Positions 1-37,906 of a stretch of 37,906 nucleotides of DNA are shown here, piece after piece; positions within the stretch are counted from its first letter, which is position 1; every line of letters starts with the position of its first letter. The translations under genes and the position numbers were made by a program. The stretch covers positions 1 through 37,906 of IMG/VR virus record IMGVR_UViG_3300025669_000103; one strand, written 5' to 3'. The notes beneath the pieces were generated by a model that was not told the origin of the DNA, made no database searches, and saw nothing but the letters and a program-made list of their open reading frames with translations. The DNA is from a virus. Lineage: Duplodnaviria; Caudoviricetes.

Positions 1-69
1 CTGTTCCGGCAGATCCGGTAAAGTGGTCTCAATAAGATCAGCTAAATCTGCATTCTTTACTCCGGCCAT
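1..69 (-). CDS. Probable major capsid protein, N-terminal 23 aa only (runs off left edge)
   Basis: Hand translation MAGVKNADLADLIETTLPDLPEQ from ATG at 69, with AGGAGG RBS just upstream. It follows terminase-portal-scaffold, so the function rests on synteny only. Confidence 0.65.
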   Translation of the reverse strand, partial: MAGVKNADLADLIETTLPDLPEQ

Positions 70-81
70 ATTTGCCTCCTG

Positions 82-1227
82 TTAGCTTCGCAGTCCTGGC
101 AAGTTAGCCAGTTTCTGCTGTACTTTCTGTATAAGTTCCTGTCTGTTTCTAGGTTTCTGTTGACTGTTGTTAGATACCGCACCAGTTTTCTTGCTGTTAG
201 CAGGTCTGAGCGTAATACCCTTCTGTCTTGCGACAGCACTCTTCTTGAGATTGCCGCGTATTATCTGTTCCCGTATAGGCTCAGTTACAAGAAGGTGAGC
301 TTTTTCGAGAACCTGTTCTACGCTGACATCAATACCTCTCATGCGTAAACCAGTCATAATACACTCGGCCTCGTCGAGTACAGCTAGTCTATGTTCCTGT
401 TGTCCGTTGGTGAGATCCTTTATAGACTGGCTAAGGCCTACCTTACCATAAAACTCTTCATATGGTGCCATGTCACCTAAACCAAAGAAGGTATTGATCG
501 TTTGATCTACAGAAGCATTAGCCGCCGCATTAGCCCTTGCCGTAGCAGTTCCATATAAATCCTTAGACTGCTGAGGTTGTGTTACAACCTGTGCAGGTTT
601 AGGTGCCGCTAGCAACTTAGCAACTGTTTCGATCAATGGATCATCGGGATGCTCAACTTTGAGCCTATCAAGAAGAGGTTGTAGATCAGGATCTACATCC
701 TGTACCACCGGCTTTGCTTCTGTAGCCAGCCTACGTTCCTCATCTATCTTAGCTCTGCCGAGTGCCGACCATTCCTTATTGGCATTGATAACACTATTGT
801 GACAAGCACCCATAGTTCTAAGGGCAAGTTCTGGATTGGCCTTTACTAACTCGTCAACTTCTTCCTGTTTCCATCCATTGTGAATAGCTGCCCTTACGTA
901 GGCATCGGGTATGCTGACAGGTGCATCCTCACTATCCGTATTACTTTCCTCTCCAGGTATGTCATCCACCTTACCGTCCACCACTGCCTGTCCGTTATTC
1001 TCCTCCTCGGAACCGTCCTCCGGTACGTCAGGGGTAGGGGTTTTTGATTCGGGATCGACATCATCCTGCTCTGCATCTAAACCATTTTCCAACTCTCTGA
1101 GATGAGCTAATCTTCCTTCCATAGTATTGACTAGCTTAGGATCTTCGATAGCTTTCTCATCAAGCGTTTTTAGTCCTTCCGTGTGATCTCCTGAATTTCC
1201 TTGTTCTAGTTCTTCGATTGTACGCAT
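82..1227 (-). CDS. Putative capsid scaffolding protein
   Basis: 381 aa with an acidic low-complexity N-terminus, helical middle and basic C-terminus. Lies between portal and capsid. Confidence 0.6.
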   Translation of the reverse strand: MRTIEELEQGNSGDHTEGLKTLDEKAIEDPKLVNTMEGRLAHLRELENGLDAEQDDVDPESKTPTPDVPEDGSEEENNGQAVVDGKVDDIPGEESNTDSEDAPVSIPDAYVRAAIHNGWKQEEVDELVKANPELALRTMGACHNSVINANKEWSALGRAKIDEERRLATEAKPVVQDVDPDLQPLLDRLKVEHPDDPLIETVAKLLAAPKPAQVVTQPQQSKDLYGTATARANAAANASVDQTINTFFGLGDMAPYEEFYGKVGLSQSIKDLTNGQQEHRLAVLDEAECIMTGLRMRGIDVSVEQVLEKAHLLVTEPIREQIIRGNLKKSAVARQKGITLRPANSKKTGAVSNNSQQKPRNRQELIQKVQQKLANLPGLRS

Positions 1228-1273
1228 AACTATAAACCTTTCATTAGCTGTCTAATGTCACTTAGTAATACGC

Positions 1274-1663
1274 TTACTTAGCGACCTTAGAGGTAGGTAA
1301 TTTTTGGTTGATCTTCTTGCCCCTATGTCTGATTTTCTGAGGCTCTTTCTTAAACCCACACTTCTTTAGATAATTATCATGATCCTTATAAGTCTCGAAT
1401 ATGGGCCTACACTCGCTATCAATTCTTATATTCGGAAACTGTTTCTTATGCTCCGCTACTTGATCAGGTGTTATAGCCAACGAATCAGAATGTATAGCTT
1501 TACCATACTGATGACCACCAGATACGAATGGCATGTCAGCGGCTATGTCACGTTTCATCTTAGCACCACAATCAGAACACATGTATGGCTTATCACAATC
1601 TTCCATTGAGCGTGATACATAGTCATACTCACCGCAATCACATACGAATGTATAGCTTGGCAT
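1274..1663 (-). CDS. FmdB-like zinc-ribbon protein
   Basis: MPSYTFVCDCG...CSDCGAKMKR matches the MPxYxxxCxxC...CxxCG pattern. Confidence 0.75.
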   Translation of the reverse strand: MPSYTFVCDCGEYDYVSRSMEDCDKPYMCSDCGAKMKRDIAADMPFVSGGHQYGKAIHSDSLAITPDQVAEHKKQFPNIRIDSECRPIFETYKDHDNYLKKCGFKKEPQKIRHRGKKINQKLPTSKVAK

Positions 1664-1881
1664 TATTTTATCCCCAAACTTCTAAGATCATCTTTACTCA
1701 AACCAGCATCTTTCAATCGCTGACTATCACTTTTGCGTTTGACGTTCTTAAAATATACTGACGCTGTTTCCTTATTCTTGCTTTTAAGATGTTTCTTACC
1801 GGCTTTGCTATGGCCAGCTTTTCCGGTTAATGCTGATTTTACATTTTTCTTTAATCGTTTAACCCAATTATTATTCGCCAT
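1663..1881 (-). CDS. Small basic hypothetical protein
   Basis: 72 aa, Lys-rich, GGAGGT RBS, overlapping start/stop with neighbours. Confidence 0.7.
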   Translation of the reverse strand: MANNNWVKRLKKNVKSALTGKAGHSKAGKKHLKSKNKETASVYFKNVKRKSDSQRLKDAGLSKDDLRSLGIK

Positions 1882-2117
1882 TATTTCTTACCTCCAAATA
1901 CTGCTTTCAGCTTAGCAGATGTCCTAGTTAACAGACTAGCTTTCTCCGTTAATACGCCAGCCTCTTTATTCATTTCTTTGGTTACTACCTTAAGGAACTT
2001 TTTATCAGCTTCTATCTCAGCCGATTCACGCATAGTCGTCACTGCATTACGAACTTTCCAAGGATCATAACCGTCTATTTTCTTTTCTTGCATTTCATCT
2101 CCGCATATATTACTCAT
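1881..2117 (-). CDS. Hypothetical protein
   Basis: 78-aa ORF tightly packed after the portal gene. Confidence 0.7.
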   Translation of the reverse strand: MSNICGDEMQEKKIDGYDPWKVRNAVTTMRESAEIEADKKFLKVVTKEMNKEAGVLTEKASLLTRTSAKLKAVFGGKK

Positions 2118-2118
2118 A

Positions 2119-3897
2119 TTATACTCCTGGTTCTGAAGTTCTGGCTGATTGCGACTCAGCAGAGCTTATCTGTTCAATGGCTTTACGCTCTTGGAAACTA
2201 TTCTGATCCTTCATCTGATTACCCTGACCGGCTGTTGGTCCAGCTACCTGAGCCTTACCCTGCGGCTGAGGTCCAAGCTGTTGTACTAACTCCATACGCT
2301 GCATAAACGATTCATCTACAAACCAATCTTGCACATCCTCAAGTATGCCCAGTTCATCAGCGATATCAGTTAAAATCTCAGGTACATTGGTAGGTATGCC
2401 CATCTGTGCATTTACCGCAGCCGCGTTCACCACGCTAGGCATGACTTTGGTAGCAAATTCTATAATGCGTTTGGTCCTAACAGCAGGATCTAACCGTGAC
2501 ATAGATCTAGCCTTAAGCCTGAACGTATACTCTAGGAAGTCACCTCGTCTTTGCTCAGGTGTCAATATTAACTGTTCATGCTCACCACCTGGTTTACGTC
2601 TTGATAACGGTACATCTATAAATGGATCATAGTGCATGTACCAGGCTTTCTTCTTGCCACACTTAGCGGCGGCATCGTATACCATTCCGCGTGCATCTTC
2701 TATGGTTATGGTAGAATTAGCCTGAAGTATGTTCGCCTGTGTAGCACTATCAGCCTGTGAAGCTAGACCCGCAACTTGATCTGGATTACCAGACATATAG
2801 TTAGTCCAAACTTGCAAACGTTCAAGCATGACTTCACTTTTCTGATTCTGTCCACCGTATGACACTACCTTTACAGTATCTGGATTACCAGCTACCATGT
2901 CACCATCTTCGGCAGTCCTCATATCCTCAGCTTCATCTGCACCTGCTGGATCATATACAGTTATATCTTTCTGCCTGTCAGCCTGGTTCATGAGCTTGGT
3001 CATCATCCTATTAGCCATCTTATGAAGATCATAAAATACACTGACTGGAGCTACAGGATACGGATTTCCAGGTATAGGTTGCGTTAGTGACATTATAGTA
3101 TACGGTCCTTCTTTAGGACCATAAAAGTCACGTGCCGCAAGATATTCATCAAACACTATCTGGCTTGGATCTGGTATGGTTAGCAAAGCGTCAGCTTCTG
3201 GTACATAACACTCTACCACATCAACATAATCCTGCATCTGATACATTTCTGAGTCACTAACATTTTTACGAGATATACTATCGACACGCCTAGCGGCATC
3301 AGGGTGCATAGATCTTGGAAGTTTCATTACTAGATCATGATCGAACTCATTGTCATCCAATAGTATCTGTCTTGGCACTCTATTCCTGTCGCCCAGGAAA
3401 GATGCGGTACGGTAATCCTTACATACTGGATCGAATGTGAAGTCATCGAAGTCAACTACGTCAGTGTAGATCTGTCCTTCATCTACTAGTACGTCACCAA
3501 AGTTAAGTAGCTTACCACTAGTGGCTATGCCGGTTTTGAATATTGCCATTAAGAAAAAGGCATCTACTATACCACCGCGTAATGTTTCTTTGAACTCTAT
3601 CTTTCTGTCCAGCTTATCTAGGCCAAGTCCTAGTAGGTAAGCGTAGTCACGGTGTGGTATGATCTCTGTCTCCACTTTAGTGACACCTGTTCGCATTACC
3701 AGATTAGGAACCATAGCACGAATAGTATTAAAGATTAAGTTTATAGGTTCCTCACCTGTAAGGCCATACTCTTGTGCGTAATATTTGCCGACATACTCTC
3801 GTATGAACATGGCACGTGAGCGTGCGAAACGTCTATTACGATCAAATCCCTGCTTTACTGCTAAACTAAATTGTCTTGGTGTTATACTTTCTGGCAT
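2119..3897 (-). CDS. Portal protein (P22-like)
   Basis: 592 aa directly after the terminase. It has a PINLIFNTIR-type N-terminal motif, a DFTFDP motif, a QADSATQANI segment and a Gln/Gly/Pro-rich tail, as in podovirus portals. Confidence 0.85.
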   Translation of the reverse strand: MPESITPRQFSLAVKQGFDRNRRFARSRAMFIREYVGKYYAQEYGLTGEEPINLIFNTIRAMVPNLVMRTGVTKVETEIIPHRDYAYLLGLGLDKLDRKIEFKETLRGGIVDAFFLMAIFKTGIATSGKLLNFGDVLVDEGQIYTDVVDFDDFTFDPVCKDYRTASFLGDRNRVPRQILLDDNEFDHDLVMKLPRSMHPDAARRVDSISRKNVSDSEMYQMQDYVDVVECYVPEADALLTIPDPSQIVFDEYLAARDFYGPKEGPYTIMSLTQPIPGNPYPVAPVSVFYDLHKMANRMMTKLMNQADRQKDITVYDPAGADEAEDMRTAEDGDMVAGNPDTVKVVSYGGQNQKSEVMLERLQVWTNYMSGNPDQVAGLASQADSATQANILQANSTITIEDARGMVYDAAAKCGKKKAWYMHYDPFIDVPLSRRKPGGEHEQLILTPEQRRGDFLEYTFRLKARSMSRLDPAVRTKRIIEFATKVMPSVVNAAAVNAQMGIPTNVPEILTDIADELGILEDVQDWFVDESFMQRMELVQQLGPQPQGKAQVAGPTAGQGNQMKDQNSFQERKAIEQISSAESQSARTSEPGV

Positions 3898-3899
3898 AT

Positions 3900-5822
3900 T
3901 TATTTCCTAAGATCCCATGCTTTACGCCAATTCTTATTTTTCTTAGTACGCTTTTCCTTGAGTGCTTGCTTCCTACCAGCCGCAGTTCTCATGTCACGCT
4001 TGGCTACATTCTTATTAGCACTCTTAAAGTTGTGAGTCTTATCATCTACTGTCAACGCATCAGCCATACATCTGTCACCGTGTGTCTTTTTGGCAGATCC
4101 ACTTTCCTCTACTAGGCAAGCAGGGCCGATACTACCGTCATCAAAATAGATATACTGTTTAGCTTCCTGCAAAGCTAATATAGAATGATTTATGTAACCG
4201 CCATGAGCAAGTGCTCTATCATAATCACGTAACAGTAGACCCTTTGACTTATGATTATTATGCCATCCATATTTCTTGGTCGTCTTAGTTAACGAAGTGC
4301 CTTCCGTCTTGCTACGATAGTAATAAGGATAAAAGAAATCTTTTACAGTACACTTACCAAAATCATAACCAGGATCTCCGTTCATCTCCCATTTCAAGAA
4401 TGGAAGTTTCTTCCTTCCACCTACCCATACACACAGGGCCATACCTATCCTGGCCATCTCATACGGGGGTGTATTAGCATCAGCCCACTCACCAACCTTC
4501 TCACCAGTCTGTCTATTCTTTATAGAGAACACCGAGTTAGAAGCACCCTGACCTTTACTTATATCAGCACCGAGTATATAATCATAATGCTGATCTAATC
4601 TGCCATTGATAAGATTGACCCATATTTTTAATTTACCCTTACGAGAACGTTTAGCCTCAACTTTAGATATGGCACGCTTCTTTAACAATACTTTTATACC
4701 GTCACTAGGTACACCACGTTTCCAATCAACGTTCCATTGCGACAGCGGATTCTTTCCAAACAACGCTATGTGTTTATCAATGTTACTATTAGTAAAGAAT
4801 GTAGACCCTGCTTCAAGGTCATCAGCATCAATTTCTCTGGCCATCTCATTAGGCGATAGTTCTTCTTCCTTCTTGCAGTACCAGGGAGACTTGATCTTCC
4901 ATCCCTGTGTCACTTCATCCTTCTCTGCGTATCTATTCTTACCTTTATCAGGATGATTCCACCACATAAGCGGGAATACCACTATTTTGCCATCATTTTT
5001 CCACTTGCTATACTCAGTCCCTGGGCCGACAACAGTTGAATTAACTATACGCATAAGGGCAGCAGGTCCAGTCGCACTACGCATGAGCTTACCATTCCTC
5101 ACTTTAGCAAACTCATCTAGTAGGATAACCATTCGCCTATCACCAGAAGCTGCGTGCTCAGTGGTTGACTCACCATCTATACAAGCACCGTTAAGCTCAT
5201 TCAACATGTGCATCTTAGTACGAAATTTCTGACTAGGATAGCATAACGGGGGCACCATCCATTCTGGTAAATATCTGTTCAAATAATCATGTTTCTGGAA
5301 CAAGGCTTTCATGTTACCAGCTTTGTCCACATAATCTTCTGTACGAGATAACTCAAGTAATTGTGCATTAGGATGAAACAACCACAACCAATGTATAAAG
5401 ATCGTGCACATCCAGCTTGCTCCCATGTCACGCGACTTGTTAATCAGGATATCCTTACCCATTTTTAGGTGCCGGATAAGTTGCTCGAACAACACATCCT
5501 GTATATCCCATGATATAAACGGGCAATGCGTTTCGCGTGATTCATAAGTAGCACCAGTATCTCCTTCTACATCGAACTGATGGAACGTAAAGCAAAAAGA
5601 ATTTACCCAGTATAGTAAAGATTCAGAACAGGCAGCTAATAAATCTTCCTGCATTCCTCTATCATCTTCAGCCTTTCGTAACAATCTTGCCCGATACTCT
5701 AGATTAGGTATATCATGTTTAGGGACGAGCAAACCCGTTTTACCGCACTTCCAGTATTCCTGGAGATCAGGAAAAGGTTTTGAAAGACTAGGTTTCAGAC
5801 TATCTAGTACCGCTTCTGTCAT
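3900..5822 (-). CDS. terL: Terminase large subunit
   Basis: INKSRDMGASW (Walker A variant), ILLDEFA (Walker B), VNST (motif III), nuclease ILGADIS and HGDRCMADAL. Confidence 0.92.
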   Translation of the reverse strand: MTEAVLDSLKPSLSKPFPDLQEYWKCGKTGLLVPKHDIPNLEYRARLLRKAEDDRGMQEDLLAACSESLLYWVNSFCFTFHQFDVEGDTGATYESRETHCPFISWDIQDVLFEQLIRHLKMGKDILINKSRDMGASWMCTIFIHWLWLFHPNAQLLELSRTEDYVDKAGNMKALFQKHDYLNRYLPEWMVPPLCYPSQKFRTKMHMLNELNGACIDGESTTEHAASGDRRMVILLDEFAKVRNGKLMRSATGPAALMRIVNSTVVGPGTEYSKWKNDGKIVVFPLMWWNHPDKGKNRYAEKDEVTQGWKIKSPWYCKKEEELSPNEMAREIDADDLEAGSTFFTNSNIDKHIALFGKNPLSQWNVDWKRGVPSDGIKVLLKKRAISKVEAKRSRKGKLKIWVNLINGRLDQHYDYILGADISKGQGASNSVFSIKNRQTGEKVGEWADANTPPYEMARIGMALCVWVGGRKKLPFLKWEMNGDPGYDFGKCTVKDFFYPYYYRSKTEGTSLTKTTKKYGWHNNHKSKGLLLRDYDRALAHGGYINHSILALQEAKQYIYFDDGSIGPACLVEESGSAKKTHGDRCMADALTVDDKTHNFKSANKNVAKRDMRTAAGRKQALKEKRTKKNKNWRKAWDLRK

Positions 5823-6214
5823 GTTTTGTCCTTAGCAATATTATTTAATCTATCCTTAGCTAATTGAGACACCCTATCAGCAGCGGTGGGTTTGCTGTCA
5901 TCCTTATCAACTTCAACGGTAGGAACCCTGCCCTCAAGACGATCATACAACATAGTGACATACGTTTTATCTGGGAAGTGAATTACTTCTTTGTCACCTA
6001 TTACTTGCCCAGTTACCTTATCAAGTACTTCTACCTTCTGCTTATAACCCAAAGCCGCGTTCCACATGTAACGTGCCAGGGCTTCAGCCTTGGTGATCAT
6101 GCGAGCATCGTCTATACCCTTACCGAATATAAGAGGATCTTCATGATTCTCTTCAGCTATCTCACGTATAAACTGTGTGAGTAGTCTACTTGCTTTTGCT
6201 TTCGTACCGCTCAT
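5819..6214 (-). CDS. Putative terminase small subunit
   Basis: 131 aa overlapping the terL start. Helical, with a LYDRLEGRV motif common in small-terminase-like proteins. Mainly positional. Confidence 0.55.
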   Translation of the reverse strand: MSGTKAKASRLLTQFIREIAEENHEDPLIFGKGIDDARMITKAEALARYMWNAALGYKQKVEVLDKVTGQVIGDKEVIHFPDKTYVTMLYDRLEGRVPTVEVDKDDSKPTAADRVSQLAKDRLNNIAKDKT

Positions 6215-6869
6215 AAGCCGCTAATATGCTTTTCATATCCTCACAGAAGTTAATTCCTAAGCCACCATACCCGACTTGACCGTTATATATACCTACCAAT
6301 TTACCATCCTCATCATATAACGGGCCACCACTCATGCCAGCATAACCATCAGAGTCAGTCTGTATCATGTCACTCCAGTTTAGTCCTAGGTCGTTCCTAT
6401 CTATATAGGATACCATACCGCGTATAAGGCTAAACTTATAATTTATTCTTGCTGGCGTACCAGCTATATATACAGTGTCACCGAGTTCACACGGTACCAT
6501 TGAAGTATCAGATATATAGAGTTCGTCAGCTTCTACGAAGATAAAACCTACATCCTCTTCTTCGTCAATATAGAAGTCACTCGACTCAAGTATAGTACCA
6601 CCAACTAATTCTATTAACACGGCTTCTTTTCTATTACCATGTTCATCCTTTAGACAATGAGCCGCTGTAACCACAACGTTATCTTTCCAGAATACACCGG
6701 ATGCGAAACCACTATTGCCTGGATACCTCAACAGCACTGTCGCATCTACCATGTTCTCGAACTTGCTCTTTACGACCATTTCACTCTCTGCCGGTGGTAT
6801 CAAAGCACAGGATATAAAGGCCAATGCAATCAACACTAATATCAATAGTTGTACTAACTGTCGCTTCAT
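6186..6869 (-). CDS. Trypsin-like (S1) serine protease with N-terminal signal/anchor
   Basis: Catalytic triad motifs VTAAHC (His), EEDVG (Asp) and GMSGGPL (Ser). Hydrophobic N-terminus ends at FISC. Confidence 0.88.
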   Translation of the reverse strand: MKRQLVQLLILVLIALAFISCALIPPAESEMVVKSKFENMVDATVLLRYPGNSGFASGVFWKDNVVVTAAHCLKDEHGNRKEAVLIELVGGTILESSDFYIDEEEDVGFIFVEADELYISDTSMVPCELGDTVYIAGTPARINYKFSLIRGMVSYIDRNDLGLNWSDMIQTDSDGYAGMSGGPLYDEDGKLVGIYNGQVGYGGLGINFCEDMKSILAAYERYESKSK

Positions 6870-6880
6870 GCCACTACCTC

Positions 6881-7234
6881 CTAAGTGTCACTGTTAAGCT
6901 TACGGATGTACGCACTCTTGGCACTCTCATCGCTCTCAAAGTACAGTGTAGTCTTACCAAGCGGCATACGAAATATGTGTGTCACTCCGGCGTGGAATAC
7001 CCACTCGATGTTAGCCGCTGTGGATGTCACTCCAGTAATACTTGCTAGCATACGCTTACCAGCCGTAGCCACGAATGTGATAGCATACATCTGACCACCT
7101 ACCAGTGTCTGCGTATAGTCGTTACCAGCCGTAGTAGTAGTTAATGTTATCCCAGACGCAGCTACCGGATCTGCACAATGTGGATGTGCCGGTACGCGAT
7201 TACCCATATTGTCCATTGAATAATTATCACTCAT
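6881..7234 (-). CDS. Hypothetical protein, beta-rich, possibly virion-associated
   Basis: 117 aa, Thr/Ala-rich, in the late arm. Confidence 0.6.
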   Translation of the reverse strand: MSDNYSMDNMGNRVPAHPHCADPVAASGITLTTTTAGNDYTQTLVGGQMYAITFVATAGKRMLASITGVTSTAANIEWVFHAGVTHIFRMPLGKTTLYFESDESAKSAYIRKLNSDT

Positions 7235-7235
7235 A

Positions 7236-7496
7236 TTACTTGCCTTTCTCTTGTTTTAATCTAACAATCTTGGTAATACAGCCTTTGGGTATAACTGTAA
7301 GGTCTCGCTCTTGTCTATCACCCTGTTGCACAGTACAGCTTAGGCGTAATACTCTTTTATCTTCATTAAGAAAATACCCTGTTGACATACATTTACACAC
7401 AGACTCTTTCTCAGCTTTATTCTGTTCTAACCACACAGAGTGGGTGACAATATCATCCCAACTAACTTCTATGACATCATTCAACCTTAACTTCAT
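7236..7496 (-). CDS. Conserved-type small phage protein
   Basis: EVSWDD...CMSTGYFL...IPKGCI pattern recurrent in phage hypotheticals. Confidence 0.65.
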   Translation of the reverse strand: MKLRLNDVIEVSWDDIVTHSVWLEQNKAEKESVCKCMSTGYFLNEDKRVLRLSCTVQQGDRQERDLTVIPKGCITKIVRLKQEKGK

Positions 7497-7676
7497 TTAT
7501 AATCCTCTTAAAAGCTTAGGCCAATCGTATTCTCTTTTACATCCTGTATACGGATCTATATCCATATAGACAAACGCATAATCTTCTATGGTGTCACGCA
7601 GTGCAATCATAGGATCATTACTATCTAGTATGTGCATCTCAAGACAAGCAAAGAAAAAGTCTACCTGTTCATACAC
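7497..7676 (-). CDS. Hypothetical protein (59 aa, not in ORF track)
   Basis: GTG start after a GAGGAAG RBS; MYEQVDFFFACLEMH...KLLRGL; fills the gap exactly. Confidence 0.55.
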   Translation of the reverse strand: MYEQVDFFFACLEMHILDSNDPMIALRDTIEDYAFVYMDIDPYTGCKREYDWPKLLRGL

Positions 7677-7696
7677 ATGTCACTTCCTCTCTTTAT

Positions 7697-7972
7697 TTAT
7701 GCCCCTGGATTAGGGACTTTGACCACTATACCACCTCTATTACCAACCGATAATATACTATGACCAACTTTATTATCATCCTTGAATACCCTCATGGCGT
7801 AAGAACCAGTATATCTAAAGTCAGTATCAAAATAATATAGTCCATCATATAAGTATATCATGTTAGCCCGTTCACTTTTACTTAAGTCGGGACTGATAAT
7901 TTCTATTTCTACTTGCTGCCCGACAAGGATATTAGACTGGAAGAATAGTCTGTTAGGTCCAGTAGTATACAC
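7697..7972 (-). CDS. Hypothetical protein, Ig-like beta-sandwich candidate
   Basis: 91 aa; ISPD...DGLYYFD...GSY pattern resembles Ig-like domains. Confidence 0.5.
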   Translation of the reverse strand: MYTTGPNRLFFQSNILVGQQVEIEIISPDLSKSERANMIYLYDGLYYFDTDFRYTGSYAMRVFKDDNKVGHSILSVGNRGGIVVKVPNPGA

Positions 7973-7976
7973 ATAC

Positions 7977-8336
7977 TTATCCTATCATAGGTGGTGACTG
8001 TAAGCTATCTACTTTAGTCTGAACAAGGTCGACTTTACTTTCTACACTCTGGACGTTAGAGCCTATTGATCCAATATTATACGCACCCACCGAATAATGC
8101 TTTATTACCTTAGCACCTTCAGAATCAGTTATTTCAATAGACCAATCACCATTGGCATTAGGTATAAATGATTTTGACCACCTGTCACTTACACCCGCTT
8201 GTACCATAGCACCCGATTGTGCCGCATCCAATACATCAGTCTCATCAAACACATCAACATTTACTGATACAGCACCTGCTGTAGCCTTAAAGATAACCTT
8301 TATTGATTCATCTTTTTTGTAATTACTTCTGGCCAT
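7977..8336 (-). CDS. Hypothetical protein, Ig-like domain plus short coiled coil (possible decoration protein)
   Basis: 119 aa; FIPNANGDWSIEI strand pattern and heptad-like VESKVDLVQTKVDSL; AAAGGTG RBS. Confidence 0.55.
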   Translation of the reverse strand: MARSNYKKDESIKVIFKATAGAVSVNVDVFDETDVLDAAQSGAMVQAGVSDRWSKSFIPNANGDWSIEITDSEGAKVIKHYSVGAYNIGSIGSNVQSVESKVDLVQTKVDSLQSPPMIG

Positions 8337-8349
8337 AATACACCTTTCT

Positions 8350-8469
8350 TTAACCTATGTGAGCAGGTATTGTACGTTGCTCTTGTCTAATTTCTTCAAG
8401 CTCTTTGGCAAGCTCTAGATGTTCTACATCTTTATATTTATCCCTAAGATCACTATCAGTTAGCGGCAT
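8350..8469 (-). CDS. Small hypothetical protein (39 aa, not in track)
   Basis: MPLTDSDLRDKYKD...HIG after a GAGGTGA RBS. Confidence 0.5.
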   Translation of the reverse strand: MPLTDSDLRDKYKDVEHLELAKELEEIRQEQRTIPAHIG

Positions 8470-8472
8470 CTG

Positions 8473-8712
8473 TCACCTCAGTCCTATCCTAGCATTCCTT
8501 GTAGCTCGGTCTATCCCTGCCTTACGATGCCTGGCAAGCCTGTCCCTGGAACGTGCTTCGACCATACCATCTAAGATCTTGGCGTTACGATTCGGGTCCA
8601 GTACTTTCTTGACTTCTCTCATGAACTGGCTTTTACTCATCCCGTCCCGCTTATCCTCTGGTAAGGTATCAAAAAATGTGCTAACTTCTTTCATAGTCAG
8701 TTCACTACCCAT
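8473..8712 (-). CDS. Hypothetical protein
   Basis: 79 aa with a GGAGG RBS. Confidence 0.65.
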   Translation of the reverse strand: MGSELTMKEVSTFFDTLPEDKRDGMSKSQFMREVKKVLDPNRNAKILDGMVEARSRDRLARHRKAGIDRATRNARIGLR

Positions 8713-8716
8713 ATCG

Positions 8717-9220
8717 TCATTCCTCCAAAAGATAATTTGCGGCGTTTAATAGTGTATCTACATCATCTTGGAGATATCCTATACCAAGATTACACCTACT
8801 ACACAGCAATCCCCGCACTTCTCCAGTTTTATGATCATGATCAATGGCTAATCTACGTACACCAAATTGATTCTTTGCAGTTTCTTCTTTCCCGCATACA
8901 GCACAAACTCCATTTTGACTTTCAAACATCGCATCATATTGTTCAAGGGTTATGCCATATGCCTTCAACTGATGTTTCCTATTGCGTAGTACCAGCACTT
9001 CAGGTTTTTCTTTGCGATATTTTCTTCTATTCTTGGCATGTAATACAGCACATTTCTTCTTGTTATTCTTTGTCCATAGTTTCCTGCGGTCTCTTCCGAA
9101 TGCTATCCTACACTGTTTGCACGAAGTATCATAACCGGAATAGCTGGATTTGTTTTCATAGAACTCATCTAACGACTTCTCTTTACCACAACGGCGACAG
9201 CGTTTGAGTTCGTTACTCAT
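8717..9220 (-). CDS. Endonuclease VII-family nuclease (probably homing-type)
   Basis: YGITLEQY...QNGVCAVC...LAIDHDHKTGEVRGLLCSRCNLGIG signature, plus an N-terminal CxxC...CxxC finger. Confidence 0.9.
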   Translation of the reverse strand: MSNELKRCRRCGKEKSLDEFYENKSSYSGYDTSCKQCRIAFGRDRRKLWTKNNKKKCAVLHAKNRRKYRKEKPEVLVLRNRKHQLKAYGITLEQYDAMFESQNGVCAVCGKEETAKNQFGVRRLAIDHDHKTGEVRGLLCSRCNLGIGYLQDDVDTLLNAANYLLEE

Positions 9221-9456
9221 ACTGTCACTCCCTTTAACGTGGCCAATTTATTTTCTAAAACGCTTATCATCCTATTGTGTATCAATTCCTTAATTTTATC
9301 ATCAGATAGCTTATCAAGTTCTTTTATACCAATTGGTATTGAAACTTCTAACGTGGCAACTTGTACGAGAGACTGGTGACAGCATGGCAACCATCCGCAA
9401 GGAAATTCATCAAGTGATAATCTGTTCAAAGTATCTGAGGCTTCCTGTATTAGCAT
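9217..9456 (-). CDS. Hypothetical protein
   Basis: 79 aa, translationally coupled to neighbours. Confidence 0.6.
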   Translation of the reverse strand: MLIQEASDTLNRLSLDEFPCGWLPCCHQSLVQVATLEVSIPIGIKELDKLSDDKIKELIHNRMISVLENKLATLKGVTV

Positions 9457-9668
9457 GTCACTCCCCCAACGATCTTGGCATCAGGACACTTGCAGTTGAG
9501 ACAAAAGATGCCCCGCTCTTTGATGTACTCTGATACCAATAGACCATGCGATACACACTCGTTCCATTGGTTGCCGCAGTTTAGGCACTTCACTGTTGCA
9601 TCATAATGTTCTGGTTCCATCTTTTCCACTTCGCATTTTATCATATTGTTTACGTCTTTGTGGTTCAT
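9450..9668 (-). CDS. Small zinc-finger protein
   Basis: CLNC...CLNC pairs. Confidence 0.6.
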   Translation of the reverse strand: MNHKDVNNMIKCEVEKMEPEHYDATVKCLNCGNQWNECVSHGLLVSEYIKERGIFCLNCKCPDAKIVGGVTC

Positions 9669-9669
9669 G

Positions 9670-9888
9670 TCACTTCCCCTTTAACGTGTCAAAACCTTCT
9701 TTACCTACTATGCCATGATAAGTGCAACCGCAATTAGGAAACTTACACCACAATACACGCCTGTGACCACACTTGCAGTAACAGTTCTGTGTTATGTCAC
9801 TCACGTAGTCCGGCTTTCTCTCGCCACACTTACACTGGCCAACCCAATCTACCGCTTCTTCCCAGATATGAAACATGGTTTCCGTCAT
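9670..9888 (-). CDS. Cys-rich small protein
   Basis: CKCG occurs twice, plus CKFPNCGC. Confidence 0.6.
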   Translation of the reverse strand: MTETMFHIWEEAVDWVGQCKCGERKPDYVSDITQNCYCKCGHRRVLWCKFPNCGCTYHGIVGKEGFDTLKGK

Positions 9889-10010
9889 TACCTACCACCC
9901 TGTCTGCAAGTCTCTACGCAATCCCGTACATCAGGATCATCTGGTATGGCCATGCTTCCGTTAGCCATTGCCTCGATCTCTGCCAGCGTGTATGATCCGT
10001 TTTCAGCCAT
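9888..10010 (-). CDS. Small hypothetical protein (40 aa, not in track)
   Basis: MAENGSYTLAEIEAM...GGR after a GAGGTGA RBS; TAATG coupling to the next gene. Confidence 0.55.
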   Translation of the reverse strand: MAENGSYTLAEIEAMANGSMAIPDDPDVRDCVETCRQGGR

Positions 10011-10024
10011 AATTCACCTCTCTC

Positions 10025-10210
10025 TTAACGTGGTTCTAAAAATTCATCATCATCATCATCATCAACTTCTTGCATCTCTTTATAGATATCGAGTTTTATT
10101 ATTTCGAGTGCTCCAATAATCTCTGCATGGGTGATATCACCGGCATCACGATTAAGTTGAATCACATTCCTAACCCTGTCTACCAAAGCTATTACTGCAA
10201 CACTGCTCAT
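10025..10210 (-). CDS. Hypothetical protein, first gene of the late arm
   Basis: MSSVAV start after AGGA is more plausible than 10255; AEIIGALEIIKLD helix and acidic tail. Confidence 0.6.
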   Translation of the reverse strand: MSSVAVIALVDRVRNVIQLNRDAGDITHAEIIGALEIIKLDIYKEMQEVDDDDDDEFLEPR

Positions 10211-10367
10211 TTTCCTACTCTTGCTCCCCTCGATTAACGTGGATAGGGCAGGCATCCGGGCGAGGTCGAACTCCGTTTATGACTGGATATTTACTCCCTG
10301 GGTAGCCTACCATCGTGATTCTAGAGGTACTAGCGGCGTATTACCCTAGGGTTGGCCGCATGACCCC

Positions 10368-10402
10368 TCTATAGTACACTGAATTTGGAACTAATTATAA
10401 CC
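10368..10402 (-). promoter_or_regulatory. Putative phage-specific late promoter (copy 1 of 35-bp motif)
   Basis: GGTTATAATTAGTTCCAAATTCAGTGTACTATAGA, 31/35 identical to 17395-17429; points into the late arm. Confidence 0.65.
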
Positions 10403-10747
10403 TTTGGAGGGCATAATTCTCAGAAATATTATTTATTTTCTCATATACGCCATTTTCTGTGTAAAAGTCCACGCATATATAGACAAATGCCGATAATAGT
10501 ACACACATATGCAGACTCCGGTTATAGTGGTCAAGCACAAACACGAAACTGTGAAAATATTGTGTGATTTACGAGCCAAGAAGGGAGGTTGGAGTCCCGC
10601 GACCACAGTCCGAAAGGGTACGGGCGGGGGGTTAACGGAACGCGTTCCACTTTCCTGCGTCCGACCTGCTCTCTATCACCATCGAGAAGACCTCTCACAC
10701 TCTCTGTAGTGGGCGAACACCATCAGGTCGAAAAGATACACACACCC

Positions 10748-11158
10748 TTATCACATCCACCTAACAATCGATACAATCGATCATCATGCTGAATTTGGTC
10801 AAGAGAGAGACGGGTTGATTGTATTTCTTGGACCTGAGATCACCAATATCCACCTAAAACGCTAATATCCGGCTAATATCCACCTAACTCATTTCCTTAA
10901 GTGCTTGTAAATACTACACTTACAAGATAATATCCACCTATCCACCTAAAATCAACATAAAAGACTCTATATACATATATTACAATACATCCTATTATTA
11001 ACTTGACTACCTAATAACTATTTCTCTATAATACTTTATTCAACATTTAGGTGGATATAATGGCTATAGTCTATAAAGTACTGAGAACAAAGGATTTATC
11101 ACATCCACCTAACTTATTTTAGTTGGATGTTAGGTGGATATAATTCATTTAGGTGGAT
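10748..11158. repeat. ATCCACCTA iteron array, probable replication origin
   Basis: Exact forward copies at 10755, 10848, 10878, 10932, 10940 and 11103; exact reverse copies at 11048, 11131 and 11150; variants at 10867 and 11120. AT-rich spacer at about 10950-11045. Confidence 0.75.
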
Positions 11159-11175
11159 ATTCTTTTGGATTTTAC

Positions 11176-11204
11176 TTGCACTATCAAAGACAATATGCTA
11201 TACT
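11176..11204 (+). promoter_or_regulatory. Sigma70-type early promoter
   Basis: TTGCAC-17 bp-TATACT with an extended -10 TG. Confidence 0.75.
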
Positions 11205-11214
11205 TTACATGTAA

Positions 11215-11430
11215 ATGAAATTATTTGAGAGGATAAAAATGTACGATACAAAATATGATAATGGAGTTTTGGTTTGTTCTATACATGAAACACCAATTAG
11301 CAAACAGCATGGGCGGTTCTTTTGTATAAAATGTCAACGCGACAAAGATCTATTAGGTCGCATTGAAAATGGAAATTGTCTTTTGACAGATTGTAGTCAA
11401 TGTCCATTAAACGGGAAATATTGTTCATAA
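11215..11430 (+). CDS. Small Cys-rich early protein
   Basis: CSIH, CIKC and CSQCP motifs; the start could be 11239 (after GAGAGG). Confidence 0.55.
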   Translation: MKLFERIKMYDTKYDNGVLVCSIHETPISKQHGRFFCIKCQRDKDLLGRIENGNCLLTDCSQCPLNGKYCS

Positions 11431-11447
11431 ATCGAGAGGTGGTTAAA

Positions 11448-11612
11448 ATGGTAGCACAAAAAATTATCGATGATCTGGCGATCAAGATCATCAGCGGAGT
11501 TTTGACTAAAAATGAAGCAGAACAACAACTACAGATCGAAAGTGATCGTGATCTGAAATTACAGGGACAAAGAGATCGTCTGGGTATGTTCATCCAAACA
11601 CCGAACGAATAA
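11448..11612 (+). CDS. Hypothetical early protein
   Basis: MVAQK start after a GAGAGGTGG RBS. Confidence 0.55.
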   Translation: MVAQKIIDDLAIKIISGVLTKNEAEQQLQIESDRDLKLQGQRDRLGMFIQTPNE

Positions 11613-11613
11613 A

Positions 11614-11808
11614 ATGAACATCACACGTGCCATATTAGAATTGCGGATTGACTACGCAAAATACGAGAAAGAAAGCCCATCGGATATAAATGGAGGTGGT
11701 TGCATGTTTTTTGCGAATACAATAGTCAAGCTTGGATTTGGTATAGCCGTTTGGGGCGATGATTTAGAAATGGATTTATATTCCGGTGTGTTCTATGTGC
11801 GGATGTGA
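11614..11808 (+). CDS. Hypothetical protein, possibly a truncated papain/transglutaminase-like fold
   Basis: INGGGCMFFA motif; the ORF ends with no His downstream of the Cys. Confidence 0.45.
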   Translation: MNITRAILELRIDYAKYEKESPSDINGGGCMFFANTIVKLGFGIAVWGDDLEMDLYSGVFYVRM

Positions 11809-11850
11809 ACACGATTATGTTGGCGTATTAAAATAAATTTTATTTTTCGT

Positions 11851-11878
11851 TTGCATTATTAAAATTATAGTGTATACT
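11851..11878 (+). promoter_or_regulatory. Second sigma70-type early promoter
   Basis: TTGCAT-16 bp-TATACT preceded by an AT-rich UP-like tract. Confidence 0.6.
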
Positions 11879-11934
11879 TAAGATAGTGAGATCGAGAACA
11901 TTCGATCACCTAAAATATTTACGGAGGTGTTTTT

Positions 11935-12120
11935 ATGTCTTATCAATTTTATCAGTTTATGAATATCAAGAAATTCAAGATCCGTTTTCAACAGGGATTA
12001 TGTGATAATAGAAAACGTTCGATCATCATATATGAAAGTGATCTACAATCCGCAAAGGTGAAAGCTTGTGAGAAAACAGATCACCAACAATATGATATTA
12101 TAGAATGTCGGAGGATCTGA
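11935..12120 (+). CDS. Hypothetical early protein
   Basis: 61 aa with a GGAGGTG RBS. Confidence 0.6.
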   Translation: MSYQFYQFMNIKKFKIRFQQGLCDNRKRSIIIYESDLQSAKVKACEKTDHQQYDIIECRRI

Positions 12121-12122
12121 AA

Positions 12123-12389
12123 ATGATTAGATATTTATGGTTCTCAATAGTGATCCTTATGATTTCAGGCTGCTCAGGATCAGTTCCAAGATCGGAATTT
12201 TTCGATAACAAGCTTAAAAAGATGATCGGGATCAATAGCCAGATTGGATCTTGTGTTGGCTATAATAGCAGGCTGTTTAATGGCCCTGCATTTACGAATG
12301 AGAGATTATTTCAACAGCTTAACGGTTTGGCAAATAGCCGGATCACTTTCCAGCAGTTCAACAAAATTAAAAGTCAATACGGTTTATAA
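12123..12389 (+). CDS. Putative lipoprotein
   Basis: MIRYLWFSIVILMISG-C: hydrophobic stretch and lipobox; GGAGG RBS before ATG 12123. Confidence 0.6.
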   Translation: MIRYLWFSIVILMISGCSGSVPRSEFFDNKLKKMIGINSQIGSCVGYNSRLFNGPAFTNERLFQQLNGLANSRITFQQFNKIKSQYGL

Positions 12390-12398
12390 ACTGGAGGT

Positions 12399-12593
12399 AT
12401 GAAAATGAACTCAACAGATGTGGATAAGAAAAATCAGCAAAAGAATTGCTGTAAAAAATGTGGCAAGATTGTGGGTTTGAATTATCGCGGCAAAAAGCAA
12501 AAGTGCACATGCCGGAAATTGCAAATACCCAATACTTGCAAAACCACTGCTAAAAAAGCTGGTAAGTTTTGTCCTAGAGAGGTGGCATTATGA
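12399..12593 (+). CDS. Small basic Cys-rich protein
   Basis: CKKCG...CTC; GGAGGT RBS. Confidence 0.55.
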   Translation: MKMNSTDVDKKNQQKNCCKKCGKIVGLNYRGKKQKCTCRKLQIPNTCKTTAKKAGKFCPREVAL

Positions 12594-13120
12594 AGCTTTG
12601 CTCCAAGTGTAGAAAGGTTAAATCGATTAATGAGTTTTATGTCGATAAAGCTCAAAAATCAGGCTACACTTGCCGATGTAAAAAGTGTATAGGTGTGCAA
12701 CAAAAACCTTATAAACAAACACATAGGCAAGAAGTAGCGGATTACCAAAGAAAATGGTGCAAAGCTAACAGGGGAAAAAGATGCGGTTACGCTAAAAAAT
12801 ATCGCGGCAACAATAAAGAATCAGAGTATAACCGGATTAGAGAATATAGAGAAACGCTAAAAGGTCATATCGTTGGAATGGTCGCAGGGGCAAAGCAGCG
12901 ATGTGAAAACAGGAATAACCCACGCTATAGCTGTTACGGTGGTCGCGGGATAAGACTACACTTTGGTACTGGTAAGCTTTATGAATGGTGTTTGCTCAAT
13001 AGTATAGACCCGCGAGGATTAGAGATACATCGTATTGATAACGATGGTGACTACACATTAGACAATATAGAGTTTTTAACTAAAAGCGAACATACTACAT
13101 TACATAATTTGAAAGGATAA
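12590..13120 (+). CDS. HNH homing endonuclease
   Basis: YGGRGI and EIHRIDNDGDYTLDNIEF motifs; N-terminal zinc finger. Confidence 0.85.
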   Translation: MKLCSKCRKVKSINEFYVDKAQKSGYTCRCKKCIGVQQKPYKQTHRQEVADYQRKWCKANRGKRCGYAKKYRGNNKESEYNRIREYRETLKGHIVGMVAGAKQRCENRNNPRYSCYGGRGIRLHFGTGKLYEWCLLNSIDPRGLEIHRIDNDGDYTLDNIEFLTKSEHTTLHNLKG

Positions 13121-13124
13121 TATT

Positions 13125-13397
13125 ATGGCCAAGCTTTACAGAATAGTGACAGAGAATATACACTTTCAGGCTATTGTAGAATATCTGAAAGAACACAAAC
13201 TTGACGCGACAATCATCGGTGGATCTTACGGCTTATGGCAGGGTCAAATGGAAAAATCACTTGTTATCGAAATAGTCGATGGCAGTGATATGCAAACGCT
13301 GGACGACATCGAAAGCTTTGCGTATTGGCTTAAGAAATTCAATGGACAAGATAAGGTTTTGGTCCAGATCATCGAAGCTGAGATCCGGTTCATGTAA
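13125..13397 (+). CDS. SAM lyase/DUF3574-like (PII-like fold) protein
   Basis: ATII..SYGLWQGQMEKSLVIEI...LKKFNGQDKVLV matches the G-x-W/Y...E...Q pattern of T3 SAMase-like proteins. Confidence 0.55.
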   Translation: MAKLYRIVTENIHFQAIVEYLKEHKLDATIIGGSYGLWQGQMEKSLVIEIVDGSDMQTLDDIESFAYWLKKFNGQDKVLVQIIEAEIRFM

Positions 13398-13454
13398 GAT
13401 CTTACTCCGGCCAGGGATGGCCAGCAATTATAATTTATTATTTGAGGTGGTGGC

Positions 13455-13631
13455 ATGAAGCTACAAAAAGGTTTGCTCGGTGAGACAATAGATAGCTGTA
13501 TACGATTACACGATGGAGATGGTTTTCCTATTATAGAAGTTTATCAACGTGTCGATGAATTTGGCAACGTGGTTGACGATGATAGCGTAGCTGAGAAAAT
13601 GGCAGATAAAATTTGTGAAATAGAATTTTGA
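13455..13631 (+). CDS. Hypothetical protein (58 aa, not in track)
   Basis: MKLQKGLLGET...CEIEF after GAGGTGGTGGC. Confidence 0.55.
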   Translation: MKLQKGLLGETIDSCIRLHDGDGFPIIEVYQRVDEFGNVVDDDSVAEKMADKICEIEF

Positions 13632-13644
13632 TCGGAGGTGTGAT

Positions 13645-13839
13645 ATGCCAAATTGGTTTGAACAGTTAACAGAACCTATGCAGGATGTCGTTAGGGCGGC
13701 ACAAGAAATCGTGAGTGACTTTGATGATTACGGTGAAGTATTACAAATAGGTGATGCTGATGAAGCTCGCGGTGGCGGTTATGGTGCCACATCACCTATA
13801 GAACAGCTTAGAACCGCTCTAAGAAATGCGGGAGGTTGA
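13645..13839 (+). CDS. Hypothetical protein
   Basis: 64 aa with a GGAGGTG RBS. Confidence 0.6.
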   Translation: MPNWFEQLTEPMQDVVRAAQEIVSDFDDYGEVLQIGDADEARGGGYGATSPIEQLRTALRNAGG

Positions 13840-13840
13840 T

Positions 13841-14188
13841 ATGAAAACCATAACCTTGACAAATAGTGAATCGGTTGTACTTGTATCCGATGCTGATTTT
13901 GAGCGGGTTAACAAGTATAAATGGTTCTTGAAACGGGCCAAAGGTCCGGCGGGATCTACTGAGAAATATTATTATGCCGCCCGATCTGTGAACATGGGCA
14001 ATAAACCGGATGGTAGGCAGATCACGAAAACGGTTTGGCTCCATCGGTTTCTTAAAGATGAGCCTGAAGGTCTGGATGTCCACCATAATAACGGTGATAA
14101 ACTGGATTGTCAACAGCATAATCTCGAGCCTATATCCGCAGTGGATCACGGTTCAAATTTTATAGGTGCCTGTGAGGTGCCATTTTAA
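13841..14188 (+). CDS. HNH endonuclease (HNH_3-like, no AP2 domain)
   Basis: LVSDADF..VNKYKW, LHRFL and DVHHNNGDKLDCQQHNL motifs. Confidence 0.8.
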   Translation: MKTITLTNSESVVLVSDADFERVNKYKWFLKRAKGPAGSTEKYYYAARSVNMGNKPDGRQITKTVWLHRFLKDEPEGLDVHHNNGDKLDCQQHNLEPISAVDHGSNFIGACEVPF

Positions 14189-14202
14189 TTGGAGGTGACA
14201 TT

Positions 14203-14352
14203 ATGTTAAGCATGGAAATATTTTACAGTGATCTGAATGTTTCAGCAAAACGAGAATTTGACGAACACTTCGGACCGCCTGAAGATTTCAACCATGAGAT
14301 CTGCCCACTGGCGATCTATGAAGTTGAAGATGGCGAAGAGGTGGTGGCATGA
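14203..14352 (+). CDS. Small acidic protein (49 aa, not in track)
   Basis: MLSMEIFYSDL...EEVVA after GGAGGTGACA; ATGA overlap with the next gene. Confidence 0.55.
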   Translation: MLSMEIFYSDLNVSAKREFDEHFGPPEDFNHEICPLAIYEVEDGEEVVA

Positions 14353-14924
14353 ACCCAAAAAACTGGTATAAGGAATGTGGCGACAGCATTCGAGCAGAGT
14401 TCGGGGCTGATTCAGAACTCTTCATCGATCTGTTAGCCGCGACATCGCCGAGAAAACAGGTATCGGCAAACTGGCGATTGGCCATGCGGATCTATCACGT
14501 GTATAGAACGGGGATCTGGAGGGAAAATTGGGAAGTTAGCGATGGAGGATATGGAAATTTATTGGCTGGTACGCTTCCGGCCCATCGGAAAAATATCCTA
14601 AGAGCCTTGAAACGCGAACCATTATCCGGCAATAAAGTACGGGCATTCGCGGCGAATCTCAAAGGCAATCTTGACGAAGTGACAATCGATGTCTGGGTGT
14701 GTCGATATTATGGATGGGATGATAAGAAATCGATGACCGATAAGGTCTATGCCAAACGTGCTGATATAATTCGCCAATACGCCAATGCTAACAGCATGAA
14801 GCCTGCTGAATATCAAGCTCTAATCTGGTATCTGGCTATTCATAAAGCAGGCAAGAAACCGCAATCTTATCTCAGTGTCAAACATAGACACCAGAGATGT
14901 TTTGAATTTTTTCTGGGGGTGTGA
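14349..14924 (+). CDS. Phage protein of HhH-GPD/DNA glycosylase-like helical family
   Basis: WY...LAATSP...KVRAF..NL.G....VTIDVW...PAEYQALIW pattern; IDVW resembles the VDTH-type catalytic Asp motif. Confidence 0.5.
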   Translation: MNPKNWYKECGDSIRAEFGADSELFIDLLAATSPRKQVSANWRLAMRIYHVYRTGIWRENWEVSDGGYGNLLAGTLPAHRKNILRALKREPLSGNKVRAFAANLKGNLDEVTIDVWVCRYYGWDDKKSMTDKVYAKRADIIRQYANANSMKPAEYQALIWYLAIHKAGKKPQSYLSVKHRHQRCFEFFLGV

Positions 14925-14925
14925 C

Positions 14926-15081
14926 ATGAAACATTTAGTAATAATGCAACAGAGGGCCAGATTACGTAAGGCATTGTGGATCAAAGCGTGTAGGCATGAT
15001 GGGGTTGAGCCTACTGAAATATTTGTGGTGTTCTCGGATGATAATCCGCACAAGAAACGGCTTAATGAGTTAGGGAGGTGA
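14926..15081 (+). CDS. Small hypothetical protein
   Basis: MKHLVIMQQR start within a GTGACATG junction. Confidence 0.55.
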   Translation: MKHLVIMQQRARLRKALWIKACRHDGVEPTEIFVVFSDDNPHKKRLNELGR

Positions 15082-15082
15082 C

Positions 15083-15376
15083 ATGGCAGGCAAGACAAGG
15101 CACAAGTTGATGTTAACGATCCCGCAGTACGCACAGAGCAATGCTACCAATTTCATAGCCTGCTACGGTATAGATCGTGCTGAGATCATAGCCAAGTTAA
15201 CGCTTGAGAAGATCCGAGCGTCAAAGAGATCCTTGATCAGACGCTATGGCAGGGACGAAGATATAAAATGTGTAAGGCATCCTAACTATAAGGCTATACG
15301 CAAGCCGCGATGTGCTTGCCAAACATGCTGGGATCTGTATGAAATGAGGCACCCAAATGAAAAGAAAGATAAGTAA
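15083..15376 (+). CDS. Hypothetical protein with C-terminal Zn-binding motif
   Basis: CVRHPNYK...CACQTCW. Confidence 0.6.
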   Translation: MAGKTRHKLMLTIPQYAQSNATNFIACYGIDRAEIIAKLTLEKIRASKRSLIRRYGRDEDIKCVRHPNYKAIRKPRCACQTCWDLYEMRHPNEKKDK

Positions 15377-15734
15377 ACAACAGGAACAGATATATCGGAT
15401 GCTGCATCATGGTTTTAGCGGGTTGACTGTCAAGCAAGTGGCTGCGATGCTTAGCTTGACTCCGGCCTGTATAACGCACCACATGCGGCAGATGAAGAAG
15501 GTAGCTCCTCAGTTATTTCCGATATTGACTAAGAAGCAAGCTGATGTATATTATCTGTACGTGCACACCGGTCAGGCTATAAGTGACATAGCTGAAGTGT
15601 TAAATATAACCACGTACATAGTAAAGAACCGGATCTATGAGATGCGGCGTAAGGGCATGTTCATTCCTTGGATGCAGGGTAAGTGTATGCGATATCAACC
15701 TTGGATGGACTTTGAAATCAGATTGAAATTTTAA
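15357..15734 (+). CDS. Tandem sigma70-region-4-like HTH regulator (paralog 1)
   Basis: Two HTH units, GLTVKQVAAMLSLT and GQAISDIAEVLNIT, each preceded by an ISKQQ/LTKKQ helix. Confidence 0.75.
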   Translation: MKRKISKQQEQIYRMLHHGFSGLTVKQVAAMLSLTPACITHHMRQMKKVAPQLFPILTKKQADVYYLYVHTGQAISDIAEVLNITTYIVKNRIYEMRRKGMFIPWMQGKCMRYQPWMDFEIRLKF

Positions 15735-15884
15735 TCAAGTCCTCGGCAATATTCTGAGGCAGTGATGGAGGGTCGGACGCTAATTGTGGAGATAACCGAA
15801 TAATTCTGCATAGGAAAATACTCAGTCTGCTTCATTATAGGTAGTCGTGAGGCAGACTAACTATTTACTTATTGGAGGTGACAT

Positions 15885-16226
15885 ATGAAAAATAAAAGAA
15901 CGCTAAATCAAACATGGATATTGTGCCTTAGAATGTGGAAGAAAATCAAGAATAGATACGTCAAGGGGGTGAGCATACACGCGTTGAAACGCTTGTGGCT
16001 GAAAGAGAATGGGTTTAGTGGCACTATCCGAGGCAATTGTTTTTTCTGTGACACTGCGGGGGCGGGATTCGCCTGTGCTAAATGTCCAGGAAAATTAGTG
16101 GATCACAATTTTATGTGTGCGACTGAGGAGTATGACTACGAAACAAAACCCGACCTTTTTTACAAAGAACTTTTGCGGTTGAACAGAATACGCAAAGCCA
16201 ATAAGCCCAAAAGACCGAGGAAGTGA
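15885..16226 (+). CDS. Hypothetical Cys-containing protein
   Basis: CFFC...CAKCP...C; GGAGGTGA RBS. Confidence 0.65.
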   Translation: MKNKRTLNQTWILCLRMWKKIKNRYVKGVSIHALKRLWLKENGFSGTIRGNCFFCDTAGAGFACAKCPGKLVDHNFMCATEEYDYETKPDLFYKELLRLNRIRKANKPKRPRK

Positions 16227-16227
16227 C

Positions 16228-16590
16228 ATGGAGCTAGATACACCGATACAGTACGTACCTGGGGTTGGTCCGAAGCGTGCTAAGCTGTTTAACAAGCTTG
16301 GTGTTCATAACGTGGAGGATCTATTAGAGTATTTCCCACGCGACAATATTCTGCCTACTGATATCACAGATATATGTCAGCTTGAGGTAGGTAAGGACGC
16401 TCTGATCGTGGGTGAGATCAGTAAGGTAGAATACATAGGCCGAAGCAGGGTACCGATCATGAAGATCACTATCGATGACGGTACCGCTGAGTGTAAGGCT
16501 ATATGGTTTAATGGAGGCTGGTTACGTCACCAGCTTAAGGTAGGCGGTATGGTGATGATGATGGGCAGGGTCGAGCTTGCGAGGAGGTGA
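16228..16590 (+). CDS. Stand-alone RecG N-terminal (HhH plus OB/wedge) fragment
   Basis: PIQYVPGVGPKRAKLFNKLGV..VEDLLEYFPRD and IDDGT...AIWFN are RecG N-terminal signatures; no helicase domain follows. Confidence 0.85.
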   Translation: MELDTPIQYVPGVGPKRAKLFNKLGVHNVEDLLEYFPRDNILPTDITDICQLEVGKDALIVGEISKVEYIGRSRVPIMKITIDDGTAECKAIWFNGGWLRHQLKVGGMVMMMGRVELARR

Positions 16591-16591
16591 C

Positions 16592-16897
16592 ATGGATTAT
16601 ACCAGAGCAATGTTCGGAGAAAATGCCGTTCACGTTCCTTTTAACTTTGTAAGGCAACTGGCAGGAGATAATAATGGACTTATACTGGGACAGGAGACAG
16701 GAAACAAGCTAAGCTTCGGTTCCACTATGGCCCATGTGTTAGTTAAGGGTGACATGATATTCAGACCACATATAGTTATAGAGAGTGATATGCTGATAGG
16801 CATGGGAGCGGCGGGGATAATAACCTCATCAGCTTTTGGAAATATCACTGAGTGGGATATCCCAGAAAATAAAGTAATCTTAGATATTAGGAGGTGA
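16592..16897 (+). CDS. Hypothetical protein
   Basis: MDYTR start in GGAGGTGACATG. Confidence 0.6.
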   Translation: MDYTRAMFGENAVHVPFNFVRQLAGDNNGLILGQETGNKLSFGSTMAHVLVKGDMIFRPHIVIESDMLIGMGAAGIITSSAFGNITEWDIPENKVILDIRR

Positions 16898-16898
16898 C

Positions 16899-17006
16899 AT
16901 GAAAAAGAAGAAAGTAAAAAAGACATCGTGGCTAGTGAAAGTACCCGCTGGTACTAAACGCAAAATGATAGGATCACGTAAATTCAAAAGGGAGCGAGAT
17001 GAATAA
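16899..17006 (+). CDS. Very basic 35-aa peptide (not in track)
   Basis: MKKKKVKKTSW...RDE in a GGAGGTGACATG junction. Confidence 0.5.
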   Translation: MKKKKVKKTSWLVKVPAGTKRKMIGSRKFKRERDE

Positions 17007-17175
17007 TCAGGGACTACTGTTAAATGAGCGAGCCTCTCTCAATAGACCAAGTTGGAGTAGTGAGAGTAGTACAGGGATGTTTAACGCACACCGGCACCTG
17101 CATGTTAGCAGGATGGGCCATCCGGTGAAACTAGATCACTTCGTAAAGACAAAGGGGTTGAACAATGACAGATAG
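16999..17175 (+). CDS. Hypothetical protein (58 aa, not in track)
   Basis: MNNQGLLLNER... after GGGAG; overlaps both neighbours. Confidence 0.4.
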   Translation: MNNQGLLLNERASLNRPSWSSESSTGMFNAHRHLHVSRMGHPVKLDHFVKTKGLNNDR

Positions 17176-17392
17176 AGTAATGGAATCGTCAGTCATGCGT
17201 ACTTTAACTGAGAACATGAAAGAACTGGCACCCAGGGCTAAAGCATTAGGGTCCGATATTCTTGTGTACTTCGATGAGCGTCAGAACATAAGCTATTGTA
17301 GGCTGTTACATCGATACGTGACTAAGTGGTTTCACATCGGAACTGTGTCAATGTCAGGAAATACAAAACTTTTTCTAGAAAATTTTGAGTAA
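17165..17392 (+). CDS. Hypothetical protein
   Basis: 75 aa with an AAGGGG RBS. Confidence 0.55.
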   Translation: MTDRVMESSVMRTLTENMKELAPRAKALGSDILVYFDERQNISYCRLLHRYVTKWFHIGTVSMSGNTKLFLENFE

Positions 17393-17394
17393 GG

Positions 17395-17429
17395 GGTTAT
17401 AATTACTTCCAATATCAGTGTATTATAGA
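17395..17429 (+). promoter_or_regulatory. Putative phage-specific promoter (copy 2 of 35-bp motif)
   Basis: GGTTATAATTACTTCCAATATCAGTGTATTATAGA, upstream of HTH paralog 2 and the replication genes. Confidence 0.65.
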
Positions 17430-17438
17430 AAGGGAGAT

Positions 17439-17864
17439 ATGAAAGAAGTACAGATGACAACTTTAATAGGGTGCAGATTCATGGGACTGAGGCGACAGAT
17501 CACAGAGAGGCAAGAGGAAGCAGTGCGGCTATGTCATCATAACTTCGAGGGGCTGACGATGACTGAAGCGGCTAAGAAGATGGGTATCAGCCAACCAGCT
17601 ATTACTCATCTGTTAGCCAAGGTCAAGAAGATCGCACCTCAACTCTTCCCGATGATGACCAAGTTCCAGGCTCAATGTTATCACTATCTGTATTGTGATG
17701 GTTGGTCTCCCGCAGAAATCGCTGAATATATGGAGAGAACAGTATGGTCAGTATACAAAGCACTACAGGCATGTAAGTACAAAGGATTACCGTTACCCCA
17801 AGCACACGGTGACATCATGAACTACACAGAGGGTATGGATGGTGAAGTAATACATAAATTTTAA
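17439..17864 (+). CDS. Tandem sigma70-region-4-like HTH regulator (paralog 2)
   Basis: Aligns by eye with 15357-15734 (HH.F.GLT...A...ITH...KK.APQLFP..TK.QA...KG...MD.E...KF); start at 17439 or 17481. Confidence 0.75.
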   Translation: MKEVQMTTLIGCRFMGLRRQITERQEEAVRLCHHNFEGLTMTEAAKKMGISQPAITHLLAKVKKIAPQLFPMMTKFQAQCYHYLYCDGWSPAEIAEYMERTVWSVYKALQACKYKGLPLPQAHGDIMNYTEGMDGEVIHKF

Positions 17865-17996
17865 CCTAGGACAAAATAGCCAGTCCGAAATTTGAGCACC
17901 GCCGTTAGGCAACTTCAACTATATGATAACGGGATTGTGGCAGACAACGCGTAAGACTGGCTATTTGTCTATATATATTGAAAGAGAGGCAAAACA

Positions 17997-18968
17997 TTGA
18001 AAGAAAAAGAATTTGATATATTAGCGAAACAAGAAACAGATCGTATGTTGAATGTGATGTGTAGCAAGTCAGCAGATTACGCCAACGACAAAGACAAGCT
18101 GTTTAACTTCAAGCAAGCAGGCCGGATGGATAACGTATCACCCATCGAGGCACTACGTGGCATGTGGCTTAAGCACAGAGCCTCTATCCAGCAAGGACTT
18201 GATGAACTTATCAAGAACCCAGACAAGACTAGATCACGTGACTGGTGGATCGAGAAGCTTACCGATGACCGTAACTATAACCTGTTATTGTTTGCCCTCC
18301 TAGAAGAGGGGTTCTTCATCCCTGATGGTTCGTCGCCTGGGTATAAGAAGAAAGAGAAGCTTGGCTGGCACACTGACGCTAATACCAAGGCAAAAACATA
18401 CGCTCCACATTTTCCGAATGCGGTATCACTTATTCCTAGTTTATGGACGCCGACAGTACAGATGGCAGACTTCCCGATGAACACGGTACCACCAATCAAG
18501 AAGCGTACACCGTTTGAGAAAATGCTTAGCCTCGCTATGAGTTATGGTATGGGTGCCGAAACATTCGCCCAATGTGTGACTGGAACATGCGAGAACTTCG
18601 ATTGGGCTGGCCTCAAACCTGGTGAGTATGACACAGAGTTTTGCGATTGCTGTATTCCTAGTGCTATACGCCCCATCGATCATGAGTCTGAGCACTATAG
18701 AACGTTTGTGATTGTCAGGGAAAAGACTGGGCTCAAAGGGTGGTATGTTATTACAGCCGCGTGTTATAAGCAGTATAGTGTCTCGGCCAGGATATCAGCA
18801 AGATTTCTGCACAAGGATGGCAAATTACACGCTCATACTGGATACGATAAAGTACATCATGGTCACGGTAAGGCACCTGGGTATTACGAGAGCAAGAAAC
18901 AGGCCAGAGAGTATATCGACTGTCACCGTATGATGAAGAGACTCGGACTGCTGAAGGAAGGTGACTGA
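17997..18968 (+). CDS. Multidomain protein with N-terminal Nmad1/DUF1599-like (all-alpha NTP pyrophosphatase-like) domain
   Basis: SKSADYA.DKDKLFNFK...KH...DDRNY motif in the first ~105 aa; the remainder is unassigned. Confidence 0.6.
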   Translation: MKEKEFDILAKQETDRMLNVMCSKSADYANDKDKLFNFKQAGRMDNVSPIEALRGMWLKHRASIQQGLDELIKNPDKTRSRDWWIEKLTDDRNYNLLLFALLEEGFFIPDGSSPGYKKKEKLGWHTDANTKAKTYAPHFPNAVSLIPSLWTPTVQMADFPMNTVPPIKKRTPFEKMLSLAMSYGMGAETFAQCVTGTCENFDWAGLKPGEYDTEFCDCCIPSAIRPIDHESEHYRTFVIVREKTGLKGWYVITAACYKQYSVSARISARFLHKDGKLHAHTGYDKVHHGHGKAPGYYESKKQAREYIDCHRMMKRLGLLKEGD

Positions 18969-19252
18969 TGTGGCAGGATAAGATCAATGGATTGTTTGAA
19001 TTGCTCGGTGGTGTGTTCGTGATGTTGCACTGTTTGAGACTACACAAGGACAAGAAAGTAAAGGGTGTCAGCTTCATAGCGACAGGATACTTTGCTCTGT
19101 GGGGCTTCTGGAACATGTACTATTATCCTGTTCTTGGACAGTGGGCGAGTCTAGTAGGTGGCCTGCTCATCGTTGCAATGAATACTTTATGGATTTCAAT
19201 GATGTTTTATTACATACGAAAGGAAAAGCATGATAAGAACAATATTTCTTGA
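18968..19252 (+). CDS. PQ-loop/SemiSWEET-like 3-TM membrane protein
   Basis: Three hydrophobic helices with the RLHKDKKVKGVS loop and conserved W..Y...N positions. Confidence 0.6.
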   Translation: MWQDKINGLFELLGGVFVMLHCLRLHKDKKVKGVSFIATGYFALWGFWNMYYYPVLGQWASLVGGLLIVAMNTLWISMMFYYIRKEKHDKNNIS

Positions 19253-19817
19253 TGTGGATGGAGTGATGGCTAATTTCCTAGGTGGCTTGCACAAAGCAAT
19301 GAACGCACCATACGCTTATGATCCATATCCCTATAAAAAAGGTTTGTGGAATATGCTTGACGCTATCAAGCCGTTTGATTTTGGTGGTAATCCCCCTACG
19401 TTTGAAGAGTGTGATGCTTGTTGTACTCAGGAATTTTGGGCCAACCTCGATTGGATGCACGATGGAAATGATATTCTCAGGCAGGTAGTTGCAACATTTA
19501 ATCCAGATGATATCTTTCTGCTTACTACTCCGATGCCCAATGTAGGTTCCGCATCTGGTAAAATGGAATGGATAAATAAAAACTTACCGGCGTACAAAAA
19601 CAAGATATTCATCACGACAGCCAGTAAATCCGTTATTGCTGGTCCAGATACATTACTGATAGACGACCGAGATAAAAACGTTGAAGAATTTAGGACCGCT
19701 GGTGGTCACGCTATACTTATAGCAAGACCCTGGAATGCACTACACATGGTGGCCAATAACACCTTGGAGAATTTCAAATATTCAATAGAAAGTATGCGTA
19801 TTACGGGAGTACTATAA
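19230..19817 (+). CDS. 5'(3')-deoxyribonucleotidase (HAD, NT5C-like)
   Basis: FLDVDGVMANF, LTTP, GKMEWI, LLIDDRDKN and PWN motifs. Confidence 0.9.
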   Translation: MIRTIFLDVDGVMANFLGGLHKAMNAPYAYDPYPYKKGLWNMLDAIKPFDFGGNPPTFEECDACCTQEFWANLDWMHDGNDILRQVVATFNPDDIFLLTTPMPNVGSASGKMEWINKNLPAYKNKIFITTASKSVIAGPDTLLIDDRDKNVEEFRTAGGHAILIARPWNALHMVANNTLENFKYSIESMRITGVL

Positions 19818-20722
19818 TGCTAGGTAAAAAATGTATTCACATGGTGTGCGTTGGCCTGAGGTTGGGTATGTCGCATCCCGTTATAGCTAAGATGGCAGGG
19901 TGTTCGATACACTCAGTACGTAGGGTATCTAGCACCGGCCCCACGCGTGTCTTGTTCTTCGGTGACAGTCATTGCGGTAGCAACGTTGGACTTACTCCAC
20001 CTGAATATCGGTATAAGTACATCGCAGATCCCAAGACTGCGGAACACCACACTCAAAATAAGTGGGCCAGGCTCCAAAAGGAATGCTGGAGTTGGTACAT
20101 GAATACATTAGCTGTACTCAGGCCCATAGATAAACTGCTTGTGATGGGTGACACTATTGATGGCAATGGCTTCAGATCAGGTGGCACAGAGCTTATCACC
20201 ACTGATAGAAAGAAACAAGTGTGTATGGCTATCGAGTCTATTGAGGTGATCGGGGCTAAGGAAATGACTATGGTGTATGGTACTCCGTACCATACTGGAC
20301 AGGCTGAGGACTTTGAGGTTGAGATAGCCACACACTTTGGTTGTAAGATCGGAGGTCATGAGTGGGAAGAGATCAACGGTTGTATGTTCGATCTGAGACA
20401 CAAGCAAAGTAATTGCAAGAATCCGGCAACAGGTATATGGAATGAGATCGTTGAGAACAGAGAGTGGGCCGGACTAGGTGAACAACCTAAAGCTAATGTG
20501 CTTGTACGTGCTCACACTCATCGGTTTGTCATACTAAGGCTTGAAGATTGCATTGGTATTACTATACCAGCATTACAGGCTTATGGTACCAAGTTTGGTG
20601 CGAGACAGTGTTCGCATAAGGTCCAGTTTGGTTTGTTAGCACTGGATATATGGCCTGATGGTGAGGTCGTTGAGCATGTGCACATAGCTAAGCTGGCAAG
20701 TCACGTGACACATAAGAATTGA
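19817..20722 (+). CDS. Calcineurin-like metallophosphoesterase with N-terminal HTH
   Basis: GDSHCG, MGDTIDG, GTPYH, RH and AHTH motifs; N-terminal GMSHPVIAKMAGCSIHSV. Confidence 0.85.
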   Translation: MLGKKCIHMVCVGLRLGMSHPVIAKMAGCSIHSVRRVSSTGPTRVLFFGDSHCGSNVGLTPPEYRYKYIADPKTAEHHTQNKWARLQKECWSWYMNTLAVLRPIDKLLVMGDTIDGNGFRSGGTELITTDRKKQVCMAIESIEVIGAKEMTMVYGTPYHTGQAEDFEVEIATHFGCKIGGHEWEEINGCMFDLRHKQSNCKNPATGIWNEIVENREWAGLGEQPKANVLVRAHTHRFVILRLEDCIGITIPALQAYGTKFGARQCSHKVQFGLLALDIWPDGEVVEHVHIAKLASHVTHKN

Positions 20723-20731
20723 GGAGGTGAC

Positions 20732-20872
20732 ATGGAACACCATATAAAGAACCAAGCAGGTGACACTATAGCATCGTTTGGACAAGTTCAAGATCGTGAT
20801 ATTTGTTATGACGCATTTATGGATTATTGGGGTGACGATTGCGGTCTAGAGAAGGTGAGTGACCCAGAATGA
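20732..20872 (+). CDS. Small hypothetical protein (46 aa, not in track)
   Basis: MEHHIKNQAG... in GGAGGTGACATG. Confidence 0.55.
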   Translation: MEHHIKNQAGDTIASFGQVQDRDICYDAFMDYWGDDCGLEKVSDPE

Positions 20873-21036
20873 GCGTTAAAGGTACTTGGCCTAGGAAAGA
20901 TCAGACTACACGTGAGGAACGAGACCTCAGACTGGCGTTCATGTATACTACTATGACGATGAAAGAATTTGACAGGCGGTATAAAAAATTACACAAACAA
21001 GGTAAGATAACTAGAAACGGAAAGGTCGTGACATGA
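20869..21036 (+). CDS. Small hypothetical protein (55 aa, not in track)
   Basis: MSVKGTWPRKD...; ATGA overlaps at both ends. Confidence 0.55.
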   Translation: MSVKGTWPRKDQTTREERDLRLAFMYTTMTMKEFDRRYKKLHKQGKITRNGKVVT

Positions 21037-21629
21037 ACGAGAAAGAACTCAAGGCAAAGCGGCAGAAAATTACATCTGTAATCAGGGCGTTCTCAATGGA
21101 CCCGCACAATAGCCCATTAAAGAAACAGAAAGATCGGGAGATAGCTGGTAGGTTCATAGATAAGCTGAACTCAAACACATTCGATACCGGTGATCTTCCC
21201 TACTTCTCAAAGGATGGGCTTGCCAAGAATCGTAACAAAGCTGAATGTGTACTGGCTATGCTATGCCGAACTGTGGTACATTATTGGAATGCAGCAGAGA
21301 GCCGTGTCGGTGACGAGACAGATTATAATTTTGTTCTTGCCGATGATCTATGTAAGTTACGGTCCGTACATACAAAGTATGAGTCACTTGGTGTATTGGG
21401 TGATCTCAAGGGTTACTATTTACTAGAATCAATGAGGAAGGACATCGTTAAGGCGGTTAAGGCGAGTGACACCATCGAGAGTCATGTACGTGACATGGCT
21501 CAGGATCATGTGGATACGCTCGGAGACTTAGACGAAGAGATTAGAAATAATCTCCCTAAACTTTCAGGACTTGAGGATGACAATGAAACAGGTACAGAAA
21601 ATACTGAGTCAGATAGAGTGGCCGACTGA
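21033..21629 (+). CDS. Hypothetical protein
   Basis: 198 aa with an acidic tail, overlapping the polymerase start. Confidence 0.7.
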   Translation: MNEKELKAKRQKITSVIRAFSMDPHNSPLKKQKDREIAGRFIDKLNSNTFDTGDLPYFSKDGLAKNRNKAECVLAMLCRTVVHYWNAAESRVGDETDYNFVLADDLCKLRSVHTKYESLGVLGDLKGYYLLESMRKDIVKAVKASDTIESHVRDMAQDHVDTLGDLDEEIRNNLPKLSGLEDDNETGTENTESDRVAD

Positions 21630-23592
21630 CGTATTGATGATCGACTTCGAGAGCTACTTTGCTCCCGACTATAGCATCGTGGATCTGGGATCGACTGCGT
21701 ATGTAGCTGATCCTCGTTTCGAGTTCACTGGTCTTGGCGTACAGATCAATGATGGTGATCCAATATTCGCATCGGGACCATACGTAGAGCTAATGATCGA
21801 TAGATTGAAACGTAAATTCGGCAAGGCATTGCATAACTGCACAGTGGTGGCCAAGAATAATAAGTTTGATCTACTTATCCTGGCTGAGAAGTTCGGGATC
21901 TATCCCGCGTACCCATTGGATGTGGAAGATTTGTCACGTTACTATGATGCTAGGATGAGACACCGCTTGAAAGATCTGGCTAAGCATTTTGGATTGCCGC
22001 CCAAGGGTGACACCATGCAATTCAAAGGACTACACTGGGGTGACATGTCACCTGAACAGAAACGTAATATGAGAGAGTATTGTCTTGGAGATATACATGA
22101 TCAAATTGAATTACTCAAAATACTGTTACCAATTATTCAGAATCCTGGTGTTGAGCTTGATCTTGCCAGGCATACTCTTAATCTCTATACTAAACCGATG
22201 CTTGATCTGGATGTTGAACAAGCTATACAGATCGGAAGTGATATGGATAAAGCGTTATCGAAAGATATCTCAAAAGTAGCTTGGGTATTAAAGCATAGAT
22301 CGAAAGCTAAGCCTAGTATCCAGAAAATTCTCAGGACCAAGAAATTATTCCCAGAACTTCTTCAACGATGTCTTGATGACTGCGGTGCCGGTGAACAGGT
22401 GCCCATGAAAAAGGGTAAGAATGAGATGATACCGGCTACGGCTAAAGAGGATGTTGAGTTCCAGTTGCTACTGGTACATGGTGACAAGAAAGTACGCGAG
22501 CTATGCCAGGCTAAGGCCGCATGTTCAAGCTGGTCACTGCATCAGAGTAAGGTAAGGCGTATGATCAGAGAAGCCGAGTGCTCCAATGGTAAGCTTAGGA
22601 TACCGTTAAAATATTACGGTGCACACACTGGTCGGTGGTCCGGTACCGGTGGGTGGAATCCATTGAACCTGGGCGGTAAGGGTAGAGGCAATCCTATTCA
22701 CCCGCTCATAGGACAGGTACGCAATACATTGGTGGCCCCAGATGGTCACATGTTAGTTGTTGTTGACAGTGCACAGGTCGAAGCACGTGAGTTAGCTTGG
22801 ACTGCACATCAAAATGATTTAGTGGAAGGGTTTGCAAATGGTGAAGATATTTACTCTATATTCGCTAGTGACTTATTTCAAACGAAAGTTTGGAAGCCAA
22901 GCGAAGAAGAAAAGAAAACTCCTGAAGGCAAAAAAGTTGATATTATGCGAGGCTTTGGGAAAGACGCTATCCTCGGATGTGGTTACGGAATGGGAACTGA
23001 TACCTTCTACATGCGTTGCAGGCAGAATGGTTCTCTGCGTCCACTCTTCGATTCTGGAGAGTACGACAAGCCTTTCATTGATCGACTTATCAAAACTTAT
23101 CGGAAAAAATATGCCAATGTTCCTGCCTTCTGGTCGGAGATCGAACGATGCTTTCGTATTGTCACCAAGTACCCAAGCCAGGAAGCAAGTTATGAAATAT
23201 CTAAATATGCCAGATTCACCTTTACCAGGCATGGTTCCACTACACAGCTAAGACTTCCATCAGGTAGACCGTTAACGTATCGTCATGCTACAGTGTCACC
23301 CAAACAGGATAGACTCAAATATATCTGGGGTCCGTTGTGGGGTGGGACACTGACAGAGAATGTAATTCAGGCTATGTGTCGGTGTCTGTTCGGACGCTGG
23401 TTGTTAGACTGTGAGGATGCTGGCATACCCATAGTATTGCACACATATGATGAACTTGTTGGTTGTGTACCTGAAGATCAGGCTGAAGATAAGCTTAAAG
23501 TTATGAGTGACATCATGTGTACTGTCCCTAAGTGGGCCACTGGTTTGCCGCTTGGTGTAGATACGTTCATTGCTAAGAGGTATAAGAAATGA
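21583..23592 (+). CDS. polA: DNA polymerase family A with 3'-5' exonuclease
   Basis: ExoI IDFES, ExoII NNKFD, ExoIII YCLGD; HTGRWSG; motif A DSAQVEAR; motif B RGFGKDAILGCGYGMG; motif C HTYDELV. Confidence 0.93.
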   Translation: MKQVQKILSQIEWPTDVLMIDFESYFAPDYSIVDLGSTAYVADPRFEFTGLGVQINDGDPIFASGPYVELMIDRLKRKFGKALHNCTVVAKNNKFDLLILAEKFGIYPAYPLDVEDLSRYYDARMRHRLKDLAKHFGLPPKGDTMQFKGLHWGDMSPEQKRNMREYCLGDIHDQIELLKILLPIIQNPGVELDLARHTLNLYTKPMLDLDVEQAIQIGSDMDKALSKDISKVAWVLKHRSKAKPSIQKILRTKKLFPELLQRCLDDCGAGEQVPMKKGKNEMIPATAKEDVEFQLLLVHGDKKVRELCQAKAACSSWSLHQSKVRRMIREAECSNGKLRIPLKYYGAHTGRWSGTGGWNPLNLGGKGRGNPIHPLIGQVRNTLVAPDGHMLVVVDSAQVEARELAWTAHQNDLVEGFANGEDIYSIFASDLFQTKVWKPSEEEKKTPEGKKVDIMRGFGKDAILGCGYGMGTDTFYMRCRQNGSLRPLFDSGEYDKPFIDRLIKTYRKKYANVPAFWSEIERCFRIVTKYPSQEASYEISKYARFTFTRHGSTTQLRLPSGRPLTYRHATVSPKQDRLKYIWGPLWGGTLTENVIQAMCRCLFGRWLLDCEDAGIPIVLHTYDELVGCVPEDQAEDKLKVMSDIMCTVPKWATGLPLGVDTFIAKRYKK

Positions 23593-23659
23593 TAGTACGT
23601 TCAGCATTTATCTTGACACTTTGTGCCACATATATAATTTGGTTTATCAGGAGACACAT

Positions 23660-23815
23660 ATGAAACGATATAAGAAACAAAGTCATCTTGTCAAGGCGGC
23701 TATCCATAAAGTTACTTCAAGACAGGCCGAGATTAATCGAAACTTTACCAAGCTCCTCAAGAACGGAGGTGACTTCCTTCAGAACTGTGCCGCTAGACTG
23801 AGGTTGCCAAGGTGA
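23660..23815 (+). CDS. Small hypothetical protein
   Basis: MKRYKKQ start after AGGAG is more plausible than TTG at 23570. Confidence 0.5.
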   Translation: MKRYKKQSHLVKAAIHKVTSRQAEINRNFTKLLKNGGDFLQNCAARLRLPR

Positions 23816-24273
23816 AGAAGAAACAAACTAAAGCTCAGAAGTGTAAAGACCTGGGCAACGCTGTCATCCAGATACGTAACGGCCAGAAGGTTAAGCGTGT
23901 CGGTGCCAGGGATGGTTCGATACCAACGCGTTCAGCAATACCAGTCGATTCCAAAAAACTTGAGGATGACGTATTATCTGACTGCTTAGACTGGCTCAAG
24001 AAACATCATGTCATGCACAATAGACATGACTGTGGTGCCGGTAACTTTGGTTCTGGCTATGCTTCTTATGGCATCCTAGGATCAGGTGACATTCATGGTA
24101 TGCTTAGAAAACATGATGGTAAACACTTTGAGATCGAATGTAAGAAGGGTAAAGGTGGCAGGCTGAGTAAGTTTCAGCAGAAACGTAAACGAGAAGTTGA
24201 ATACAATAACGGCTTATACTTTGTGGTACACGGCTTGAGAGAACTAGTATATTACATGGGGTGTTGGGTATGA
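23812..24273 (+). CDS. VRR-NUC-like nuclease / Holliday junction resolvase
   Basis: LEDDV...GSGDIHG...FEIECK...GRLSKFQ PD-(D/E)XK pattern. Confidence 0.82.
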   Translation: MKKKQTKAQKCKDLGNAVIQIRNGQKVKRVGARDGSIPTRSAIPVDSKKLEDDVLSDCLDWLKKHHVMHNRHDCGAGNFGSGYASYGILGSGDIHGMLRKHDGKHFEIECKKGKGGRLSKFQQKRKREVEYNNGLYFVVHGLRELVYYMGCWV

Positions 24274-24728
24274 AAATTTGTACTAAATGTAGGGATCTAA
24301 AATCGGATTATGAATTTCGCACAGATCGCACAAAGAAAGATGGTTTATATTCTTCGTGTAGAGTTTGCTGTAGGAAGTATCAGAATAATTATCGCAAGCA
24401 AAATCTAGAACAGGAAAGAGAACGTTGCAGGAGGCATTATAAATCATTACGCGGTTACTTGATGCACGTTTATCATTGTATGGAAATGAGATGTAAGAAT
24501 AAAAAGGTCCACAACTATCATCGTTACGGTGGTCGGGGTATTAAAATAAAGTTTAAGAGTCGTAAAGAATTTGTGAATTATGTTATAGATAATTTACAAG
24601 TTGACCCTAGAGGGCTACAGATAGACCGTATAGACAATGACGGGCATTATGAACCTGGGAATATTAGGTTTGTAACAGCCTTAGAAAATGTTCATAATAG
24701 GAGTAATTCAAAATGCAAAAGAAATTAA
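24270..24728 (+). CDS. HNH homing endonuclease (paralog of 12590-13120)
   Basis: YGGRGI and DPRGLQIDRIDNDGHYEPGNIRF motifs; N-terminal zinc finger. Confidence 0.85.
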   Translation: MKICTKCRDLKSDYEFRTDRTKKDGLYSSCRVCCRKYQNNYRKQNLEQERERCRRHYKSLRGYLMHVYHCMEMRCKNKKVHNYHRYGGRGIKIKFKSRKEFVNYVIDNLQVDPRGLQIDRIDNDGHYEPGNIRFVTALENVHNRSNSKCKRN

Positions 24729-25957
24729 AGTTATCGGCGAGTTCGATATCTGCTTACAAATGTTGCCCCTTTAGATTTAGGAATGCTTATGTCTTAGGGA
24801 TACGCTCCATTGAAAGCACAGATGCCCAAAGAATAGGTACTTCATGGCATGAAATTTTAGAGGTAGCCAGCCTGGAACCTGGAGGTTGGTGTCCTGAATG
24901 TTATGATCATGTCATTGAATCATTTAAGATTGATGAAACCTGTCCCATCTGTGCGGGCACTGGTAAAGTACCTGAAGATGTGATGGAAGCAGTAGTACGC
25001 GTGCTTAACAAAGCGTATGCTGATGTACCGTTGCTCAACAAAGCGGCCAAGGATCTTGAGCGTACTAGATTGCTCTACGCACTGGTCGGTTATCGCTGGT
25101 ACTATGGTAGTGACTTTGAACCGTCTGTGATGCGGGAGGAATATTTCAAGTTACCATTACTCAATCCTACCACTGGCCATCCGGTACCCAATGTCACCCT
25201 GGAAGGTAAGATCGATAAGATAGTTAACCTTCTCGGTGAACAGATCAGAGGTGTCAAGGAACATAAGACTACCAGTAGTTCACTAGATAGTGACTCTTCA
25301 TTCTGGTCGCACCTTAACATGGATACTCAAACTTCACTATATATATATGCAGCTAGACGGTTACAACTCGCCGGTGAACTGGAAAAGTTTGGGATCAAGG
25401 CTAGTGATCCACTGATTAGTAAGATCAGCTATGATGTGCATCGTAAACCAAAAACTACACCCAAGGCTATTAGCCAGAAGGCTAGTAAAGAGTTCGTAGA
25501 AACCAGCATGTACTGTGGCCAAGAGTTTACAGTGGAGGTCACATACGTAGAGGGTGATGATACACCTGTAATAGCTATGGCTGTCAACGGTGAGATAGTT
25601 GAGGTAGAACCTGGTAAGAAGGCAGGGACATACGCTATCCGAGAGACATGTGAGATGTACGGTGCCCGACTGCTTGAGGACATAACACAGCGTCCCAAGT
25701 ATTTCTTTGAGCAAAAAGAATTGGTACGTACCGATGCTGAGATGGCAGCATTCGAGTTTGAACTGTATGACATCGCCAAGGATATGCAATCTAAGATCAG
25801 AGCGGATCGCTGGTGGCATAACGAATTTGCTTGTGAGGCCACATTCAAGTGCGACTATTGTGATAGTTGTTATAATCATATTCCGTTGGATGTAAACAAT
25901 CCTCCGACTGGAATGAAATGGATCTTTAAGCCGAAAGAGGAGAAATCAAATGACTAA
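24713..25957 (+). CDS. PD-(D/E)XK exonuclease (Cas4/RecB/AddB-like)
   Basis: LSASSISAYKCCP, GTSWHEILE, GKIDK, KEHKT, QTSLY and a C-terminal C..CDYCDSC Fe-S-type cluster. Confidence 0.88.
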   Translation: MQKKLKLSASSISAYKCCPFRFRNAYVLGIRSIESTDAQRIGTSWHEILEVASLEPGGWCPECYDHVIESFKIDETCPICAGTGKVPEDVMEAVVRVLNKAYADVPLLNKAAKDLERTRLLYALVGYRWYYGSDFEPSVMREEYFKLPLLNPTTGHPVPNVTLEGKIDKIVNLLGEQIRGVKEHKTTSSSLDSDSSFWSHLNMDTQTSLYIYAARRLQLAGELEKFGIKASDPLISKISYDVHRKPKTTPKAISQKASKEFVETSMYCGQEFTVEVTYVEGDDTPVIAMAVNGEIVEVEPGKKAGTYAIRETCEMYGARLLEDITQRPKYFFEQKELVRTDAEMAAFEFELYDIAKDMQSKIRADRWWHNEFACEATFKCDYCDSCYNHIPLDVNNPPTGMKWIFKPKEEKSND

Positions 25958-26903
25958 AAAAGCACCACCCGTACCAGGTGACACACCCAAAGCTGGTCCT
26001 AAATCACCGTCAGGTGCTGGACCAAAGCCGCCGACAGTACCTAAAGGTGTGAGAGCTAAGGCCGCTGGTAATGAGAAGAAGAAAAAAGTTATCAAGACAT
26101 TCCAAGTAGCCGTGTGGAGTGGCGAAGGTGAAGGCGAGAAGTGTTTGGGATACGCTGACTCTGGCCTGGGTAAGACCACACTGGGGGCACTCGCACCCAC
26201 ACCAGTATTTCTAGGACTTGATGATGGTGGTCGAAAGATTAAAGATCCCCGTACTGATGAAGATCTCAAGTATATCCCAGGTGTTGAAACGTTCGATGAC
26301 TTCAGCCAAGCAGTACAACAGGTGAGCTTATTCGATGACTATGAAACAGTAGTAGTTGACACCGGTACTATACTCGAAGCACTTGCACATGATTGGATGC
26401 TAGAGAATGTCACCAATGATAAGAATGAATTTGTTGCTAACATCGAGAAGTATGGTTGGGGCAAGGGACATCGACACCTGTATGATACCATGCGTGCACC
26501 ATTAGCCGACTTTGACGCGTTAATTAGACGCGGTAAGAACATCTTGGTCCTGTGCCAGATGCAACAGGCTGAGATAACTAACGCCGCTGGTGAGAACTAC
26601 CTTTGTGATGTGCCTAAGCTGGCACAGCAACATGGCAAGACTCCCTCTGTGTGGGGTATGTGGGTAGAATGGTGCGATCATGTGTTTAAGATTGGCTACT
26701 CAGATCTGAAAGCAGCTAACAAGAAAGCAACAGCGTCCAATGAGCGTATCATCTTCCTGGATGGTACAGTCAATTATAAAGCTAAGTCGCGTACTGTACC
26801 TAGTGAGTATTCGCTGGTTACATTTAGTGACAAGACGGATGACTCATTGTGGAGATTTATCTTTGACGAGGCATGGCGTGACCTCGCGGAGGTAGAAAAG
26901 TAA
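25950..26903 (+). CDS. AAA-24/Sak4-like ATPase (recombination)
   Basis: YADSGLGKTT Walker A, VVVDT Walker B, WCDHV and AKSR motifs; Pro-rich N-terminus. Confidence 0.85.
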   Translation: MTKKAPPVPGDTPKAGPKSPSGAGPKPPTVPKGVRAKAAGNEKKKKVIKTFQVAVWSGEGEGEKCLGYADSGLGKTTLGALAPTPVFLGLDDGGRKIKDPRTDEDLKYIPGVETFDDFSQAVQQVSLFDDYETVVVDTGTILEALAHDWMLENVTNDKNEFVANIEKYGWGKGHRHLYDTMRAPLADFDALIRRGKNILVLCQMQQAEITNAAGENYLCDVPKLAQQHGKTPSVWGMWVEWCDHVFKIGYSDLKAANKKATASNERIIFLDGTVNYKAKSRTVPSEYSLVTFSDKTDDSLWRFIFDEAWRDLAEVEK

Positions 26904-27277
26904 TGGGAGGACCACTACAACCAAGATACGGGCAAGGAAGAAACGAACGCTGTGGCTGTGGATCAGGGTTGAAGTTCAAGTACTGTCATGGTGACGCTGG
27001 TAAGGCGGCAGTGTGCGAGCACTATCTCAATGAGATTATGCTACGCCTGATCATGAAAGAGAAATACAAACAAGGTATGATTACTAAAGCACAGTATGAT
27101 ATGTGGATAGCCAAGGCTAAGGGTGACGGTGAGAGCCGCTCCACGACTGAAGCGGAAGTCGGTGAGATCCTGGACAAGGCTGGATTGAAAAGATGTGCCG
27201 GTGCATTGTGTAGTGCACCAGTACCAGACAATGTAGAGTTCTGCGTGAAGTGCAAGAAAAAAATTACAGAGAGGTAA
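26903..27277 (+). CDS. SEC-C motif protein
   Basis: GRNERCGCGSGLKFKYCHG plus a C-terminal C....C...CVKC finger. Confidence 0.85.
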   Translation: MGGPLQPRYGQGRNERCGCGSGLKFKYCHGDAGKAAVCEHYLNEIMLRLIMKEKYKQGMITKAQYDMWIAKAKGDGESRSTTEAEVGEILDKAGLKRCAGALCSAPVPDNVEFCVKCKKKITER

Positions 27278-27280
27278 ATT

Positions 27281-28330
27281 ATGGGAATTAAAATTGATCG
27301 AGTAGGAACATTCAGATGTGAAATCCTGGAGAGCGGAGTTGGAAAGACAAAGACGAAAGGAATGCCCCAGTTCCTGGCAAGAGTACATTGTACTGAATTG
27401 TATGATGAGAATGAAAAACAATGGTTCAATGTAGCAGACTGGGACATGGAGACAAATATATTTGAATGTCTTTATGGTGTTAAGAAGGGTGACACCACTG
27501 CTTCACCTACACTGGGTTACGAACAGATCATGAAGGTGTTTGGTTGGGACGGGGCGTCACTCGCTGCACTAGCCGTAGCCGATTACATAGGTAAACAGTT
27601 CCAGATCCGTATCACTGAGAACACCTACGAGGGTGCACGCTCTCCGTTCCAGGTGAGTTGGATCGATGAATTTGATGCTGATCCGGTCTACACACTGCGT
27701 AAACTGGACGCTAAAGACGTAGCTAGTCTGGATGCACAGTTCTCCAATACTGCACCGAGTACTAAGACAGCATCCTCAGCTAAGAAGGCTGGACCGAAGG
27801 TACCTGGCAGAGCATCAGCACATCCGGCACGTGTACCGGCTGATAATGGTCCAAAGGCACCGACACCACCGACACCTGCAACAGAGACAGCAGAAGAGGT
27901 ACCTGATAAACCTCCGACAGCGGCTGAGAAGAGAGCCATAACAAAAGCCAGATCAGAGAAGATCAAGAAGCAGGCTAAAGACGCAGCAGCGGCAAAGAAA
28001 CAAGCAGCAACAGCAAAGGCAGCGGCACCTAAAGCCCCGACACCGCCAACATCAGCATCTCCTCCAGTACCAGAAGAGGAAACGCAGGATGTAGAAACAG
28101 CAGAGGGTGAGTTACCTTTGCCGGAACCTGAAGGATCACTAACCAAGAAAGAAGCTTGGAATAAGATCTTTGAGATGCGAGATGAGACCATCGATGATGA
28201 AACTGTCAAAGCATTATGGGATGCTGCCATTGAGGAAGCGGCTGGCGAAGGTGCCAAGCACGCTGATGTCACTGGCGAGCAGTGGTCACAGGTAGTACAG
28301 ATTGTGTTAGCGGATTGCGGTAAGTTCTAG
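27281..28330 (+). CDS. SSB-like (DUF669-type OB fold) protein with long Pro/Ala/Lys linker
   Basis: GTFRCEI...KTKG.P...GKQFQIRI...Y pattern; sits in an exonuclease-ATPase-SSB cassette. Confidence 0.6.
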   Translation: MGIKIDRVGTFRCEILESGVGKTKTKGMPQFLARVHCTELYDENEKQWFNVADWDMETNIFECLYGVKKGDTTASPTLGYEQIMKVFGWDGASLAALAVADYIGKQFQIRITENTYEGARSPFQVSWIDEFDADPVYTLRKLDAKDVASLDAQFSNTAPSTKTASSAKKAGPKVPGRASAHPARVPADNGPKAPTPPTPATETAEEVPDKPPTAAEKRAITKARSEKIKKQAKDAAAAKKQAATAKAAAPKAPTPPTSASPPVPEEETQDVETAEGELPLPEPEGSLTKKEAWNKIFEMRDETIDDETVKALWDAAIEEAAGEGAKHADVTGEQWSQVVQIVLADCGKF

Positions 28331-28437
28331 ACTTGCGTAGGGGTAGAACCCCTTTATAAGGGTGGTCGGCTGCTTCCGTACAGGCTATATTCCTGGTCAG
28401 AGAAACCAGCGGCCACCTAATTTTTATGGAGGATAAC

Positions 28438-30732
28438 ATGACCACATTCGCTGAACAATTTGAAGTCTTGAAAAATAATGTCAACACGGCTATGGTTGCA
28501 GATCTAGCAGAGAGACTTGGCGTTACAGTAGAGGCTATCAATAAGCTTGGTGCAGGTTTTCATTTTGGTGAACAAGCCTGGTGCTTTGCTGAGCGTGATG
28601 CTAAGGGTGACATCGTAGGTCTATCCTATAGGCGTTTGGAGAACGGATTCAAGTACATGGCTAAGGGCTCTAAGCGTGGACTGATCTACGCTTACAATCA
28701 GGATCATAGTATCGGAGATAAGAGATATGAAGCAGGAAAATGTCACTGGATCAGAATCGCAGACGCGGGTATTGACTGCCCTGTTTGTGGAAAACCTGAT
28801 TGGTGTAGGATTAGTTCTGATTATAGAGACCATGAAGGTCCATCAGCGGCAGCTTGCAGTAGAATTAGTGAGGGGTCAGTGCGGGAAATACCACCTGATA
28901 GTCACCTCCATATACTTGATCCCGACAGGCAGAAAACCATTGCTAACTCAGTTCTTACTGTTATAGAATTACCCATCATTGTTGTTGAGGGTGCATCTGA
29001 CACGCTTGCCGCCATGTCACTCGGTTTCGTATGTATTGGTCGGCCTTCTGCTAAGGGGGGTATATCGATTCTTAAAGAGATGCCTCTTGCGGGTCGTGAA
29101 GTTTGGATCGTAGGTGACAATGATGCTGGTGCTGGAAGAGAAGGTGTCAAGAAAACATATGGAAACATTAAGGGTATGACAGATAACATCCAGTGTCTGT
29201 TCCCGCCTGAAGGTATCAAGGATCTAAGGCAATGGGTAGAACGTGGGCTGACACAAGCTTTATTATTCGAGCACGCCGGTAGCAAGGCTGATACCACCAT
29301 AGCTGTAGACCCTAATGTGTTCCTGGATGATATAGCGGCCAACATAGCCGATAGATTTATAGACGCCTGGTATACTGCTGAAAATGGCACTTTGTTACTC
29401 AGGTCTTACATGGAACAATGGGTGGAATGGAACGGCTTTTATTGGAAAGACCTCCACGACAAGGTATTGACTGGTAAGATCTATACTTTCCTCAAGGGTA
29501 AAAAATTCCTTAAAGCCACCAAGACCGTCATAGACCAAGTACCATACAAATACACCAAGGCTAAGGTCAATGACATGTTACATTCTATGACCGCTAGATG
29601 TCCTATAGCTGTGGGTTCTATGATGTGGATAGATGGTGGCAAGGACCGGCCTAAACCTAAAGATTTGATTCGTTTCAAAAACGGTATGCTAGATGTCAAT
29701 GAATATATCAAGGGTAACATAGTGTTGCACAACTTAGACCCTAACTTGTTTGCTCGTAATATCATACCATATAACTTTGATGAATACGTATGGTCTAATT
29801 GGTTTGATGATAAACTCAATGAATGGTTCGATGGAGACACTGAATGTATCAGGCTGCTAGCAGAATGGTATGGGTACAATGTAATACCCGACATGCGTAA
29901 AGAAAAACTGATGCTCTTTGTAGGTGCTCCTAGATCTGGTAAAGGTACCTGTTGTGATGTACTACAAGGCATCGTGGGTGAAAATCAATGTACCGCAACC
30001 AGTTTCCAGGCATTGGCCGGAACACATGGTACCAGCGGTCTGTCTGGTAAGTTAGCTGCAATACTCGGTGACGCTAAGACACCTAAGAAGGGTGAGGCTG
30101 ATGCCGCATTAAGGGTAATACTTGAAATAGTAGGCGGTGACAAGATCAAGGTTAATCCTAAATATATCCAGGCATATGATGAAAAGCCTATCTGTAGGTT
30201 CACAGTAGCCGTGAACACCCTACCAAGTTTTTCTGATGCAGCCCAGGCTTTTGTAGCTAGGTCTAATATCCTTATGTTCAAGCATTCTTACGTAGGCAAA
30301 GAGGATTCCAACATCAAGGAGGGTTTAGCGAGAGAAGCCAAGCAAGGTAAGATGATCAACTTTGCACTATGGGGATTGAAGAATCTTAGAGAGAACGGTA
30401 GGTTCATAGTACCGGCTGCATCTGGTGGCCAAATGGAACAGCTTAAGCGGATAACGTCACCGACTATAGTATTCGTAGAAGAGTGTTGTAGGTTAGATCC
30501 AGGGGCGTTCATATTGAGGACTCAGATATATGAGGCTTACGAATATTGGTGTTCGCGTACAGGACATAAGAAGTGTAACTCAACTCACTTCGGACGTAGG
30601 CTAAGACAGGTATCACCTGGTGTCATAGACTTCAGACCTGAGATAGACGGACATCAGCAACGAGCATACAAAGGTGTTACACTGCAAGAGTGGGTGTATA
30701 AAGAGTACATGGGAAATCCTAGTAGGAGGTAA
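28438..30732 (+). CDS. Primase-helicase (TOPRIM plus D5/P4-type SF3 helicase)
   Basis: IVVEGASD, GDND and KDLR (TOPRIM); IRFKNGMLD (D5-N); GAPRSGKGT Walker A; AVNTLP motif C; winged-helix C-terminus. Confidence 0.92.
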   Translation: MTTFAEQFEVLKNNVNTAMVADLAERLGVTVEAINKLGAGFHFGEQAWCFAERDAKGDIVGLSYRRLENGFKYMAKGSKRGLIYAYNQDHSIGDKRYEAGKCHWIRIADAGIDCPVCGKPDWCRISSDYRDHEGPSAAACSRISEGSVREIPPDSHLHILDPDRQKTIANSVLTVIELPIIVVEGASDTLAAMSLGFVCIGRPSAKGGISILKEMPLAGREVWIVGDNDAGAGREGVKKTYGNIKGMTDNIQCLFPPEGIKDLRQWVERGLTQALLFEHAGSKADTTIAVDPNVFLDDIAANIADRFIDAWYTAENGTLLLRSYMEQWVEWNGFYWKDLHDKVLTGKIYTFLKGKKFLKATKTVIDQVPYKYTKAKVNDMLHSMTARCPIAVGSMMWIDGGKDRPKPKDLIRFKNGMLDVNEYIKGNIVLHNLDPNLFARNIIPYNFDEYVWSNWFDDKLNEWFDGDTECIRLLAEWYGYNVIPDMRKEKLMLFVGAPRSGKGTCCDVLQGIVGENQCTATSFQALAGTHGTSGLSGKLAAILGDAKTPKKGEADAALRVILEIVGGDKIKVNPKYIQAYDEKPICRFTVAVNTLPSFSDAAQAFVARSNILMFKHSYVGKEDSNIKEGLAREAKQGKMINFALWGLKNLRENGRFIVPAASGGQMEQLKRITSPTIVFVEECCRLDPGAFILRTQIYEAYEYWCSRTGHKKCNSTHFGRRLRQVSPGVIDFRPEIDGHQQRAYKGVTLQEWVYKEYMGNPSRR

Positions 30733-30733
30733 C

Positions 30734-30898
30734 ATGACACAAGAACCAGGACAAGAGATCATACATGACAGTCAGAGAGTAGAAACAATCCCTGAGCGTA
30801 TCGATAAATTACTTGATGAGGCACTCAGCGGAACGTCACCTCGTAGTAAGAGGACAATTTTAACCGAGGCAAAAGAATTAATTGGAGATCTGAAATGA
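30734..30898 (+). CDS. Small hypothetical protein
   Basis: MTQEPG start in GGAGGTAACATG. Confidence 0.6.
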   Translation: MTQEPGQEIIHDSQRVETIPERIDKLLDEALSGTSPRSKRTILTEAKELIGDLK

Positions 30899-31395
30899 AA
30901 AAAGAAATCAAGAAATCCATCGTTGACTTAAGGGGTATCATACTCCTAGTAGTGTGTCTGATAGCATTCGCCGCTGTCAGTTGCCAGTCCTTGATGGACA
31001 GAGTAACACCGTGTGAGGTATCAGAGCAGACCTACGAATATATCAACGGTACTACTGACGGATACAGTGGAGTTACATCCCTATATGAAGTCAAGAATCT
31101 GCGTAACAAGATGATCGTGAAGCATCGGCGGTCACTTGTAGGGCTATCACGTGACATCGAGGACGAGGGCTATGAGTATGCTGATGCTAAGGGTTCTATT
31201 CAGGCTGATATAAAAGAAGCCAAAGCATTCCAAGCTCTAGTCATCGGTAGTGAAGATCAGGAGTTCTCTTTGCTTGGGATCTTGGCAGGCTTAACAGGTG
31301 GTGCCGCTATTGGTCGTATGCTGAAACGTAAAGGGGATTATTCACCGGCTGAGGTCGAAGAGGTTGTGGCCAGGGCTAAGAAGAGGGCTGTATGA
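30895..31395 (+). CDS. Membrane/lipoprotein with N- and C-terminal hydrophobic segments
   Basis: IILLVVCLIAFAAVS-C lipobox-like sequence; C-terminal LLGILAGLTGGAAIG. Confidence 0.6.
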   Translation: MKKEIKKSIVDLRGIILLVVCLIAFAAVSCQSLMDRVTPCEVSEQTYEYINGTTDGYSGVTSLYEVKNLRNKMIVKHRRSLVGLSRDIEDEGYEYADAKGSIQADIKEAKAFQALVIGSEDQEFSLLGILAGLTGGAAIGRMLKRKGDYSPAEVEEVVARAKKRAV

Positions 31396-31571
31396 TGAAG
31401 AACAAAAAGGAAAATAGAGACTACAATTTGTATCTAAAATGTAATAATTGTGGAGAAAAGGTGGATGCACCCATTTTCGTACCAGTAGGTATACCCTGGG
31501 ACAAGTATCTCAAGGACACTAAATACAAATGTGAAAATTGTGGCTGTACCGGACAGATGATGAGGTGTTAA
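31392..31571 (+). CDS. Small zinc-ribbon protein (59 aa, not in track)
   Basis: CNNCG...CENCG; ATGA overlap. Confidence 0.6.
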   Translation: MMKNKKENRDYNLYLKCNNCGEKVDAPIFVPVGIPWDKYLKDTKYKCENCGCTGQMMRC

Positions 31572-31572
31572 T

Positions 31573-31917
31573 TTGGTTCATTTTCAAACTAAAAACCACT
31601 TACTAATGTGGCTTGAGAAGAACTGTCCACGCAAGGGTATCGTTCGTGCACTAAGGGATGGGACTGTAGAACATCTGGGAGGGTTCGCAAGAATCCCTCC
31701 CACCTCCTATCCTGGGTGGATTGTTAAGGTGACATCTACGTTTGGTAAAGAGTTCATCGTGGCAGTGATAGCCTATCAGAATCGTTATGGCATCAGGGTG
31801 TTGAGCGAGGTACCTTGGATGTTCTACGGTGGTATCAGCCAGGTACCTAATCTTATAAACGGCGATGATCCGCATAAATGTTATTGGCTAAGAGAGGATA
31901 CCAAGTATGATACCTAA
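31573..31917 (+). CDS. Hypothetical protein
   Basis: 114 aa, TTG start after GAGGTG. Confidence 0.65.
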   Translation: MVHFQTKNHLLMWLEKNCPRKGIVRALRDGTVEHLGGFARIPPTSYPGWIVKVTSTFGKEFIVAVIAYQNRYGIRVLSEVPWMFYGGISQVPNLINGDDPHKCYWLREDTKYDT

Positions 31918-32257
31918 ACAATTCTACTACATGCGTTCCGCACACGATAGTGAGAACAGAGTGACTATCAGATCTAATGTCAAGCAGGCTCTACCTATAG
32001 TGTGGTGTCGTGGTGGTGAGTATATGTTGATACCCAAAGAGATAGTACAGAATGCTATCGATAGTGTCGTTATATACAACAAGATGGCGAATAAACAGAA
32101 GGTATGGCCTGTGGTCTGCATATACTGGGACCAGGGTATACCAATAACAAATCAAGCAGGAAGAATTTTAACTGGAAAGGAAGAGGATGGATCAGGAACA
32201 ACTGATAATGTTAAACAAACTGGCAGACCTGATATTGTTGAAGAAGGTACTAACTAA
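31907..32257 (+). CDS. Hypothetical protein
   Basis: 116 aa with a GAGG RBS. Confidence 0.6.
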   Translation: MIPKQFYYMRSAHDSENRVTIRSNVKQALPIVWCRGGEYMLIPKEIVQNAIDSVVIYNKMANKQKVWPVVCIYWDQGIPITNQAGRILTGKEEDGSGTTDNVKQTGRPDIVEEGTN

Positions 32258-32444
32258 GCATGACTACAGATATTATATCTTGAACGATCCGATCATAGTA
32301 GATCAGGAATATGATAAGATGTATAAGAAGTATGAGAGCTTACTACATGAGCTTATAGGTCAGGATACACGTTCTCTCGAACTCGAACATTGTTATCCGC
32401 AATGGGTACGTGATGGGTTCAAGGACGCTAAACCACTAGCTTAA
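32187..32444 (+). CDS. Stand-alone NAD+-dependent DNA ligase subdomain Ia-like protein
   Basis: HDYRYYILNDPIIVDQEYD matches the LigA Ia motif H...YY..D.P.I.D.EYD; no adenylation (KxDG) domain follows. Confidence 0.8.
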   Translation: MDQEQLIMLNKLADLILLKKVLTKHDYRYYILNDPIIVDQEYDKMYKKYESLLHELIGQDTRSLELEHCYPQWVRDGFKDAKPLA

Positions 32445-32607
32445 TTAACAAACCAAGCAATGCCAGGCCCACAGGTATCCCTATAGCCCAGTGATACTTG
32501 CTGTGCCTGGATATTCGCTTGGACACAGCGGGTAACAATTCCTTCAGTATCAAACACACACGCTCATCAACTCTAATCAGTAGTTCATCTCTTTCATCAT
32601 CGTTCAT
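32428..32607 (-). CDS. Holin-like small membrane protein (59 aa, not in track)
   Basis: MNDDERDELLIRVDERV...WAIGIPVGLALLGLLIKLVV: coiled N-terminus and one C-terminal TM; ATGA-coupled to the giant gene; last gene of the minus arm. Confidence 0.5.
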   Translation of the reverse strand: MNDDERDELLIRVDERVCLILKELLPAVSKRISRHSKYHWAIGIPVGLALLGLLIKLVV

Positions 32608-35600
32608 CTCGGTCCTCCTGCTGGTCCACCACTCGATCTTGGTCCTGTCGATGGACCACGCCTGCTAGTACCACCACTCTTTTTATCCTCTTGTTCTAAC
32701 GCCCACTTGGTATAGACGAGCCGCCTGGGATCTTGAGTCTTACCGGCCATTATATCCATCACACCGGATGCAGTGCGTATACCCTGTGCCGGTATCCTAC
32801 CTGTTGCCGCACCTACAGCCGCCGCCGCGTGCATTATAGTACCCTTAACGTTACCCTCTTTCATAGCTTGGAAAGCTCGGATCGCTTCTTCAGGAGCTAT
32901 CTCACCCACTGTACCTGAGCTACCCCAACCTTTAATCATACGCGTGATCCAGCGTCCGGCTATCATTACCGAAGCTATAGGATACGTGGTTAGATCCACC
33001 AATAGTTTGCCCAGGCTAATGTCACCCTCATCGTCAGTGGGTAAACCGCCACGCCCTATCATACCGAACATTATAGCTGGCATGATCCAGGACCACATTA
33101 CACGCCACGCTACCTCGGTGTTGCTTATCTGACCAGCGGCCCTAGCACCTATAATGTCGTGACGATAGAAGTTATAGTTGTTATTAACCTGGTTCTGGAA
33201 CGTAGTTAACAGCTTAGCTATCTGTCCACCTCTAAAGAGATGCGGTAGATCCTTGGTGTTGGCCATAGGCTGAGTACGTGCCACGTTCTTGTCAGCATAC
33301 TCAGAAGCTTGCACATCATCCATACCTTTTTCTAAGGCCACATCGTACATTGACTTCCAGGCCACTGTTACGGTACGATCATCCATCCATCTAATCCATG
33401 CGACAGCTTTCTCGTCCCAGGGTTTCTTACCCTGGATACGTTTACCCAATCGTGACGCGTCCCATCTCCGTCTGAGGTCTCGATCATACTTACGTGTCTT
33501 TACTAGCGGAGAGCGTGCATCCACAAATTCTTTCATGGCCTTGTACTTCTTGGTAGATCCAGCCGCAGCCCAGTTACCAGGCATGTACTTACGCATTAAT
33601 GGATCTACTGCCATAGCATTGTAACCGGACAACGTTTGTCTGAACGCTGACGGCACGTTATAGCCTATAGCGTAGATGATACCATTCCTACGCATGATGG
33701 CCACTATCTTTTCAAAGTCAGTCTGAGGTCCATCAGTCTGTCCTTTGATAGTATCGCGTAACCACTTGTTGAGGATCTTGCTGCCTCTGTCATTAGTGGC
33801 AACGTTAAGTGCTTGCTTGACACCATCGTGATTGAGGATCTTACCGATATCTTTAGCTATGGGTGCCATAGCCTTAAACGTTTCGATCCTTTGGATGTTA
33901 CGCATATAAATTACACCGGCATCCAATTCTATTTTACCAAGAGCACGTGCTTTACGCTTCTCAAGGAATCCTTTATCAGGTTTAGATGACTGCCTATTGA
34001 ACTGGTCGGTGAGCAGATCTACAAAGTTAACATCCTCATCACCGCCTATACGTAGGATGGGAGAGTAGTTTAATTCTTGTTCTAACAGTTCGGGATCTAC
34101 ATCAACGTCTATAGCCGCAGCCCTGAGCACCGGCCACTGTTCCTTGTACTGTGTATCCAGCCAAGCGGCTACATCAAGTTCCTGATCTGTGAGTGACTCG
34201 CTTATCAGACTTATATCCTCTTCCGAGAATGTCATGCCCTTAGTGAGATATCTGTGTCCATGCTCATTTCTAGATAGCAGGTATACACCCACCTTCTCGA
34301 ACGGTGTTAGCTCATGCGTACCTATTGTTTCTTTAGCACCGGTCCAGGTAGATCCATCGATACCACTATCTTCTATCAGGTTAAAGAACTCGTTCTGTCC
34401 CTGTGATGTCATCATACTGCGTAGTTCATCAGCGTTCTTGACACGCTTCCATATAGTGTCATGGAGTGGACCATTTTGGTATCCATCCAAGCGTTCAAGC
34501 CATCGTTCTATCCTGTTAAGCTCAGCGAAGAAACCACCTATCTTAGACTCTATTATATAGTCTAAAGCTCTCTTAGCCACTGACGGTTCATCTGTACGCC
34601 TGACATATCTTATGCCCTCAGCTATGAGATATTTTTTATCAATTAACTCCTTGGCCATAGCATCTTTGCCCGTGAGTTTAAGCTGTCCGGCCTCTTCACC
34701 TATCTTCCAAGCTTCCTCCGGTGATACGAACTCACCTTTATCAGTCAAGAATCCTGAACTTTTACCAGCATCAAGATCAGCCATAGTTATTGTTCTGCCC
34801 TTTGCTTCCTCAGCCCTCATAATATTAGCGTGTGTGGTTCCAGTTAATATCTCACCTGACTTTAATTTCAGGGCGGCACTAGCTATACCCCTTCTAGCTA
34901 TGGAGGCTCGCAGGCGTTCTATTATCTTGGGTATGATCGGTTGTTTGGGTATATAACTTCTACCAGTAGCAGCCAACTCAGCTTCAATATACTTTACCCA
35001 CTTGATCCTCTCATCTTTGGTCATTTCTGTCATAGTACGCTTGCCAGTGATATACTCTTGCAGGTCTCTACGTTGTTCGTCACCCCAACCTAATTGCTCA
35101 GGTATCTGATGTCCCTTACGCAACAATTCTTTCATCTTAGGTTTCTTAGGTTCCTTGAATACTTTACGTACTAGCCCACCTTTGGGATTAGTGTAATCTT
35201 TTGCCAATGCTTCAATGTCACCACGCTTACGGCTTAAGAAAGCAAGCTCTCTATTATCCTGTCTACTACGTTTACTAACATCTTTGTTCTTAAGCAGTCT
35301 ATATCTATCCTCAGCCCTGGCCAAAACATCCTGGACCATTACAGGAGTAAGACCAACTTCTTCTCCCTTAATATTATCCCAATTAGCAGGTAACATATCT
35401 CTGAATAGAGGTGTGTCAAGTAAGTTACGACCAAGTTCATAGAACTCATTAGCGGCAGCGATATGTATCTCAGGATCTTTATGGAATGACTTCTGGATCT
35501 TGTTCTCATTGAGATCATCTAGCGTAGCAGATTCGCCCATAGACTTAGCTAGTTCAGATCCTTTATACATGGCCAGGTTGTAGATATTGATGTGAGATAT

Positions 35601-37906
35601 GATGTCACTATTATCCTCTAACCAACCAAGTGTGTGTGCATATGTCTCCGCTGTCTCCTGCGGCAATCCGATTATAATGTTAGGTATCATGTCTATACCC
35701 AAGCGTCTAGCCTTGGCAGTAGCTTCGTCAATCAGCTTCTCGTTAGCGGGTTTCTTGCTCGCCTTTAGGATATCATTGTTATAACTCTCGACACCGATCT
35801 CGATGAACTTAACGTGTGAGTCACGCAGCATCTGATCGTCAAGCTTACCCATCTGTGCCGCTGTAGTCTGTATTATGAAGCCCTCGAACTCAGGATTCTT
35901 TTTCTTGATACGACCATATAGGTCGGATAGCTGACTGTGGTTCTTAGCCTGCCCGAATGTCTTATCATCTACATACACTAACTGTGCATCGGCCTTAGCT
36001 ATCTCATCAGCCTGATTGTTCATGATCTCAGGTGTCATCTCAGTGACACCCTTGGGTACTATACAGAACGTACACTTGTGCAGACAACCTTTAGACATAC
36101 ACATACGCGGTATAGTTTGACTACCCTCGAAGTGACTATAATCGGTACCAGGCTTGTACGCGTGTCCGCGTGCTTCAGCCATAGCTTGTATCGTCTTATA
36201 TGTCTTGGCATTAGGTAGATCATCAAAGAACTTAAGATCTGTGTAACCACCTATGGATACGTCACCACCAAAGTCCTTGGCCAACTCTTTTATATTATCC
36301 TTGTTAACATCCAGAGCACTGAACGCTATGTGATCATAACCTGATCTGGCCATAAACTCTTTGGCCTCGGACATGTCACGTACAAAGTATACGTCAGAAT
36401 TAGGAACTGTGTGGTTAACCTCGCCCATCCATTTAGGAATCTCCCAGGTGTCACCTAGTCTACGGTAGCCAGGGCGTGTGTCATATAATTTATCATAATA
36501 TGATTTAGCTTGCGGATCTTCATCAACAGTTATAAGATCAGAAGCAAACTGAACCATGAGTGTTCGACCTTTATTACCCTTGGCATCATCTTGTCTTATC
36601 CAAGGATTGACTCCGTTACCATCTTCCTCCGCTCTGATCTTGGCTTCATTGTATACCGCTCCAGGTATTGATATACGTCCGTTGCCTACCTTAGCAGCAG
36701 TACCGCGATCTATATCCGGCATCTTGGAGATAGCATAGGCAGAGAACGGGGCATCCATAGCACCGCCGAGTATGGTACCCATTATGCCAGCGTCTATGAG
36801 CCTCTTGGCAACTTCGTTAAAGTCAACTTTACCATCATCCATCCTAGGTGTGTCACCACCAAGTACCATACCTACTAGTTCCTGTGGCAATTCTTCTGCT
36901 AGACCTTCAGACAATGCTGTTAACAGTACACGCTTGCTAAAGTACTTTGCTTTACCTAACTTAGTAACAGCACTTCTCTCTGCGGCTTTGAGATACTTAC
37001 CACCTCCACCACCTACCATCTCTATGCCACCATTTATCATACCACCGACTGTACCACGCATCCTGGCACTACGCTCATCCATGCCCTGATCAAGTGCTGT
37101 CTGATATATGTTATTACCTTCAACACCATATGCTACAAGAAAACTTGCCATAGATGCTGGTATTGTTTGCCCACCTGTTAGTGCCGCTGCACCTATACTA
37201 GCTATTAAAAACGGGCCGGTCTCTACAGCACCACCAAAATACTTATCGAAGGTGTTCTCTATCACTGGTTGCATCTCAGGTTCCTGGAGTGCTTTGTGCA
37301 TCAATCTACTCCAGTCATTTATGGTGTTTCTCATGGGTATACCAGCTATGGGCTGAGCTAATTTTGATATAGTATCAGCTAAGAACAAGCCGCCGCCCAC
37401 CACCATTATCTCACCACGCTCGAAACGTCTATAAGCTTTGCTAAGGAACTTACCTTTTTTGCTGTCTTGTTCTTCCTGCCAAGCTTTCTGATCAGTAATA
37501 GACTGACGTGCATTGGATATCTCATCAACACGCTCAACCAACCTGGCTCTAGTTCTATCACCGGCCCTAGCATTCTTAGATTCTTCAGTACCAGATCCGC
37601 TACGTATCTTACGAAGATCATCTACGTACTGATCCTTTGGTGTTAGCTCTCCCCTGTTAATGAACTTTAGCAGGTCAAGATTTATCGCCCCTGGTACTGT
37701 GGAACTTGGCCTACCGGTCTTTACAGTCTCAGCTATATCCCTTACCTGTGTACTAGCTTCTTTTACCAGTGACGGAGTGGTAGGATTAAACTTAGTTGAA
37801 AAGGTTTCGTAATCAACACTAGCATAATGCTTGGCGTGCACTGCACGTGACAGTTGATCATCTGTCTTGTCCTTGTACTGCGGATATAATTGTCTGAACT
37901 CGGTTA
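32604..37906 (-). CDS. Giant internal virion/ejection-type polyvalent protein with embedded B12-binding-type radical SAM module (start lies outside the window)
   Basis: The frame stays open to the edge (TEFRQLYPQYKDKTDDQLSRAVHAKHY, a typical N-terminal motif of phage internal proteins). Ala/Gly hydrophobic region with EGLAEELPQE; radical SAM motifs at about 35420-36570; helical C-terminal region with TQP...P.LFR...LTTFQ. Confidence 0.8.
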   Translation of the reverse strand, partial: TEFRQLYPQYKDKTDDQLSRAVHAKHYASVDYETFSTKFNPTTPSLVKEASTQVRDIAETVKTGRPSSTVPGAINLDLLKFINRGELTPKDQYVDDLRKIRSGSGTEESKNARAGDRTRARLVERVDEISNARQSITDQKAWQEEQDSKKGKFLSKAYRRFERGEIMVVGGGLFLADTISKLAQPIAGIPMRNTINDWSRLMHKALQEPEMQPVIENTFDKYFGGAVETGPFLIASIGAAALTGGQTIPASMASFLVAYGVEGNNIYQTALDQGMDERSARMRGTVGGMINGGIEMVGGGGGKYLKAAERSAVTKLGKAKYFSKRVLLTALSEGLAEELPQELVGMVLGGDTPRMDDGKVDFNEVAKRLIDAGIMGTILGGAMDAPFSAYAISKMPDIDRGTAAKVGNGRISIPGAVYNEAKIRAEEDGNGVNPWIRQDDAKGNKGRTLMVQFASDLITVDEDPQAKSYYDKLYDTRPGYRRLGDTWEIPKWMGEVNHTVPNSDVYFVRDMSEAKEFMARSGYDHIAFSALDVNKDNIKELAKDFGGDVSIGGYTDLKFFDDLPNAKTYKTIQAMAEARGHAYKPGTDYSHFEGSQTIPRMCMSKGCLHKCTFCIVPKGVTEMTPEIMNNQADEIAKADAQLVYVDDKTFGQAKNHSQLSDLYGRIKKKNPEFEGFIIQTTAAQMGKLDDQMLRDSHVKFIEIGVESYNNDILKASKKPANEKLIDEATAKARRLGIDMIPNIIIGLPQETAETYAHTLGWLEDNSDIISHINIYNLAMYKGSELAKSMGESATLDDLNENKIQKSFHKDPEIHIAAANEFYELGRNLLDTPLFRDMLPANWDNIKGEEVGLTPVMVQDVLARAEDRYRLLKNKDVSKRSRQDNRELAFLSRKRGDIEALAKDYTNPKGGLVRKVFKEPKKPKMKELLRKGHQIPEQLGWGDEQRRDLQEYITGKRTMTEMTKDERIKWVKYIEAELAATGRSYIPKQPIIPKIIERLRASIARRGIASAALKLKSGEILTGTTHANIMRAEEAKGRTITMADLDAGKSSGFLTDKGEFVSPEEAWKIGEEAGQLKLTGKDAMAKELIDKKYLIAEGIRYVRRTDEPSVAKRALDYIIESKIGGFFAELNRIERWLERLDGYQNGPLHDTIWKRVKNADELRSMMTSQGQNEFFNLIEDSGIDGSTWTGAKETIGTHELTPFEKVGVYLLSRNEHGHRYLTKGMTFSEEDISLISESLTDQELDVAAWLDTQYKEQWPVLRAAAIDVDVDPELLEQELNYSPILRIGGDEDVNFVDLLTDQFNRQSSKPDKGFLEKRKARALGKIELDAGVIYMRNIQRIETFKAMAPIAKDIGKILNHDGVKQALNVATNDRGSKILNKWLRDTIKGQTDGPQTDFEKIVAIMRRNGIIYAIGYNVPSAFRQTLSGYNAMAVDPLMRKYMPGNWAAAGSTKKYKAMKEFVDARSPLVKTRKYDRDLRRRWDASRLGKRIQGKKPWDEKAVAWIRWMDDRTVTVAWKSMYDVALEKGMDDVQASEYADKNVARTQPMANTKDLPHLFRGGQIAKLLTTFQNQVNNNYNFYRHDIIGARAAGQISNTEVAWRVMWSWIMPAIMFGMIGRGGLPTDDEGDISLGKLLVDLTTYPIASVMIAGRWITRMIKGWGSSGTVGEIAPEEAIRAFQAMKEGNVKGTIMHAAAAVGAATGRIPAQGIRTASGVMDIMAGKTQDPRRLVYTKWALEQEDKKSGGTSRRGPSTGPRSSGGPAGGPR

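Follow-up and report, generated by a model that had tools for sequence, protein, structure and literature searches.

The 37.9-kb virus record analysed here (37,906 nucleotides, the whole of which we call the window) encodes on its minus strand a giant protein that is likely a podovirus ejection protein and that carries an enzyme as cargo. Our analysis confirms that residues 440–830 of this protein are, by their sequence motifs and predicted structure, a Rossmann-plus-radical-SAM unit with an intact catalytic motif. Its homologues form a real, conserved and mostly viral radical SAM family that is undescribed as far as our searches reach.

The giant protein and its radical SAM module

The window contains portal, terminase, DNA polymerase A and D5-type primase genes, together with a gene for a trypsin-like protease beside the terminase gene (6186–6869, minus strand) and one for a stand-alone RecG wedge domain (16228–16590, plus strand). 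The reading frame of the giant protein is still open at the window's end; a second assembly (P0002, locus L001) supplies the complete protein of 1,769 aa and adds three residues to the window copy. Its parts are listed in Table 1 with two companion genes. The N-terminal scaffold is common to 9 of 119 other carriers of the module, and the optional insert of about 100 aa, which has no Pfam match, is present in 14 of 177 large carriers, two of these being seeds. No Kyte-Doolittle window of the giant protein exceeds 1.5, and Pfam finds no LPD domain in the window protein itself.

Table 1. Features of the giant protein and of two companion genes in the window
Feature	Position	Strand	Extent or basis
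Giant putative ejection (internal virion) protein	32604..37904	-	1,766 of 1,769 aa inside window
N-terminal scaffold, aa 1–439, Gly/Ala-rich at 150–400	36588..37904	-	
Putative Rossmann domain, B12-binding type	36129..36566	-	fold comparison and residue conservation
Radical SAM barrel	35415..36122	-	Pfam, AlphaFold2 model, fold comparison, conservation
CxxxCxxC cluster motif (CLHKCTFC)	36063..36086	-	in-frame translation; 249/249 modules
Second optional insert, ~100 aa	34590..34892	-	absent from P0005 and L113
C-terminal scaffold domain, homologous to Carin-1 gp32 C-terminus	32670..34529	-	tblastn, blastp, profile
DUF7178, predicted HhH-GPD glycosylase fold	14349..14924	+	Pfam, model, fold comparison
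Probable SAM lyase, early anti-restriction gene	13125..13397	+	G-x-W, E, Q motif; profile

The initial annotation quoted ten motifs of a B12-binding radical SAM enzyme; all ten lie in one minus-strand frame at the positions it gave, and CLHKCTFC is found exactly where the cluster motif had been placed. The module itself was also correctly located at 35420..36570, but it is slightly longer (35415–36587). The match to PF04055 is above the Pfam cut-off (E 4.7e-12), and an AlphaFold2 model of residues 440–830, built from a 66-row alignment (pLDDT 96.0, pTM 0.92), shows a Rossmann domain of five strands and, after it, the radical SAM barrel, as had been anticipated from the motifs. With its CxxxCxxC in a predicted partial TIM barrel the module belongs to the radical SAM superfamily, and this motif is intact in all 249 of the single-piece, near-complete modules among 276 matching proteins; the module scores far below every NCBIfam cut-off. 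The best fold match, and the top Foldseek result, is AprD4 (Z 25.7, rmsd 3.0, 354 residues aligned), nearly tied with MgmA (Z 24.7, rmsd 3.3, 319 aligned) and followed by MiaB (Z 21.7); the model aligns over nearly its whole length with these three and with RimO, TsrM, OxsB, CysS and TokK, and its Rossmann part (model residues 7–143) with AerR (7te2, Z 9.6). In module numbering, E49, P51, W53 and S90 of the Rossmann domain are invariant and G113/G114 are 99–100% conserved, while the barrel invariants are R161, Y205, D208, Q240, T241, E263, E267, K279 and N303, with K209 rounding to 100%. In the alignment R161 and K209 are basic residues specific to this family.

A chimeric assembly at the domain borders, a concern raised by the initial annotation, is rejected by border-spanning contigs and flank-keeping homologues. 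Contigs of four runs, each bearing the label salt lake metagenome, contain no joints there and bridge both borders: X1 record 1 covers the stretch in full and X3 record 11 bridges both borders (these two runs may themselves be the source of the window DNA), while the C-terminal border is bridged by X9 record 16 and the N-terminal border by X10 record 8. None of the runs listed with this DNA is an RNA run. The module is no chimera because independent assemblies span both borders, and both flanks are kept in the homologues P0003–P0006. A pseudogene is likewise rejected, by the intact catalytic motif and by the codon changes, among which synonymous ones outnumber those that change the amino acid (158 to 74 in comparison with locus L164, and 132 to 89 with L165).

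An ejection-type setting with exchangeable cargo

The flanks had been read as those of a podovirus ejection protein, and gene order, homology to gp32 of Cobetia phage Carin-1 and polyvalent partner domains all support that setting. In L001 the giant gene is the last of the structural block, following tail-type genes and a pair of Q/G-rich ones (285 and 266 aa); that is, it has the position expected of an ejection protein gene, the largest one after the tail nozzle and behind two smaller Q/G-rich genes. Most fused loci show the same order and a few follow head-type genes (27 loci inspected); PHROGs names no upstream neighbour as an ejection protein. Homology to the end of Carin-1 gp32 extends over the C-terminal 620 aa (tblastn E 6e-9; blastp 4e-18 and profile 1e-35 at Z=1000), and in that phage the order is nozzle, gp35, gp34, the lysozyme gp33, then gp32. 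A PDB sequence search with the C-terminal domain gave no match. By its sequence and setting the window protein is expected to be present in the virion.

This C-terminal domain is common to only 25 of the 177 large carriers. The other domains of the carriers (16 scanned) include ART-PolyVal, InPase, Nudix, GNAT, GGDEF, LPD23 and LPD38, and the carriers have the two marks of polyvalent proteins, disparate domains variably combined in one chain and a gene among the virion (late) genes.

The proposal that the module is a swappable insert in otherwise similar proteins is borne out by relatives that have the same flanks and have lost the barrel. Twelve viral loci share the C-terminal domain; five of them have the whole module (four seeds and one duplicate), two have a Rossmann remnant alone, and five are without the module (one of these is cut at its 5' end). 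L113 (1–3084, minus strand) and L131 (4947–9527) have a deletion of the barrel, and what is left of their Rossmann domain has lost the conserved residues and contains an inserted Pol-beta nucleotidyltransferase; their flanks are 57% (N-terminal) and 64% identical to those of the window protein. We regard the module as swappable cargo because close relatives have lost the barrel, one with a nucleotidyltransferase instead, and, judging from these sequences, the invariant Rossmann residues serve the enzyme and not the fold. Domains of 85–230 aa are also inserted inside the module in P0105, P0109, P0112, P0118, L117 and L049, mostly just after the GGY motif, which is the site of the L113 nucleotidyltransferase; the L049 insert is in the barrel.

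Among proteins of 971–3,091 aa there are 148 matches to the module (120 listed); 88 shorter proteins also match, many of them complete at 375–430 aa, and 302 of 1.84 billion 50%-identity representatives match at E<1e-30. The carriers are mostly phage polyvalent proteins of 1,000–5,000 aa, and some members stand alone: the 75 viral loci comprise 49 fused, 24 stand-alone and 2 cut by contig ends (near-duplicates included), and the best 80 of 282 metagenome matches comprise 67 fused, 9 stand-alone and 4 cut. No module match was found in 50,697 records of cultured phages. The 185,579 species genomes scanned gave 14 loci, 8 of which are family members, four on phage-like contigs and four cellular; where metagenome-assembled genomes (MAGs) place the module in Dehalococcoidia, Planctomycetia and Polyangiaceae, the contigs are phage-like ones that were binned with them. 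A quick maximum-likelihood tree of 83 rows, with near-duplicates and some re-fetched loci left out, has stand-alone and cellular forms at its base and groups the fused forms, together with some unfused rows, in a single derived clade (SH-aLRT 99), within which one stand-alone group is a reversion. Two unusual members are a carrier protein that also has DnaJ and GGDEF domains (L117:6704–14317, from a phage-like contig within a Planctomycetia MAG) and a stand-alone member of 549 aa in a 343-kb record (L042:9662–11308), whose N-terminus may resemble a T4-type capsid-targeting sequence.

Cobalamin pocket, cellular relatives and companion genes

The initial annotation called the module a cobalamin-type class B enzyme; the fold part of this claim stands, in the domain order and the five-stranded Rossmann domain, and the B12 dependence is weakened, two pocket hallmarks being missing and the closest fold match, AprD4, binding no cobalamin (PMC12931638). 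Class 1 cobalamin-dependent radical SAM enzymes are defined by an N-terminal five-stranded Rossmann domain before the barrel (PMC13331322), which the module has. No PF02310 match above the cut-off was found: the window protein has none in Pfam, and the best match, that of the Aliirhizobium member (L120), is below it at E 3.5e-5, with a cobalamin adenosyltransferase gene two genes downstream of that member. Genome G095, which may be incomplete, gave no PF02310 match. Judged by pocket marks that five solved enzymes and a profile of six genomic class B sequences display, the module keeps S90-x4-N95 after strand 3 and G113-G114 after strand 4. It has lost the small residue at the P-x-G helix start, where the invariant Trp W53 stands and may fill the pocket of the cobalamin tail (Ala in TsrM, Ser in OxsB, Asp in AprD4), and the xGE (GEGE-type) motif after strand 5 that is present in TsrM, MgmA, OxsB and CysS. 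In favour of cobalamin, a B12-binding cluster ranks third in the ESM Atlas, behind two viral clusters. From these sequence and model comparisons cobalamin use appears doubtful, and we put the chance that the module binds cobalamin near, and on the lower side of, an even one.

The four cellular members have suggestive neighbours. In both Saccharimonadales loci (L119:8945–12102 and L121:8938–12115) an APH-family kinase gene, the radical SAM gene and an inositol monophosphatase gene stand in a row, and in Aliirhizobium and Halovulum, both of them isolates and both aerobic genera, genes for a class II aldolase and a nucleoside phosphorylase lie beside the radical SAM gene. The Aliirhizobium cluster (L120:3282–14866) looks like a small-molecule pathway, with an epimerase, MATE, an ATP-grasp ligase, an amino-acid ABC transporter, the radical SAM protein, aldolase II, an aldehyde dehydrogenase, the cobalamin adenosyltransferase and the phosphorylase. 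5'-Deoxyadenosine is a by-product of any radical SAM enzyme and is salvaged by phosphorylase, aldolase and kinase. These loci, the only four on which the substrate proposal is built, point by their gene content to a phosphorylated ribose-type substrate, or merely to by-product clearance.

The commonest companion in phages is DUF7178, found in 17 of 40 and 10 of 23 carrier contigs (63 of 75 submitted) and in 32 of the 120 listed module-matching proteins. Its model resembles the 8-oxoguanine glycosylase Ogg (3n0u; Z 12.0, rmsd 3.5, 158 aligned), with invariant K96 and D114, 18 residues apart; HhH glycosylases have a catalytic Lys/Asp pair. DUF7178 is fused in 54 of the 177 large carriers, at a rate that climbs with protein length (2/54, 16/53 and 36/70). 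The link between the two runs one way: the module is in none of 10 further DUF7178 contigs and, as a partial match, in one of 29 non-seed contigs, and cultured phage records hold DUF7178 in 68 cases versus none for the module. An obligate pair is unsupported, since DUF7178 often occurs without the module. No long DUF7178 proteins were found (weak evidence), a single-sequence DUF7178 scan gave no match, and five barrel-less scaffold contigs, four of them fragments, gave no DUF7178 match. PF23802 has no match in the L001 contig though the gene is in the window; that contig may lack the region. We found no paper naming DUF7178.

The Gly, Glu and Gln that are strictly conserved in phage SAM lyases (PMC7877911) are present in the product of the probable SAM lyase gene. 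Pfam barely detects the window copy (PF23780 E 0.18, against 0.003 for L035), the family profile of this gene and PF23780 match the same ORF in six genomes, and a PDB search with the protein gave no match. The gene is in 12 of 45 contigs with the barrel and 2 of 5 without, being no rarer without it, and therefore marks a shared early anti-defence region, not a pathway; an obligate link between module and lyase is unsupported, since the gene also occurs in contigs without the barrel. Stand-alone radical SAM copies lie in early cassettes with the SAM-lyase-like gene at 7 of 30 loci (4 seeds). In large phages, a Dam-type methylase gene is directly upstream of stand-alone members at L066:1256–3211 (also L068) and L067:9198–11140, and near another (L002:5716–6574) are genes whose products we presume to resemble a dATP/dGTP diphosphohydrolase and a deoxyribosyltransferase.

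Possible functions and relation to known systems

The explanation we tentatively prefer, while rating it short of probable, is that the module is an ejected, swappable radical SAM enzyme, probably working without vitamin B12, that acts on a phosphorylated ribose-type host molecule as a counter-defence. Starting from what the sequences and the model show, namely the fold with its conserved catalytic motif, the gain and loss of the module and the place of the gene in the ejection block, we infer all four steps of a mechanism. The giant protein would be packaged and then ejected unfolded or loosely folded; the module would refold in the cytoplasm and acquire a [4Fe-4S] cluster from the host; it would cleave SAM to give a 5'-deoxyadenosyl radical, abstract a sugar hydrogen, and so dehydrate, deoxygenate or fragment a nucleotide or SAM-derived nucleoside phosphate, like AprD4 and viperin (the latter performs a radical SAM reaction on a nucleotide); and a defence signal or cofactor would be destroyed, or an inhibitor made, before the early genes, the probable SAM lyase included, are expressed. 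A later SAM lyase would reward running SAM-dependent chemistry first; stand-alone copies beside the lyase are at odds with this timing. More tentative still is the general form of the idea, that a widespread group of uncultured phages injects, within its DNA-ejection machinery, an Fe-S radical enzyme that attacks a nucleotide, a second messenger or a SAM-derived cofactor of the host in the manner of viperin and thereby disarms defence before expression begins.

The initial annotation had the enzyme injected ready-made, which is doubtful: in phage N4 the tail channel is 30–45 Å wide, and the giant ejection protein is thought to pass it unfolded or loosely folded (PMC13434306). A pre-loaded holoenzyme is unlikely because the ejected protein probably unfolds. 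The preferred explanation of an ejected counter-defence enzyme is favoured by the standing of AprD4, the top fold match and no cobalamin binder (PMC12931638), by the Trp in the pocket and the absent xGE motif, by the family-specific R161 and K209, and by the kinase/phosphatase and aldolase/phosphorylase neighbours of the bacterial members; the varied enzyme cargo of the carriers, the nucleotidyltransferase in the slot of L131, the several stand-alone copies in early cassettes with the SAM-lyase-like gene, and the gp32 homology and gene order count in its favour as well. Against it, MgmA, which methylates a protein and depends on cobalamin, is almost level as a fold match (Z 24.7 versus 25.7), the pocket residues S90-x4-N95 and G113-G114 are kept, and the Aliirhizobium member combines a weak PF02310 match with a nearby cobalamin adenosyltransferase; moreover, the phosphorylase, aldolase and kinase neighbours may merely clear 5'-deoxyadenosine, contigs that lack the barrel have the SAM-lyase-like gene no less often, and Fe-S loading takes time.

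The retained S-x4-N and GG, the class B fold and the adenosyltransferase neighbour would also suit a cobalamin-dependent methylase or other radical modifier of incoming phage DNA, protecting in cis as P1 DarB does (PMC5512222) and possibly working with DUF7178 as a base-flipping domain. DUF7178 in 27 of 63 carrier contigs, its fusion in 54 of 177 large carriers and the Dam-type methylase directly upstream in L066/L068 and L067 agree with this, but two cobalamin-pocket hallmarks are missing, DUF7178 often occurs without the module and its fusion rate tracks protein length, and the cellular operons are small-molecule-like; we consider such a DNA modifier unlikely. That the module methylates or otherwise modifies a host protein or RNA by radical chemistry, like MgmA or MiaB, is quite improbable, there being no conserved auxiliary cysteines in the N-terminal domain and the cellular neighbours handling small molecules; what recommends it is the fold similarity to both enzymes (Z 24.7 and 21.7), the compact two-domain architecture without a C-terminal lid domain, and the protein-modifying ART and GNAT domains of polyvalent proteins.

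The cassettes shared with the SAM-lyase-like gene at 7 of 30 loci, and the precedent of T3 SAMase as a counter-defence enzyme (PMC7877911), raise the thought that the module mainly consumes or alters SAM (or MTA) and, once injected, would counter type I restriction and BREX in the way of T3 SAMase; radical cleavage is slow and reductant-dependent, however, a few injected copies could presumably hardly drain the pool, and the number of invariant residues speaks for a second, specific substrate, all of which makes a SAM sink very improbable. No better placed is late action in the producer cell or in assembly, with the fusion serving expression or localisation and not injection: a chain probably unfolded by ejection, basal stand-alone forms and one clade reverted to stand-alone would fit it, but the fusion persists in many scaffolds that are unrelated to one another (this C-terminal domain is present in only 25 of 177) and several stand-alone copies are in early cassettes.

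The injected phage enzymes described in the sources at hand are polymerases, methylases, ADP-ribosyltransferases and hydrolases. If our preferred explanation, an ejected radical SAM enzyme acting against host defence, is true, an oxygen-sensitive metalloenzyme that has to mature after ejection would widen what a virion can deliver, and the module would represent a counter-defence of a new kind, brought in by the virion and based on a novel radical SAM reaction. In addition, the module may clearly exemplify how a domain of the B12 type is put to use for a different ligand. Thanks to the members of 380 aa that stand alone, and to the four operons in bacteria, the reaction can be tested directly, without the phage.

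Among known enzymes AprD4 (6fd2), a radical SAM diol dehydratase, shares with the module the whole fold, a Rossmann-like domain and a non-small residue at P-x-G, but it is only 14% identical, the module has no aminoglycoside pathway context, and it scores 21.4 against the AprD4 family NF033070, whose cut-off is 500. MgmA/QCMT, TokK, CysS, TsrM and OxsB have the same domain order, five-stranded Rossmann domain, S-x4-N and GG; unlike them, the module has no PF02310 match, no xGE and no C-terminal extra domain, and has Trp at the small position of helix 1. MiaB and RimO are the best PDB sequence matches (E 1e-4, barrel only), and the module differs from them in having neither the conserved second cysteine triad nor a TRAM domain; a methylthiotransferase is rejected, as the N-terminal domain has no auxiliary cysteines. 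Carin-1 gp32 resembles the window protein in its homologous C-terminal 620 aa and its place after the tail nozzle and lysozyme genes, but it has no radical SAM module and is annotated as hypothetical. Our literature search found no paper on a fusion of radical SAM and ejection or polyvalent proteins or on the module family, and the word "radical" does not occur in the main text of the polyvalent protein study by Iyer et al. (2017; PMC5512222), whose supplements could hold an entry. The phage polyvalent proteins described there, such as P1 DarB and N4 vRNAP, are likewise giant late-gene proteins that join unrelated enzymes, and they share ART-PolyVal, InPase, LPD23, LPD38, Nudix and GNAT domains with the carriers; polyvalent cargo itself is thus already known, and what is new, as far as these searches reach, is a radical SAM family as cargo in phage polyvalent ejection-type proteins.
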